NCBI GenBank assembly: GCA_976226885.1 | Contig: OZ320313.1 | Coordinates: 116,002,001-116,066,000 of the forward strand | From: Iphione sp. A-MEVVRFRX5 | Lineage: Eukaryota | Length of the DNA stretch: 64,000 nucleotides | Direction: 5' to 3' | Shown here: positions 1 through 64,000 of the stretch, in pieces | How the letters are laid out: every line of letters begins with the position of its first letter | How positions within the stretch are numbered: position 1 is the stretch's first letter | The notes under the pieces: generated by a model | What the model saw: only the letters and a program-made list of their open reading frames with translations | Told to the model about the DNA's origin: nothing | The model's database searches: none | Position numbers and translations under genes: made by a program

Positions 1-2598
1 TGAAATGATAAGGCCACACTCTGATCAATACGCACAATAGCCTCTGGTACTGCTACAGACATCACCCCCAAAGTGTGGGAGACGGAGGACAGGGCCTGCA
101 GGAGGAGGTGCCCAATATCTGTGGTCATCTTCTTCTAGTTTATGTGTACTTCAGGGAAGATGACAAGTGGGTGTCACTAGACTGGACTGCTATGAACGTT
201 CTCATAGCGTGTCAAGGTTGGCAGTGCTGGTGCCTCAGGCAAGCCTATCTGTCCTCGATATCCGAGCTGCAATGACTCCTGTAACACACGAGGCTTGGTC
301 TATCAATTCAAAGTAGGTTCAATTTATATCGAAAACTATCGAAACAGAACGAAGCCTCCTTGACATTTTCACTTATAGTGGTATTGCATTCGCCTTCAAA
401 AGCGTGACTGCATGTACCCAAAAGAAAGTCCTACATAAACTGATAATGCAATAGTGCAAAAACAATAAAGATGGTAGAGCCTGTGACACATAGAGTCGGA
501 CGATATTTACGTTCCATTCCTCAGCGATGCACTCATAGAATCATATTTTCTTGCTGCCTTCTGGGAGTTCAATTTTAGGCAATCATTATATGTACGGTCT
601 CTCTTGCAAGAATATTCTAAAGTTTCCTTTGGAGACTGTAACGACAAGGTAAGGTACTTCTTCAACAAACGCTTGCCTAAATAACGTTCTTGTGACAGGA
701 ATACTAAACAAATGTAGCATAATATAGGTGCAGTTAATTTCTCCCTTGTAAATTCCTCAACTTACAAATGAGTGTAGCAGGTTAAGTTGTACCTTTGTAG
801 TCAATGTAGAACCCACATAATAGGTTTCCTGGTAGGAAAATCTGTATGAGAATAAAACGAGCCAGGGTCTTCTTAATTTCTTCTATGATATTCACACAAG
901 GGACAGGCAAGGACAGGCAGATACAGTGACTTTGTATGTGAGTCACCCTGTAAATAAAAGAGCGTTGAATAAAGAATTAGGTAGTAAATGCAGCAAAGAA
1001 ACCTAGAGGGATAAGATCACCTACCTATTTCTAGGTACATGTAATTGAATATCACTGAAATAGGAGGTCGAAATCATTGATAGAGCAACTGTTGGCTAGA
1101 AGAGACATATATCACAGGTCATGTAATGCCACAGATATTGGCTAGTCACGTGAATTACAAATTTTCTTCTCTGTAGACGGTTTTTATTCAGAATTCCTCA
1201 CACCTGGTTGGCCAGGGATCCGTCCTGGTTTCTACAAATATCAATCTTATGATTAAAATATATTTTATGATATTACAAAACGCTATAGAATGCCCTAATG
1301 TAAGGAATACGTCTATATGGATTTATCTTGCATTGCCATCTTGCATATAATTATAAATTGCCTTATGAAAGATAACAATACTCATTTCAGACAAACGTTT
1401 AGCATCGATGGTGCGCCATCTCTTAACCACTCAGATCTGGAATGGTGGCCAGGGTACAGAGAGAATTCATAATACCTCTGCTATCTCCATAGTGAATAAA
1501 TGTAGCTGTTTTGGGACCGATGAAATCATCATCATGTGTTTTATCTGGCCCCCTGAAATATACATGTACCTGGGGGATGATGTTGTTTATTACTGTTTGT
1601 TCATTTTCATGTCTAGAGGATTGACTCTTTGGTGAAGAAGGTTGTTCCACAGATTTCAGTACTATATCAGAGTGAATAGCTCTCCTTGACTGGTCAGCGG
1701 TGACTGTGCCCTTCTCTCATAGCCCGGCGCCTATTAGCTCCCTCTGTTGGTTTAAGCATTAAGCAATAATACACTACTGCCACCGACAGCAATTTTCCAA
1801 ATCTTCAAGATTCCAGTTACCCAACTGTTCATGAGAGTGTGGAATTAGACGCTTGGCTAATATGAACGTCAACACGTTATAGACGCTACTTTCAGCCTAC
1901 AGACATACTGGATGATGTCTACATATTAGTGTCAAGAGAACATCAACGTTTTGTTATCACTAATTTGCAATTATTTAGAAACGTTTGCATTTTGTACAGT
2001 ATCTTACTAGGTTTTGAAGCCTAACGAATGGGGACATCACATTTTGTGCACAACAGAATGGTCAGATATCGTTTAAAATGCTACAAATAAAATTACGAAA
2101 GCGTACAATGAAATTTAAAAACTTGCCTTTAAGATTTTGTTCATGAATTTTTCTGAAAAATGTAGAGAAAATTATCTGTTTTGTTTATATCAGTTTCTAA
2201 TACCGTCATCTCGGCTACATCATAATATTCGTAATCAGCCCTCAGTCAAAATTACATTAATTGGATTAGAATTGCAATCGAATCTTCATGATATTAAACC
2301 ACCCCTGGCGACCTCTTCTCTCTATGCCCCTACCATCCCCCCCCCCGAGTACATTATATTGTGTATTTGTACTGTTGTGGAAGTGCTATTTTGACCAAGC
2401 TCTGATGAAATGTGTCAGGGGTTTGCTGGGGTTTAAACCTGGGTCTCTCATATGGCCTATGCTAAACCCAGCGGTCTTATCCACTGTGCCACACAGGCTG
2501 AAGAATGACTAGACTATGATTCATTCACATATTGCAAGGGAAAAGTTTTGTTAGATGTTTCCCTTTTTGTTGAAAAATACTTTCATAAATTTATTAAT

Positions 2599-2890
2599 GT
2601 GGGGGGAGACCCCCCACACACCCTTTTTTCGCAATATTTTTGTGACTTCAATGCATCTTTAGCATGACCTCCAGAAATTTTTGCCACCTTTTCATTAATT
2701 CAATGCATCTTAAGCTGAACCTCCAGTAACATTTGCTGCTTTTCATGAATTAAATGCATCTCTAGCACTACCTCTGGGAATATTTACCACTTTTTCATGA
2801 ATTAAATGCATTTTTAGCATGACCTCCAGAAATATTCCTTCTTTTTCTTCTATAGATGTGGGGGGGAGACCCTCTACACCCCCCCTTCTT
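2599..2890. repeat. About 51-bp minisatellite (about 3.5 copies) bracketed by direct repeats GTGGGGGGGAGACCC...CAC
   Basis: Repeated unit AATGCATCT..AGC...ACCTC..GAA...TTTTCAT.AATT at 2650-2830. Flanking repeats at about 2599 and 2858. Confidence 0.75.
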
Positions 2891-3064
2891 TTCTTTTTCA
2901 AATTTCTTACTTTATTCATAATTATAACAGACCCAAGCCTTCTTAACCAGAAAGGGAGTATTGAACAAAGTTCATACATTGTCTCTTACCGAAACCTTCT
3001 TGACTGAGAAGGGGGTGGGTGAAACAATCAAGGAAGGGTGATTGAAGGGTGGCTTCACCTCATC

Positions 3065-3102
3065 TGTGTGTGTGTGTATGTGTGTGCATGTGTGTGTGCA
3101 TG
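3065..3102. repeat. (TG)n microsatellite
   Basis: Seen directly in the sequence. Confidence 0.9.
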
Positions 3103-3496
3103 ACAGCCACCTCGTCTACTAATATATCACATTTAACTCACTGGTTAGTTTAGTTGAAGTGATTTTTCAAATGTTTGAATTGAAACGGATCTTTTCTCTT
3201 TATTTATTCTATTAAACACCAAAGGTCGGTTTTCGTCCTTTACAGTAAGAGTATAAAAGATGAGTTAAAATCATTTTTTGTACAAAGTTAAAATTGATGA
3301 TAATCCATCCTTTCGTCCCGTTCTGGTTTCGCTTTTATTCCAATATGTTTTATTCCATACACAAGAGTTTTTGCTATTTTTCTCCTTTTATGCAACCTCT
3401 GTGTGAAATATATAATAATCAGCCTGTCTTGTACACACATTTACATGTATTTCCTTTTTGGCATTATGTGGATTTTCTAATAAAGGTTGTTTTGCA

Positions 3497-3568
3497 TTAC
3501 CTTTATAACCTCCTGTTAACATATCTAGTTTATTACCTTTATAACCTCCTGTTAACATATCTAGTTCA
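3497..3568. repeat. 36-bp perfect tandem duplication
   Basis: TTACCTTTATAACCTCCTGTTAACATATCTAGTT occurs twice in tandem. Confidence 0.9.
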
Positions 3569-6072
3569 ATTTGTTGGTGTCCTTAAAATAATGTTAATTG
3601 TTTATGAATTTCCTTTGTTGGAGTCAACTTATGGTAATAAAATAGTCTATGTAGCATATTGCTCATGAATACCTTACTTTTTTATATATTGCTAGCTGAC
3701 CAAATTATTTCCAGGTAGTTGTTTAATGGAATTAGTAAACCAGTGTATAGTAAATATATACAAAAGCTTTCAAATAATATACTCTTAATAGACACTGTGC
3801 TGGTGATGATACTTTCTTTATATTTTCTTGGTAGCTAGTGGGTATTTTGATCTTTAAAAATGATTGGATGGGTTTTCAAACAACTGCAAGAGCTATTTGC
3901 GGGTCTGCCTCATCATTATATTCGATGAAACTGATTCAATGTTTACCTACCGAGCCGTCGCCGAAACTTAAACCGAATGTCATAGTGTTGTATGAATTCT
4001 TTTTATAAAACGTTGCTATGATAAATCAAACGTGTGAAAATCAGAATAACGATTTAGGTACAGAGTCATTGATTGAAGAATTTATTCCTCCCCATTTACG
4101 AAAAGTCAAGGTGTTTTCATTCACATGATCTGCCTCAGACAACACACAGCTCTGACCTAGATTATGGAGAAAAGATTATCAAGAATTACCAAAGGTACTA
4201 GCGTTTGCAATGAAAGGAATCACAGACACATAACAAAGAGCAACAACTAAGCGCAAACATCGTCTCTCCCATCGTAATCTAGTGGGTCAGAGGGGCCAAT
4301 AGTACTATATGATTGTTCGTGTTGCTCCCATTCTAGAAGTTCCTCTGGTAATAATGTAGTAAGTGTATACATACCGTCTATACGGAATTAATGTTAGTCT
4401 AAACGTAAACCAAGCGTAGAATGGATAGGTAGCGTTTTCAGTGAGAAATCAAGAACTGTTCCGAAACCTTAAAAATAGAGTGTATTTTTGATGATCATGG
4501 AACACCACAGATTTCAAAAAAGCGAAGTCTCTTGGGGGTAGAATTGAATTCTCTTAATAATATAGAACTATCAAAATAGCAATCGGTCTAGCAATTCACT
4601 ACTCGTTCACAATTATAAACGTTTAGAACCCCTTTGGTATAAATATACTTTATGAAAAAAATTCACCGCTTCAGTCATCCCAGTAACAGTATGTGTAATG
4701 ATTGACTTAAAACTAATTAAGCTGTAGAAAACCATATGTAACCATCTCTTTAAATATTCTTACGTCTAAGGACACTACCATTCCTAGCATCTTCCTTGTT
4801 AGTTCTTGTGGTGTTTTGGTGTGAATACATGTACAATGTATTTGCTTAAGTTACACGGTGCAGGGTCTGAGAAATAAGTGCGTCGGAACGGCGGAAAGAC
4901 ACGTTTGCCCAAATCGCAGGAACTCCACTTTGATAGAGAAACATTGTAGATGATGTAAGGAGGATTTTTTCAAAGTAACGTAATGAAGAGGTTCTGTGAC
5001 AAGGGAATGCAGAAGTTTGAGGTTAATTGATTTATGAAAGCCACTCGTAATACTCTGTCGCATACCTGACAGAAATTAGCTCTTTTCCTTCTGTAGTGGC
5101 TTTTCCCCTTTCATGGCAGAAGGGTGAAAATGAGGAGAAAGCATCATAGAAGGGCATGGTCAATACAAACTTAATCATGATACGTACACTTCTGTCATTA
5201 CAAAACATCTCTCTGCAGTTTTTCTTGAGTCACCCCCAATTACTTAAACACCTCAAAGAGGTAATGAAATACTATAACTAATAGTTGTATCAGTGATGAA
5301 AAACGTGAAATCATAAACAGCTTCGCAATGAGCATTACATGCCCATTAGCCCATAAAGATATTTATGCAACATCAGGATCTGAATCTATTCTATAGCCAC
5401 AGCGTGGCCAGTTAAATACGTTAGAAATTCTAGCGGATCTGGGAAGCCCTTTCAAATCCGTCCAGCTGAACAGTGGCACTGTTGATTCTCCCTCAAAACA
5501 TGTGCAAAATGGACTGAAGTCTTCGGGTTTGTTTCAGCCGGTGTAGATCCGGACGAATTTCTACTACAACTGCACTCATAACGGCACAACAAATCGCCTA
5601 GATACGAAGACGGTAGCAGCCACAAGGGCTTGTAACATCCGGTAGCAGTCCTCAACGTGGGACTGGTTCCCAACGGGTAGAAAGGAAGCAAATTGTACTC
5701 CCGTCCCTTTATCAAATTTGCCCATTTTTTTCCCGAACGGGTCCAGCAGCACAGCGTCATGCTCTGTAGCAAAGTTGCAACGTGTTGGACCAAAACAGAA
5801 TCAAATACATGTACAATAGATCCATGGCCAGATGCATTCGTTCAATAATGCCTACAGATTCCCTTTTTGCCTATTGGTCCATTTGCTTCTGGTAATGCTT
5901 CACGAAATTATTCATTTTGATAAACAAATCAATTCCTTGCCTCGTTGTGCTGCGTATATTTGTGTTAGTATTGCCTAGCAGCACTGGACTCAGTTTCCAA
6001 ACAAACAAAACAAAAACAAAATGATCGGGTGCAATATCAGTCCAGCCCCTATCAAAGGTATCTTCTTATAGT

Positions 6073-6537
6073 TTACGCCATTATATGCGGCGCGGAGAAG
6101 AGGATGGCGAATGTGGAGACGATGGTGAACATGGTGAACATCCACAAGCACAGTCGATCGATAACCATGGCGGCAAACTTCCAGTCGTTGCAATGGTCGT
6201 CGAACTCCTCGTCCTTCTTCATCTTCTCCGTGAGGAAGCGCAGCTCACGCAGGATCTCCCTCAGCTCCACCTTGCCTGGGTACATGTGCAGCGAATTGTC
6301 ATCGCCTCCGCCGCCGCCCACGCTGCCTAGCTTGACGCTAGTGTAGTGCGGCGCGCTGTTGGCGCGGAAGTCGTCGTCGAGATCGAGCACATTGGCCAGT
6401 AAGCTCTTGGAGGAGCGCTCGCGCAATTCAAGGTCGCGCATTTTTGCATTTTGAAGAAGCTTCTTACGGCTGATTTCTCTCCCTGGGCGTTGCATTCGTA
6501 GCAACCACGCAAGCCATTCACATACACCCTTCTTCAC
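6073..6537 (-). CDS. CHRNA7-like: alpha7-like nAChR last coding exon (465 nt; intracellular loop and M4, stop TAA)
   Basis: Acceptor cacAG|GTG. Contains [15 protein letters not shown] and [33 protein letters not shown], motifs typical of alpha7-group subunits. Confidence 0.96.
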
Positions 6538-9500
6538 CTGTGAATGTGGATCAGATATTTAATCTTTCGCGACACGCAAAGAAGTGTTGTACTCATGGGG
6601 AAGTTTCCTAAAGACATGTGTTTTCAAACTATTCAATTCTAATGTTTATCTTTAGTGGTTCCGTTGATTGTGATTTAAGAATGCCCAGGTAAAAAAATGC
6701 GGCTTATGCAAAGTATCAAAATTTATATTTGAGATCAACAGGATCAGGTCGCTGGATTGATCAATTTTGCTGACATTTATTGTGCCAGGATCATTTGGCA
6801 TGAGTGCATGGGCCTGTACTTACCCACTGGGGCATGTCGTGTGTGTCAGGTGTCCTGTGGTGGTAGTTTAAAACCAACACCGTGAAGACCACGGATAGCG
6901 AGCACATCAGCATGATGCAGGCAAAATACATACCTAGAACGGGAACATAACTTCAGTAGGATGAGTACAGGTTAACCGAACAGGATATACACGTGGGTGT
7001 ATGAATATATAAACCAATAGATGCCATCTGCCCTTGTGACCTTAGTTATATCAGTTGAAATCAGAGTATCCAAACTTCTACCATCTTTTTAATAAAGTTT
7101 CTTTGTCATACACATGAATAATCGAGGCGTTTGTGCTACTGTTGATGATGGCAAAATGTAATATGTATACAGGTATGGCTTCATGTCGTTTGGGCGATGG
7201 TTTCAATATTTCTTAAGTAGTTATGTAAAAAACACATGTAATTTGTCTGATGTTACTAGATGCTATAATCTTACATGATTGTACATGTACATGTACAGTG
7301 AATACTTATATAAATAACATATGAATCAGGCTGATCTGTGAAGGGCGATATATATAAATGTATAGCGAATTCCAATTATAAATGTGTGCGAAAACGAGCA
7401 GCACATAATTACATGTACTTATTTATACAACATGAGTTGGAGTAATGGATATCAGATTGCGGGAGGAGGAACCTTAGGGTGTGGAATGAAAGTGGTTGTA
7501 TTAGGTGGAGGACGCACATATGTATACAGGGAGTTGCTAGTGTGGTGCGACTTCAATAGAAGTACATGTATGTTAGTGTGTACTATACGCTAAGTCGACA
7601 AAACATCTACCAGGTAGATGCACTTAACGCTATATGTGTAATTTAACAGCTACTGTATGCAGAGGCAATATAAACATATGTTTCGGTTCAAAGCATGACA
7701 ATACCAATGTTGAAAAATAAAATCATGAAACTCAATCAACTTTGCAAAAACAAGTCTAGCAGAGGTTTTCGTGTTCGTTGCATAGGCCTAACGTTGTAAT
7801 TTTCGATACCTACCGTCTCTGACCGTAAAAGGTCACAAAATTTCTTTGGTTATATATCTGCAGCATACTGGTCAGGTCACGCGAAGGCCTTGACCATACC
7901 ATTGCCGTAGCGGCTGTTGTTATATGTCGGCTACTCGGGCCAACTACAATAGATAGGGCTTAGAGGCCTAGTCCTGGAAAGATTGGGACCGCCTGTGGGA
8001 AAAATAATTCAAAGAGAAAGAACCGGGTTCTTCCCCTTCTGGAAGCCAGCAATACCCCTGCCCCACCAAACACTATAGGGTGCCATGAAAACAAAGTACT
8101 TGGACACGGGTTACAGGTATAGGAGGTTCCTTTTCAGGCCAGAAGAGTTATAATAACAGAGTTTTGTTATAAATTCACGAAAATTAACCTTAGTCCTCAA
8201 GGTCAACACCAAGTGCATCATTTTGCCACGCCAGCATTATCCAGAAAGATCAACCTCTCACGCCAAAAGAGTCCAATAGCATCACACACCGAAATCAGAA
8301 GGTTTCTTTTCTCCCAAAGAATTTGTTATTTTGGATAAGGTATATATTGATTCAAATGGAGAACGTAGCAAGCTGTTAAATTTTAAGCTCTGGCTTGAAT
8401 AGCAGAAAAAGCTCTGTGCCACCGTATAACAAGTAGAATTCTCGAGCAATTTGGTGTTTATGACTTCCGATAAAACTGGATGGTTATGGCGGCCTCTCTT
8501 ACTCACGGACAATGACAGGGATAAAGAAAAAATGGGTAAGGGGGCGGGGGCCAGCTGCCGTTCAGTTATACTTAAGGATTGAAAAAAAAAACACAAAAGC
8601 GCTTCCAGGCTCTTCGTAAAAACGGCGCTAAAAATGAAGCCTCCAGCAGACGACATATGCGGCCTAACACTGCGTCATCTGGCGCCAAAAGCTGCCGGGT
8701 CTAGCGTAGGTCTGTGCAAAATACAGACATACTTTGATTCAAAAATGTTCGTATGTAGTATGCAATATTCAGATATACATACATAGGGATATGAACAGGT
8801 ATAAGGGAATGATGGTAAGATCGCAAAAACACGAAAGCCTTGCAGAGTTGCGGTCGATACACAGGGCGCACTTTACACGGGTGAACTGTACCTGGGAAGG
8901 ACATGCTGTCATTCTGCCGGCCTATAAACACTTGCCTATCTACACAAACTTCGAGTAAATGCGTTTCTTTCAGACCATAACATACGTAAACACAAATGAA
9001 TCGAAGGAGGGTCAAATACTGTGAAACTACCAAAGCTGAACTGGCCACTCTTCTCTCTGCGAACCCCCATGGGTGTGATTGGTGTCACTTTGTGAAAGGA
9101 TGGACCAATCACACAGAGATCCTTCGGCAAACAGTGGGACCTCTGGTTTAACGAGGTAATTAAACCACATATCGATAATTCAAGTGATTCGGTTCTCCTA
9201 TTTAGACCAAAATGTTACTTAAAACACGCATCAGTATTAAATGTACTGTTTTATAATAAGAGAAACTTGTTCAAAGCACATTGTGAATACTCGCCCTCAA
9301 AATTGTCGGAGACGGTAGATTTTAAAAAGACAGCGTTAAAATTGCTAAGTGATAGCTAATAAGTAAAAAATATACGGAGTGTAAATTATATAAAAAATAT
9401 TACCATTGCTGGAATATATATTTATAAAAATGTAGGCAGGGAGGCAAGCAGAGGCATCAATGCAAGCAGGTGGAAGCTAGTGGGTGAGAGAGCATGCATG

Positions 9501-12500
9501 CGCTTGGCAGTGTTGTGACACGTGAATAGTTGTTAGTTAGACTTGGTCCATGTTTGTCCTCATGGGCTACTCGTAGTGCATTTTGGGAAACGAGATAATC
9601 ATTTGATGGGGCAAGCCTCTCACCTATGAGCGGCACAGCGTCCGAGGTTGGGGGCATTGTTTCTGCTACCAGCAGGAGAAACACAGTGAGAGACAGGAGG
9701 ATAGTGACGCCTGGAAGAGAGAGAAGACCAGACAACTGAGTCGGGCCGGACGGCGCCAGACCTCACGTAGTTAGAAAAGTCCCGCCGCCAGACGGAGCAC
9801 AGCTTGCTCGGATATCCCAGTCTCAAATTTGTGTTGGTCTTTCAGAGAAAGAGCGTCTGTTTGTATAATAATGTACGTTATACTGCTAAAAGATATTCAT
9901 TATCGGTTTCCACAGAAAACTCTCTTAAATGGAAAGGGTACGGTGCAACAAGAGAATGGCACTATTTTTATTTTTCCTGGAGTTTAAGCACAGACGTCGT
10001 TCCAGAGGAAAGACTCCCCTCCGAGATTCCCTCAGCAAGTTGTGAGCCGTTGGTCAAAAAACGTATTGTACAAAAGTAATGCAAGTTGCACACAGATCAT
10101 GTTTACACTGCAGACAACCACAGGGCCCGAATACTCTAACCGATTTGACGCAGCTCACTGGAGGAGCGCCAGTCTGCACTAGCGCCCTCTGGTGAGTAAC
10201 CGTGTCATCTCGGACGACAATACGAGTACTGCTCCCTGGTGCGATCTAGATGTACTAATCAGCGTTAGGCTGGTTGACACATTTGACACACGGTGCCAGC
10301 CAAAGGTGATACACTTGAATCACAACAGTGTGCAGTCGTTGTATCTACAGAAGTATGTTACTTGCTACAACAAGTAGTATATATATACACAGCTAGAAAC
10401 AATCAACTACTGAATGCCTATAGCCAGAACAACAAATTCTAATCTACAGTAATATACATTTAGATATACAGATTTCAATTCAAGCGTAATGCGAGTTAAA
10501 TATTACGAGTAAGGATTTTAATACTGAATTAGAAGACATAGTACTATCCAGTTAGTTATGTCGGGAAACTATTCGCTACACTTCAGGCTACTACAATGGT
10601 CAATTTCATAAAACTGTCACAAAGACTAACATTTGCGCACGTTGTTAGTTATTTACATAGTTATCTCCTACACGCTCACCAAGGTATATGTTTTCAACCT
10701 GATCTATTTTGTTATTTGCGTGCAACTTCGTTTAGTCGGTTATCCAGTTATTTACAATCGAAACATGGCGCACAAAACTAAACATTCCTTCGGGCTGTGT
10801 TTTGTCTAAATCGTGGAAACATTATCCCTTTCTGATGGACCTTTTCATTAATTACACATAATTACACGTTATACCCTGCAGATTCTTCGTCAATTAGGAG
10901 AACAAAAGGAGCGTATATAACACCAATTATTGCTAGCGTTATCAATTGTGATGATAATAAAAGGCATATCGCATATTTCGATAGAAGTATTGCACGGTAG
11001 GACATTTTCTCGTGCATCATGTAAGTCAAGAATACATAATCCAAAACTCGATACAGTTGACAAAGGTACAGGATATATACGAAGAAATATCTATATTTGA
11101 AGTGCATATAAAAGGTTCGTGAACAATAAATCAAATTAGTATCAACAGGATGTGTGTCATCATTTAAAAGTGCAATACATGAACATACTATATTTTGTGA
11201 GAACAGACCAAGTTACTCTGATTATGTATAAAGTTATATTTTAAATGGAGTAATTCTAATTGTGCATTCTTTGTTTCATCTCTCACAACAATAGGGGAGA
11301 TGACTTTGTTTAAACACCTGTGGCCTAATATGCATGTGTATCTACCCCTGGGCTAGGGCAATTCGAGCTCATTATTATACTGGCAAATTCTATGTACCAT
11401 AATAATTTTATAACAGATATGTTGTGTACAGGTCTGTTTGAAAAAAAATATGCTGGTAACATTCCTTTATAACTTCCTGTATGTCGAACACAACCTTTCA
11501 TTAAAATGTTTTATATGAAAATGTACTTCTTTGAGACGGGCGCAAAAGGCGTTTGTAGGAGTCTATAAAGATTTGTCTACGTATTTAGCAAAACAACTGA
11601 ATTTTTCGGTTTTAATTAAGTGGTGACAGATTGTCAGTCATACTACTGCAGTATAGTGGGTGTTTGCCTTTTCCAGATCGGGTCTCCTCAAATTAGAATG
11701 GGCCACTACTGGGACTAAGGCTGGGCTTCAATGTGTCTGATTTGCAAAAAAAAAAAAAAAAAAAGGGGGGGGGGGCCCTGTGTAAGGGGAAAACATGGTA
11801 TCATAAGCAGGAACTAAGCTTTTCCATGTGTCTGGTATGTGTATCCATGTCCATATGTCTGAGGTCCAAAACAAGCAATGTCCATGAATTTTCCCGTAGA
11901 AACAGATCCAGACAGAAAAACTGATGAGTAGGGTACGAACATGATGGTTTACATCAGGGCCCAGGCTATTAGATTATGAAAAAGTACCTAATTTGCATAT
12001 CATTTGCATAAAGCTGCATGCGTATTAAGAAATTTAAGGAGAAAGTGTCACTATTTGCACAGTAATTGTTCTGTTTCAAGATACATGTATTTACGGAAAA
12101 AAAGTACGCTCTTTATATACACAGTTATTGTTCATTTTCAAGAATTTAAGGGTGAAGCCACACAATTGAGTTAATACTCAGTTTACCTAACGCACATACA
12201 CACATGGATATACATGGAAAAGGCCAATCAGTGATTGTCTGAAACTGTCTGGGAAATCAAACAAAACAGGTCCTGTATATATAGAAAAATACCAGATACA
12301 AGGAAACCCAGCCTTAAATAGAAAAAGACGTATTGTGAACTGCCTGACAATACTCCAAAGGCAGAGAGTAACGCAGAATTGTACAGGTTTATAGACGAAC
12401 GATTTAAAACAAAAGGTGCTTATGTTTCAATCATAATTTAAGTGCAGAAAAATTCTTTAAAATCATTTTACATGATAGCAAGTGTAGTATAATTTATATC

Positions 12501-15500
12501 TAGGTATTTTGAGGTCGATTACACAGCAAGATTCATGAGAAGTCTGTACACTTGTCTCCCTGGTTTAATTGTTGATAATGTTCTAGTAATAGTTGATGTA
12601 TTAGGTTTCTTTGTATACTTTATATACTTTGTAAACGATGTTTAAAGTAAAAAACTGACCTCCAGTGATCGGAAGTACGTATGGGAAGCATTCTATTAAA
12701 AGGTTATATTGTCTTCCCTCTCTAACCAATTAGGTTCTCGGATTATTATAGTTATTCCTTTCGTGCCCATATTGTTCCATATTGATTATTGTTAAATCGA
12801 GCAGCTTACCTGTATTGACAATATTGCTATACACCCCACTATACGCAGTGAACTCAAGGATGAAACTGACATTATATTAAAGGTATCACCTAGCCACGAC
12901 TACAAACTATTAGTCAGTCCAGTGTGCTGATGTAAATGTATCCAAAATGAAAACTTTGACCTAAGAGGTGAGTTGTTTACTTTTAAATGTTATTTTATAT
13001 TTTCTACTAAATTCCAAGAAAATATATCTCAAAACTTGTCCCAGATTTTCAATAAAATCAATATATAATATGGTGCAACATGAAATATTTGTCGGTAACA
13101 GAGGAGACAAATTTTAGAAGAAATTACATTTGCAATCATTCCCTTTTCGGAAAAGAACCGAACGTCGAAAGTCAATCTTTCTGAGGAAAGCCCTCTAAAA
13201 TGGTCTAGAATGGCCGATTGCAATAAGCAAAAATGTACCTGAATATGTAACAGATGACAGAGACTCAGCAAGAGCAAGCAATATAAAACATACGGCCAGC
13301 ACAAAACAATATGATTCAACGAGTCCGGCCACAATGAATCATGCACTGAACACGGGCCATACACCTCACGTCGTATGGCGTTGCGTCACGCGAGGGTGAC
13401 GGAATGGTCAGAACTGCTCTTACCTAAGGAGATTTTCTCCCCAGCGTCGGGAGGAAGGGTGAATGTCAGCAGTGCCATTGATGATATCAAAACACAGGGG
13501 ATTATCAAGTTAAATCCGTAATAAAGCGTTCTCCGTCGTATGTGGATTGTAAAGGTAATATCTATATATTGTTCTGGACAGCAATCGTATTGTACTACAT
13601 TGCGCTTTGCGGGTACACCTAGAAACAAAGAAGATATGAGACATTGTCAAGCAACGGGTGTTTGATTTTTGTATGAAGAAAGGAAAGAGTTAGAGAACCT
13701 ACCACATGCTATTTTCTCTCCGGCATCCGGGGGCATGGCGAATACCAGTATCGACAGGAGGGAAAGCATGAGGCAGGGAACAACCAAGTTAAAAACGTAG
13801 TAGAGCTTTCTGCGTCTGATTTTGATGGTAAATGTAATATCGATATACTGCTCTGGGCAACAGTCGTACTGTACAACATTCCTCGAGGCAGGGACATCTG
13901 CAAAGACACGACACCACGTTACTCCCACGCACTATCCGGTGCACATGCCCAATGCTGCCTTTGCTCGCATGTCACCTTCTACGTCAGTGATTACGTCATG
14001 CCTAGGTCAACGCTGACGTTAGTAGACACATCCGACGCGTTGGACTCCCACGACAACAGCGAGAATGAAAGTGGCGTTAGCGTTGTATATGTGGCGCTTG
14101 CAAAACAATGGGTTGGGGTGGGGGATCGGGGATCGGGGGAACAAATCAAAAAAGTATTAAACCCGTACTCAAAATAATCCTAAAGCAACACCTAATGTAT
14201 GATGCCTACTAGCTGCCATCTACGGGGAATTGGTCATCCAGAACGCAAATGTTAGTTTTTCAGTTTAAGCTTTCGTAATGTTCAAAAATTTTGGGAGGTT
14301 TAGGGCAAACTTAGCTTGGCGTGTTTGCTGTCAGGGATGGTATTTAAAACTGTGTCCAAAACAGAGCATCACAACATAGGCATGCGTTCAATTTAGATTC
14401 TTTATCTCATGTTATCGTTAATAAGTTGAAGAAAAACATCCTCTAAACTAGATTACACTTCGAGAAATATTAGATGAAACAAGATCTTTTTGAGTGGACA
14501 GGTTTTAGTTCTTAGTACTAGCAAGGTGAATTTAACGACTTGTTTAAGGTTCTGAAGGACAAGTGCATTTGTGAAAATGTAGAAACACTCAAAACATGAC
14601 TGCCCTGGGAATGTTCCAGAAACGAATCTGTTGTGCCCATTTATTTAACTTCTGACGTTTTATGAAATGCCAATCAAAAACAAGAGCGACTGATCTTATT
14701 GTTTAATCGAATCAAAAACTGTCTTACCATCAGAAAGCTCTATGACCATTGAAATGAAAAGAAATTATAGTTGACTGTCTTAGGAGAATCTATAGTAATA
14801 GGAAACACATCGGAAGGTCATCTTATAGAATGCAGTTTATAAGAGTTAATCAACGTCAAAGAAGGCATGATAATGAAGGTATGTCAGCATAAACTTACAT
14901 GCCTCATGATGTCAATTCAATACAAAAGTTAGTGAAATCATATTATTTCTATGGCACACAGTCTACATATCCTTAAAAGGAATAGTAAATCATTAAAGTC
15001 TATATTTTATCTTTCAAAACGAAAATAAAGCTGGCTTAAGCTGAGAATATGAGCAGCGCATGGAAAGAGTGCTTAGCATATGTGCATTCTCAGTGAGTCG
15101 CTCTGCGCAGCATCGCTTGCAAGATTATTCTCAAAACTGATGGACTAACCTGCATGTAGCCATGCCTCCAACACTACGGAATTCATTGTTAGACGGTGGC
15201 TATCTATCTACATGAATGTTTACAATCATTTGATAAAATAATACTAAAATAAAGACTTATACTTTGGGCCGTTGCTTCATTTTCACAAATAGTTTGTCGA
15301 ATATATATTATATCTATATATTCTTTTTATTATCATGTATAGTTCAGGTAACATATTACATTGGTAAGCAGCTTTGTGCTATCATCGTCAATTAGGGATT
15401 TATTCGGGGAAAAATTTTAAATATTACAAATATCACCCGGCTCCCGTTGCCTGTTATCATCAGGTCACCGGCTTTCTTACCGACTAGTTCCCATTCTCCG

Positions 15501-18500
15501 TTGGGTATGAAACTGGATATGTCGCCTCCTTCTCCTTGCAGTTGGAGGTCTATAGCAGACCCATCGTAAGTCCAGGAACCAAATTTCATGGTGCATTTCT
15601 GGTCGTCAAATGGGAACCACGTAATATCTATCTTACATGTACTAAGGAAGAGTCCCGGTGGCACCCAAAGACAATCGCCGTTTGACGAGATAACGACGTT
15701 CGTCGGGAATGTACTGTCGATGTCTTCGTCAGCACTATTAAGATAAAGCGTAAGGATAACAGCAATGAATCTGTTTTGCCATTTAACAAGTTGATTATAT
15801 AGGGACACAGAAACGATCGGTCAAACCGAAGAAAAATCCTTTCCAATCATGGTCTCCTTCTCTCGGTAGCAAAACTTCGCTTTACATAAATTCTTTACCT
15901 ATCCAAGAAAGGTGACCGCGCTAGGTCGGAGTTGCATTTCAGATCAAATCAGATTTTCAAAAAATGATTTCGAGCAATTCGGGAAATTCTATCCAACAGT
16001 AGTGTGGTGAAAGATGAAATTTGTCTTTATCTATGTTCACTTGCCCTTTCGTATTGATTCATTTGATTTGATTGATTTGATTTTTATTGAGAAACAGCCA
16101 TTCTTACCCAGAATGGTTTGCATTAGTATCTCAATACTACTGACTACTACTTTATCGAATTGTATGGCTACGTGTTAGTACATGTTGTTCAACACAGATT
16201 TTAAACAATTTCTTTTCCACTCCAATCCATCTACAGGGCAACTTGTTCCATTGCGTTAACCCGTCATACTTGATACTTTTTGCTCAGTCAGTCTGCTGGC
16301 GAATTCTTTTCAGCAATATATTTAACCGGATCGTTACCTGTTATACATAAGAATATCAGGTTTCCAGAGATATTTCGGTGGAACCCGTATGCTCTTCAAG
16401 CCGCCATACTCGGTTTCATTCCATCGGAGACTGTAGTCATTCCACACCTGCAACATTTAGACCAGTGGTAGATGCTTTATACCCGAATGGAATTCGGCAT
16501 CACTTCAAGTCGGTTCCAAATTTAGTTATCTCTTCATGATAGCATATATTAACATCTACAATTTTCCTCCGCGTCCATATATATGTATACTGATTTATTC
16601 AATATTTCAATTGCACCTATATCTGGGAGACCTGAGGTAAGAAGTGTGCAAATGTGTCTTTGTTGTCGTGTGTGTGATAAAAAAAACTTCAGAGCAATTA
16701 CAGGAATTCGCAGGAGATTACCAGAATTATATTAATAATGGAGCGATTAGATGGGGAAAGACAGTTAGCAGAGACACGAAAGGAAATTAGAACAGAATGA
16801 CCGATTCGAGTTCTCTCACCACTTACATGTATATTGTACAATGAGTAAGTGCGACAAAACATTGTTTAGTTTTATTTTAATCTACTCTATTGTGAAGTGT
16901 GAGCGAGAAACGAGCAGGAACATCACAAACAATGGAAATGGAACCTCACTCGATGTTTCTCGTCTGAAGTCACGTATTCCAGGGTGTTTCATTGGATTTT
17001 GTAAGGAAGGAGTACCTGGACCATAGGTCTTTAAATACACTGGTACAACAATTTTCTGTCCACTTATATATTCGTCCCCTCTTGTGGCTGTGTTTTGCTC
17101 ACGTCCCTCGGTGGGTTCTCTACTCCCCTTTAAAAAATGCTACATTGGTTTTGATACCAATAATAGCTCATGACTTTTACAAGGAACGAAGTTCGCAGGT
17201 TAAGGTCACTGGGCTCGAGTTTTCCTAGGATCACACGACGTGTAATCATAAAGACTACCAAAGACTGCCTTGCAAATGCAATCGAATGGGGGAATCAATC
17301 CATGTGGACAGCTGTAGTTACATGTAAGCGTTCACATGAACTACGTCGTGCTAGAAGGCGGTCCTTTCTTGGCTGCGGCCACCTGCACGTGAACTAGCAG
17401 CACTCACCTGGCAGCACCCAAGAGCGTTCCCTTTGCCAAGTGCTTCCCACTCCCCATCCCTTATCAATCAAAACGTATATTAACGTTCCAGTGCCTCGGC
17501 TGACCAAACGCACATCTTATAGAGAGGGCGTACTAAGAAGCAGCCCAAGGACTTGTTAACCGTCGGGGCTGGTTAATCTTCCTGCCAGCTTAAAACTAGA
17601 GGGGTGAGTAGCCGGTGGTATTTTCAACCACTACCAATCACGGCTCTCCAACTGAGAAACCTTACCAACCTACGCGCATGCTACCTACAGAAAAAAAGTG
17701 GCAGTATTCTATCAGTGTGGAAGAGGAAAACAACAGGTGAATCATCTATCATCGCGGAAGTCTGTTCGGTCCCTGATGCATATCTATCCACGCTATGGAA
17801 CCAAGAATTATGCAGAAATGTTTACCAGGCACTAAACGGACGGCGCTCAGGTAACGTGCGCCATGACGGAGTTTGGTGTGTGTCTCTATATATAAACATG
17901 TATTTATATATCCAGGGAATGCCATGCTTGCTTCCGTTACGATTGAAATTTATGGCGAAAATAATCTCACTCTTGGTACTGGCACCAGGGGTGTTTTCAC
18001 ATTTTTTAACACAGTAATATTTTAGATGTAACCGAGCCTGGTGATACAGATAACATGGATAAAGGCTCATTTCAATTTTCATTCTGAACGGAATTAACAT
18101 CGTTCTTTCCTACCAAAGATCTTATTTGCTAACTTAACACTACAAAGAAGGAAGTAATAACAAAAGTGTACTACTTGATAAAAATGGTGTACTCTTCTCC
18201 CGTGGAATGTAAGATATTTGGAAGAATATATATACGAATATGTTTATACAAGTATATATATTCGGTATACATGTGCGAAATCCAAAATTATCAAAATATA
18301 TACTTAATGTATAAAGCAATGCATATATATATAAACCTAGAACATTTGAGACATCCTTAGAATAGTTACTCTTATTTATTATCTTAAAGGTGATGAAGTA
18401 TAACAAGATCATACTCAATTTGATTTCACAGATGCGACAATTCTCAAATGGTTCTTTTTATGCTTGTTTTAAAACTTAGGCTAACACAGAGTGTGGTACG

Positions 18501-21268
18501 AGGACAAGTAAAGATGCCCTAAGATCATAATGGTGAGGTAGTATCTTATGGCATAGAATTTCTATAGGCAAGGTAAGGTGCTGCCTAGCTGAATGTGAAG
18601 GCAGGGAGTGAAGGACTTTGACTCTCACGACCAGGGGCACCGACAGGAGCAAAATGCACATTACGGCATTTGACGTGACATGCTTATCATTATATTGTGT
18701 TTGTTCGTATATTGTATATATACCATATGACTATATAGAGAGAGATAATGTACAAGATTTAAGAAAAAGAGATGCAGTAGAGGAAGGGGGTTGACGTTCA
18801 TTTAGGGTAGGTGAGGGGTTCTTTTCATGCATGATTCATTTAGATTCTGGAGTTAGGCTGGGCATGCAATTTAGGCTTTCCTTAAATGAATCAGCTCAGG
18901 GTGGCACTATAAAAAGCTGATGGGTTCTCGTCAACCGTTTTTTTTTTCGATCAAATTTTGAGAATCCGAAACTGTCCATGAAAAAGGTAGTAATTGTATT
19001 AAACATTGTCTCCAAAGCCAAAAAAAATCTACTGTGTTCATACGTTCCCACGTCGATCCCTACCGGATTGACCAAAGTCAGGATTGGTATTAACATTTGA
19101 GCAAACAATAATAAATAAACGGAAATGAAATTAATCAGCACAGAAAAGTCGAAACTGGTAACAATTTCACAATTTTCACTGATTAGTCTAGGAAACGCGT
19201 TAGGAGAGATTTTGACACCACCCTGAGAGTGAGGAAAGCATGTGAAGAATTCAGGTCCCTTCACTAGAAATCAAAATACACGGAGGATAAAATAAGTTGA
19301 TATACACTTATTTAAATCAATCGAGGATAAAATAAGTTGAAAGTTAATTTATATTATTTTATGGGTTAGCTAATAGTTATTTACTACGGGGGAGGGGGAT
19401 TATTTAAATTAATCGTTTATTACCTCTGAGGCCCAAGGCCAGAGGTGTTAATCTTTCATTTTAATTTTGAATGGTTTAAATGCTCCCTTTTTCTTGTAAG
19501 TTAAATAATTATTGCCGATAGTTGTCTTGCATAAGGCACACTTAAGTTAAAACGTGAAATTTCCTAAGTGACAAGATTATAGGTTTACCAGCAATTTTGC
19601 CTTTCCCATGTCAACCTAACATCTTACTAGCGTGCGCTGTCAACTTGTTTTATCCTCATTTGGCTTTATCCTTAAATGTTTCTGACTTACCAAATTTAAC
19701 CAGATATTTGTGTTTATGATTTGATTCTTTTCATCCTGTGAGGAAGAGAGAAAGAGTGTGTTATTACAGAAACGCTACCGAGCCGCGTGAGGGTTAAGAG
19801 TCACGCGACCTTTCACGGGTCAAGGTCAGACCGCCAGTTAACTTACCATATTCAACCATATATTAGATGTTAATATTTGGTTCTTTTCATCCTGGGAAAA
19901 ATAAAAAACAGAGATTAGTCAGCTGTAACAGCGGTAAGATGGACACTTGGCACCTCGAATTCGGTGTCTCTAGGGGGCAGCACAGCAGTGAGATTATTAT
20001 TGGCTGCTGCCAGCAAGCGATGTAGGATTACCAACACTATGCCGTCAGCAAACAAGAATGGAACAATTAGACTAAAACACGCTAGTTACACAGCACACTG
20101 TGGTGTAAGATCCATCTCAGGGCATGAAATCACGATACAGACTTGAAATATTCAAAAAGGCTTGCTAGAAAAAGATTACCGTCGTAAAGTTTACAAGAAA
20201 AAAGTCGTGTGGCATTGCTACCTTGGTGTAGATTGCCGGTTTCAGTTACGAATATCCCGAATCTAGCAGTTGATAACGAGACTGAACACTGTATTCTAGG
20301 AACATACGTCCCCACAGAAAAGTGGAAAGGCACTTTGACTATCAAAATCATATTTCCATTGTGTAAGATCGTGTTTTGCTGTCTTTCCAATCGCCACCGT
20401 GGGAAAGTAAACCACGTCACCAAGTGATATGCAAAGAGGGTGGTTTAAGTATTCAGCAGGGTTCGACATTCAAAATGTACTCCAAAACCCGAAAACCAAA
20501 CTTCAGTCGTGTCCAGTTAGTGATAATCAGCGAACTAAAAACATTAATCTAATTGGAATAGTACACACAATAATGTGAAACACAGCAAGGGACAAGACGC
20601 TGTGTCGAATCACGCAGTTCACGCCGGTGCACAGGAATCGAAATGGTTCGATCAGAAAGAAAAAAACAAGAGGAATAACAACACTCCAGCGAGACAATAA
20701 TACAAATGTATATGACAGTGCACATAAACATGGCTTCGTTATTGAAACATACAAATAACAGACATGCATTATAGGAATCATTGACCAGTGACGCTTGATA
20801 TTTGATTAATGTATGCTACTAGTTGTGAGCTAATCGTCACTCTGCCATTTACGGATCCAAATGCTACTAATTCGATACATTACTAACCGCAAGGAGCACA
20901 TCGCACTGACAGCATTAAATTACCGTGCTGTTTTCTCATGTTCTTCTAAACCATACGTGTGTTCTTATGCATTGCTAGATGGCCAAATCCATTAACTACC
21001 GTAACGCAAACTGGTAGACGTTTTGTCTCATTCTTTGAATGGAGTCATTTATGCGGATCATGCCACTAGCTTGGTTCGGTATATTTAAAACAAGCAATGA
21101 TCATGGAGGTAGCTAGCAACTACATTACCACGTCGATGATTTGCTGAAGAACCAGCCCAAAGTGGACAGTCAGGGCCGCGCTTTCGTTGGCCACCGGCCG
21201 CTCCAGCGTGTCGTACCTGGAGAACAGGTCAGTCAGGAGCCTCTTCTCGTACGGCCCCTGATGGGTAC
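6073..21268 (-). CDS. CHRNA7-like: Nicotinic acetylcholine receptor alpha subunit, alpha7-like (pentameric ligand-gated cation channel); multi-exon, 5' coding exon not located
   Basis: The spliced exons give loop A (WKPDILMYN), the Cys-loop ([15 protein letters not shown]), loop B (WTYDG), loop C vicinal cysteines (YDCCPEQY), GEK before M2, and M1-M4. Exon sizes 140/45/110/254/195/87/110/465 match the CHRNA7 pattern. All junctions are GT-AG with compatible phases. Confidence 0.96.
6824..6933 (-). CDS. CHRNA7-like: alpha7-like nAChR exon 9 (110 nt, M3): (G)[36 protein letters not shown]
   Basis: Acceptor gttctAG|GT, donor TGG|GTaagt. Translated by hand. Confidence 0.95.
9624..9710 (-). CDS. 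CHRNA7-like: alpha7-like nAChR exon 8 (87 nt, M2): (G)[28 protein letters not shown]
   Basis: Acceptor tctcttccAG|GC, donor ATAG|GTgaga. Confidence 0.96.
10180..10196 (-). promoter_or_regulatory. CTCF-like motif (TCACCAGAGGGCGCTA)
   Basis: Close match by eye to the CTCF core consensus. Confidence 0.4.
13424..13618 (-). CDS. CHRNA7-like: alpha7-like nAChR exon 7b (195 nt): (G)[64 protein letters not shown]
   Basis: Acceptor tttgtttctAG|GT, donor TTAG|GTaaga. Phase 1/1, with a canonical alpha7-like M1. Confidence 0.95.
13703..13897 (-). CDS. CHRNA7-like: alpha7-like nAChR exon 7a (195 nt): (D)[64 protein letters not shown]
   Basis: Acceptor gtctttgcAG|AT, donor TGTG|GTaggt. Phase 1/1, open reading frame. 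Confidence 0.92.
15481..15734 (-). CDS. CHRNA7-like: alpha7-like nAChR fused exon 5/6 (254 nt): (S)ADEDIDSTF...[15 protein letters not shown]...WTYDG...NGEWELV
   Basis: Acceptor cttaatAG|TGCT, donor GTCG|GTaaga. Lies inside ORF 15392-15808 and contains the Cys-loop and loop B. Confidence 0.96.
16055..16140 (-). mobile_element. Short retroposon 3' tail relic
   Basis: The minus strand has CAATAAAAA followed by an (ATCAA)n tandem tail, as seen at LINE ends. Confidence 0.35.
16338..16447 (-). CDS. CHRNA7-like: alpha7-like nAChR exon 4 (110 nt): [36 protein letters not shown](S)
   Basis: Acceptor gttgcAG|GTG, donor AACAG|GTaacg. Contains the loop A motif. Confidence 0.95.
19691..19735 (-). CDS. 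CHRNA7-like: alpha7-like nAChR exon 3b (45 nt): [15 protein letters not shown]
   Basis: Acceptor ctcttcctcacAG|GAT, donor TTG|GTaagt. Same length and phase as exon 3a. Confidence 0.93.
19847..19891 (-). CDS. CHRNA7-like: alpha7-like nAChR exon 3a (45 nt): [15 protein letters not shown]
   Basis: Acceptor tttttcccAG|GAT, donor ATG|GTaagt. A branch-point-like ctgactaat lies at 19914-19922. Encodes the loop D Trp. Confidence 0.93.
21129..21268 (-). CDS. CHRNA7-like: alpha7-like nAChR exon 2 (140 nt): (G)[46 protein letters not shown]
   Basis: Acceptor tatttccAG|GT, donor GTG|GTaatg. Phase 1 in, phase 0 out. Not in the ORF track; translated by hand. Confidence 0.95.
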
Positions 21269-22530
21269 CTGGAAATAGACCAGACAGGAAGAACATCACC
21301 CAATTATCACTATATTCTAATGGGATTTTTGTTCAAATGTCATTGGATAAATTACTAGCACAGTTTCATGCCTTTCATTAGCCTGTCACTGTGTCTTTGA
21401 AGTACCAGAGATTTAAGGGTCTTTCCCGGTGAATTTATGACGGGTTTCTTTCAGACCACTTTTCTTTTCTCATTTATGTTTCATCCTGGTTTATGTGATT
21501 ATTCAAATAATGGAAATAACAATGTTTGGATGAACGGTGTAGCTCTTCACCAAATCATCAAGATGAGGATATGATGAATTCTTTGTTCTCTAGACCAAAG
21601 TTTGTGCCCATGCATAGACAGATAGAAAGGAATCATAAGGTCACTTCAAATGCCCTTTCGACAGATGCTTATGTGGCATTTACTCTGTGTGGGAGCATGA
21701 AAGACAAGGGCTTCATTGCTCTAGAGAGGATGGCGCTCTTCAGGTTTGGAAATGAAAATATCCGTATAAGAGGTGTCTCTAATATAGAACCCTATATTTG
21801 TTGTCTGGGGTATGTTTGGTTATAGAGAAAGTACGGCCCAGTTACAGACAGCATGAGAAGGACAAGTGGCTTGTAATTGGAAGTCGCTGATAGACCTTTG
21901 CAGGAAATTTCGTTCCAAATTTATCAATAACCTTTATTTCTTTCTTTCTGTTATTGCTCATTAGCATCTCATAGTCTTTACAAGAAAAGGGATACACTCC
22001 TGTATGGTAGTCGCGGTCACATTTACTACAAAGTAAGTGGAACGGTGGTGGATATGTGCCAAAAACTACTAGGCTAGCTTGAAAGGTTATTTAACCCTGT
22101 AAATACGGATTATTTAGTGTACGATCTGAACAATCGATATATAAAAACAATAAGGGCGATGGGTCTGTAGTTGCCTGATATTTAATGTTGATATAATGTA
22201 TGTAGACAATTTTCCTGTTTTTAATACATGTATACCATAATCAACATATCTTTACGTATTCAAGAGCACCTCAACATTAGGCCGAAGAGTTTCTTGTTAT
22301 TCAGATTTTGTATATTCATAATGCTTCCACTGTGAACATTGCAAGCTCCTGTTCTGTAGTGACTGGTGGTTTAGAGGCTGTTGCACTACAATATAGGTTT
22401 TCATTTTGGGGAAAAATATAAATTTTAAGTGATACCTACAAAGCTCAAGTGTTTTTAAATACCTTCAATCTCCATGCATGCATTTCTACTGACTTCTTGC
22501 TTGCAGTTTAAAAACAAAGTGCTATTTTTT

Positions 22531-23800
22531 AAATCTCTAAGTCATGTGACCTGTTATTTACTTCCTATTTGCTACAGGATGATGACATTCACAAAACCTT
22601 TTTATTGAAAGTACAAGCACCTTCAGCGCCTGGACACAGACACACTCATGATCCCCCCCATCCCCACCCTGACAGGTCAAAGTACAGACTGCCATGCATC
22701 TACACACATACACTTGGTGTATATCAGTGTGTGTGTCTTCGGGGGGTTCTTTGTTTACAACTCAGCACAGGGATACATCTGAGGAAAGAGTCCAGTGTCA
22801 TATTCTATATTTTCCAAAAGCCTTCACAATCTAGATATATTCAACAGTGATTATCCTTTTTTGTAATATTTTCACTAAACACATACTTAATCATGAAAAA
22901 TTATTCCCCTCTGCTGAATCTCTTCTGTATGAGACCTCCTCCCCATAGCCGTGCTACTTTCGGGCAACTTTTCATACAGGGGGTGTAAAAATAAGCATTA
23001 AAATGGGTTCAAATGATGTGTGTGTTACATTTAAAAAGACATATTCATAAGTTTACTGCAAGTGATCTATTTTCATTGTAATTCATTGTTTAATCTTTAA
23101 ATTCCTGAGATGGCCACTATTTTGTTGACACATATTGAGAACTAAGTGCATGCATGGTTGCTGTACCCGTGCACTCCTTTCGTAATGGTAAAAGATAATT
23201 ATGTTCTGCATGGCCAGCCACGTGAGAATCCCTCTGTATGGGCATGCATGGTCCCTCCCCTGTCACCTAAAAAGGACACTGCAGGCCAAGATGCAAAGTG
23301 ATCATGGAGTGACCGTGCGCAACAATCGATGTTTAAAGTGTGTTCTGATAATGTTTTGGCTTTTGACAATACTACAATATGATAAAACTCTTATTTTCAT
23401 TTAAAATACCTTTACTCTTGATATTTATACTGGCGTCTTGCTCACAGTTTGAAACAGCACAATTTAATAAATCTCTAAGTCATGTGACCTGTGTCATCCA
23501 ATCAGATTGAAGAAGGTTAGTTTACTTCCTGTTTGGTACAGGATGATGACATTCACAAACCTTTTCATATAAAATAAATAAGCATCAAAATACAATCAGC
23601 TTAAAAAACACCAAAAAGGTTTGCATGTGTTAAATTTACAAATGATCTATTTTCATTATAATTCATTGTTAGAACTCTGAACTGACAAGATGACCACCAT
23701 TTTGTTGACAAATATTCAGAACTAAGAGCATGTATGGTCACTTGACCAATGCATTCCTTTGGTAATAAAAGATGTATCCTGCATGGCCAGCTATGTTAGA
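22531..23800. repeat. Partial tandem segmental duplication
   Basis: Block AAATCTCTAAGTCATGTGACCTGT...TACAGGATGATGACATTCACAAA at 22531 and 23469. Block TGATCTATTTT..TAATTCATTGTT...TTTTGTTGACA at about 23063 and 23643. Confidence 0.8.
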
Positions 23801-24783
23801 ACAAAGAACTCATTTAGGAACTTTGTTGAATCCCTCTAATCTTGGTAACGTTTAGTCAAGGGTAAAATGCATGTCATTCCCTGTACATGGAGAAACGTCT
23901 AAACTCTTCAAACTTGCAGACATGCAGACTCTTCTCTTCACATGTTGCCGTATATCAACGTATTATTCACATTATTCTAGTCACTTAAGCACACTCCACT
24001 CTAGAAATCTTCTCCTCTCGATCAAAGATTGGTACATAGCGTTTTAAATAAAATGCCGGGTCTTCATTTTATTTATGTGTGGATCCGTCCTTATTGCACG
24101 GGCAAGTAGGCCACATGCAATTGGAAACACGTGTTTCCACCATACTCCAGCAACCGTGACGTGTTGATGTACTATGAAACTGATGCCTTAATTTTATACA
24201 TCACTTACAGAAGTTCTGAGGGTTCTTGGGTAGCATGTAACTGGGTGACTGCCACGTTCTGGAGGAAAATCTGAGAGGTAGACGGTAGGTCCCCTAAACG
24301 TATAGACGCACCACTGGCCCGCACCTGTACCTGACAGAATAAGGCCAATTCCTGGCTTCCGAGTAGGCATCCGGCTTTCCCACCGGGGCTCACTATATCA
24401 CTCCAGCCTATAAATCTAAAGCTCGGGGATCGAGGAGCATTATGCCAGTATAAAAGTAGTAAGTCTTCTGGGGGTGAGGGGTAAGCACAGTTATCTGTAG
24501 TAAAATTGTAGCCTATGCTTAAGTGCGCCCGTTTCTAGTCCGGAATCGAGAAAGATAAGTGGCTGGATGTGTTGCGCTCTTTAGTTTTTTTTATCTTCAG
24601 CCACGGCACTACTTTTGGTTAGAGAACGACTCAAGGCAGATCGAAATATGGACTTATTTCAGGACCTACATCCATAATTCTAAGATTAATTCTGATCAAT
24701 AAGGAGAACATGCAAATGTGGAGACTTTGCCAATGTGGACATACACTGAGGCATTCCATTGAATGTATGTACATTTATATGTA

Positions 24784-24962
24784 CAGTCAACTCCTGCTTA
24801 GGAGACCAACTCTGGTACTGAAGGAATATGGTCTCCCCTGCGATCTGGTCTCCCGTGAGATCTCTTTTTATATAGGAAATATGCTGTTTAGGACTATGAT
24901 ATAGTGGTCTCCCCTGCGATCTCCTCTCCCCTGTGATCTGGTCTTTAGGTGAGAGTCCACTG
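24784..24962. mobile_element. Tc1/mariner-pogo-type MITE
   Basis: TA-CAGT...ACTG-TA ends, imperfect subterminal inverted GAGACC/GGTCT, and internal GGTCTCCCCTGCGATCT repeats. Confidence 0.65.
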
Positions 24963-26865
24963 TATATTCTACTATCTCTGCTCCTCTCTGATTTTAGTCT
25001 TGTTTTAAATGGTAATTATCTTACTGTTAGCCACCTTTCAGTTGCATGGTACTCGAGATTCCTGTCCGTTTGGGGATGCTTGCATGTAGAAGGCCTCGCG
25101 CCGTACAAAACTTCTTTAATATCAAATTGAAATCATGTTAGCGGAACCTGAGACTAGCCTCGGTGGCACATTTCGTCTGATCTACACGTGTGCGTCTGGA
25201 AATATCTGGTTAAGTAGGGGAGCAGATAGCTAAGCATTGGGGGTGGGAGGTACTGGTTCTCCATAGGGTTGGCAGCAGGCAGGGCGTACGTGTATCATGG
25301 ACTGCTAGCCAGGAATGCGGTCATGCACGTTGGAAATGCGGAACATCACAACTGTTTCTTCCTCATTGCATCCTATGGAAATCGCCTACAGTCCCTATGT
25401 ACTTGGTAGTGCGCATGAGTAATCATCTTTCTTTGTGAAAATGATTGGCGTTACTTAAGTGGTCGAAGATTAATGGTTTATGTGAGTGGTTAATAGTGGC
25501 TGAGCGTGAGACCCTGTAAAGATAGGAATTCAGATATGCAAAGATGATTCACGGTTATAGGTCTCCGAGATAGCAAAACTGATAGGTCGGGAGAAAATCA
25601 CAAAATGCAAGGAAGCCTTCCGTGCCGGCGTATTTGACGTCGCTAGAGTTTCCTTTACCCAACTAAGTAAATGACCATCCGTCTAAATAACGCAAAAGGA
25701 ATTCCAAACGTGTAGCAACACACATGTAAGTCCCTGGTTCTTGAAACCTCGTCCGGTCTCATAAATAATGAATGTTCACTCTGAAGAACTCGCCGTGTTT
25801 AGGCGAAAGGGGAAAGGCCCCTCTAGGCAACCTGCATCAGTCATCTAAGCCCAGAGCTCTGCACATGCTCATCTGAATATGCTGTGTGCCGGGCCAGTAG
25901 AGGACCTCTAATGGTTCCAGAGCCCACCAATCAAGGTCCGGCGCCGCTTTTGAGAGAGTGTGTCAGAATGGCGAAGAAAGGACTCTCTCTGTTTGTTCAC
26001 CATGTTTCATGTTACCTCACTGATTGCACGCGTTATTGGTAACAGGTACAATCTGTTAACCTTATTCTACCGTCTATTTGCAGTATATGCATGGTGTAAA
26101 TGGTGTACTTAGTGCTTGTTGCCTACAAGTACGTTAATGGTAATGAATTTTGGCGACACGCGGGAGGATGATATGCTAATCAATCAGCAGGAACGATTAA
26201 ATATACTTAGGTAACAAATAAGGAGAACTGATGGGTAATATGTAATCGAGTAAAATTGAATAGACCCATTTGAAACCGCTGCTACATCTTAATATGATTT
26301 TACTCTCCTAATATTACTTCATGAAGTTTGGTCTGTATTTAATTCGCATGGACTAGAGAGACTTCTTTATCCAGGTAGTTTCTAGATGCAACAGGAAATT
26401 TTCGCGACTGGATATAAGCACATCTGCACGATATTTGATGAGAATGCTAGGCGCTTTCACGATGACCTGTAAAGTAATTATCATATATTCCAATAAACCA
26501 CATGTACGTGTAAATAGAATCGTGCGTTACAAGTAGGGCGAGCCTCTGATGTTTGATTTCTGTGGCGAAGAGTCGTTGAAGTACGAACTGCTGATATATC
26601 AGAACTTTAGCATGGGGCACGCGGGGCATAAAATTTCGCGTTTCCCCCTGAAACTCACTTCGTGCGTTTTCATCTTTGAAGCGCACAACTTTATGAAAGG
26701 ACGCAACGTACATTACTGCCGGTCCGCGACGCATGGTTGTCTAATGTAGTGGAGGCAGCCGTCACTTAACCCTTGATGACGCCAGATCAAAGCCAATACA
26801 TGTACATACACGCCGGTATCGTCATCAGCGAAGAATGCTGAACGTTCACTTTCTACTGCGCATTC

Positions 26866-26940
26866 TTTTTTTTTTTTTTTATTTCGTTTATTTCAACTGG
26901 AAAAAAATAGGCCAGTGGCCTTACATATCCAGCTTCGTTA
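26866..26940 (-). mobile_element. 3' tail of a retroposon (poly-A tailed)
   Basis: The minus strand reads ...CCAGTTGAAATAAACGAAAT followed by 15 A. No coding homology recognised upstream. Confidence 0.4.
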
Positions 26941-28939
26941 TCATGTTCATAAGACGCTGATATACTTTGTACATATTTTATAGGCTCAATACTTGGTTCT
27001 TCATGTGATTATCATTGCTCTGTTAGAGGAAGATAGTGAGATGTTAACGGTTGGGAGTAGTAGTTCAGCAGTTATAGAAGGGTGATGAAGAGGTATGAAA
27101 TGAGATGAGATGGGATTGCACATGGCCCGATGGTGTTTTTGTGTATGGTAAATGTCTCTTTAATATAGCGGGTATACATATACATATGGTAAAAATCAGT
27201 TTAGGTATGTCCTAATACGGACATAATTCTTATCAACATAGTGCATAACTTCCAAGAGCCACTCTCAACAATCATGTTACAATATGATTACTCTTGTCTT
27301 ACTGTCAGTTTCTTTCCTATTTCGACAGGTTAAGTCCTCCGTCTCGTTATGCACCTACAAATGATATGTTTGCCATTACATGTATATATCTCTCCGTTCT
27401 TTGTAATATATGTATTTCATTGTAAGTCCTCAAATATAAATCTACAACTCGTAGTCTCAGTCTCAATGATTTCTGTTCCAAGGCCAGCTGTGATCAGTAA
27501 GGGAACACAGACAATCTGCTTGACCTCTGATGCACTCGAGAGGAGGATTCTTTACTATCTTGAGAAACCCACCTCTTGTAACCTCCATATTTAAGACTGG
27601 CCAACTTGAAACTAGGTGTTAGCTAAAGAAAAGAGAGAGCTGACAAGGCTTTCTCCTAGCTGCTTGACTGTATGGAAGCTATCGCTGTCTACATGTAACA
27701 CTTCCTCTTGGTACAGGATAGCTAGATGGTCGAGTGGGTGGGCTCTTGGAGGAATGCGGCCCACTTGGCTGACGGCTTCCTTCACCAAGTAAAGCATGCC
27801 GCTCAAGACCAGGAGCGAGTAAAATGCAGCTGCGAAGAACCAGGTAAGCAAAAATTGAGAAACCGCCAGGTAGGAGAAACATGAACTTACAGAAATGAAA
27901 CCTGGAATCAACCCGTAGCACGTTTTAGGCGCGAATCGACACAACAACACAAGGAAAGACAAGGGAAATACATGTACATGTATATTTTTCGATAGTTAAG
28001 GCCGACTTTCTAAGTCTTGCACTTCACAAAAGGACTATAGTTACATATATCTGACTTGCATCAGCTCGGCAACTACCACTATGTATAAGCAATACTATTG
28101 GCGATTATGACTGTGTTGAAAGTCTGGGCGATACTGCTGAAACACCGCTAGATAAACTACAGTGACATACACGTGAAAACACGTGGTAGAAAGGTTCCCC
28201 ATGCAAACCCAGTTACGTCGTCGGTGACAGAACTAGCGGAACAGCCTACCCGTACAGCAAAACTGCGTGCTTACAGGAAGTACTTGTCTGAATACTGGTT
28301 CAGAGTATGTATAGACTGGCATATTTGTTGGAGTTCCGTTGGTAACTGTCTCGCATACCGGTAAAGCACGTGCGGCTTTCATTCACTTTACACTAACCGA
28401 CTTGCGAGAGTACAAACAGTTGCGCCCATTATTACCAGTTGAGCCCATTCTTATTATCATTATATGTAACATAATAATTATTAGACCCACACAAGAAAAA
28501 AATTATGATTCTGTCATCGACATCTGTAGTAATGTCTATAATTTCTATAAGAGGAAGAGAGAAACTAAACACCACTTTACTTCACCCGAGAGAAGGACAG
28601 AAGTTTCAAAATTATAGAGCTGCGGTAATGGCCCACGCATATTACAATGTCTTCGACAATAGACAATTCATGTCTTCGGTACTGGATTTGAGAACCATTT
28701 TCTGCACGCGTTTTCATGTTTCTGTCACCGTAGTTTATGAAATAGAATGTAATACGAGATGGATTTATACGTGCATACACTGGGATTTTCGCTTCGGGCA
28801 AATTGAAGACAAATCAGTGACAGAATTGAAGGATATAAAATCATATACATGTACGTTTTCCCCTTTGAGTCGCGTAGAAGAAACACATCCAGAGGCAACA
28901 AGGAAACAATGATCATATATGCAAACCTGATGGGTACAC

Positions 28940-30240
28940 GTGCGCTGCAAGCTGCGGAAACATTTGAATGACTTCGAAGTTGGCCATAGTCGAGTAAATA
29001 ATTCGCCTACCCAGTACGCACGTCCGCACACTTCGGTATTAATGAGCGGCCGGCTCTGCTTAACTGCCGTCTGGTGCTCATTGTCAACTGAGGCCAGGGT
29101 CGGCGCACGCTAATCTAATCGACGATGGCCGTCTTCCGGCGGAACAATCGGCATGTGCGTGACGTCGAGTCGCTTTATCGGCTTACGCGGGCGCCTTCCG
29201 CGATCACCGCTTACCCTGTCAGTGAGGTGGGCGGACCGGCGGTCAACGTTGACGTATTCGCGGCGTCGGGGGACGAGCTGCTCGCTGCAGTAGCCCATTA
29301 ACGTCGACGCGCGTTGAAAGGAATGGCTCGCTGAAGGGTTAACGACCCGCCGCCCGTATCCCCCGGCTGGCTGATCTCCGGGTCGTGTTTTTATGTCAAC
29401 CGGTGATCACTTTTGGGGCTGACCCCCTGTCAAAATTGGTGCACAGTGCAGGCCTTTCGCAGATATTCGCTTCCTCTTCCGGTCCGTGTGACCTTTGACC
29501 TCTAACCTCGGAGTACTGTTGCCATTATCTGGTCAACGTTACTAGTGGACCAGTGGTGCAGGACGCTTTTAGACCTGCAATGGAGTTGATTGTGGGTAAA
29601 TGGGATTAGGCCAATACTTTCTTGGTGAGTGGATTTGCATTAAAGAATTCTGCCACTAATGGTTAGAGTAATTGTAGTAAGTGGTGGTATCAGTACTCAA
29701 CCTCCTGAAGAAGACGGATGGTCCTTTGATGAATAAACGAATCAGTAAAGGCAAACACTGAATGCTTGAAAATCAATTTCGTCTTGATTTTCCATTTTTG
29801 TACAACTTTCAGTAACATCAGAAGGGGAATCTCCCACGCGCATCAGATACGAGCAGAAAAGTGCATGAGCCGAGTGGGCCCATTGGCGATGGTGAATGCC
29901 TATGGTGAGGACATGCCAGTACGATGTCCGTCTGTAGGGCATCCGTGCCATGCAGCCCTCAGCAGATAGGCGCCAGGACCGACAGGCATGTCAGGCGGGC
30001 AGGTGGGCGGGAGAGGCGACCTACGGCGGCCGGCGCGTGAGGCCGAGTGCCGTAAAGCCTCTTCCTGACATATGCAGATCCCCGATAAACAAAGCGAAGG
30101 ATTAGCGGCATCTATGTAGCCGCCGGCCCGCGGTAGGAGGATTAGGATCGGACTTTATCGGCGTCCGCAGGTTGGCGGCCTTATCCCATGGGCGGCTAGT
30201 CTAGATTATACCTTGGTTAGTCTCGCCGCAATAGGCCGTG
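28940..30240. promoter_or_regulatory. CpG-rich non-coding blocks (candidate enhancer or alternative promoter)
   Basis: Visibly high CpG/GC content against an AT-rich background, with no convincing ORF. Confidence 0.3.
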
Positions 30241-33200
30241 CTGGATCATCTTACATTATAACATTGTCTCTGGATGAAGTCTACCCAATGATGGAACGAC
30301 TCTGAATCAACGTCTAGTTTTTTGGTGTCACCGATTCCGTCTCGTTCGCTGAACCGTCCCCGTCTCCTTTTCCTCTCATCTTTTCTTTTGTCTTCCCGCT
30401 TTCTTATATACTGCACGTCCTTTACCGTTCCCTTTCGTTTTAATGACATTATTTCGTCTTCAATTAATCCGATATCTGCTTCTCTTTTTATACATTATTT
30501 TCTATATTTTCGTTCTGGTGTAACATCAAAGGGTATGCAAGAAAGCTATGAGATTCAATTTACCGATTTTCTGTTCTAAAGGATTTCTGATTTTGTCCGA
30601 CTTAACGTGCACATATACATGAAGGTGTTTTGCGACACACCTAGGGGGAAGCTTATAAACGTAGGGGGATTTTTACTGCAGAATGTTGAAATAATGAAGT
30701 ATAACAAACTTCTGACAGTTAACAAAAAAAATCAATGTTCCCTGCCATTCATACTGTGTATAGCTTCGACGTATCTTGTAACATCTAGACAAATGCCATC
30801 ATTCATGCCAAATATGCAATCTATTTTCCTTGAGCTGAACACGCGAAGGTTCCTCGCCAGAGTAATAGAAATCTAGATGGTCACGAACGAGGACATGCAC
30901 AAAAACACATATACTCTCTTCTTCATGCCAAATGTAAACATTAGGGTAAACTGCCAGACGGACTTGGATCGTCTAGGCCTGCACATTCCCCACAGTGCAT
31001 ACCGAAGGGAAGATACTAGTGGCCCTGCCTGGCCAAAACAGTCAAAGTGTGCAAATAAACAAAAGTTTAAAATAACAAAATATCAAATTGCACGTGTGGC
31101 GAAACCCTTCCAAATGTTCACTGGACAGGGCATCGAAGATTTATTACCAACAGGAGGCAACATGGGAAGAGAGACGTAAAAGACAACGGAGGGCCGGGTC
31201 CTACACGAAATCCAAGTAACTCAACCTTGTATCTAAAAGGAGACTGAATCTGACGTAACACCCCTAGGGGAGTGTGTTTTCTGGGACGCGCTTTCTGAGC
31301 AAAATCAACGTCTACTACATCATGATGAAACACCTGCCTGTAACAGGTGCTGATATCTTTTGTCCGAATATCTACCGGTAGATATCTATGCCAACATCCT
31401 GCACGCCATAATCTACTTCTTTTAATGGATTAAACTTCTGTCGTGTACGCGAAAGGCACACATGTACTGTGATTCCATCTTTAATTCGATGCTGCATTTT
31501 TTCGGCGGACAAAAAAAAATCATATCACTATATTTAGGTCAGCTCACAGATAGATGACATTCGACCAATTGTAGACTTTCAATACAGGTCACTGCAGTTT
31601 CTGACAGAGATAAAGTTCAAGCACTACCTGGCTACTTTCCACTCCTGCTATGGCCATCCTTTCAACTGTTGTCAGGTTGCTGACTCTGATGGATGTGGCT
31701 GGCTATGTGCCTCTCATCGATAGGAACCCTCTGGCGGCAAAACCACCGCATTCAATACCTTCCTCCGGCTACAGCCGCTGGCTGCCTTGATTTAGCTCCA
31801 GCGGCGAGCTAGTCCATTACACATGATCAGAGGCGTGAGGCTGATCTCCCACTGCGGATAAACAGAGGCCGAGCCTATACACACACTTAACTACTCCAGA
31901 GAACCCTAAGCCCGTCAGTGCAATTCTGTTATCCCCAATAGACATTTGGTGCCACTGCTGATCTTGGTTCTTACTGTTTCTCTGTACTCCATGTCCCAAT
32001 TCATTCACGTTAGCGCTTTGTTCCCATCCCGTCGGGAAGTCCCTTGGTCCAGAGGGAGAAGAAGCCGGGTATTGAAGATGGAATAATCTCTCCTCCTTCA
32101 AGCGTCAGAGTGATTGATATTCTTAACCATCAAGCATCATCACAGCAATAAACGTCATCTTGTGACAGGAAATAGCCAGATCGATTTTAAGACTGCATAA
32201 TGAGGCTTTGTCTTTATTGTCAAGTTAAAGACATGCACGCGCTGTCAAAGGGTAAAGATTCCGTTGTGATTTCGAACTGCTTCGTTGAATGAAGTGGCCT
32301 TCCAAAGTGACAGTTATCATTCATCTGATATTTGAGTTTTATCCGGTCCGGGCAATACTTTCGAAAGAAAATTGCATTTAATCTGTAGATCACAATACCG
32401 CGTGTTTTGTCTTCAAAAACAAATATGATTTATAGAAGCACATATAAATTCCATATAAATGAGTCAACCTGTCTCTTAGAGGGAAAAAGTCTTTTTGCAT
32501 CATAAATATAGCCTCTACTATTACTAAAGCATAGTGTGTCATGCACTGTTAAATACTAAAAGTGTACAATCCAAATATATTGTACCATAAAACAAATGAA
32601 AAAACTCAAATCTATGTTATTTAAAGCAGTCTCTGTGAATGTCACCGTCCATTAATTTTGCTTACAGTTATCTGGAGGGGAAATTAATACATACAGTTAA
32701 ACAAGCAGTCTAAACAGTTGTGTAAATTCACTTTATTACTACGTACACAGAGCTTTCATATTGCTGAGATTTTGTCATCTTGAACGTTGTCCCTGCAAAT
32801 GCTTTTCGACCATCCGACCGGTCCTTGATTTGACTTAGCCTCTGTAGGCCTTTTGCACCGTATTCACGGTGTTTGATCATTTCCATGAAAGATTTTACAC
32901 CCAAGAACCGTAATAGAAGACGGTAGGAATAAGCCCACCATTGTTATAAAATTAGCAGTTCCTTAGCTGTGGTCTTCCTGTCTTTCTGAGGGCATACGCT
33001 AGTGAAATTAGTTTGCCCTAGCAGGTGTTCCATTCACCCGTGCTTTGTTTCTTACCACAGCCTTTTACGACAATGTAAATATCGTTTTATATATGACAGT
33101 TATTTATAATTGCCTCCAACTTTTGAAGTTTCTCTCAAGACAGTATAGAAGTCATGCGTGCTCGTCCTTATATACAAAAATCATACTTCAAAGCCAGTAT

Positions 33201-33368
33201 AAAAGAATCATTTTTTCTAGCGAGATGCTGCTGAACAGTTTTAAACCTTACATAGTTCGCCATTCAGCTGCATGGTCATTGGTAAGGAAACCCAGTAACG
33301 GGAGACTAACACTTGATGTTGCTTTATTCAGTAGGTACAATAAGATGTCGATCTAAAGTAACATAACT

Positions 33369-33691
33369 AAGAGTTAAAGAGTATTATCTGTGTTTCCGGT
33401 AACTGACTGGAAATAAAGGGGATCGGTAGGTAGGTGCACGGTAGCTTTTTATTTCAATTTCTTCCAATGTTAGATGATACGGAAAGGAACAAAAGAATAT
33501 GGCAGTACTACGTCTACTCCTTGGGTTTAATGAAACATGTATCATATAAACTCTAATGGTCTAAGGAACAATTTGGCTTTTCATATAAGTCTGTTCAGTC
33601 TATTCAGTGCAGAGATATGCAATAAGAAACTCTAGGCCATAATCTAGGGTCAATCGGGTTAACAGAAACACTGATATTTTTCCATTAGGCC
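33369..33691. mobile_element. MITE of the same family as 51436-51724, more decayed
   Basis: Shares TCTGTGTTTCCGGTAAC, GG(A/G)TCGGTAGGT and the right end TTAGGCC-TTA. The left end is approximate. Confidence 0.65.
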
Positions 33692-33999
33692 TTAAACATA
33701 AAAGATTGTTCAGTTTCTAAAGCATGACACCGTTTTATGGTGAGCATAACTCTGGGTTTACATATATGACATAAACATGCACAAAAGGTACACGGGACGG
33801 GAAGCCTTCCATGTCGCAGACTAGCTACCAGAATAATACATCACCAGTGCTCGTATTACGGATCACATATATGGTCATACTTTCTGTATGCGCCTGTTAG
33901 CACACCTGGGAATATCCATCCTAGCCATTTACCCTCCGATGGCTGTTTTTGATCCTGTACCTACTATCGGGCTTAATAGTTCTAGGTGGATGTGGCTTG

Positions 34000-35950
34000 G
34001 CTACGCCCGATGAGTAGATAGCCTGCGGGTGGTCTGACGGACGCCAGACGGTACTACGTCAGTTTTCTCGTTTTTCGTCTTCGATGCTGGCTTGGCTCTC
34101 TTACCGGGAGTCTTTCTTGATGGACTGTACCTCAGCGTAGCATGGCTTCAGCAATAAATCTCGTCAAAAGGCTACCGGGAGGCCAATGCCCACTGCTGTG
34201 GCCCTCGCGGGTAAAATATCTGCCGGCGCGGCCGGGCCTCCTTGACGCCCTGCAATCTGACACCAGACGCCACAGTGGCGTTAAGTCCAGGTGATCGTAT
34301 TTGCATATGTGATTTGGCTAAGCGATCGATTTTACCGTGAGGAGGTGGGCTGAGTGCCCAGGAAATTTCCCGGGAAAAATATTGTGAGGGCGTGTTACCG
34401 CCGGCCTGTTGGACCTGGGCGAGCGTGAACCTGTTGGCGCCACGACCCCTGGCCGTCCATTATGATACCGCCCTGCGATCAGAGCAGGAAAGGAAAGAGG
34501 GTTTTCAGGGCCTGCGCTGCCAAAGAACGAGACCTAAGAACGTTCACACACCCACCCCCACCCGTTCTCAATGCTCCTTCGTTCTGTCAACTAATACACA
34601 TTGCTGACAGAATGACACACACCAGAGGAAGATATCTGTACACAAAAAGAAAGGGCGCCTGCTGACAGATTCGTGATGAAAACCTTTGAGGCATCATTTT
34701 TGCCTTCTATAGTAATGTACTTCACTGATCCAGCTACTCATATATTTCATAAGCTATTTAAGCACCCATAGAAAACCATGCATAAGATGGTTGTCAGGGT
34801 TTTGCTCTTTATTTAATATTATGTTGGGATAAACATATAGCGAGGCAGAAATATTTCTCACACCAAAACCATACGTTGGAAATAAGATGGACACACTGCA
34901 AACAGCGATCTGGTCAGTCTGCACACTCCATACATTATGTAGGCCCTTGACCACCGCATACAGCCGACCAATGCTTTTGAGCAGGCTGAAGGATATGAAA
35001 TGTTTAGCATTGGAAGTTTTCATCAGTTTGGCAGGCATGTTGACTGTTGATTACCAGTTCTTCCTCTAACCTTCAGCAGAAAAAAAAACACACTCGGGAA
35101 ATGTTCGGAAACAACGACAGAGCAAAAGCATTGTAGAGAAAGTTTGGTCCATTACAATTTTTTGTGCAGACACAGCACATAGGAAATTGAATCTATACTA
35201 GCCACCTTCATTGTATCGTGTGACTCATTCGGTCGGCAAATGAGATTTTTCTTCTCGAATGCAACAGCTGGAATGTGCGTCTGAAATGAAAAGCACAGAC
35301 GTGCTCAATACTACTTGTACGTGTGGATCCTACTGATCTCTATCCCACTGGGCTCGTAGCAGATCCGAAAAGAATCGTTCCGACTCGCTGTTGTGCTGCG
35401 TGCGACCCCCGACAGGGCGGAGAAAGTGGAGGCTGTGAAGGCCATGTCCGTCACACAGACAGGGAGATATCAAATATCAGTAGCAGAGCAAGACGTCTAT
35501 ACCCAGATCAGTACCACTTGCTTCGGGTCCATTTACACTACTAATGACGTCTTTGCATCCGGTACCAGAGACAAAGGGATAGAGTGCCGCCGACATTGGG
35601 CTGAAGGAATCGCCTTCGAAGCCAATAATGACACAGGTCTCAAGCGTGCGCGGCGAACAAAGCCTGTTCCAAGTGGAAAGGAAGCGTGGCGTGAGAGCCA
35701 TGCGAGCCTGCGGGATTTATTGGATGACAAGAGGTCGGACAGGGCGTTCAGTGTGCGGTCACGTGTCCCGTAAGCGCCGCACACGCAACCACCAATCAAA
35801 CCTGCGACTCCTCAGTCGGAGAGGAGCGTAGAGTGAACGGTTGGGGGGGGGGCTAGGGAGGAGGGAGAGGTTGGGCACGTCCAGCACTGCAGACACGAGT
35901 GCTTCCTTGGCGCCAATCCCTGGCGAAAGGGTGTCTGCCCGACCACACGC
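34000..35950. promoter_or_regulatory. CpG-rich non-coding blocks with CCAAT and E-box motifs
   Basis: GC-rich stretches at 34000-34560 and 35350-35950, CACGTG at about 35760, and CCAAT motifs. No recognisable protein. Confidence 0.3.
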
Positions 35951-37739
35951 TAACGTTTTTTATAATTCATCAAGGGTAATTGCCCAGAAGTAGTCATGCT
36001 CTTGCGATGCAATGGCTGGCAGTTGCTGCATACCAAGCAAGGACCAGGTCAGAAATGACGTACACCTGCAGTTATTTAAGTCACTTACGATCCTTCCTTT
36101 CTCGCCTCCAATCCACTTATGACCTGCATGTGCTCTGTCCCTGATTCGCTGAAGCTTCCATCTCTGTCGATTGCGAGAAAAATAAACCTGCATCGTTTGG
36201 CAGATGGATTGGCATCGGACAAGTCACAGATGTCGCTGCCCTAGAAATCGATCAGCTTAGCCCAGGAATTTGAAACATCTCCAATTACTTTCTTTTTCCT
36301 ATTTCAGCAGACGAAGGCAACAGGGTCGGTCAGCGGTGTCATCGCCCAGCAAATAATTTGCTTAATTGCTCACCACTATCTCCAGGGGAGCAATTTGTTA
36401 ACGACTCCATCCCGAAACGACGTAACTACTGGTGTTTTTACAGCTGCAAATAGGTGTGTTTATGTGTTTGCGTATGGGAATGAATGTTTATTTTGGCCAC
36501 GGAGGAACAGATACACATGCTCACGAAGAATACTTAAGCGAAGCGTACTATCAATAAATGGAAAATTGATATTTCTTGGTACAGTGTTCTGTGTTAAATA
36601 TATGTATCAATTAAAATTTACTTGTATTCTAGTTTTCTGGTACCAGCCGGACTACCATAACTGCTACAATATGTAAAACAGGTAAACCACAAGCACACAA
36701 TGCACTCAATCAGCAAGCACAGGCCTAAACTATTAGAATCCACCAGCAGGTTTCGACCTAAATATACAAAGAAATGTTAAGCTACAAGCAGTTATACAAA
36801 TTTCGAATCAGCAAACTTACGCCTGTTTTCTGCGCCATTCAGTTCAGCTCTTTAAGATCATGATAATGTCAAATACCCGCAAATTCATCTCACCATAGGT
36901 ACACTAAATTGCTCAGTCCACAAGAAGGGGGTATATGTATTTGTCACAAGGGTGGAAAGATTCTTTGAAGCGAAAAAGGTATCAATGTTACATAATCTTT
37001 CTTTTCAAAAGTAAAACCAGATCTGTTGAATATAAAGGAACGCAAAGTACACTTACATAATGCTGTATATATAAGTTAGTCTGAATCAGCCTTTTTCCCG
37101 AATCTTGCTTGCCCATCCCCAAATTTATTTCTAATCATTGTTGGGTCAAGTATTTGCAAATTGTTGGACCAAAGCAGAATTCCAAGAATTGAAGAGAAAA
37201 TCATACTGATTTTTCATGTTATTTTATTTTTCTTTACGGTCCTCATTGTTCTTCTTCCTCCAAGGCCTGGTCCTCAAGGTGAGTAGCAATGCCAACATGT
37301 AAATCTTTATTTCATTTTTTATGAGTTTCTTTTCTACTTACCTCCTGACCTGAAGTTCTACATCTTTTAACAAATAAAATTCCTACTCCTCAAGTTGAGT
37401 GCTGGTGCTATTTCAACTTAAGTGCTGTCTATCTTCATACAAGCAGTCAAAACAGGTAATGTAGTTGTACTGGTGTACACAACCTCCTCCGTGCTTGTCT
37501 GCTACAGTCACACTCCCTGAACGACCAGCTTTTCAGGGTTGAGTCAAGGATTCAAGAATTGTGTAACCAATGACGAATTCACAACAGTGCAGCAAGATTC
37601 ACTAATTCCTCAGTTTAAGTTTGGCTTTCCATATGTCCACAAATTGTTTCCTGCTGACGGACATGTGGCTACAGGAAAAAACGACACTATGGCGTTCAAC
37701 ATAAGTGTTTCCATGCATCCGCAGCCGAGTTGCAACCAC

Positions 37740-37980
37740 CATGAAAACCACACAGTTTACACTACTATGCTTCAATTTCCACAATAAAACACACACAAAA
37801 AAAAACACAACATGTATACACCCTCTCTCTCTCTGCATGAAAAACTGCACAATCTCCACCAACATGCCTCAACCTCCATGAAAAACCGCACAATTTCCAC
37901 TGCTATGCTTCAATTTCCACAATAAAACACACACAAAAAAGCAAAAACATGTATACACGCTCTCTCTCTGTCTCTGTCTA

Positions 37981-38011
<31 letters not shown>

Positions 38012-38015
38012 TTCT
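37740..38015. repeat. About 138-bp tandem duplication ending in a CT/GTCT microsatellite
   Basis: CTATGCTTCAATTTCCACAATAAAACACACACAAAAAA...CATGTATACAC occurs twice. Confidence 0.85.
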
Positions 38016-39149
38016 CCAGCCGCATGGAAAAGCACCAATCCATGTCAGTCTGTAAAATGAGCGGATTTTTTGGACTGACATGCAGTACAGAAAAACAACC
38101 GCACATGGAAAGCTGCCCTAAGAGACAGATTCAAATGCCTAGAATATATACATACGTATATACATATATTTGGGCTACGTCTCTTCAATGCGATATGTAT
38201 AATACTTCTGTGGAGCCAAAATTAAATATATAACATTATACATATACATAAATTTATATACAAAATGTACATGTATATGCATAAATAATCTGGGCTCGTA
38301 TATAGAACTCATGTTCCAGTAAACTGTATGAGATATGGCACAAAATCAAAGACACTCGAGCAGAGAGGGTGATCCATAAAGTACTATCATTCTCCCCAAA
38401 TGCCTTAAAAGCAGGACACCAGTGATTGTTTTGCTTGTGTATGATCAAAGCAGGGCTAAATGGAGGAAGCCGTTTGTCAGGGAGTAAATGTGCTTCAACA
38501 GCCGTCAGATCTGATCCTGAGAAATGGCGAACAGACGTGTGAACGTTGATGCCCGAAACCAGAGCGTGAGATGGCTCGCGTTTGATATTGATCGCCACGC
38601 GGTGATTAAATTAGTCTTAACCGACTGCTATCCTGACACGCCGAGTTTACCTCTAATTCGTTTAATCTAACCAATGGCAATAACTTTGAAATGGACCCAT
38701 AATGTGCATAAAGGATGAAGCCCACGCTTCATCATAACTTCGAAGGCTGCAGTACAAATACATGTACATGTACGTACGTAAATGCACGTGTACATAAAGT
38801 GTAAGGCGAGATAGAGTCCCAGCACGGAAATACTATTCAAGAAGAGGATCATCCATTATTCATTAACTGAACTAACATTTGCACAAGTTTTTATCAGAAC
38901 ACGAACTGAAGCGGATATCATATGCATTTTATATTCTGCTGTTTTTTCATATTCCACATGCTGTGTGTGCCATAGGCCTACTATACAAAACAATTTCGGT
39001 AATATGATGTGACACGTAAAAGAATGGCATTCGGAGGACCCAGTAATGGACTACTCTCAAGTAAAGGCAAGATCGACTTCTGGTACATCAGTGTTTAAAC
39101 TACACCGACAGAAGCCAGCACCTGTCTGCCTTAGAATGTCCTCCAGATG

Positions 39150-39570
39150 ACGGATGCCCTCCAAACTTGTCCCTCACTGCCACCAGGCTTGGTACGTCCT
39201 CCTGCGGCCGCCCAGGGGCACGCATCGCCAGGCGTTGCGCTCATCGTCGATACCTCGTGTCAATACGAGACAGTCGACGACGACGTCCTCCTTGTTGTCT
39301 CCGCACACAGGCAACGCATCCGGTCACTGCACGGCCGCCATTTTGCGAGCGTCTTCGGCAAACGACACGCGCGCGTGGCTTCCGCTCCGCTTCCTCCAGT
39401 TGGGGGAGAGTGATTGATGGACAGGCGGTGACCCGCTGAAAAACAAGGAACGGGATCGACCTGCAGGCGGTGTGGCAGGCCGGGAGGTGGGGGGAGGCGA
39501 CTTCTCCAGCTGGCATGTCGCGGAAGTGGAGATCAGTGATGTCTATCAGCAGAGCGGGGCGGTCAAACAC
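39150..39570 (-). promoter_or_regulatory. CpG-rich promoter-like block oriented towards the nAChR gene
   Basis: GC box at 39554-39562, ETS-like CGGAAG/GGAAG at 39521, 39389 and 39379, then a YY1-like AAAATGGCGGCC at 39333-39345 on the minus strand. Motif evidence only. Confidence 0.4.
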
Positions 39571-42519
39571 CTCTTAAAGAATGTCTGTCTTGCTGTCGAG
39601 CTGAACCTTCCGGAAAAAAAGAACATCTCGAATTCTGTCAAAGATGCAGCCTTAACTTCCAGTCTCCCACTGAATAAGAAACTAAATAGCCAAAATGATA
39701 TGGGCAATCTAGATTTGATTGCTGTTTCCCCTTCAGCAAATCTGATCGTTACATCCAACATGTGTTGAAATGTTTTTAGCCAGTTGACATTGCTGTCATT
39801 GTTACTTTCAGTTTTCAGTACATTATCATACAGACTCTGCGAAAATTGATTCATGTCGATTGCATGTTGACGCATTATGTTAAACCTGCAACATTTCCAA
39901 GAAATTCATTTTCCAAATAGAACTACTGAAGATGCATACGTTGAGAAGGTATCGTGCTTGAATATTTTAATGCGCAAAGAAGAGAAAATGGACTTTCAAA
40001 TGACTATGAAGTCTGGGTAATAAGTGTCGTCCACCTCACTAGAGAAGCATGATTTGTACTTGTGCCGATCTGAGAGGGCTGATACATGATTGCATGATCT
40101 GAAGGCCGGGTTCACCGACGTCTTGTCAATGCATACCATGGGGGAATTACAGGGTTCGTTCCTCTTGATAACAGCCTTGAGCGTCAACACTCGATAGCAA
40201 CCATCGACTTACTCAAGTCGTCAGCCTTCTATGAAAGACACAACCCTATGACTGAAATGAGTGTGTGGCCTCCCAGGATGGCGTTCGCCGAAACACTGTC
40301 AGCAGATGTTGAGGGTTTGCCACCAAATTGCCATCTAGTCTACTACTTAAGACCCCTTGATAGCCGTGGCCTGCCAAGCAGCCAAGACTGACAGGCTATA
40401 AATGGTCGCCCATGGTGAATACAACCATGGCTAATTTCTTCTGGGCCCGTACAGATGGCGATTTGCCAGGGCGCGAACTCCAACCGATCGAGTGTAGTAT
40501 AGCTGGTGGGCGCCAAGATAGACGTGCTAATGACATAGTTGCAATTTGTCTTTGTAATACCATCGTACATATACTAAAGAATGGAAACTATATGTTTACC
40601 ATGACAATAAACAGCCTACGGAAATTAACCGCTCACCGCTTGAGGTGGCGACTCTTAAAGTATAACCGATATGTGTGGTTCTTTACCGGGCCTGCCAAAG
40701 GGTTTCTGATAGGACTGTTTCTGATGGAACCACCTTATACTATACATCATTCCAAACAATATACTGAGTTTGGACCTGCCCAAATAGAAGGCAAACTTGA
40801 TAGGTTTCTGGAGCCTGTCCTAATTGCTGGAACCTAATGACTGTGATGGGTGAAGGTTCCCACCAGAGATGGGCTGTCCGAGTGACGCATCACGTCGCAG
40901 GGCGAGAGTACGCCAATGACGCATCCGTTCTCATTCAACGGGGACCGATTTACGACTGGTTAATTACGGACCGTAAAACAAACATCGGTACACAGTATAC
41001 CACACCGCAGACAAATGGCATAGAATATTCAACCTGTACCCTCAACAAGCTCATGAATAATATACAAATGTTAGTTATTAAAAGTTATGTTGAATTAAGA
41101 ACCGTCGAAAAACGCAACCCTATTATTGGAACAGAGAAATTATCTCGGAGGACAGTGTCAATCCTTTGAACGGGGAAATACATAGACATGTGCTGGAATG
41201 CCTAGTAAAGGCACACTGGGCGTAAAGCAAACCATAAAAGCGTATAACGGCGGCGTGGGGTAACGGGAAGAAGGAAATTACCTATAATCTGAAGTAGTGT
41301 TCGGCCTACATGCACCAGGTAGCGGGACATGACATGGAACGAAGACGATAGGGCATCTGCAGTAGTAGCTGTTACAGCCAGTGTAGAGTAGACCATGTTT
41401 TGTCAGGGGTAATAATCTGGTATGTGCGACCACCCACGATTTACCAACGGTGCTAGAGCAAATAATATATGTATACATATATATAACATGTTGTGGTATC
41501 TGCTCCATCGAAAATCATTTAAATGGTATATACTCTCAAAATATGGCTATAGGATATGATTATAGTATAGAAAAAGGAATCTCCTACTGGTAACAAATTC
41601 TATTCGAGAAATCCAGCAGTACTCATGTTGTACATGTATATCCACTCGAGCAAAATCTGCATGAGATGACCAAGATGCCTCGCACTCTCATTTTGATATG
41701 CGAGTGTAGGGCATGACGACGGAGCTCAGGGTTACAGTCCTGAGTACGAAGTTTCACATCATTCTTAGGTTCCTGGAGCAAAACAGGGGTGGAGTGATGG
41801 CCCCTATGCTGTGGTAATCGGTCAGCATTTACAGAATGATGGAACGACGTCATACTGGAGAGCGTATCTTGAGTTAATAGTTGTTCTAAGTGGGCAATTA
41901 TTTTCAGAATGTTTGGCCAGAAACAGACAGAAACACTCGCTTAATTCTGTAAAAGATAACTGTCCTCGTTCTCTTTTACTCTTTATATAGGGTTCTCTGT
42001 CTTTCGGGTAAATCTTCATAAAATTCTATAAACTGTTATCAGTACTATCGTCAAATTGTACACTCAATACATTTGGATGTATTCATTCTCCCTCCCCCCC
42101 CAAAAAAAACAAGAAAAAGAAAAAAACTCACTGAGAGCTTCGCTGTGGTGGTACAAATGGCAAATAATACAGCGCCGCTTCTAGCTTGATTTCGTCCATA
42201 AACCTCCATGGGTAATCTTCCCTGGCGACCTCACGTGAACGAAAACGCTCCAGGCCATGATGAACACCCATCAACATGTCCACCCATGTGGGTTGTAATG
42301 ACATTAATCGCCATCTGACGTTCTTTATATGTCAATCTGCTCCCCGACTTCTGTCCGCAGCGGCCAGGTTAGGGAGAATGTAGCCACTTGCCATGACAGC
42401 AATGTCGCTGGCGCCGCTACATCAAATTCCAATAACATTATTTCCATTTCCATAATGTACTTGGTCCATCTCTGCTACGAGTATAAAGCAAAAGTAGGGT
42501 CAGGTCCAATAATTTTTAA

Positions 42520-42806
42520 GGTCCGCTAAAAATGTCTGTGTCTCTGGTAACCCGACAAACGTAAATGAAACACATTTTTTCTTTATTGTTTTGTGTATAT
42601 ACCACTGCCTTGCTTATGGCCTTGATTTTCATAGGATGTAAGTCCCATTACAATCCAAGCAGCACAAGTTATAGTACCAGGCTTGACAAATACATGTACT
42701 GACTAGCTTTTTTCTGTGTGACATTGGTGTATAGAAAAAAACAACACCTCCGATCTACCGACCCTATCAATTTTCTACATATAACTAAAAACGCATTTTT
42801 TAGACC
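42520..42806. mobile_element. MITE of the same family, inverted orientation
   Basis: TAA-GGTCC...TGTCTGTGTCTCTGGTAACCCGA...CTACCGACCC...GACC-TAA. Confidence 0.6.
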
Positions 42807-45800
42807 TAATCTAGAAGAGCCTGTATGAGTCACATAGGCATAATTGGATCTTGCATAAGGCATTTTACGAAATATTTTCCCGGTAAATTTAATTCTCAGT
42901 CAAGATTCGCGTCACTCCAACAGGTTTATGGTCTTTGCTTCGATTTATGGCATTTCCAGTGCGTTGGGCACGGTCAAGTAATACAATCAAGCCTAGCTGC
43001 TGTATGACTTCATCCATCAGGATTAAACTGGTCTCTTTTGTAGAGTGTTGACGAGTTATGATGAAAGCGGCAGCTGCTTGTCATTCTAGACATGTACATG
43101 CCGACTGGCTGCTCGGCCCAGCCATTCACGTCTATCAACATCCGCTATAGAATGCCTCTCTCATTCTAATCAACTGTCACCAAAGTGCGGGAAAACCGAA
43201 TAGAATAATTCAATCCGAAACATTGTCGAATGGGGGGATAATACTATTACCACTCCCATTGTTAATCCAATCACCGCCATTCTAGACATTACTCTTTGAT
43301 GTACTTTAGGTCTGACGAGAATCCATTATCATCAATTGTATATGGACTTTATTCAGTCAATGGCAATTTTATAAGAACGTAAAAAGAGGCGGATGCATTC
43401 AGTTCAGTTCTGATGGCAAATAAAATGTGAATCACTTGTGATTTTATTGGGACATCATTTTGAAATGCTGTGACATCGTATTTATTCCACTCCGGGTCGT
43501 TTACGCAGGCGGTGAACAGGGGGGGCTGTGATGCCTGCGCTGTAGAAGAGTATTTGTAATCATTCATCAGTCAGTAATAAGTGAGCAAATGCATGTCAGA
43601 TGGGTGCAATCACATCGTTGCAATATTGGCAGCGGCCGATGACATATTTGCGTGTATGGATTGCGGCGAGTTGCTGGGCATGGTAAGTGGTGGCGGCCAA
43701 GTAGAAACGACGAGGAAATGTTCTTACGTGGGCGTGCCATGCAAGAAGAGAGAGGCCTCCCCGGTCCACCCAAGCATAAAGAATGCTAAGACTACCACTG
43801 GTCCCCTGATATACCTACTGTGTATAGGTAGGCCTGTAGAGGGAAAAAAACATGAAATAAGAGGTGGTTGGCAATTTCGCTGAAGTAATGAAAGAAGAGC
43901 CAACAAATCATCAAATCTGCTGGCTCTTCTAAAGCAAAACCAAAATGGAAATATTACATCCGGGCGAAACGTCCAATATTAATAGGAAGTCCTGGCAGCT
44001 TTCAGTTGCCAAGGAGGATTCCGGTGTGTAGTTGGCAGAATACAACTTGCAATCAGTCAGGATAGAGTAAACAGGGCGAACTGCTCTATGTCATGATATG
44101 AGTTGGACTGAGCCGGTGCCAGACGCTTTCATGTAGCTGTGCAAGCTTGAGGAAGAACTTAGTCATGCGCTGATAGTCAAGGCTAAGCACCTCTGGGGTA
44201 TTATTACGTAAGCCCAAGTGGCTATATTAATAGCGCACACGGGAACTGGAGTACCGCCTGTCTTTGGGAGGAAGACAATGGCGTCTGATAGTCGCTTTTC
44301 TGAAAGCCATCCCAGGTCAAGCCTGGTATTACAGCATGAAACCTTTGATAAAACGAAGTTCGCATGAGGATCCGATGTGATATGACCTTTTTTTAGTATG
44401 TCTAAAACTACCATCTAATATTTTCGATTTCTTGTCTCTCTCGCCACCCCCCAAGGGCTAAGCTTATGTCTCCTTGCTTGTCTGTTTGCATAACACTAAA
44501 AGTTTGCTTGAACTGCAGTTTAACTATGATGTAGCATGTCTTTAATAACAACGTTTGTGCAATAGACAAAAGTGAACTAGCGCCTGTTTGACAGTCTTAC
44601 AAATGCAGTGTGGTCCTATAGTATGATGAAATACTGTCTGTCATTTGGCGAGTTTTGAATGCAGACCAAATAGTTTTCCTCTTTATGGTCTGATGGCCTG
44701 ACGCGGAACACATCAGTCATTCTAACTTTATCTGAGGCTTTAAGCTAAAAGCCTGGATGTAGTTAGAATTCTTCTCGGCAGGTTTTCTATTTTAAATGTA
44801 ATTGATTTGCCTTTCTGGTCCTCTGATTTAATGTAACAAGTTGTTCTAAGAATAAAGCTGCAGTGCTCTTGTGCTATATCAGTATCAATTTCATTCAGTT
44901 CCTTTCATAATAGTCTGCGTAATGTTTTATTCAGTTTCATTATCTAAAATATGATTACTGCTCTTAATTTGAAAAAATGTAACTGTAACTGCTTGTACTG
45001 TACATATTTATACAAAACTGGTAGTGCATAAACTGATCAACTGAATATCCAAGAGAAAAACGGAAATTTATGTTATACATACTCTAAGATGACGTGATAG
45101 TAGAATAATGAGTAGAAGTTATTTAATCAACCCATCAGCCTGCCCTCTCAACGAATATTTGCCCTTGCGATCGCTCTATGCGTCACCCTAACAGGGTCAA
45201 CGGTGGTGAAGAGCCATGAAAATGAATGCAGGATAGAGACTGCTGGACAGTGAACGAAAGGGGTCCCAACAGGGTCGTAAAGGATTCTGCAGCATATCCC
45301 AGTGGAAACGCCAGAACGCTGTCCAACAGACTCGGGGGAATATACCAGTCGATGGATGTCAAATGTAGGTTTGCCCAACGAGGACAAAATGATAACTGCA
45401 TAATACAGTGTGGCTTCACTGGCAACTGTCCTAGCTAAAGTAGTACATCGAAATGGCACAATAAACCATGGAATTCTTCGGTAAAGAAGGATTGCGGTCA
45501 TGAAACTTTAATCCAGCATATACCTAGTCAGTTTATAGTTTACTTTCTATTACATTTGCACGATTCGTTGGTTCTGATGAGGAGGTTCTATTCACGAATA
45601 ATTAGATTTGGAGGAATACACGTTGATTTGATTAGTTCAGTCTCAATTGACCCAATATACACTTCCTTCGTGTAAGCAAAGGGAGAAGCCCTGGTAGAGT
45701 AATAAGTAAGGCGAGTGTACATGTACATAAATTCATACACGTAGCTCCCGTAGCAGTGCCACATAGTTTGATTTCTTCATCTTCACTGCTATTCCCTATA

Positions 45801-48710
45801 CGTTCGTTTCGTCTACAAACTTAGTCAGTGTTTTTGATCGTAGAATAGCCAAAACTTTAAATGTACTGTTAGCATACCAGGCGACAACGGACAGAATGCG
45901 CACGTATATCCCTCCGAGTAATATAAAATGCGACGGTGACGTGTATATATTTTATTAATGTTCTTTGGCAGCTTCGATAGGCCGGAAGTTACACCAAACA
46001 GAATGCCACTGAGATGTCGTCGTAAGATTTAAGCAAGATCATCCTCGTGAATGTAGACCAATGCTCGGGAGCCATTCTGAGAAGATTCGTAGCGATATGA
46101 AACCGACTAGGTGCTCTTCTGTTTCAATACAATATTCAAAGACAATCAAATATCATTACTATTGGTGTGCCTCGTTTTATTGAAACCTTTCAATACAATC
46201 ATTACTTCTCTAAAATAGGATCTCATGTAAGATTCACAACTCCCTAGAGGTGATCATCATAATAACACCACAATAAACGCTCTCACGCGAGGGTTGTCCT
46301 GATTCTAAATTGCGAACGAGTGAAAGCGACACAATCAATCAACGGGCGTTGTTTAGTCAGTTACAACAAAATACAATGTTCGTTTCTTTGATGTCATGGT
46401 TAACAGTATTCACGGACGTATCTCAATTGTCACGCCTTCCGAGTGCATGCTCTATTGCTGAATCTATTTGGGTTGTTTCACTAATAGTTCTGCCTCTCTG
46501 GAGGACTATGCATGGTAGAGTGATCCATTACTTTGCGCCCCATGGTCGTCCTATCGCTTATCTTTACTTAAGGGCTCGGCCTGATTTTAATCATTTGCGG
46601 CGGCTTAAGAAATGATGGATGACATGAAATGGGCGGACCCGGCAATTCATTGATCGAGCGTTATCTTCAAGGCGTAAAACTTCTACAAGAAACATGTGAA
46701 GAAAACCCGACGATCCATGATGAAATTTTTTTCAAGGTGTTCTTCGTCGGCCGAAAAACAGACAAGTATCATATTTATCCCCAGTGGTGACAACATAACC
46801 ATGGCAACTGGAATTAGCGCACGATAAGAAGAAATAATCGTTGTTTTCCAGGTGCTCCTCCCTCTGTGGTTGAAACGGACACCATTTGATTTTTTTCTGG
46901 ACGATGATATAACCAATGAGCATGCCAATGAAACCATGATTTCGTTAAGTGAGGAACTCGGAGGAGGGAGATAAGAAGCAGGAAGAAAGGCCTTATAAGA
47001 AGATGTGTAAAGACAAAGGGGTGCCCACAGAGGAAAAGACAGACCCTGGAAAATAACTAGGCCGGCTGGGGGACGGGTATCATATCTGGTCCATAAATGT
47101 AACTGTAGGCATGCAGTTGTTCACTATTTACTATTAAGTTGGTCGATTTCCTTATGTTATATCTTCAAAACCTCAGTTGGAAAATCATTTAAGGTTTACA
47201 TGACATACATGTGACTTAAAGAGTCACTTTTATCAATTTCGTTCTCAAGCTCATCTAAAAACACATAGACGCATATTTACAATGTGTGTATGGTTACATG
47301 TAGAAAGATTATTCACATTTTTTTTAAAAACGTTTTGAAAAAATTCTGTCAGCTTATCTTCAGAAAGCCTAGGATTGATTTGGTTGATCTGCAGCAGATG
47401 TGTGTGAAATATAAGCGAAGCAGCGTATGTTGCTGCAAGGTGTGTTGGAGCTTGTTCGCTTATCTGAGAATATCCTTCGAACCAAAGGAGTGCCTACAGG
47501 TACCTCCTTCAGCACGTCGAAGGCAATCGTGTTAGTGTCCTTGCCTGGCCAGTCGGCGTGTTTAAGTAAAGCGGTCGGCCACACGAGGCCTATCAGCCGC
47601 TAATGAGCCTCCACTTGTGGGGCCACTTACACCCCAGTTATCCCTTCTTGTCAGAGCGGCTCTCCTTGGCTGGCCCACTGTGCCAAACGGGCGCTGTCAC
47701 CGCCCACAGGCAGGGCTGAGGGTTCAGACTTGCAGCCTTCATCGCCCCGGCACTCCACCCAGAAAATGTTCAACCTCGAAACCCTCTCTAGAAAGCCTGT
47801 CAAATGATTCTCCATGGAGGATATGAATGATGGAAAGGGTGTGCCTCCCCCCAGCCCCAGCCATTTATAACCAACAATGGAAGCCACACACCACGGTAGT
47901 GAGATGCTCCCTCGTTTTACACCTTTAAAAATGCCCAGTCTCACCCTAGGCAGTTGTCACAATGATAACATTTATTCATCAGTTCATTATACAATTATAA
48001 GAATTAGGCATTTTCATTAATAAGAAAAGAAAGGGAAGCCGCTCCCAATAGCAGGGTAGATACAAATATTTCCACATCGTAACCTAGTGCTGATGATATA
48101 AATGTAATAAGGTATCTTACTAAATGGTAATTGTTTATGTGCACTGGCACAGTTCTACATCAGCATCGAGAATATCATTGCCAAGATACATTTATTGATA
48201 AGATGTAACGGAAATGATCCACAAGGCAGTGGTGTGTATATTCAAAGATATTGTTTATGGGACGAATACAGGGTACACGTGGTACATCTCTTACTTTTTG
48301 CCCCTGAAAATTCAGCAGGTGGTCGTTTATTTAAATAATTCAGAGCTGGAGAAATATCTCGTTATCCAGGTTACCTGTCGCTTCTCCGAACAACGTACCA
48401 GAGCGACTTGTGGTCGAGAAAGTACCCCGGAGCCACACTGCGCGATGTTTGTTTGTCCCGCTGGAAGGTAGAGCCACCTACTGGGAACAACAGAGGGGCC
48501 CTCGAACTAAACACACGTCGAGGCAGCGCACTGCGACCGCCTGACCCTAAGGTAAGACAATTATGGGTGGAACACTGCCAACATAGACAGTGTGCATCTC
48601 TACGGGCAAGGCCCCTCTTACATGGGAGCATCCGACCTTCAGGTAACATATCGCGCCTCAAGCCCCTGCCAGGGTGTCCTCTCCGGCCCGAAACGCAGGT
48701 CGGTTAAGCC

Positions 48711-48725
48711 GCACCAGGTGGCGCA
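48711..48725 (+). promoter_or_regulatory. CTCF-like motif (GCACCAGGTGGCGC)
   Basis: Close match by eye to the CTCF core consensus. Confidence 0.4.
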
Positions 48726-51435
48726 AGGTTTAAGGATAATCTCCCGCCGGAAATGTTGACATTGGGAGCGTTTCAGCGACCGGAAGCACAACAGTTACAT
48801 CGTAAGTTGGACTAGCGGCTGCCGGCGACTGCGCCGACGGTGGCTGCAATCTTCGTAGCCGAAGCACATCGCAGTTGCCAGATTTGTTTGTTTAGACAGA
48901 TATCTTGCACGTGCACGACTTGCATTCACAAAAAAATGTGGTCCAAACCTGCATCATGTTGATACTGGTGATTGGTAGCAGACAGGCGCTACTGGTATTG
49001 CTATTCGGCCGCTCTGTTCACCTGCGGCGCCCATGGCTATGTAGTCTTTTCATTCTTCGGCAACACGAACTATTAATTCTTCAAGGTGCGTTGATCGTGT
49101 CCCCTACTCACAGGGGATAGGGGATCAGGCGCCAAACACAGGAAGAACGATGTCCAATCAAAACAAAACCAGGCGCAAACCTCACTGTATGGATTGAGGG
49201 GAGTGTGACATGAAAATTACAATAAATATTTCCATTGTCGTGGTGTTAGCCTTTGACACGCCCATTTATACTTGCAGGTGCCACACAGGAAGAAACGCTG
49301 GAAAATTGCGAAGTACGTTTTACTTCGATCGGAACATCTAGGACCTCCTCACATTTAAATTCTCCTTAATATGATTATCATCTTGTAAATTATTTAGATC
49401 TTCACGACATCAAGAGCTTAATGAGTACCCATCTGCTGTACTATCCGCGAGTTAAATGTTAGACGACCTTAACTTGAACATTGCATCAGGAAGAAATATG
49501 GAATATATTTTTCCCTCCACACCCATGAGAAAAAGAGGTCCATTTTCCTGACGATGATGACGAACGTATTACCGTAATTCTTTTCCATCAATTGCCTGAG
49601 GCATCTCATCGGACCTACCAGATGGACATCACATCTAAATGCAAATAGAGCTACTCTGTTCGATAATATGAATTTAGATATACGAATGTCGCCGTACATT
49701 TCCTCATAAGCTAACTACGGGAGTCCTGTCAAATCATACTTCTGTTTCTAAAGAATAATGAAAGTGAGCTAGCTTACGAAAGACAGAAAAGGCATTGGTC
49801 TGTGGGATCTTCCACGGCAAAGGATCCTATAGGGAAGAATCTACGAAGGAACTGACAAAAACAGACATTCAAATACTTTAAGGGAAGTCTGGAGGCAAGG
49901 CTATGAAGAAGAGATCAAAGATGTAATTAGTTTTATGCATTGATGACAGGAAAGTATGTTTCCTAAGTAATAATTGAGTGCATGAATATTTGCTTTCAAT
50001 GCTGTGTGTGGGAGAAAAGCTAGTGCAGAAGTGTGCAATTCGGTCTTTGATTTGTAATCAACGGTTCATTTGCATTACTTGTACACTTTATCATATAACA
50101 TGTAACTGTATTAATAGACAACTGCTTTTGACGGTGATTTCAATGAGCTGTGCTTTACGAAAAAGAAGAACGAGAACTATTTAGTCGGTTTTTTTTCGAA
50201 TGACAATCTATCTAGTTGGCAAAAGGAACGCCAAAGTGTGAATGGTAAATCGTCAAGATGCGAACCACTCAGCTGTCATCCACAGGATATTCTTGCTCCT
50301 TTTTTGCAGATAGAATTTGGGCTTTAAGTAATATAGATAAATCATTCATAAATTGTGGTTGTGTTTCTGTGTCACTGCTCTGAAAAACAGTAAATACTTT
50401 TTCTAGAATGGTCTTGTGCAATATTGAATTCCGTATTCGGTCTGCATGCATGGTACGAGTTCGTAATGCACAACTCTTCCCGAATTTTGGGGAGTTGTGC
50501 CGTTTGAGACCGAGTAAAATGATCTTGGATCAGGATCAGAGTTGGCGGAGAATAGCGAAGGAGGACTGCTGTTGAACAAGATAAGGACGGGACACGACTA
50601 ATAGGCCGGAGTTGAACGGGGTGGCTTAGATGATCAGCGAAAGCACTGAAATTAAGTCAGTGGAGGGTAAGGGGGGACCATGAGTGCAACTCGCGGCCTT
50701 TCTATTTCCTGTCGTCTCTTAGAAATTACGAAGTTTACTAAGCCACTTTCTGCTGCTTCTGAGATACTATGCGCGAAGTGATGATACTTGCGCCCGCGTT
50801 AACTAGGTCATGTCTGCAGCCATTGCAGGGACAAGCTTCATTCATGAAAGATCAAATTCCTTTAAAAAAAACAAGTCGCTGCTTTGTACTTTGTTGTTGT
50901 CAATGTGAAGTCGTCTCTCTCAAAATGGATGGTCAGTTAATGCACATGGAATTCCTGAGTGCACAAGGAGGCAGCACTGTATTTAAAAAAAATCTCCTAG
51001 CCTTGGGCATGAAAATGATGAATATAGACCTATGAACATCCTACACTTACACAGATTGCAACTTACACACCACGCAGTAAAATATGGCTATCCCTGAACA
51101 TAATTATTGTATGAGTGTGATTTCTCATTTGGCAAATATTTTACTCATCTGAGTAACAAAAGCATGCCTCTACCTCTGCAAAGTACAATTCATACTGCAG
51201 CAGTACTTGTCCAACCATCAAACCATTGGGAAAAGAAACCTTGAACTTTCATGGAAGTATCTATATACCATACAGTGATATCTTTTCAATAGAATTTGAC
51301 CGTTTATCCCTAATTATTATAAATAACATGTCACTAATCATCTGCTTAGTAGACATCAATGTATCGGTTCCTTAACGTAAGACCTGACTGTTAAAAAACA
51401 TAGATAGATTACTTCGAGAATCACATAATGTCTTA

Positions 51436-51724
51436 GGCCAAAGCAAAAATGTTCTGTGTTTCCGGTAACATGCTGAAAAAAATGGAGGGTCGGTAGGTTA
51501 GTGGTATCTATTTTTATTCTTCTTTTTTCTATGTAACTTCATACTCAAAGAAACAAATGTATATGGTAAGATGTGCTTTACTGCTTGGATCTTAATGAAA
51601 ATGGCAGCTTATAATTTAAGCAACAAAATGGTGTATAATACGTGCCTCTACCATTATTTGTTCTGTGCCCACAAAAGTATGGTCAATCGGGTTACCGGAA
51701 ACACAGACATATTTTCCTTAGGCC
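51436..51724. mobile_element. MITE, PIF/Harbinger-like
   Basis: Imperfect TIRs (GGCC...TCTGTGTTTCCGGTAAC) flanked by TTA on both sides. Confidence 0.75.
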
Positions 51725-53182
51725 TTATCTATAGCCTTATGGGTGCTTCAATTTTATAAGCATGTAAGACACCATTCTCAAAGACCCCACGGAGAAAAAG
51801 GATCTGACAGACGCAATATGCCGCGTGATTGAAGTTTAATTTGTTGACATGCGCCCATTTATTACAGGCCCATCAACTATATTCCCTCAGATAAAAGAGG
51901 AAATCCGTTTTAAATGGTGAGCACTTACATCATCCGGCCCTACGACTATGTATCAGTCAGTGGACACAAGAAATCGCATTTCACTTTGTACCTCCATATT
52001 GCAATCCTATCTGTCTCCACTACAGAAATACTTCCTTGCATAGGCAGTTTGATAAGACCTGTGGAATTAATTGTTACAAGAACATTTCCACGTCCATATC
52101 CTACAAAATTCCCCAAAATGACTTTGTCCAATTTTTCTTTGTACGAATTGTTGAATGTTTGAGAGAATGAACATTATTATAAAATACTTCCGTCTAGTTA
52201 AAAGATACTTTCAGAAACGACAGTAAAGTGATCACGGTAAAACTAAACGTTGACCATTGCTACGTTCTTCAAACCCTGTGGAATATCTCACCTAAAGGAT
52301 GTGAAGGAAGAAATCGTCATAATGTAAAATTATTTATATTTTCTAGGCAATACAAACCAAGAGAAAAGCTACCTCAGACGACCTTCATTGTGAGATATCT
52401 AGAGTGCCCAATATCAATAAAGGAAACTCTCTGTTGAGGTTCTGTACGGATTCTGCTTGGAATCTGTGATATCTAGTATAACCAGAGATTCAGAATTTGT
52501 GATTCTACTGTACAAGCGTTACAGTGGAATTCTTAAGATGTAAGTCCACTTTAGGTGTAGTATTTCTAGTGCTTATTCTTTATCTAACGACGAATATTTA
52601 TGTGTGCATCTAAATAGAAACCCTATGAATCTAAACAGAAACCCTATGAATTCCCCAAAAGTGACTTTCCCGCTGGCATTACATAGGTGAGTGAAGTACA
52701 TGCGAAGGTTAAGTAATACATGAAAGCATCATGGATCACGATAGAACTTGAACGGATGTGTCATTTTGCTGCAAGATTTTAGATGAAAGAGACCTGCAGA
52801 ATAGGTGAACAGTCTTTTCTTCATGGTTTAGTAATGGACTTGACATACATTGGTTCTTTTGCTATGAAATGTGAGAAATAGGAAAACCATCCTTAAAACC
52901 GCCAACCCTTCATTCTCAGCCTTCAGAGCCCAAGCACTTCAAAATACATTGAAACAATTATGACCTCACCCTGTGGGGATTTTCGTGATATTTGTTGTGC
53001 ACTTCGGTTTCGTTTGATAGGTTTTTAAAAAAACTTAAATCACAAACATTTACTCAAAGTAGGATAACGACATATTTCACCTTAATATAAACACTGCATC
53101 CCGACATATAAAAACACATTTTCTGTCAAGCAACACTGCAGAAGAAAAGTTAAGGGAGCTGTAATAATAGCAAAATGCAGGA

Positions 53183-53571
53183 GATATCTACATCTGCATA
53201 GAAACCAGCTGAATATACACTGTAAGATAAATAAGAAAGCTATCAGGGAAACCCCCTTAGGAGCAAAATTTGCCAAAAATATACAATAAAGACAATGCTG
53301 TTGATCACTTTGGTACCAATTCATGAGCAAAGAATGAAAACAATTGTGGTGAAATACAGTTGATATCCACATCTGCATAGAAACCGGCTGAATATACACT
53401 GTAAGAAAATTAAGGAAGCTATGAGGGAAACCCCCCAGGAGCAGTTTGCCAAAAATACACAATAATGACAATGCTGTTGATCACTTTGGTACTAATTCAT
53501 GAGCAGAAAATGAAAAAAATCATAGTAAAATGCAGTTGATATTTACATTTGAATAGAAACCAGCTGAATAT
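53183..53571. repeat. About 178-bp tandem repeat, about 2.2 copies
   Basis: The unit starts GATAT.TACAT.TG.ATAGAAACC.GCTGAATATA at 53183, 53362 and 53538. Confidence 0.88.
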
Positions 53572-56500
53572 ATGGGTGAAGGAAAAGGAAATAAAATAAG
53601 GCATATATACCAAATTCCTTTAGAAAACATTTCGTTCATATCGACCGGAACCTAGCAATGTCTATCGTTTGCAAGTAAATGGGACTGTAACTCAACACAA
53701 TGACCTGGAGACAATACTTAATCCCTTTACGAGATTTGAATTTGGTGGAATTAACGAACGCGTTGTCTCCAAGGGAATGTCATTAATTAACATAAGTAAA
53801 AACTAGAGTGTTCCTCTTTTAAATACAGACATCCTGAGAAAATCCGCTTCAGTCCCTTCCAACCGCATTAACGGGAGTGCATCAATGTAATTTCTTTGCA
53901 CAAAGGATGTGGTCTGTACAGTTGCGAATAACCACCCACCAAATAGCAGTGTGATACGGTTAGTCGATGTTCTTCTTTGCTTTACTTCAGTAAAGCTTGA
54001 TCTGATTAACTTGATTTGTTTGCGGATAACCCATTATCTCTATCAAATAGATATACTTTCCACTTGAAGGATGTTGATTAACAGTCGGAAAAATGAGTAA
54101 AAACAGTGCTTTGCGACTCGATGTTGCTACAACAGTTAATGAGATAAGCTCGAGAGTTATATTTATTACCACACAGAATACACTTAACACAGATTACGTT
54201 GCCTCCTCGGCGAGCAGAAATGTAGACATTCTTAAATATAATGCAAAAGTGTTTAATACATTTGTCACACCATTTGAAAACCATTTGTAAGTATAAGGGC
54301 AACGAGAATAGATTGCGGTCAGAACATTCCATCTTGTTACTGGTAGCGAGCGTGCAATTTACTGAATTGCCCTCTGGATACGCATGGATATGTATATTCA
54401 TAAATCTTAATCAACGAAAGCAGTAATTCTTTCACTTTTCTTAGGTTGAACGATATCTTTATTTCCAAGAATTTACTGAAGTCCTTTTTCCCCGGTATTC
54501 CGCTCCCTGTCATGATATAGATATGCCACAAGTTATTCGAACTGAATTAGATGTCAAATCAATGTGGCTTTGCGTCATGTGTGAAGAACCGTCAAGAGAG
54601 AATGAGCTTTTTCCTTGGAAGTCCCATCCATTGAGGTGAACGCTATCGGCCTAAACCGATGTCTCTCCCAACAGGGATGAAAGAAACAATCTATTATTTC
54701 TAGGCAGCATCCTCTGTTGAGTCTCACAGGCACTCCCCTGACACACATGATACAAACTCCGCCTGGGGATCTATGGCCTAGCCGACAGCCAGAAGGACAA
54801 CAACAGTGAGCAGCACATCTCTGTGTGACACTCTAGTACGGCGTCGTGAATCACGTGAGTGTCTCCTCAGTCGTCTGGCCACAGACGTTGACGATGGAGA
54901 TTCCGTGCAACCAGACGAACGCCACACACACTGCCACATCCAAGAGCGTCTCCACCGACCCGAGTCCTACTCAGTAGACGTGCGTGTCTTCATTCTTTTG
55001 CTGACAAGGGCAGGCCCGAATTCTTTACCAGGACATTCGAAAATATAACAAACATGGTTTATCTGTGACATTTTCCCTCGGGAGTGCCTTAAATGTAGAT
55101 GGTTATCGATTTGTTTATTTTGTTTTGGCACTAGAGTTATTATGACAATTGTTTATCGACTTGGTTATGCATGTACATTAATCATTCTATCTTTAAAAAT
55201 GATGATTATTGTTAAAAATATTACCTTTGCTTATACGCACAATTCACCACCCTTATCGTTTGGGCCTCTACCATAAAACCAATACGTGGTTCAGAGTTGC
55301 CTTGTTGCGTGTTGTACATTATCATGTGATTTAGAATATGTCTGTCATACGAATAGTATGATGACATATTAAGCTTTGATGAAGATGTATCATGGGTAAT
55401 GGAGCAATAGACAATCACCTTTTCAAAGAAAGATCCCAGACACTCAGACACTGCACTCCATAACCGACAAAATATATTCAATTATGACTACTGATGACAC
55501 AAGAACCCGAATTTTGGGTATTACAATTTCAATTATAGACTTAACATAAAAGGTAAAGGGAAGTAGAGACAAAAATAAACATATTGTAATCAATATCTTA
55601 GAAATACTGGACGTATGGCTTCTACAATTTGAAATTTTGATCGTATGTCAAGATGCACACCTCTGATTTCAGTGATGTTGAATACGGCAGGCATTTGGAT
55701 ATTGTAAAATCTTTGGTACTCAATAGATCTTTAGCCTTGTCCTCACTGAACCAGTTTGGTCACAGATGTACTGTCTCTGTTCTTTAATCAATAAATACTT
55801 TCATCTGAATACATTATTTAGGTGTTCTCCCTTGTGGTACTCAATTATAAACATCTTAGGTTCTCTTCTTGTTCATTCTTCAAAATCGCTGCAAATGTAG
55901 TTGAAGGTGATTGGCTACCTAGTCTTGCCTACCAAGACACATGCTATTCCCATCTATGAGCTTCGTGAGTTTCATTATGGGATATCATGAAATAGGATAG
56001 CTACTACCTGGTGAGGCTGAATTTCCTTAAGCGTGTGTTTTGACAGCCCTATTTTCATAGCCATGTGTATTGTTATGGCCATGTTGGGCTGTTTTCATGA
56101 TAGGGGTGTATCATCTGCACCTTGTATTCACAGGCGTGAAAACAACATATTTGGCTAAAAATAGGTGCAATTCAGATAAATGAGGCTGAAAACGGTAAAA
56201 CTCATGCAATACACTATCACTGTCCAAGCACTAAAAGGTCCCATTACCCTCGGACATTGAATGGAAACATATGTACTACTCTTTATTATATGTATAATTT
56301 ATATATTTAATTCCCTGCTAAAATGAAACACTTAGGCGAACAGATTAGCAAAGGAATATAAAGAAAAATTAAGGTGAGGGTTCCATTGTGATAGAATTAC
56401 ACAATGGGTTGTACGGTTAATTCACACATTAACGATAAATCAATTTTTGATAACATCATCAAATGTAATGAAGCCATTCAGCCTTACTACCAGACCTAAT

Positions 56501-57477
56501 CTCATCGACCTGATATACCGGCAAGTAGACGATCACCCGTTCGATCATGTACAAACGCATAGCTTTGCCCAAGCCAGCAGTGCAATAAAGCAGGGGCAGC
56601 TCGAAAAAAGGTGTCACATTGAAACCATTGGACAAGTTCAAAACTAGCATGTTATCAGGACAGTAAACACGTCTTATGCCAAGACATCGTGTCATACTTC
56701 ACCATGCTGTAGTCATCAGGCTGGCAAACGACCAAAATCTCGATGTGTCTTTATTGTAGATTGCTTTTGCCTTTAGCGCCTCCGGCTCATGTTTTTCAGG
56801 AGAGCGCAATTCAAAATGGCAACGGATATCATTCGGAGGGGTAGGTAGAACCAGGTGGTTTGGGGGAGACTTGATCTATACAAACTGATATGCTGAGCTC
56901 CATCGTCCTGTGGCGAATAGGCTAAGTTGGTAGGCAAAGCCTTCGGCAGTCGAGACCAGTAAGGGTCAATCTGTCCTGGTCTGCGACCGTACACATCCCT
57001 ATACAGATGTGTGTGAGCAGCTGCCGCCTCTATCCCACCCTAGGCCCAATCAACCGCCGATCTCCTATATTGTTCAGCTGTAGAGATGTCCCATGGCAGT
57101 ACATGCGCATCAATGATGACGCGAAGCAATTCTGTGTAGTTGGCGGGCAAGATCCACATCCTGTTTTTATATACCCAAACACAGTTAGCCGTGTCATCAA
57201 ATGCCTACATCGCTTAGGGTATCTACCACTAGCACTCTACTGATCAACCACAATATAATTGACAAAGGTTAATTTTATACGTTTATTGACTAAACTTCGC
57301 TTTTGCAGAGGAAAGCGGAGCCTTTTAGGACGAACAAGAACAGAAGCTCATATACAGCACATCACATCTATGAAAATATTTTCTCCCATCATTTTCTCTG
57401 CATATATGACACATATCCCCGCTACTGTTATTTGCGAGCCAATGGGAAGAGCTTGTAATCTCCACTCGAGTGGAACT

Positions 57478-57495
57478 GTAGCGCCCTCTGCTGAC
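57478..57495 (-). promoter_or_regulatory. CTCF-like motif (CAGCAGAGGGCGCTA)
   Basis: Close match by eye to the CTCF core consensus. Confidence 0.4.
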
Positions 57496-59984
57496 ACAGT
57501 TTGGACGATGAATTAACACCCAGTAATATATCGGACATTGTGAGCACGGAGGAGCCATATTGTGTTGCCACAGAGGGACACGCAATGGGATCTTGCAAAG
57601 TCCGGACTTCAGCTTGAGAGCACGTAAGAGTTAGGACGAGTGAGTCTATGTGCCAGTGAGATCACACGGAGACGCGATTTTTTTTATTTAGTTAGTTGGA
57701 TGGAACCATACGAAAATTGCCCTGCCCACATTATGATTCGACACGTGGTGAGCTCGGAGAATTCGGTATTCTGTTTAAGCATATGTCGGCCCAATGCTAT
57801 GTGCAGAATTCATACTTCAGTATTTCAATATGTAGGTAATAACTGTTTAGCAAGCTCACAGCGTCACCTCTCCCTAAATATTTTCATGTCGCATTCAAAT
57901 ACGCAATCGTCGTAAGAAAACAGGCTGGGGACATCTTTTCTCAGGCGTTTCTTATTTAGGATAATTTCCTGTCCATTCTGAATGCATATTTACTATTCAG
58001 ATTTTATCAGCGACGGCTGCTCGGTATTTGGGGGTTATTCAGTTGCGACACACCTAAATAGGAACGATTGCTGATTGGTCTGCCGATGAGAAAATCGCAT
58101 TCTCGAAATTCAAAACCCTCCAGCTCTGACAAATACGCATTCATCGGACCATATTCAATTTTCGGGCTTGTGTTTTTTTTTCTCTTACAGTCCGAAAAAT
58201 TTTGTGGAGCTAATATTCCCAAACGAAATGGAATAAATTCGGCACAATCGTGCAGGACGTAAATAATGATTCCATAACGTGCATGGGAAGAAACAGCGTT
58301 GCGTGTGCCTCTGCATTTGACCGTGTTCAGTGTTTTAATGAGTGATGGTCCGAGAACCGATGCAGATTGTTCATTTCTATCACTGACATTATTATTCCCC
58401 GCAAGCTAGCTGCCAGGATTGTCACTATCAATAAGAGGTTCACTCGACAATGTATGAAGCCTATAGTATATTATCTTGTGAATTAGCCGAAATCGAAGGT
58501 CATTTCTCCTCTACCAAAAGCATCAGACTGTATTCAAGGCGACAACTAGATTATGCTACGCGCACCATAGTGCTACTTATACAGGCCGTTGTTTGATACA
58601 ATGGTTTCACATTTTGGAAGATGGTATTCAATAAATGTACCAAACTGAATGTTACTAAGACGATAATTCCGTGACCGGAGTGGATGTTCCAACTCTGGAA
58701 CTCCCTTAGCAGTTGCTACTCTGCCTCCTTGTATGGACATAGGTGATACCAATAACACTAGCAAGGAAGTGTGTTTGCTGGAGGGAAAGAGCGAGGGGAC
58801 ATTAAGTGAAGGCTAAAAGATCTTCATTGCTGTCCTTTTTAGGGATATTTCTCTTTTTACATTAGAAGATACACTATGGAAATATTTTCTACACTTTATA
58901 TGCAGATTAATAAGAAAATGCATTTTCAGAAAATAGTGGACGTTTATTCGCCGGCAGCTTTGTTCTCAGTGACGAAAATAATAATCGATGTTAAATCTAT
59001 ATAGTCTAAAAAAGGAAAAGGTTTTATCATCTAAGTCTATTGATATTGTTCTATAGGCAATGTTTGAGCGATAATGTTAATAAGGAATTGCTCTCTGTAA
59101 TATTTGTTCGTTACATTTGTATACCTTTGTACATCGTACTGCACACAGGCGGATTGTTTGGCGAGAATATCGATGAATGTTCGCGATGGCCTTTTGCTCC
59201 AAGTATGGTGGACTATGAACTGTTGTACCTTTGCATCGGAACCTGTTTGTCTGAGCGTTGTCCTGGTCAGTGCCAGTCCATGTCCAAAATTAATACACGC
59301 CTGTCAGTTACGCAAATGAGTCCTCGTACGTTTCCAAAAGGACGAGGAGCTATAATGGGCCCACGATGTAATATCTAATACTGCTCTGTCCTTATCTCCT
59401 CTGGGACTTGTGATGTGATTCATCGTCACGTAACACTCACTCACGTGCTGTCCACGCCCCTCGACCAGAGGATCCGTCACCCTATCGATGGACAGGCATC
59501 CGGGTAAGATCGCGCCCGCCCGTTTGACTTGAGTTGGCATTCACCGTGACCGTCCCTCCAGTGTGGGAGGATAACTCCCCTCAGTAGAGGCATGCAAGGA
59601 AGATTCTGAGTTACGTGATCAGTAAAGAAGGGCAGTAGATCGGACGGCACTACGGCCCAGCAATGGGTGACGTTCGCACGTCATTTTTCACTTATCGGCC
59701 ATTAGCGCCAGATTCACTGGCTCAGTTATTCGTGTCAAAAGATCCATGATCAGATGTCTAGAGACTACGAGCACGCTCAGGTTACCAAACAAAGAAGCCG
59801 AGACCTGTTATCTTCTCCATGATCAGTCTATATGAAACATCTGAAATCATGACAAGACAGAGGACTGAGGTAACAAACTTGGAACTTTAAGTGTTATGGA
59901 AAATGGACTACGATATCTTTTTAGAAAAACGGTGCTTTATTCACTCATGTCTGGTTATATGCAAGGTTTCGGCCTGCTCAAGCC

Positions 59985-62218
59985 TTCCTCAGAAAATTGT
60001 ACAATAAAAGAACAATCTTATTGCAAAAGATGACACTTAGTTCAGAAGTTCATTAGAATGTACTCTGATTCTGGGGATGTCGATCATCTGCGCATCTCAA
60101 AGTTCTACAAACAAAAGGTCAAGGCGCTTGTTTTGAAAGCAAAAAAGGACTACTATAAAGAGTCCCTAAAGAAATGCAAAACATCTAAGGAATACTGGAC
60201 AGTAACCAACTCTGATGTATTAAAAAGGAGTAAAGTGGGTAACGAAATCGAACTTATTGAGGGTGTTGATCATGTTGAAAGTATTGAGGTACCCAATGTC
60301 TTGAATACCATGTTTGTGTCAGAAGCCGAGAAACTATGCTCTCTGGTACAACTCAAATCAACAGACTCGGAAGTAAAATGGGACATTAAACCTGTCACAC
60401 AGAAAGCAGTATTATATGAGATTAGGAAACTGAACACTAATAAGCCTAGCGGCCTAGTAAATATTCCGTCTATAGTACTCAAGGATGCACTACTGATTGC
60501 CTCTGAACAAGTACTCTGTATGGTTAATGAAAGCTTGATAAAGGGTGAATTTCCCTCAACCTGGAAAATTGCACGTGTGACCCCAATCCTCAAAAAAGGG
60601 TCAAAAAAGGACAAGAAAAACTACAGGCCGGTAGCGATACTGCCTGTTGTTGGCAAACTAGTTGAAAGAATGGTTCATAGGCAAATGGTAGACTTCTTGG
60701 AGAGCAGCAATTATTTTTGTAAAGAACAACATGGTTTTAGGCAACAGCGAAGTACATCCACAGCTGTTGCTATGTTGCTGCATGATCTTTACTCCAGCAT
60801 AGATCAAGGTAAATATGTGGCAAGTATCTGTTTCGACTATTCAAAAGCCTTTGACGTGATTAACCATGCTCTAATTGTCCATAACATAAAACAGGCAGGC
60901 ATGGGGAATAGGGCCTTGAAATGGACTGAGGCCTATCTAACTGGGAGACAACAGTACGTGAAGTGCAATTGTGTATCATCTGACATGCGTCCTCTGTGCC
61001 AGGGCGTTCCTCAAGGGAGCCTTATGGGCCCCTTGATGTTTGCCCTGGCAGTTAATTCCCTCCCATCGTCACTCTGTATATCAAAATAAGTTCTTTACGC
61101 TGACGACCTCACAATTTATTGTGAGGGGTCAAACATGATGACACTACTTCTTAAACTACAAAGAACTATCAAAGATGTGGTTACCTGGTCAAAACTGAAT
61201 GGGCTAAGTCTAAATGCCAAGAAAACTGAGTACATAGCATTTGGAAAGGCTAAAGACTTTAGCCCAGACTTAAAAATTACATGGAGAGCCCATAAGTAAG
61301 GTGAGTACCTGCAGGCTACTGGGGTACCTGATCGATGATAAACTAAGCTGGGCACCAATGGCACAGCACATGAGGTCTCTGATTCGAAGTAGAGCAGTGG
61401 GCATCTCTAAGGTATCGAAATTCATCCCATTCCATGACCGGATCAGACTTTTCAAAGACTTTGTCTGTCCAGTTCTAGACTATGGACTATCGTTCTTTGT
61501 CCATGGCCACAGAAGACTAACTGACGATCTCCAGGTGGAGATGAATGGGGCCTCTAAACTGGTCCTTCTGGGTAGCACCAGGGCCACCATGTCCGCAAGG
61601 ATGCTTTGTAACCGGGCAGGCCTAATTCCCTTTGTGGACAGAGGAATTACACAGTCGGTACTTCTTATTCACAGACTGATGTTACTCAATGAATGTCAGC
61701 TCGACGTTGCTGCCAGAAATCTACGAAGGAGCAACATGGACGTCCTCCTGACAAGAAGACCAAAAAAGTCACTATTTCAAAGATCGTTCTGGCACCAAGG
61801 CATTGCAGCTTGGAATGAGGTAAAGCACCCACTGAAAAGCAAACTCCCGATGCATGAATTTAAGAATCTGCTGTGTAAGCAGCACCAATGAGGCCAAGGG
61901 CATTAATAAAAATATAACTTGTCATCATGATTGGCAATCAGGGTGCCATGTGTACAGCAGCACATGCATGTGCTCATTGATCCTTGTATTCTTTGCCTAG
62001 ATATATCACTCGTAGTCCTCGTAACACTCAGGTAAATAGCGAAGGAGCCAACGACTCTTGAGTCAGCAAGGGCTGTCACCTACCTACTGTCCTCATTGCT
62101 ATTTAATTAGATATACTCCTAGAATTAAGAACCTCTATTCACGGGGAGATCTCGATGTATCTGTTATACAATACTGTGAGATGTGAATAAACGCTTTCTC
62201 AATTCTCTCAATTCTCAA
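59985..62218 (+). mobile_element. 5'-truncated non-LTR retrotransposon (CR1/L2/Crack-type LINE), reverse transcriptase region, disrupted
   Basis: RT motifs NYRPVAILPVVGKLVER, QHGFR, FDYSKAFD, GVPQGSLMGP and YADD. In-frame TAA at 61087-61089, frameshift near 61280, C-terminal DDKLSW and SFWHQGIAAWN. AATAAA at 62186 is followed by a (TTCTCAA)-type tandem tail. The 5' boundary is approximate. Confidence 0.93.
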
Positions 62219-64000
62219 AACCATCATCTCATCACCACAGTTTTATCATTCAAAGACCTAAATAAGTTAACTACTGTTGCTTGGTGAATCAGGCATACCA
62301 TGTACATGTACGTCTATAGGGATATCGTATATACATACATTATATCGTAGATTATAATTTCTTTACACACAAATTCAAGAGGGCATCAATTTTACTGTTC
62401 ACTGTGCTGCTTTTCGAAATTAGAGCTTTCTCTGTGTGCATCTAAGAGAATACTGCTGGGATATATCGTCTATCCCATTTCTTCCTCTATATTCCAAGTT
62501 CATTAGCATCTACTCATTATCAGACGTGAGCTGTCTTCCTGTCATTGCACGTCAAAGAGTAGCGAGGAAGGAAAATCTTTCTGTATGAATGGTTCGGAGC
62601 GACCGTGACGTTGAAATGTGTAGAAAGAGCGAGAAGCTGTAAAACCTAATGTCTAAATCGGTGAAAAGCTGAGATGGGACTGTCGTGGCGAACCGAATTT
62701 CTTTGCTAAAGAACGACCCATTCATGTAGAAAAGAAAGTTACCAATGAGGTAAAAGCGGTACGCTGCTAGCTCCTAGAGTCAGCAAAACTAAATCATTGC
62801 GAATGAGTGGACGATGGAGGTTATTGAGACCAATTAGGTTTCTGTGATAGTCTCCGTTCCTCGACCGTCTGTTCTTATCTCTGGAACGCAGAGGTAAGGG
62901 CAGTGACTTGTGTATCATCATCCGAAGGCGAGTTTTCAAAATGTATCATTTGAGTCAGGAGCATCGAAATCCTAGATTGCCTGATATTCGAAATAGATTC
63001 CCTTATATATTCATATTAAAATTCCCGTCCACCTTCTCTCATACAACAGTGCATTTATCTTTACTTAGCTACTGAAGGACATCATGAAAATATGCAATAC
63101 TTGCACGACGTACGCACTGGGAATCCAGGGGAAGGTCAGAACCGATGGAAGTTTGCCATCATTATCAGACAACGAAGCTTGGTAAATAGGACTGTGTTTG
63201 TACATTTTTTAAGGAAACCCAATACGTGCATGGATTGAAAATTATCCGAGCCCGAGAATTGTAAAGGTACCCTGACATTGAATCGGCATTGGTCTTTTTA
63301 ATCCTCTGTCGATACCAATGATTCAGTCTGTTTTGACAAATTTCTGCTCCAGTGTTCGGTCTCACTGCGAGCGACATTCACTTGAAGGGAAGGGAAATTT
63401 ATAGGCACCATATTTCCAAGACTATCTACCAAGGCGCACATTATCACCCACATGGAACCTATAGACTAAACCAGTACTATCCCAGGGTGCAGCAGTACAT
63501 GGTATGCAACACTTCCGTTTCTAGGCTAAACAAAGGATTGTCAAGGCTGATTTTATGTATTTATAGACTGTGACAATTAAATCTTTAATCTCTATTTCAT
63601 TCATTAATTAATTAACAAAAGAGAAATATTCAAGCAGGAAATCTAAATCCTATCTTAAGATGTTTATTTTACAAGAATACTGTGCAGGTGAAGAATGAGT
63701 GATAATAGGGGAGTTAGCACATATTCCTTTAAGAATTTTAGGCTTGCTATAAAGAAACTATGAAGAGTTTAGATGTAAGCACTTGATCCAAAGGTAGTTT
63801 CACCTATTTATTTATCATACTTCTGTGATATAAAATAAAATCTTCTTCCAAGCATGTAAACCTTTCAATAAAAAGTCACAGATATACATAGAGTTTAGGT
63901 GCAACAGGAAGTACATGTAATGCATACCATGTGGAGCTCTTTACTGGTAGCAGAATTGGTTTGGCGAATAGTGTTTTCTACGGCGATGCCTTCCCGTCAT

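What the first reader, a model, noticed from the sequence alone, without database searches (positions are those of the whole stretch)
13424..13897. Tandemly duplicated loop C/M1 exon (7a/7b): candidate mutually exclusive splicing of an alpha7-like nAChR
Seen in the sequence: two 195-nt, phase-1/1 exons with intact GT-AG sites, 84 nt apart, both homologous to CHRNA7 exon 7. The 20-aa stretch [20 protein letters not shown] is identical in both copies, yet 11 of its 20 codons differ and all differences are synonymous. That pattern indicates an old duplication with both copies under purifying selection, not a dead copy. Including both exons would keep the frame but duplicate M1 and invert the topology, so exclusive use is expected (inference). 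Established: insect alpha6 has mutually exclusive exons 3a/3b and 8a/b/c. I do not know of a described duplicate of the loop C + M1 exon.
Basis: partly seen in the sequence, partly recalled or inferred. Interest (0 to 1): 0.92.

Follow-up and report, generated by a model that had tools for sequence, protein, structure and literature searches.

The report
Alternative loop C/M1 exons, alpha7-like receptor
An alpha7-like nicotinic receptor gene carries two adjacent versions of the exon for the end of the ligand-binding domain and the first membrane helix; the pair is old, conserved across several invertebrate phyla and used one at a time in relatives, adding a third alternative-exon site to the two known in the insect alpha6 nicotinic receptor gene.

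Summary
On the minus strand, 13897-13703 (7a) and 13618-13424 (7b) are two 195-nt exons in the same phase. They have AG/GT splice sites, lie 84 nt apart, and both match human alpha7 residues 178-241. They share 46 of 64 residues; synonymous sites are saturated (pS 0.80, pN 0.17).

They belong to a gene whose exon sizes match vertebrate CHRNA7. Exon 3 is also duplicated.

The pair is not private to this genome. The same order (7a upstream, 7b downstream) occurs in Capitella, Owenia, Lineus, Lingula and Macrostomum. The 7a-type exons of the five included in the exon tree form one clade (98/94 support).

Public annotation already holds equal-length isoforms that swap the two exons (Lineus X1-X6, Owenia). 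Contigs from two relatives show exon 5/6 joined to 7a, and 7a joined to exon 8 and 9 with 7b skipped.

Insect alpha6 exon 8a/b/c encodes TM2 (29 aa), so this is a different site. I found no paper describing it.

Not shown: reads from this species itself, strict exclusivity, and the mechanism that enforces it. The other notes on this window (3a/3b, steric device) are related.

Verdict: a real, ancient alternative exon pair and a new variant of a known kind. Moderate interest.

The parts
13703..13897 (-). Exon 7a: the alternative loop C + pre-M1 + M1 + M1-M2 loop exon, running into the first M2 residues (195 nt, phase 1/1). Its signature is [16 protein letters not shown]...GEKIAC.
   Evidence: spliced in relatives; 7a clade
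13619..13702 (-). The 84-nt intron between 7a and 7b. It starts with the donor GTAGGT. Branch-point-like motifs are CTAAC (A 13 nt from the donor), TTGAC (A 56 nt from the donor, 28 nt from the acceptor) and CTCAT (A 66 nt from the donor, 18 nt from the acceptor).
   Evidence: folds no better than shuffled sequence (z +1.6); about 30% diverged plus 4 indels in a relative
13424..13618 (-). Exon 7b: the canonical loop C + M1 exon (195 nt, phase 1/1). Its M1 half is nearly invariant across phyla ([37 protein letters not shown]).
15481..15734 (-). Constitutive exon 5/6 (254 nt) encoding the Cys-loop (C-x13-C) and loops B and F. It is the upstream splice partner of 7a or 7b.
   Evidence: joined to 7a at 15481/13897 in an X1 contig
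9624..9710 (-). Constitutive exon 8 (87 nt) encoding M2. It is the downstream splice partner and is present as a single copy here.
   Evidence: joined to 7a in an X3 contig
19847..19891 (-). Exon 3a (45 nt, [15 protein letters not shown], loop D), the first of a second tandem exon pair in the same gene.
   Evidence: note s1-356240
19691..19735 (-). Exon 3b (45 nt, [15 protein letters not shown]), 111 nt downstream of 3a.
21129..21268 (-). Exon 2 (140 nt). Exon 1, which should encode the signal peptide, was not located.
16338..16447 (-). Exon 4 (110 nt), single copy here.
6824..6933 (-). Exon 9 (110 nt) encoding M3.
6073..6537 (-). Exon 10 (465 nt) encoding the cytoplasmic loop, M4 and the stop codon.

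Best explanation
7a and 7b are alternative, essentially mutually exclusive versions of the loop C/M1 exon of an alpha7-like nicotinic acetylcholine receptor subunit gene. The gene lies on the minus strand, with exons from 21268 down to 6073.

Each mRNA takes one of the two exons between constitutive exon 5/6 (donor at 15481) and exon 8 (acceptor at 9710). This gives two subunits of the same length.

The agonist-contacting loop C is almost identical in the two forms (23 of 24 residues). The differences are elsewhere:
- pre-M1: RRRT versus RRRK;
- the top and faces of M1: 13 of 21 positions from YY[G/V]F to the LP/MP turn;
- the first M2 residues at the cytoplasmic pore mouth: GEKISL versus GEKIAC, that is positions 2' and 3'.

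The likely effect (inferred) is two channel types from one gene. They would differ in gating or desensitisation, in conductance or ion permeation, or in assembly and allosteric modulation, but not in agonist recognition.

The duplication dates from before the split of annelids, nemerteans and flatworms (tree, shown); the brachiopod Lingula shows the same arrangement but was not in the tree. 7b is the slowly evolving canonical form and 7a the faster but still constrained variant.

How exclusivity is enforced is not settled. A short-intron steric effect is possible in this lineage but cannot be the general mechanism.
For: Anatomy:
- Equal length and phase, intact splice sites, and exon sizes 140/45/110/254/195/87/110 that match CHRNA7.
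- Both exons match alpha7 residues 178-241.

Selection:
- pS 0.80 versus pN 0.17 between the two copies.
- Compared with the relative L001, 7a gives pS 0.60 / pN 0.155 and 7b gives pS 0.68 / pN 0.039.
- In the X10 genomic contig of a relative, all 7 listed changes in 7a and all 8 in 7b are synonymous. The intron has 24 substitutions and 4 indels.

Use in RNA:
- An X3 contig (703 nt) runs 7a -> exon 8 -> exon 9 with 7b skipped. The junction is exact and reads GEKITCG|VTILL.
- An X1 contig joins exon 5/6 to 7a in exact register at 15481/13897.

Annotation elsewhere:
- Lineus longissimus RefSeq isoforms X1-X6 are all 480 aa. X3 and X6 carry the 7a type and the others the 7b type.
- Owenia has 7a-only and 7b-only isoforms of 537 aa and of 393 aa.
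- Macrostomum P0154 has a 7a-type exon joined directly to exon 8.

Synteny and origin:
- The order is 7a then 7b in the window, L001, Capitella, Owenia, Lineus and Lingula.
- The 7a clade has 98/94 support.
- The 7a donor is G|GTAGGT in all five loci examined.
Against: - No read or contig from the window's own species was obtained. The RNA evidence comes from two coded relatives at about 90-96% identity.
- No 7b-containing spliced contig was seen in the one read-laying run. Use of 7b rests on its canonical nature and on annotated proteins of other species.
- Gene models containing both exons exist (Capitella P0152, Owenia P0156, Macrostomum P0006 and P0151), so some double inclusion cannot be excluded.
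- Double inclusion and double skipping both keep the reading frame, so nonsense-mediated decay would not remove such errors.
- 7a has been lost in Helobdella and in the Aplysia gene examined. It looks degenerate in one siboglinid-like contig (P0002), so it is dispensable in some lineages.
- The functional consequences are inferred from residue positions only.
Confidence: 0.85

Rival explanations
1. 7a is an optional or leaky extra exon rather than a strict alternative. Transcripts with 7a+7b, or with neither, would be common, and exclusivity would be only statistical.
For: - The 84-nt intron has ordinary splice signals and a branch-point-like TTGAC 56 nt from the donor, so it may be spliceable.
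- Owenia model P0156 splices its 72-nt intron and keeps both exons.
- Bombyx alpha6 is reported to include exons 3a and 3b in tandem in some transcripts (PMC2045683).
Against: - A subunit with two M1 helices would have inverted topology downstream.
- The X3 contig skips 7b cleanly.
- All five Lineus isoforms read and four of the five Owenia isoforms carry exactly one copy.
- The Capitella model also strings 3a+3b together, which is typical of ab initio over-inclusion.
Confidence: 0.08
2. In this species 7a is an unused relic, a silent pseudo-exon that merely still looks intact. Only 7b would be spliced.
For: - 7a scores lower against alpha7 than 7b does (70 versus 87 bits) and evolves about four times faster at non-synonymous sites.
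- 7a was lost or degraded in some lineages (Helobdella and Aplysia; P0002).
- No reads from the species itself were obtained.
Against: - The open frame, both splice sites, the vicinal cysteines, the M1 proline and the GEK motif are all intact.
- All 7 listed substitutions in a close relative are synonymous, against about 30% divergence in the adjacent intron.
- 7a is spliced into mRNA-like contigs of two relatives.
- The 7a clade has been conserved since before the annelid/flatworm split.
Confidence: 0.05
3. The pair is an assembly artefact or a recent local duplication with no biological meaning.
For: Tandem duplicates can arise from misassembly of haplotypes.
Against: - The copies differ at 32% of nucleotides and their synonymous sites are saturated.
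- The same arrangement occurs in five other genomes from independent projects and in a relative's contig that spans both exons.
Confidence: 0.01

Closest known systems
Insect nAChR alpha6 mutually exclusive exons 3a/3b and 8a/8b/8c (Grauso 2002; Jin 2007, PMC1919356; PMC3644170)
   Same: - It is the same gene family (alpha7-like) and has the same exon structure.
- The window gene also has a tandem pair of the 45-nt loop D exon 3.
- The principle is the same: tandem duplicated exons of equal length and phase, one chosen per mRNA, conserved for hundreds of millions of years.
   Different: - Insect exon 8 encodes 29 aa of TM2 and the TM2-TM3 loop. It corresponds to exon 8 here (87 nt), which is single copy in the window.
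- The duplicated exon here is the preceding 195-nt loop C/M1 exon, which is constitutive in the insect literature read.
- The taxa differ: Spiralia rather than insects.
RefSeq and ENA isoforms of the orthologous gene in Lineus longissimus (XP_064652926/936/944/952/968) and Owenia fusiformis (CAH1797306-10)
   Same: They show the same exon swap: a 7a-type (RRRK...) versus a 7b-type exon in proteins of identical length. The genomic order is the same, and their 7a exons sit in the same clade as the window's 7a.
   Different: - These are database models. I found no publication or functional study behind them.
- The Lineus intron between the two exons is 789 nt rather than 84 nt.
- Lineus also has alternative copies of exon 4, which this window lacks.
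Drosophila RDL exon 6 and exon 3 alternatives, GluCl exon 3 alternatives, and nAChR alpha4 exon 4/4' (PMC2064938)
   Same: These are mutually exclusive exons in Cys-loop receptor genes that change defined modules of the subunit. RDL exon 6 covers loops F and C.
   Different: They affect the extracellular domain and ligand sensitivity. Here the extracellular part is nearly unchanged, and the M1 helix and pore mouth are what get swapped.
Steric-hindrance mutually exclusive exons (alpha-tropomyosin exons 2/3, alpha-actinin; cited in PMC1919356)
   Same: The intron between the alternatives is very short (84 nt here, 75 nt in L001, 72 nt in Owenia). In the window, a CTAAC followed by a pyrimidine run lies 13 nt from the 7a donor.
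   Different: - The best-placed branch-point motif is 56 nt from the donor, which may be long enough for splicing.
- The intron is 150 nt in Capitella and 789 nt in Lineus.
- Steric exclusion is therefore unproven here and cannot be the conserved mechanism.

Membership tests
alpha-type nicotinic acetylcholine receptor subunit, alpha7-like group | Cys-loop: two cysteines separated by 13 residues in the ligand-binding domain | tested here: met
   [15 protein letters not shown] in exon 5/6. Pfam Neur_chan_LBD, E 8e-27.
alpha-type nicotinic acetylcholine receptor subunit, alpha7-like group | Vicinal cysteines in loop C (the alpha-type signature) | tested here: met
   YDCCPE is present in both 7a and 7b.
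alpha-type nicotinic acetylcholine receptor subunit, alpha7-like group | Four transmembrane segments and a GEK cation-selectivity motif before M2 | tested here: met
   M1 lies in 7a/7b, M2 in exon 8, M3 in exon 9 and M4 in exon 10. Pfam Neur_chan_memb matches 7a, 7b and exon 10. GEK is present in both copies.
alpha-type nicotinic acetylcholine receptor subunit, alpha7-like group | Closest solved relatives and exon structure are those of alpha7 | tested here: met
   The best PDB matches are all human alpha7. Exon sizes are 140/45/110/254 (=80+168+6)/195/87/110; the comparison with CHRNA7 exon sizes is from my own knowledge.
mutually exclusive tandem exon pair | Adjacent homologous exons of equal length and phase with intact splice sites | tested here: met
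   195 nt each, phase 1/1, AG...GT splice sites, 84 nt apart.
mutually exclusive tandem exon pair | Both copies maintained by purifying selection | tested here: met
   pN/pS is well below 1 between the copies and against orthologues. 15 of 15 listed substitutions in a relative are synonymous. The 7a clade spans phyla.
mutually exclusive tandem exon pair | Mature transcripts that contain one copy and skip the other, for each copy | tested here: inconclusive
   7a-only is met in relatives: an X3 contig runs 7a-8-9 and an X1 contig runs 5/6-7a. Both single-copy forms appear in Lineus and Owenia annotation. 7b-only was not observed in reads, and nothing comes from the window's own species.
mutually exclusive tandem exon pair | Double inclusion and double skipping are rare | not testable with these tools
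Gene models with both exons exist in Capitella, Owenia and Macrostomum.
insect alpha6-type exon 8 (TM2) alternative cluster | Two or three tandem copies of the 87-nt TM2 exon | tested here: not met
   tblastn of the exon 8 peptide finds one copy only, at 9708-9625. Insect exon 8 encodes 29 aa of TM2.
insect alpha6-type exon 3 (loop D) alternative pair | Two tandem 45-nt exons encoding DEKNQ...WL.. | tested here: met
   19891-19847 and 19735-19691, both with AG/GT splice sites. Their use in RNA was not tested here. Aplysia, Lineus and Tubulanus RefSeq isoforms swap this exon.
steric-hindrance exclusion (tropomyosin type) | The donor-to-branch-point distance in the intron between the alternatives is too short for a spliceosome | tested here: inconclusive
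   yTnAy motifs place the branch A at 13, 29, 56 and 66 nt from the donor in the 84-nt intron. The real branch point is unknown. Orthologous introns are 72-789 nt.

The most novel reading that the evidence does not exclude
The 7a/7b pair would be an ancient switch, dating from before the radiation of annelids, nemerteans, brachiopods and flatworms. It would exchange the M1 helix and the 1'-3' pore mouth of an alpha7-like channel and hold the agonist loop constant by co-evolution. Within a species the loop C halves resemble each other more than orthologues do, even though synonymous sites are saturated. On this reading the two forms are physiologically distinct channels (in conductance or calcium permeability, desensitisation, or partner and chaperone choice), deployed in different cells. 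In short-intron lineages such as this one, exclusivity would be enforced sterically.
Probability: 0.3. Interest if true: 0.7.

Novelty: new variant of a known kind. Interest (0 to 1): 0.55.

Why it matters
Mutually exclusive exons are the main way invertebrate Cys-loop receptor genes diversify. In insects they matter for pharmacology: alpha6 is the spinosad target.

This finding shows a third module of the alpha7-like gene under such control outside insects: pre-M1, M1 and the cytoplasmic pore mouth. It has been conserved since early spiralian evolution.

It offers a natural, evolution-tested pair of M1/pore variants on an otherwise identical subunit. That is a clean system for asking what M1 contributes to gating, permeation, modulation and assembly of alpha7-type receptors.

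It also flags gene models in Capitella, Owenia, Macrostomum and Lingula that either string both exons together or miss one of them.

Tried and rejected
- **Insect exon 8.** I first suspected that insect alpha6 exon 8a/b/c was this same exon, because arthropod-like hits (P0003-P0007) carry tandem loop C/M1 copies. The literature rules this out: exon 8 is 29 aa of TM2. The arthropod tandem copies come from crustaceans (Amphibalanus, Armadillidium). They fall inside the arthropod clade, so they are an independent duplication.
- **Conserved intronic elements.** I looked for docking or selector elements conserved between the window and L001-L004. Only exons align.
- **Inverted repeats.** In a scan of 9711-15480, none of the 25 longest of 48 pairs involves the 84-nt intron. 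One element at 14244-14261 can pair with 10621-10637 and with 13117-13133, but both partners lie downstream of 7b, and this is probably chance.
- **Local fold.** The intron with its flanks folds less stably than shuffled sequence (z +1.6).
- **Full-length 7a proteins.** A search for full-length proteins carrying 7a-type exons found only Capitella and Macrostomum. Equal-length isoforms were hidden inside 90% clusters and had to be pulled out with the listing of cluster members.
- **Uninformative runs.** Run X4 yielded one relative-species genomic contig that aligned only to exon 8, plus short fragments. Run X10 was genomic DNA of a relative, which was useful for the selection test but not for splicing.
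- **Failed look-ups.** Exact look-ups of P0006 and P0274 found no contig.
- **Not done.** Exon 1 (signal peptide) was not located.
Full report
**1. What is in the sequence**

Read on the minus strand, 13897-13703 (7a) and 13618-13424 (7b) are two open 195-nt segments. Each is preceded by a pyrimidine tract and AG and followed by GT. An 84-nt spacer separates them.

In the shared frame they encode 64 full codons plus split codons at both ends, so both flanking introns are phase 1. The peptides share 46 of 64 residues and the DNA is 68% identical.

A Nei-Gojobori count gives pS 0.80 (saturated) and pN 0.17. In the block [20 protein letters not shown], 11 of 20 codons differ and every difference is synonymous. 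That is about what fully randomised synonymous codon choice would give.

Both peptides best match human alpha7 residues 178-241: loop C with the vicinal cysteines, pre-M1, M1, the M1-M2 loop and the first M2 residues. 7b scores 87 bits and 7a scores 70 bits.

**2. The gene**

Stop-to-stop frames and splice-site inspection give a complete downstream gene model on the minus strand:

| Exon | Coordinates | Length (nt) |
|---|---|---|
| 2 | 21268-21129 | 140 |
| 3a | 19891-19847 | 45 |
| 3b | 19735-19691 | 45 |
| 4 | 16447-16338 | 110 |
| 5/6 | 15734-15481 | 254 |
| 7a | 13897-13703 | 195 |
| 7b | 13618-13424 | 195 |
| 8 | 9710-9624 | 87 |
| 9 | 6933-6824 | 110 |
| 10 | 6537-6073 | 465 |

All four combinations of one exon 3 with one exon 7 give an open 467-residue product. 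It has a Cys-loop, the loop C cysteines, a GEK motif and four transmembrane segments.

From my own knowledge, these exon sizes are those of vertebrate CHRNA7, with exons 5 and 6 fused. Exon 1 was not found. No further copies of exons 4 or 8 exist in the window.

**3. Relatives**

*First search.* A search of 1.8 billion representative proteins with the 7a peptide returned, at the top, open frames and gene models containing two matches in tandem. It also returned a set of fragments with the 7a signature [16 protein letters not shown]...GEK[IV]TC.

*Named members*:
- Capitella teleta CAPTEDRAFT_221893. This model strings together 3a+3b and 7a+7b.
- Owenia fusiformis.
- Macrostomum lignano.
- Two crustaceans, Amphibalanus and Armadillidium.

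*Genomic order and intron length.* Loci fetched for a relative from an environmental assembly (L001), Capitella (L002), Owenia (L003) and Lineus (L004) all show the same order: the 7a type upstream and the 7b type downstream. The intervening introns are 75, 150, 72 and 789 nt. The 7a donor is G|GTAGGT in every locus.

*Other lineages.* Lingula (L006) has an unannotated upstream copy about 500 nt before the annotated exon. The Aplysia gene examined and Helobdella have a single copy.

*Exon tree.* In a maximum-likelihood tree of the 64-residue exon peptides, the 7a-type exons of the window, L001, Capitella, Owenia, Lineus and Macrostomum form one clade, with 98% ultrafast bootstrap and 94% SH-aLRT support. 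The crustacean duplicates lie within a well-supported arthropod clade, so they arose separately. With only 64 columns the deeper branching is unresolved, but the 7a clade is one of the supported nodes.

**4. Is 7a used?**

Only one read-laying run was available, and all runs offered were Logan contigs of coded organisms.

- **X3.** A 703-nt contig, 95-96% identical to the window, covers 7a from 13892 to 13711. Its last codons differ and read GEKITCG, as in other 7a exons. It then continues exactly at the exon 8 acceptor through 9622, and on into a sequence that translates [10 protein letters not shown], the start of exon 9. So 7b and three introns are absent from it.
- **X1.** A 314-nt contig aligns to the end of exon 5/6 and, 74 letters later, to 13820-13761. 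That offset is exactly what direct joining of 15481 to 13897 predicts. The contig then continues with 7a-type codons (FLSLLVFAMP).
- **X10.** A 1288-nt genomic contig of a relative spans 7a, the intron and 7b. All 7 listed substitutions in 7a and all 8 in 7b are synonymous, whereas the 84-nt intron carries 24 substitutions and 4 indels.

Caveats:
- These are relatives, not the window's own species.
- Contigs show presence, not absence.
- A processed DNA copy could in principle mimic the X3 contig.
- No spliced 7b contig happened to be laid.

**5. Annotation elsewhere**

Pulling members out of 90% identity clusters revealed several sets of isoforms.
- The five Lineus longissimus RefSeq isoforms read (X1-X4 and X6) are all 480 residues. 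They differ only by swapping alternatives of exon 3, exon 4 and exon 7. X3 and X6 carry the 7a type.
- Owenia's annotation has 7a-only and 7b-only proteins of 537 residues, another such pair of 393 residues, and one model of 607 residues with both exons.
- Macrostomum P0154 joins a 7a-type exon directly to exon 8.

So the swap is already implicit in public databases. Seven full-text searches found no paper describing it. The main survey of lophotrochozoan nicotinic receptors does not treat splicing at all.

**6. Relation to the insect system**

- Insect alpha6 has mutually exclusive exons 3a/3b (15 aa, loop D) and 8a/b/c.
- Exon 8 encodes 29 aa of TM2 and the TM2-TM3 loop. It therefore corresponds to the 87-nt exon 8 here, which is single copy.
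- The exon 3 pair is shared in kind with insects.
- Macrostomum models also show two M2 exons and Lineus shows two exon 4 copies. So different lineages have duplicated different exons of this gene.

**7. What the switch changes**

Using the alignment to alpha7 (query residue i corresponds to alpha7 residue 177+i), the 18 differences between 7a and 7b fall as follows:
- one before loop C (residue 181);
- one after beta10 (202);
- one in pre-M1 (T207K);
- thirteen in M1 (211-231), including the position equivalent to A225. From memory, A225 together with S222 forms part of the M1 site for type II positive modulators of alpha7.
- two at the start of M2 (2' S to A and 3' L to C).

Across the 7a clade, the 3' position is never the canonical leucine; it is C, M, F or G. 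Across phyla, 7b's M1 half is 92% identical on average, against 66% for 7a.

The inference is that agonist recognition is held constant, while gating, permeation, modulation or assembly properties differ. This was not tested.

**8. A detail worth noting**

The loop C half of the exon is more alike within a species than between orthologous exons of different species. Within-species identity is 0.58-0.96, and highest in this window at 23 of 24 residues. The 7a-7a identity between species averages 0.54. Both Lingula copies share the same one-residue insertion.

In this window the synonymous sites of that half are saturated. Recent gene conversion therefore cannot explain the identity here. Co-adaptation of both versions to the same binding partner surface, or old conversion followed by strong constraint, remain possible.

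**9. How exclusivity is achieved**

This is open.
- Double inclusion and double skipping both keep the frame, so quality control by nonsense-mediated decay would not help.
- The introns between the two copies are the shortest in the gene: 84 nt, and 111 nt for the exon 3 pair, against 286-3713 nt elsewhere. They are also short in L001 and Owenia.
- However, the best-placed branch-point motif is 56 nt from the donor. The Owenia model with both exons splices a 72-nt intron. The intron is 150 nt in Capitella and 789 nt in Lineus.
- No conserved intronic elements were found, none of the 25 longest inverted-repeat pairs reported involves the short intron, and there is no unusual local structure.

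I rate steric hindrance as a contributing mechanism in this lineage at about one in three. The rest goes to regulated choice by splicing factors or to undetected RNA pairing.

**10. Verdict**

This is a real, ancient and selectively maintained pair of alternative loop C/M1 exons in an alpha7-like receptor gene. It is most likely used one at a time.

It is a new variant of a well-known kind of receptor diversification. It is visible in database isoforms of two other species but, as far as I could find, undescribed in papers.

Interest is moderate. It is not surprising in principle, but it is a useful natural experiment on M1 and the pore mouth. It also corrects several public gene models.

Noticed in passing
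window 19691-19891 (minus strand): The same gene has a second tandem exon pair, 3a/3b. Each is 45 nt with AG/GT sites, they lie 111 nt apart, and they encode [15 protein letters not shown] and [15 protein letters not shown]. This is the exon that is mutually exclusive in insect alpha6. Aplysia, Lineus and Tubulanus RefSeq isoforms swap it.
   Followed up: partly
L006 8688-8879 (Lingula anatina LFEI02000065.1): An upstream 7a-position exon is missing from the RefSeq protein P0252. It has a divergent M1. It shares with the canonical copy at 9383-9577 a one-residue insertion after the loop C cysteines, which suggests conversion or co-adaptation of the loop C half.
   Followed up: partly
P0151/P0153 (Macrostomum lignano) and L004 68547-68823 (Lineus): Other exons of the same gene are duplicated in other lineages. 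Macrostomum models contain two M2 exons (the insect exon 8 equivalent). Lineus has two exon 4 copies, used alternatively in isoform X4.
   Followed up: no
P0003 (Amphibalanus amphitrite KAF0300447.1), P0005 (Armadillidium vulgare KAL7640434.1), P0004/P0007: Crustacean alpha7/alpha6-like genes carry their own tandem loop C/M1 exon pair, with the canonical copy first and the variant second. In the tree it falls inside the arthropod clade, so it is an independent duplication of the same exon.
   Followed up: partly
P0002 (ENA contig, 7b identical in type to Ridgeia piscesae): The 7a copy looks degenerate in this siboglinid-like genome: the M1 Pro-Cys has become Pro-Ser, GEK has become GEN, and the branch is very long (2.29). 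Helobdella and the Aplysia gene examined have no 7a at all. The variant exon has therefore been lost repeatedly.
   Followed up: partly
window 14244-14261, 13117-13138, 10621-10637, 13823-13841: One intronic element upstream of 7a is complementary to two elements downstream of 7b (94% and 82% over 17 nt). One of those two is also complementary to part of 7a. This is probably chance in AT-rich introns, and no comparative support was available.
   Followed up: no
L001-L004 and window, 7a donor: The 7a donor is G|GTAGGT in all five loci examined, across phyla, whereas the 7b donor varies (gtaaga, gtaagc, gtacgt, gtaggt). A conserved sub-optimal donor may be part of the regulation.
   Followed up: no

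What the first reader, a model, noticed from the sequence alone, without database searches (positions are those of the whole stretch)
13424..13800. The exon 7 switch changes the transmembrane and pore module but leaves the agonist loop unchanged
Seen: differences concentrate after loop C. Pre-M1 is RRRK vs RRRT, M1 is [22 protein letters not shown] vs [22 protein letters not shown], and the M2 start is GEKIAC vs GEKISL. Established M2 numbering (E-1', K0', I1', S2', L3') makes this S2'->A and L3'->C. Position 2' lines the narrow cytoplasmic end of the pore and is a known conductance and channel-blocker site in Cys-loop receptors. E-1' is kept, so both forms should remain cation-selective. Inference: splicing tunes permeation, desensitisation or allosteric modulation at constant ligand recognition.
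Basis: partly seen in the sequence, partly recalled or inferred. Interest (0 to 1): 0.78.

Follow-up and report, generated by a model that had tools for sequence, protein, structure and literature searches.

The report
Alternative M1 exons in worm nicotinic receptor
An annelid-type alpha7-like acetylcholine receptor gene carries two interchangeable copies of the exon for loop C, the first membrane helix and the inner mouth of the pore; the pair is hundreds of millions of years old and shared with ribbon worms and flatworms, but what the rarer copy changes in the channel is still untested.

Summary
On the minus strand lie two 195-nt exons, 7a (13897-13703) and 7b (13618-13424). They have the same phase, AG/GT borders and an 84-nt spacer.

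Both copies are under selection. Synonymous sites between them are saturated (pS 0.80) while pN is 0.17. The same 7a-then-7b tandem occurs in three other assemblies, a ~91% relative, Capitella, Owenia, Macrostomum and Lineus. All a-type copies form one group in the tree (97/86). RefSeq models of Lineus swap the two forms one for one. So this is an ancient spiralian pair of mutually exclusive exons. It sits one exon upstream of the insect alpha6 exon 8 switch.

- The unchanged loop C is peculiar to this genome (2/26 differences against 6-11/26 elsewhere).
- The 2' residue of 7a is not conserved (T, S, A or D). The diagnostic changes are pre-M1 T207K, M1, and 3' (never Leu).
- M2 from 4' to 20' is a shared exon.

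The only RNA evidence near this species is an exon 6->7b->8 contig; no 7a splice was seen. The scan had also flagged this pair, the 3a/3b pair and another duplicated receptor exon in this genome.

The parts
13703..13897 (-). Exon 7a (195 nt). Encodes (D)[64 protein letters not shown](G): beta9, loop C, beta10, pre-M1, M1, the M1-M2 loop and M2 -4' to 3'. This is the diverged 'a-type' copy.
   Evidence: AG/GT borders and frame. Best PDB match is human alpha7, 70 bits. Pfam Neur_chan_memb 25.8 bits. The a-type group in the tree has 97/86 support. The polypyrimidine tract is weaker (11/20) and the donor is GTAGGT.
13619..13702 (-). 84-nt spacer intron between 7a and 7b.
   Evidence: No stable fold (z = +1.08). 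It diverges fast in the ~91% relative (at least 24 differences and 4 indels) while the exons do not. The spacer is 69, 300, 64 and about 786 nt in L001, L002, L006 and Lineus.
13424..13618 (-). Exon 7b (195 nt). Encodes (G)[64 protein letters not shown](G). This is the canonical alpha7-like 'b-type' copy and the likely default exon.
   Evidence: Best PDB match is human alpha7, 86 bits. The amino-acid sequence is 100% identical in L001 and L002 despite pS 0.72-0.85. A spliced contig exon 6->7b->exon 8 was found in run X7. The polypyrimidine tract is strong, 17/20.
15481..15737 (-). Upstream constitutive exon (alpha7 exons 5 and 6 fused; contains the Cys-loop [15 protein letters not shown]). Its donor at 15481 feeds either 7a or 7b. 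The start coordinate is approximate.
   Evidence: Pfam Neur_chan_LBD 90.8 bits. Joint 15479/13616 in X7.
9624..9710 (-). Shared exon 8 (87 nt). Encodes (G)[28 protein letters not shown](G): M2 4' to 20' and the M2-M3 linker. It is the homologue of the insect alpha6 alternative exon 8, but is single here.
   Evidence: Joint 13423/9709 in X7. Insect exon 8 = TM2.

Best explanation
7a and 7b are an ancient pair of mutually exclusive alternative exons in an annelid-type alpha7-like nicotinic receptor subunit gene. Exon 6 is spliced to one of the two, and that one to exon 8.

7b is the default form. It has strong splice signals and an amino-acid sequence that is almost frozen across spiralian phyla and close to vertebrate alpha7.

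7a is a weaker, presumably regulated exon. It replaces pre-M1 (T207K), 13 of 24 M1 residues, and the 2' and 3' residues of M2. It keeps the Cys-Cys loop C core, the conserved M1 Pro-Cys, the PPDAGEK loop and the E-1' ring.

Shown: the anatomy, selection on both copies, conservation of the pair and its order, and one-for-one swapping in RefSeq models of a nemertean.

Inferred: the 7a isoform is still an ACh-gated cation channel subunit. Its differences lie mainly in properties set by M1 and the M1/M2 subunit interface, namely gating and desensitisation kinetics, lipid or allosteric-modulator sensitivity, and possibly assembly partners. At most a modest effect on conductance or block through 2' is expected.
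For: Anatomy: two 195-nt exons in the same phase, with AG/GT borders.

Selection within the window: pS = 0.80 (saturated) against pN = 0.17. Of the 27 identical residues in the first 30, 17 use different codons.

Selection between taxa: 7a has pN/pS of about 0.2 at pS 0.55-0.85. 7b has 0 amino-acid changes between the window, L001 and L002. All 12 exon differences listed against a ~91% relative are synonymous (4 in 7a, 8 in 7b), while the spacer changed at 24 or more positions.

Conserved tandem order a then b: L001, L002/L003, L006; organism C genomic contigs; Capitella, Owenia and Macrostomum proteins; Lineus locus L013.

Single origin: all 11 a-type copies lie on one side of a 97/86 branch.

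Mutual exclusion: Lineus isoforms X1, X2 and X4 carry the b-type and X3 and X6 the a-type, and all are 480 aa. A Macrostomum model joins an a-type exon directly to exon 8.

7b as default: a spliced 6->7b->8 contig in X7 at depth 37, and a stronger polypyrimidine tract and donor in all four taxa.

Function-relevant sites: M1 S222 and A225 affect PAM potentiation of alpha7, and A225 is S in 7a. M1 of the complementary subunit lines the intersubunit PNU/cholesterol site.
Against: No read or contig shows 7a spliced to exon 6 or exon 8 in this species or its near relatives. In X7, 7a appears only in a low-depth contig that continues into the upstream intron.

The RefSeq isoforms of Lineus are computed models. 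I could not inspect their RNA support.

No functional property was measured.

Changed M1 positions show no helical-face bias (resultant 0.13), so no particular interface is singled out.

A bivalve alpha7-like gene (Pinctada, L014) lacks the pair, so the switch is dispensable in some lineages.
Confidence: 0.75

Rival explanations
1. The main effect of the switch is on the pore. The 2' and 3' substitutions at the cytoplasmic constriction change conductance, Ca2+ permeability or open-channel block, and the M1 changes are secondary.
For: 2' is pore-lining and sits next to the E-1' ring (numbering confirmed). 3' is never Leu in any a-type copy and always Leu in b-type copies.
Against: 2' in a-type copies varies (T6, S3, A1, D1) and is often the Ser or Thr that is normal for cationic nAChRs. 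3' is not a canonical pore-facing position (established M2 periodicity). 16 of the 18 differences lie outside M2. M2 from 4' to 20' is shared.
Confidence: 0.2
2. The switch mainly sets assembly or trafficking. The a-type M1 lets the subunit join other subunits or use other chaperones, as an obligate heteromer partner, instead of tuning the properties of a homomer.
For: M1 and the start of M2 contribute to subunit interfaces. T2' is shared with the heteromeric nAChR subunits (alpha1, alpha4, beta2); this is recalled from the literature and was not tested here. Some genomes carry a-type-only genes (L004 with 7a followed directly by exon 8, L005, Macrostomum P0165), as expected if the a-form became a separate subunit.
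Against: There are no assembly data. The extracellular interfaces that dominate nAChR assembly are shared between isoforms in this species.
Confidence: 0.25
3. In this species 7a is an unused relic (pseudo-exon), and only 7b is ever spliced in.
For: Only the 6->7b->8 junctions were seen. 7a has the weaker acceptor tract and donor.
Against: The open frame and AG/GT borders are intact here and in every relative. pN/pS is about 0.2 over saturated synonymous divergence. All differences to the ~91% relative that were listed for 7a are synonymous, while the adjoining spacer decays. Contigs drop rare variants, so absence from one run says little.
Confidence: 0.07
4. Both exons are included in series, as in the deposited Capitella, Owenia and Macrostomum gene models.
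For: 195 nt keeps the frame, and several deposited models contain both copies.
Against: A second loop C plus M1 would add one membrane pass and invert the topology of M2-M4. The X7 contig skips 7a. All five Lineus isoforms have the same length with one copy each. The double models also string 3a and 3b together, which is typical of ab initio prediction.
Confidence: 0.02

Closest known systems
Insect nAChR alpha6 (Dalpha6 and orthologues): mutually exclusive exons 3a/3b and 8a/8b/8c (PMC1919356, PMC2064938)
   Same: Same gene family (alpha7/alpha6-like). Tandem duplicated exons are swapped one for one. The 45-nt exon 3a/3b pair is also present in this gene (19891-19847 and 19735-19691). One copy is nearly invariant and preferred while the others are less conserved and rarer; in insects this is the 8b > 8a > 8c hierarchy.
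   Different: The insect TM switch is exon 8, the body of TM2 and the homologue of alpha7 exon 8. That exon is single here (9710-9624). The switched exon here is the preceding one (loop C, pre-M1, M1, M2 up to 3'). The papers I searched describe no such switch for insects.
Vertebrate CHRNA7 exon 7
   Same: Identical exon borders, phase and length (195 nt). 7b aligns end to end with human alpha7 residues 178-241.
   Different: No alternative exon 7 of vertebrate CHRNA7 turned up in my paper searches; I did not examine a vertebrate gene. Here there are two copies.
RefSeq isoforms X1-X6 of the alpha7-like gene of the nemertean Lineus longissimus (XP_064652926, XP_064652936, XP_064652944, XP_064652952, XP_064652968)
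   Same: Orthologous a-type and b-type exon 7 copies in the same order, swapped one for one. There is an alternative exon 3 pair as well.
   Different: The Lineus 7a also changes loop C (YACCPEPY vs YECCPEEY) and reads GEKVSFG. Its spacer is about 786 nt rather than 84 nt. Lineus additionally has an alternative exon 4 pair that is absent here.
Tandem exon pair in arthropod alpha7-like genes (termites, locust, planthopper, barnacle, prawn; RefSeq models)
   Same: The same exon is duplicated in tandem (a GEKLSLG copy followed by a GEKLTLG copy).
   Different: In the exon tree both arthropod copies fall inside the arthropod clade on the b side (99/97). It is therefore an independent duplication and not orthologous to 7a.

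Membership tests
Cys-loop (pentameric) ligand-gated ion channel, nicotinic alpha subunit, alpha7-like | Neur_chan_LBD and Neur_chan_memb domains | tested here: met
   Exon 5/6 piece: PF02931, 90.8 bits. Exon 10: PF02932, 52 bits. 7b: PF02932, 31.4 bits. 7a: 25.8 bits, just under the 28.1 cutoff as a 64-aa fragment.
Cys-loop (pentameric) ligand-gated ion channel, nicotinic alpha subunit, alpha7-like | Cys-loop with 13 residues between the cysteines, and the vicinal Cys-Cys of loop C (the alpha-subunit hallmark) | tested here: met
   [15 protein letters not shown] in exon 5/6. YDCC in both 7a and 7b.
Cys-loop (pentameric) ligand-gated ion channel, nicotinic alpha subunit, alpha7-like | Closest solved relative is alpha7, with the same exon 7 and exon 8 borders | tested here: met
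   Best PDB hits for both exons are human alpha7 (E 7e-19 and 5e-24). The exons are 195 nt and 87 nt.
Cation-selective nAChR pore | GEK motif with Glu at -1' and no Pro-Ala-Arg type insertion before M2 | tested here: met
   PPDAGEK in 7a and 7b. G-E-K is kept in all 11 a-type and 13 b-type copies compared. One unplaced fragment outside that set (P0017) reads GEN.
Mutually exclusive tandem exon pair | Adjacent homologous exons of equal length and phase, each with its own splice sites | tested here: met
   195 nt each, phase 1/1, AG/GT borders, 68% nucleotide and 72% amino-acid identity.
Mutually exclusive tandem exon pair | Both copies kept by purifying selection across species | tested here: met
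Mutually exclusive tandem exon pair | Transcripts carry one copy or the other, never both or neither | tested here: inconclusive
   For near relatives only the 6->7b->8 form was seen. One-for-one swapping is seen in RefSeq models of Lineus, but their read support could not be examined. Degenerate junction scans of metagenome contigs were blank for both forms.
Insect alpha6 exon 8 switch | The alternative exon encodes the body of TM2 (alpha7 exon 8 homologue) | tested here: not met
   That exon is single in the window (9710-9624). The duplicated exon is the one upstream. The system works like the insect one but is not the same switch.

The most novel reading that the evidence does not exclude
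The exon 7a/7b switch predates the split of annelids, nemerteans and flatworms. Together with the 3a/3b pair that insects and ticks also have, it would mean that the early protostome alpha7/alpha6 gene was already a modular isoform generator. On this reading the a-type M1/3' module defines a physiologically distinct, so far uncharacterised class of alpha7-like channel (different desensitisation, lipid or modulator sensitivity, or partners). In some lineages it was later released as a separate a-type-only gene.
Probability: 0.35. Interest if true: 0.7.

Novelty: new variant of a known kind. Interest (0 to 1): 0.5.

Why it matters
Alpha7-type receptors are a reference system for gating, desensitisation and transmembrane allosteric modulation. 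Here evolution has kept two natural versions of pre-M1, M1 and the inner pore mouth on an otherwise identical subunit, apparently since before these phyla diverged (no dating was done). In this species loop C is also identical between the two versions.

That makes a clean natural chimera experiment. Comparing the two isoforms, and M1-only against 2'/3'-only swaps, would show what this module contributes.

The work also corrects deposited gene models (Capitella, Owenia, Macrostomum and several arthropods) that string both copies in series. It further shows that the insect alpha6 strategy of exon switching extends to another exon in another superphylum.

Tried and rejected
1. Direct repeat search at DNA level found nothing. 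The copies are too diverged (68%), and only protein-level comparison shows them.
2. The search for RNA runs listed no run on record as RNA. The best holders were contigs of relatives. Read laying gave one spliced 7b contig and no 7a junction.
3. Degenerate DNA patterns for the spliced 7a->8 junction, and for 7b->8 as a control, were both blank in metagenome contigs. The blank for 7a is therefore uninformative.
4. ESM Atlas look-alikes of the exon 5/6 peptide gave only generic LBD clusters and no useful taxonomy.
5. Steric exclusion by the short spacer as the general mechanism is rejected. The spacer is 64-84 nt in three genomes but 300 nt in L002 and about 786 nt in Lineus, where the models are still mutually exclusive. 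In the window the candidate branch points (my reading of the spacer sequence printed; no tool located them) lie 56-66 nt from the 7a donor.
6. A local RNA structure masking the 7a donor or the 7b acceptor is not supported. The fold is no better than shuffles (z = +1.08).
7. A helical-face bias of the M1 substitutions was not found.
8. Recent gene conversion as the reason for the identical loop C is rejected, because synonymous sites in that half are saturated (pS 0.86).
9. Exact look-ups of Lineus X1 and X3 found no gene on record. X2 gave the locus.
10. No structure prediction was run. The spliced window protein has no reference to hand in, and a monomer model would not address function.
Full report
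**What is there**

The window carries, on its minus strand, an alpha7-like nicotinic acetylcholine receptor subunit gene. By comparison with the Capitella and Lineus proteins and with a related contig, the exons lie at:
- about 21269-21129 (exon 2)
- 19891-19847 and 19735-19691 (two copies of the 45-nt exon 3)
- about 16447-16340 (exon 4)
- about 15737-15481 (alpha7 exons 5 and 6 fused, with the Cys-loop)
- 13897-13703 (7a)
- 13618-13424 (7b)
- 9710-9624 (exon 8, M2 4' to 20')
- about 6940-6806 (M3)
- 6537-6073 (cytoplasmic loop, M4, stop)

Pfam confirms the ligand-binding and transmembrane domains on the pieces.

**Checking the observation**

Exons 7a and 7b are each 195 nt, begin after AG and end before GT, and share phase 1 at both ends. 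They are separated by 84 nt.

phmmer against all PDB chains gives human alpha7 as the best match for both: 86 bits for 7b and 70 bits for 7a. Their last five residues align with alpha7 E237-K238-I239-S240-L241.

The two peptides differ at 18 of 64 codons: 2 of the first 26 and 16 of the last 38 (Fisher p = 0.004).

- The split first codon gives Asp in 7a and Gly in 7b.
- K181S and H202K flank loop C.
- Because 195 is divisible by three, neither double inclusion nor double skipping would break the frame. Nonsense-mediated decay therefore cannot police the choice.

**Are both copies real exons?**

Within the window, synonymous sites between the copies are saturated (pS 0.80) while pN is 0.17. 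Of the 27 identical residues among the first 30, 17 are written with different codons. The identity of loop C is therefore maintained at the protein level and is not the trace of a recent gene conversion.

A word search with the 7a peptide found open-reading-frame fragments of two clear types in public assemblies: a-type ([17 protein letters not shown]...GEK[IV]TCG) and b-type (...GEKISLG).

Fetching their contigs showed the same a-then-b tandem in L001 (spacer 69 nt), L002/L003 (300 nt) and L006 (64 nt). All have AG/GT borders, and the 7a donor is always GTAGGT.

Between these taxa, 7b has no amino-acid change (window, L001, L002) although pS is 0.72-0.85. 7a has pN of about 0.14-0.20, giving pN/pS of about 0.2.

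Genomic contigs of a ~91% identical relative (runs X3 and X5) cover both exons and the spacer contiguously. The 12 exon differences that the tool listed are all synonymous (4 in 7a, 8 in 7b). The 84-nt spacer carries at least 24 substitutions and 4 indels. Forty further differences were not listed.

A pseudo-exon would not behave like this.

**How old and how widespread**

A profile of seven a-type peptides was searched against 1.84 billion representative proteins. The top hits were proteins with two matched stretches. The named ones are gene models that contain both copies in series:
- Macrostomum lignano alpha7 (flatworm)
- Capitella teleta CAPTEDRAFT_221893 (annelid; it contains both 3a+3b and 7a+7b)
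- Owenia fusiformis (annelid)
- separately, several crustacean and hemimetabolous insect models

In a maximum-likelihood tree of 37 exon-7 peptides, all 11 a-type copies sit on one side of a branch with 97/86 support. These come from the window, L001, L002, L004, L005, L006, Capitella, Owenia, Lineus and two Macrostomum genes. The window's 7a falls in a 98/94 set with Capitella. The arthropod pairs form their own clade on the b side.

The tree has only 64 columns, so the fine branching is unreliable. The a/b split is, however, also carried by fixed residues.

The duplication therefore predates the divergence of annelids, nemerteans and flatworms. The arthropod pair is independent.

The pair is not universal. 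Several contigs carry only a b-type exon (L007-L012). A Pinctada alpha7-like gene has only a b-type exon and a single exon 3. L004 and L005 carry only an a-type exon, which in L004 is followed directly by exon 8.

**Is the choice mutually exclusive?**

The best evidence is indirect. RefSeq isoforms X1, X2, X3, X4 and X6 of the Lineus longissimus gene are all 480 residues long. They differ by one-for-one replacement of exon 3, exon 4 and exon 7: b-type in X1, X2 and X4, and a-type in X3 and X6. In the Lineus locus the a-type exon lies about 786 nt upstream of the b-type exon. A Macrostomum model joins an a-type exon directly to exon 8.

For the window's own lineage, the only spliced sequence I could obtain is a contig in run X7 (a relative) that joins exon 6 to 7b to exon 8 and skips 7a. 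It has GT..AG ends at 15479/13616 and 13423/9709. In that run 7a occurs only in a lower-depth contig that continues into the upstream intron and stops at the 7a donor. That contig reads GEKITCG, so the relative has Thr at 2'.

Contigs drop rare variants, so this shows that 7b is the major form. It does not show that 7a is silent.

Consistent with this, 7a has the weaker polypyrimidine tract (10-14 of 20 against 16-17) in all four genomes, and a GTAGGT donor everywhere. Greater conservation going with greater usage is the same pattern reported for insect alpha6 exons 8b > 8a > 8c (PMC1919356).

**What the switch changes**

I compared 11 a-type with 13 spiralian b-type copies. Three positions have disjoint residue sets:
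- alpha7 position 207 in pre-M1: K or M in a-type, against T, S or V in b-type
- position 219 in M1
- position 241 = 3': C, F, M or G in a-type, against L in b-type

Nearly diagnostic positions are 211 (V/I/L vs G), 221, 224 (L vs M) and 231 (M/I vs L).

The 2' residue is Ser in every b-type copy but T6, S3, A1, D1 among a-type copies. The window's Ala is a lineage-specific state and is not the point of the switch.

Loop C is not generally spared. The a and b copies of one gene differ at 6-11 of 26 extracellular positions in seven other genes, against 2 of 26 here. The ten-residue loop C core differs in all seven.

The GEK ring is kept in all 24 copies compared. M2 from 4' to 20' is in the shared exon 8.

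Of the alpha7 M1 residues known to affect PAM potentiation, S222 is kept and A225 is Ser in 7a. G211, whose Val mutant had no effect on PAMs, is Val in 7a. M1 of the complementary subunit helps to form the intersubunit PNU-120596/cholesterol site, and membrane-facing M1 residues contact cholesterol in a state-dependent way (PMC9618078).

The changed M1 positions show no helical-face bias.

**Most likely mechanism**

The gene makes two subunit isoforms that share all agonist-binding loops in this species, and share M2 4'-20', M3, the loop and M4. They differ in the beta10-M1 coupling region, in M1 and at the cytoplasmic mouth of M2. Both should be ACh-gated cation channels.

I infer that the a-type module mainly alters gating and desensitisation, lipid or modulator sensitivity, or the M1/M2 subunit interface (assembly). 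Any effect on permeation through 2'/3' would be small.

None of this has been measured.

**What enforces exclusion**

This is unresolved. Steric hindrance by a short spacer cannot be general, since spacers range from 64 to about 786 nt. In the window, the candidate branch points (my own reading of the spacer sequence printed; no tool located them) lie 56-66 nt from the 7a donor. The spacer has no stable fold.

Intron 6 holds two complementary 20-nt islands (14567-14586 and 15271-15290, 18 of 20 pairs). Both are retained in the relatives' contigs while the surrounding intron is not alignable. Their role is unknown.

**Comparison with what is known**

The closest described system is the insect alpha6 gene, with mutually exclusive exons 3a/3b and 8a/8b/8c. 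The exon 3 pair is shared with this gene. The insect TM switch, however, is the next exon downstream (the TM2 body), which is single here. The present switch works like the insect one but is not the same switch.

Full-text searches found no paper describing an alternative loop C/M1 exon in alpha7-like genes of annelids, nemerteans, flatworms or molluscs. The large survey of lophotrochozoan nAChRs does not mention alternative exons. The switch is, however, implicit in RefSeq isoforms of Lineus. I therefore rate it a new variant of a known kind, of moderate interest.

**Earlier notes of this scan**

Another window of this genome holds a duplicated loop-A exon in a different receptor gene, and its follow-up called the genome annelid-type. 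My exon tree agrees with that placement.

Noticed in passing
window 19847-19891 and 19691-19735 (minus strand): There are two tandem 45-nt copies of exon 3, encoding [15 protein letters not shown] and [15 protein letters not shown]. Each has AG/GTAAGT borders. This matches the insect alpha6 3a/3b pair, and Lineus, Tubulanus and Capitella have it too.
   Followed up: partly
window 14567-14586 and 15271-15290 (intron 6): Two 20-nt islands are complementary at 18 of 20 positions and lie 684 nt apart. Both are retained, with 1-2 changes, in genomic contigs of relatives in which the rest of the intron does not align. They may form an intronic RNA structure that influences splicing of exon 6 to 7a or 7b.
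   Followed up: partly
P0163 (Capitella CAPTEDRAFT_221893), P0174 (Owenia CAH1797308), P0022 (Macrostomum A0A1I8HTP0): These deposited gene models string both exon 7 copies in series; Capitella also strings both exon 3 copies. The result would be proteins with a duplicated loop C and M1. These are most likely annotation errors caused by the in-frame 195-nt length.
   Followed up: partly
P0172, P0173, P0175, P0177, P0199, P0170, P0205 (termites, cricket, locust, barnacle, prawn, planthopper): Arthropod alpha7-like genes have their own tandem pair of this exon: a GEKLSLG copy, then a GEKLTLG copy that resembles Drosophila alpha5/alpha6. Several RefSeq 'isoform X1' models include both. By the exon tree this duplication is independent of the spiralian one.
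   Followed up: partly
L013 68550-68666 and 68712-68819 (Lineus longissimus): The nemertean orthologue also has two alternative copies of exon 4 (loop A region), about 45 nt apart. Isoform X4 uses the upstream copy. The window has a single exon 4.
   Followed up: partly
L004 960-1154 and 1366-1449; L005 1150-1344: These contigs carry an a-type exon 7 (GEKITCG) and no b-type copy downstream. In L004 exon 8 follows after about 212 nt. Either the a-form became a separate gene or 7b was lost in that lineage.
   Followed up: no
L012 1647-1871 (P0014): This b-type exon has an internal 11-residue duplication in M1 (LIIPCAVISSV then LIIPCAIISSM).
   Followed up: no
window 14100-14140: A G-rich tract (gggttggggtgggggatcggggatcggggg) lies in intron 6, about 200 nt upstream of exon 7a on the transcript.
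   Followed up: no
LineusX3, Macrostomum_c1, Macrostomum2: The nemertean and flatworm a-type copies read GEKVSFG at -2' to 4'. From memory, V-S-F at 1'-3' is the 5-HT3A pattern. This is noted as a curiosity only.
   Followed up: no

Follow-up and report, generated by a model that had tools for sequence, protein, structure and literature searches.

The host gene and its two versions of exon 3

The window, i.e. the whole 64,000-nt stretch of DNA analyzed here, carries on its minus strand a gene for an nAChR alpha subunit. The Pfam domains Neur_chan_LBD and Neur_chan_memb are encoded in the correct order by successive minus-strand exons. The best solved relatives of the product are alpha-7 (E = 3e-33), and a similarity search listed alpha6-annotated proteins among its best arthropod matches. 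The Cys-loop is located in exon 5. Loop C has the vicinal Cys pair which marks the alpha type, as YDCCPEQY in both copies of the loop C/M1 exon, i.e. this exon also exists as a pair. A single M2 exon is present; a second one was sought in the host gene within the window and was not found. By its domains and closest matches, the gene encodes an alpha7-like nAChR alpha subunit; it belongs to an annelid-type genome. The exons which are relevant here are the following.

21129..21268, minus strand: exon 2, constitutive, 140 nt; ends with ...LQQIIDV in phase 0 and supplies the donor for splicing to 3a or 3b; defined by ORF and splice sites, Neur_chan_LBD positions 1-40
19847..19891, minus strand: exon 3a, 45 nt; beta1-beta2 loop and beta2 strand, the latter including the loop D Trp; peptide identical in the related loci L040 and L042, with one silent change in each
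19736..19846, minus strand: 3a-3b intron, 111 nt; with a G+C hairpin of 10 bp at about 19809-19782 and, as possible 3b branch site, a conserved CTGTAAT
19691..19735, minus strand: exon 3b, 45 nt; orthologous copies in L040, L042, L037/L038 and L039
16338..16447, minus strand: exon 4, constitutive, 110 nt; downstream acceptor

An earlier note on this DNA had described two 45-nt phase-0 exons with GTAAGT donors at a distance of 111 nt. Re-reading of the minus strand bore out each of these points. Both copies are preceded by a pyrimidine tract and cag, are followed by gtaagt and have an open frame in phase 0. They share 35 of 45 nt, and a recount yielded exactly the four non-synonymous and four synonymous codon differences which had been claimed. 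In a repeat search the 3a/3b region emerged as a 68-nt direct repeat (76%, spacing 156 nt). Because exon 2 ends with ...ATC GAC GTG at 21129 and exon 4 starts with GTG TGG AAT at 16447, both junction sets proposed for inclusion of a single copy, 21129->19891/19847->16447 and 21129->19735/19691->16447, are in frame.

The 15 residues encoded by exon 3 align with the DEKNQVLTTNIWLQM stretch of human alpha-7. By established alpha-7 numbering, we take this stretch to comprise the beta1-beta2 loop and the beta2 strand, in which the loop D Trp is located; alignment and numbering together support the earlier claim that the segment carries this Trp. 3a and 3b do not differ in the DEKNQ gating loop or in the loop D Trp. 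The four differences, L/I, T/N, S/T and M/L, are located in the beta2 strand and correspond to alpha-7 positions 50, 51, 52 and 58. Isoforms containing 3a or 3b may differ in pharmacology or assembly.

Conservation of both copies

Seven further loci, which come from six other genomes, have these two exons at the corresponding position; the pair is therefore no chance match. Capitella teleta, Priapulus caudatus and four annelid-like genomes carry it with intact reading frames and splice sites. The comparison drew on the ENA and JGI contigs ERZ21788760, ERZ25072999, ERZ25070167 and ERZ23486783; the loci L041 and L043 do not reach exon 3 and are outside the exon-3 comparison. L040 and L042 carry both copies. 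In L037 and L038 the pair reads IMKSNMWLNV / IITTNIWFNL, and in L039 one copy has VLNSNLWLNM and the second is also present. Across the five closest genomes a-type and b-type copies group separately. We conclude that 3a and 3b are both real, conserved and, by these marks, functional coding exons.

The conservation extends to silent positions. When the window was compared with L040 and L042, pN of 3a and 3b was 0.00-0.03 and pS 0.14-0.15; each copy had one silent change in about seven silent sites. In contrast, exons 2, 4 and 5 showed saturation at silent sites in the same comparison (pS 0.84-1.09; exon 3 versus neighboring exons, Fisher P = 1.8e-7). The introns are otherwise unalignable between the window and the relatives. 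Both copies appear to be under a strong constraint at the nucleotide level, beyond the protein code. This bears on the question whether only one copy is used, the other being left over from a tandem duplication as a silent relic. A relic is expected to decay like the flanking intron, whereas both copies have retained an open frame, AG/GT sites and a near-identical sequence in genomes in which silent sites elsewhere are saturated. A hint in favor of a relic is the altered N-terminal half of one copy in L039 and Owenia (NEKME..., NEKTE...). On balance we consider a silent second copy very improbable.

Probable exon choice and an intronic stem beside 3b

The reading which we prefer is that 3a and 3b are functional, alternatively used versions of exon 3, mostly one per mRNA, that the choice is made at the RNA level and that the pair is the annelid counterpart of 3a/3b in arthropod alpha6. 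We put this at roughly two chances in three. Most mRNAs would have a single copy, 3a or 3b, spliced between exons 2 and 4. The two resulting subunit isoforms would have the loop D Trp and the DEKNQ gating loop in common and differ at the four beta2-strand positions. A protein search with a Capitella piece comprising 3b, exon 4 and exon 5 did not return spliced annelid transcript fragments; the close matches (80-89% identity) were genomic ORFs covering exon 5 only, and the spliced fragments were arthropod-like.

What could keep the two copies apart? Steric exclusion was rejected because the 3a-3b intron of 111 nt is long enough for splicing; in the relatives it spans 132-357 nt. Exclusion by frame was rejected as well because the exons have 45 nt and double inclusion keeps the frame. 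Accordingly, one has to consider that both exons are usually co-spliced, or that co-inclusion is a major regulated form. The product would then contain a 15-residue beta2 repeat and be a non-conducting or dominant-negative isoform, not a pharmacological variant. The intact frame would permit this, as would the spliceable intron with its conserved possible branch site. Transcripts with both copies have been reported, silkworm type III and tick Iric-alpha6A (PMC1919356, PMC13578988), and gene models of Capitella, Priapulus and several arthropods contain both exon-3 copies. However, the models of Capitella and Priapulus also chain both loop C/M1 or both M2 exons. Because such chained exons give no working topology, these models look like prediction artefacts, and the public Capitella and Priapulus models which join both copies are probably wrong there. 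Further, the both-in isoform of the tick Ixodes ricinus exists but gave no current (PMC13578988), and in fly and beetle 3a and 3b are used one at a time, with both copies together in 0 of 30 cDNAs (PMC1919356). The separate conservation of a-type and b-type copies also suits two alternative beta2 strands better than a repeat. We therefore regard regular co-inclusion as improbable, although with less assurance than in the case of a relic, and infer that 3a and 3b are used one at a time.

Beside 3b the intron contains a conserved stem, composed of the following elements.

19640..19658, minus strand: element A, 18-nt, UGAGGAUAAAACAAGUUGA; starts 33 nt past the 3b donor; 5' arm of the stem, conserved by BLAST versus L040 and L039
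19323..19340, minus strand: element A'1, UCAACUUAUUUUAUCCUC; 3' arm of the stem
19283..19300, minus strand: element A'2; repeats the 3' arm identically, its start being 40 nt downstream of that of A'1

The two A' complements are located about 300 nt downstream of element A. The A/A'1 duplex (-25.2 kcal/mol) is the best which A can form in the entire interval between exon 2 and exon 4; for A/A'2 the value was -24.8 kcal/mol. The fold of 19270-19700 had z = -4.23, and none of 100 shuffles was as good; its helix extends to position +5 of the 3b donor. In this fold A'2 is paired with half a copy of an A-like element, located at about 19671-19664. L040, L042 and L039 have conserved versions of A and A'. 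In L037/L038 both arms have different letters and 13 contiguous pairs are retained; this A/U-rich stem could partly be due to chance. The exact 18-mer of element A occurs once in the 1.18-Gb genome, for which reason an origin of A/A' from transposon ends was rejected. A known RNA family was not detected in 19000-20200.

Near 3a neither a conserved element nor a strong A/A' partner was found in the window and in L040. Because a single conserved stem was found, at 3b, and no second selector near 3a, the classical scheme of competing structures does not apply. The hairpin in the 3a-3b intron was also considered as a common device. L040 has a strong version (z = -3.2) and L039 also has one, but L037 and Capitella do not, and the idea was dismissed; the full fold of this intron in the window was no better than shuffles (z 0.34). 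Under the preferred reading of alternative use, the 3a/3b choice is probably made at the RNA level. The A/A' stem adjoins the 3b donor and, once formed, would alter the availability of this donor; such a role of the stem, and its direction, are putative.

Comparison with known systems

In vertebrate CHRNA7 exon 3 likewise has 45 nt and encodes nearly the same peptide (DEKNQVLTTNIWLQM). The flanking exons of the window gene, 140 and 110 nt, match those of CHRNA7 in size. Exon 3 of vertebrate CHRNA7 is single and constitutive.

Alpha6 is the target of spinosad, which accounts for the interest in the 3a/3b switch of insects. The alpha6 genes of Drosophila (Dalpha6), Tribolium, Bombyx, Plutella, Ceratitis and Ixodes ricinus, likewise alpha7-like, have two tandem 45-nt versions of exon 3 at the same place. 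The pattern DEKNQ...N.WL... is common to the worm and the arthropod pairs; one arthropod copy reads DEKNQLLITNIWLSL. The parallel with insect 3a/3b holds (PMC1919356), and the switch was recently found in the tick (PMC13578988). In contrast to arthropod alpha6, the worm gene lacks an alternative M2 (exon 8) cluster and has the loop C/M1 pair instead.

Is this likeness historical or functional? The annelid pair and that of arthropod alpha6 may go back to separate, convergent duplications of this small exon. In line with this, the a- and b-types are unmatched between annelids, Capitella, Priapulus and arthropods, a comparison in which 15 residues are too few to resolve a/b orthology. Exon 3 is single in a Pinctada relative and, within 1.5 kb, in five paralogues of the same genome; a genome-wide search for the exon-3 pattern yielded mostly chance matches, and about a dozen were exon 3 of paralogues. 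The host gene also lacks alternative M2 exons of the insect type. Yet annelids, arthropods and a priapulid have the pair at the same exon of one gene subfamily, the first copies of Capitella and arthropods are identical in 14 of 15 residues, and Priapulus has two M2 exons like insect alpha6. Independent duplication is thus a serious contender, although we do not favor it.

Tentatively, and with the odds against it, one may go beyond the preferred reading. The 3a/3b switch of alpha7-like nAChRs would predate the arthropods, with an origin no later than the last ancestor shared by these annelids and possibly as early as that of the protostomes; in annelids the stem would run the switch by masking the 3b donor, and the near-frozen silent sites of both exons would reflect RNA signals for exon choice. 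The pair described here extends the known arthropod alpha6 arrangement to annelids and one priapulid. What the two versions of the segment flanking loop D do thereby turns from a question about an arthropod peculiarity into one about a possibly ancient trait of alpha7-like receptors. In the literature searched on the arthropod cluster we found no mechanism which prevents co-splicing of 3a and 3b. The stem at 3b and the near-frozen silent sites offer a testable handle on how small, frame-neutral exons avoid being spliced together.

Short, conserved complementary intronic elements beside a duplicated exon, in an otherwise diverged intron, are likewise known from Dscam1, 14-3-3xi, human ATE1 and SCN-alpha exon 5a/5b (PMC4691838, PMC7797038, PMC6071210, PMC12772994). 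The worm stem differs in having one proximal arm, beside 3b, and a doubled distal arm. No selector was found for the worm 3a, and competition of two selectors for one docking site was thus not observed. Unlike in those systems, the loop of the worm stem does not contain an exon. As in those RNA-paired exons, a more distant relative has changes in both arms of the stem.

Two copies of exon 3 in an alpha7-type receptor gene

The minus strand has stop-free stretches that make up a complete nAChR exon series, with Pfam domains Neur_chan_LBD and Neur_chan_memb on successive exon pieces in order. The best solved relatives were alpha-7 chains (E = 3e-33). Because loop C carries the YDCC motif, the product is an alpha subunit.

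Exons of the receptor gene
21268-21129, minus: exon 2, 140 nt, ends LQQIIDV
19891-19847, minus: exon 3a, 45 nt, 15 residues
19735-19691, minus: exon 3b, 45 nt, 15 residues
16447-16338, minus: exon 4, 110 nt
15734-15481, minus: exon 5, contains the Cys-loop
within 13931-13389, minus: tandem pair of loop C/M1 exons (n = 2)
near 9708, minus: one M2 exon
near 6950, minus: M3 exon
ends at 6076, minus: last exon

The earlier note had described two 45-nt exons, 111 nt apart and differing at four amino acids and four further synonymous codons; on re-reading this matched exactly. Of their 45 nt, 35 are identical, and a repeat search gave a direct repeat of 68 nt over them at a spacing of 156 nt. A pyrimidine tract and cag stand before each copy and gtaagt, the donor already claimed for both, after it; either copy keeps the frame between exon 2 and exon 4. 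A 10-bp G+C hairpin, GUCGCGUGA...UCACGCGGC, is located in the middle of the 3a-3b intron (19782-19809, minus strand); this intron has long hairpins in the annelid-like loci L040 and L039 but not in L037 and Capitella.

The 15 residues of exon 3 align with DEKNQVLTTNIWLQM of human alpha-7, D44-M58 in the established numbering. This segment takes in the beta1-beta2 loop, which touches the M2-M3 linker, and also the beta2 strand, where the loop D Trp55 sits. DEKNQ, the Trp and Asn57 are common to 3a and 3b; the differing residues are at alpha-7 positions 50, 51, 52 and 58.

The pair in relatives and paralogues

Exon 5, used in an exhaustive profile search, returned full-length proteins and numerous short ORFs from genomic sequence; named proteins came from word searches seeded from two full-length exon-5 matches. 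The closest named relative was Capitella teleta CAPTEDRAFT_221893, whose gene model joins two copies each of exon 3 and of the loop C/M1 exon. The exon-3 copies, both flanked by AG/GT, are at L033:5311-5355 and L033:5614-5658, the second reading DEKNQILQTNIWLRL. For the tandem loop C/M1 pair (window 13389-13931, minus strand), the Capitella and Owenia gene models join both copies.

The annelid-like contigs L037-L040 and L042 have an exon 5 with 80-87% identity to that of Capitella, and the exon-3 pair is present, in both L040 and L042 as in the others. It reads IMKSNMWLNV / IITTNIWFNL in L037 and L038, which are from one assembly and hence not independent. L039 has VLNSNLWLNM as its a copy and also a b copy (L039:3111-3155), which starts NEKME where DEKNQ is usual. 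In Priapulus caudatus DEKNQIMLANIWLQM and a second copy are 357 nt apart. Owenia fusiformis has one clear exon 3 and, 1 kb upstream, a much-altered open 45-nt copy, NEKTEALTSSTWWTM, flanked by AG/GT (L034:46025-46069). In L039 and Owenia the alternative copy would alter the beta1-beta2 gating loop too. A Pinctada relative has a single copy, and arthropod alpha6-type proteins carry two exon-3 peptide types, one of them DEKNQLLITNIWLSL, singly or both. In the window, L040, L042, L037 and L039 the copies group by type, a with a and b with b; beyond these, 15 residues are insufficient to decide the grouping.

The Priapulus protein model P0305 (L036) contains both exon-3 copies and two successive M2 exons (VTILLSLMMF..., VTILLALMVF...), an arrangement like the exon 8 cluster of insect alpha6. 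That the model joins them is probably an error.

Searched by pattern, the 1.18-Gb assembly to which the window belongs yielded about a dozen paralogous exon-3 sequences; a second 45-nt copy within 1.5 kb was absent in all five checked. Two nAChR exon-3 sequences, DEKNQIMTTNVWLTQ and DEKNQIMKSNVWLRM, at G000:C1:115696182 and 115832722 (loci L011 and L012), are 325 kb and 190 kb from the gene on the same strand, each with a single exon 3. Given this proximity, the region is a cluster of nAChR genes.

Constraint on both copies and a stem beside 3b

Non-synonymous (pN) and silent (pS) differences per site
Window versus L040 or L042: exons 2, 4 and 5, pS 0.84-1.09 (saturated); 3a and 3b, pS 0.14-0.15, pN 0.00-0.03
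Window versus L037 or L039: exons 2, 4 and 5, pS 0.71-1.00; 3a and 3b, pS 0.22-0.57, pN 0.05-0.17; P ~0.002-0.005
Window versus Capitella: exons 2, 4 and 5, pS 0.79-0.90; 3a and 3b, pN 0.08-0.13

Against L040 or L042, 3a and 3b each have one silent change in about 7 sites (silent-site contrast with L040, Fisher P = 1.8e-7). In the Capitella comparison no excess silent-site constraint in 3a/3b was seen. Introns are unalignable among relatives apart from two elements, A and A'. These figures show that both copies are functional exons. The RNA sequence itself is constrained in both 3a and 3b, a usual mark of regulated alternative exons. That one copy is a silent relic is excluded by this functional and RNA-level constraint on both.

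When the exon 2-exon 4 interval was compared with the relatives by BLAST, only two intronic matches appeared, and these are mutually complementary.

Conserved intronic elements
19658-19640, minus: A, UGAGGAUAAAACAAGUUGA, begins 33 nt past the 3b donor
19340-19323 and 19300-19283, minus: A', UCAACUUAUUUUAUCCUC, two copies (A'1, A'2)

The 18-mer has one exact occurrence in the genome and, with one mismatch, eight, three of them here (reversed control, three); being this scarce, it is not a repeat family. In the window, L040 and L039, the strongest partner of A anywhere in the interval is A', and vice versa (-22 to -25 kcal/mol), and L042 keeps the pair (-25.7 kcal/mol). At the same place in L037/L038, AGAAAAAAACAGG pairs with CCUGUUUUUUUCU, 0.5-1 kb downstream; letters are altered on both arms and 13 contiguous pairs are kept. 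As this stem is A/U-rich and the two contigs are not independent, it is only suggestive of kept pairing.

The 431 nt from 3b to A'2 fold at -97.3 kcal/mol (z = -4.23, beating 100 of 100 shuffles), and the predicted helix extends to position +5 of the 3b donor. Rfam had no family at the 3b-A' stretch. Directly upstream of A, in the window only, an A-like half copy, AAGGAUAAAGCC (19661-19672, minus strand), pairs with A'2 in the predicted fold, giving two nested helices.

Proposed working and known systems

We infer that most mRNAs take a single exon-3 copy, which would give two versions of the beta2 strand adjoining the loop D Trp, and that the A/A' stem influences how much the 3b donor is used; if the stem were to mask that donor, 3a would be favoured. 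Exclusion is not built in, because a 45-nt exon leaves the frame intact and the 111-nt intron can be spliced, as indicated by a conserved CTGTAAT that lies about 38 nt upstream of the 3b acceptor. In the classical scheme each exon has its own selector, and the selectors compete for a docking site. The window gene differs from it, since the exon 2-exon 4 comparison and partner searches revealed no element beside 3a.

Exon 3a/3b of insect alpha6 has been known since 2002. It has been kept over ~300 million years (PMC1919356) and was reported in Ixodes ricinus in 2026 (PMC13578988). Both copies occur together in adult silkworms and in a tick (PMC1919356, PMC13578988), and the tick isoform with both gave no current (PMC13578988). 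A lophotrochozoan nAChR survey did not treat alternative exons, and in the literature searched the pair was mentioned for arthropods only. On that account its wider phylogenetic reach is counted as new here, together with the candidate regulatory stem.
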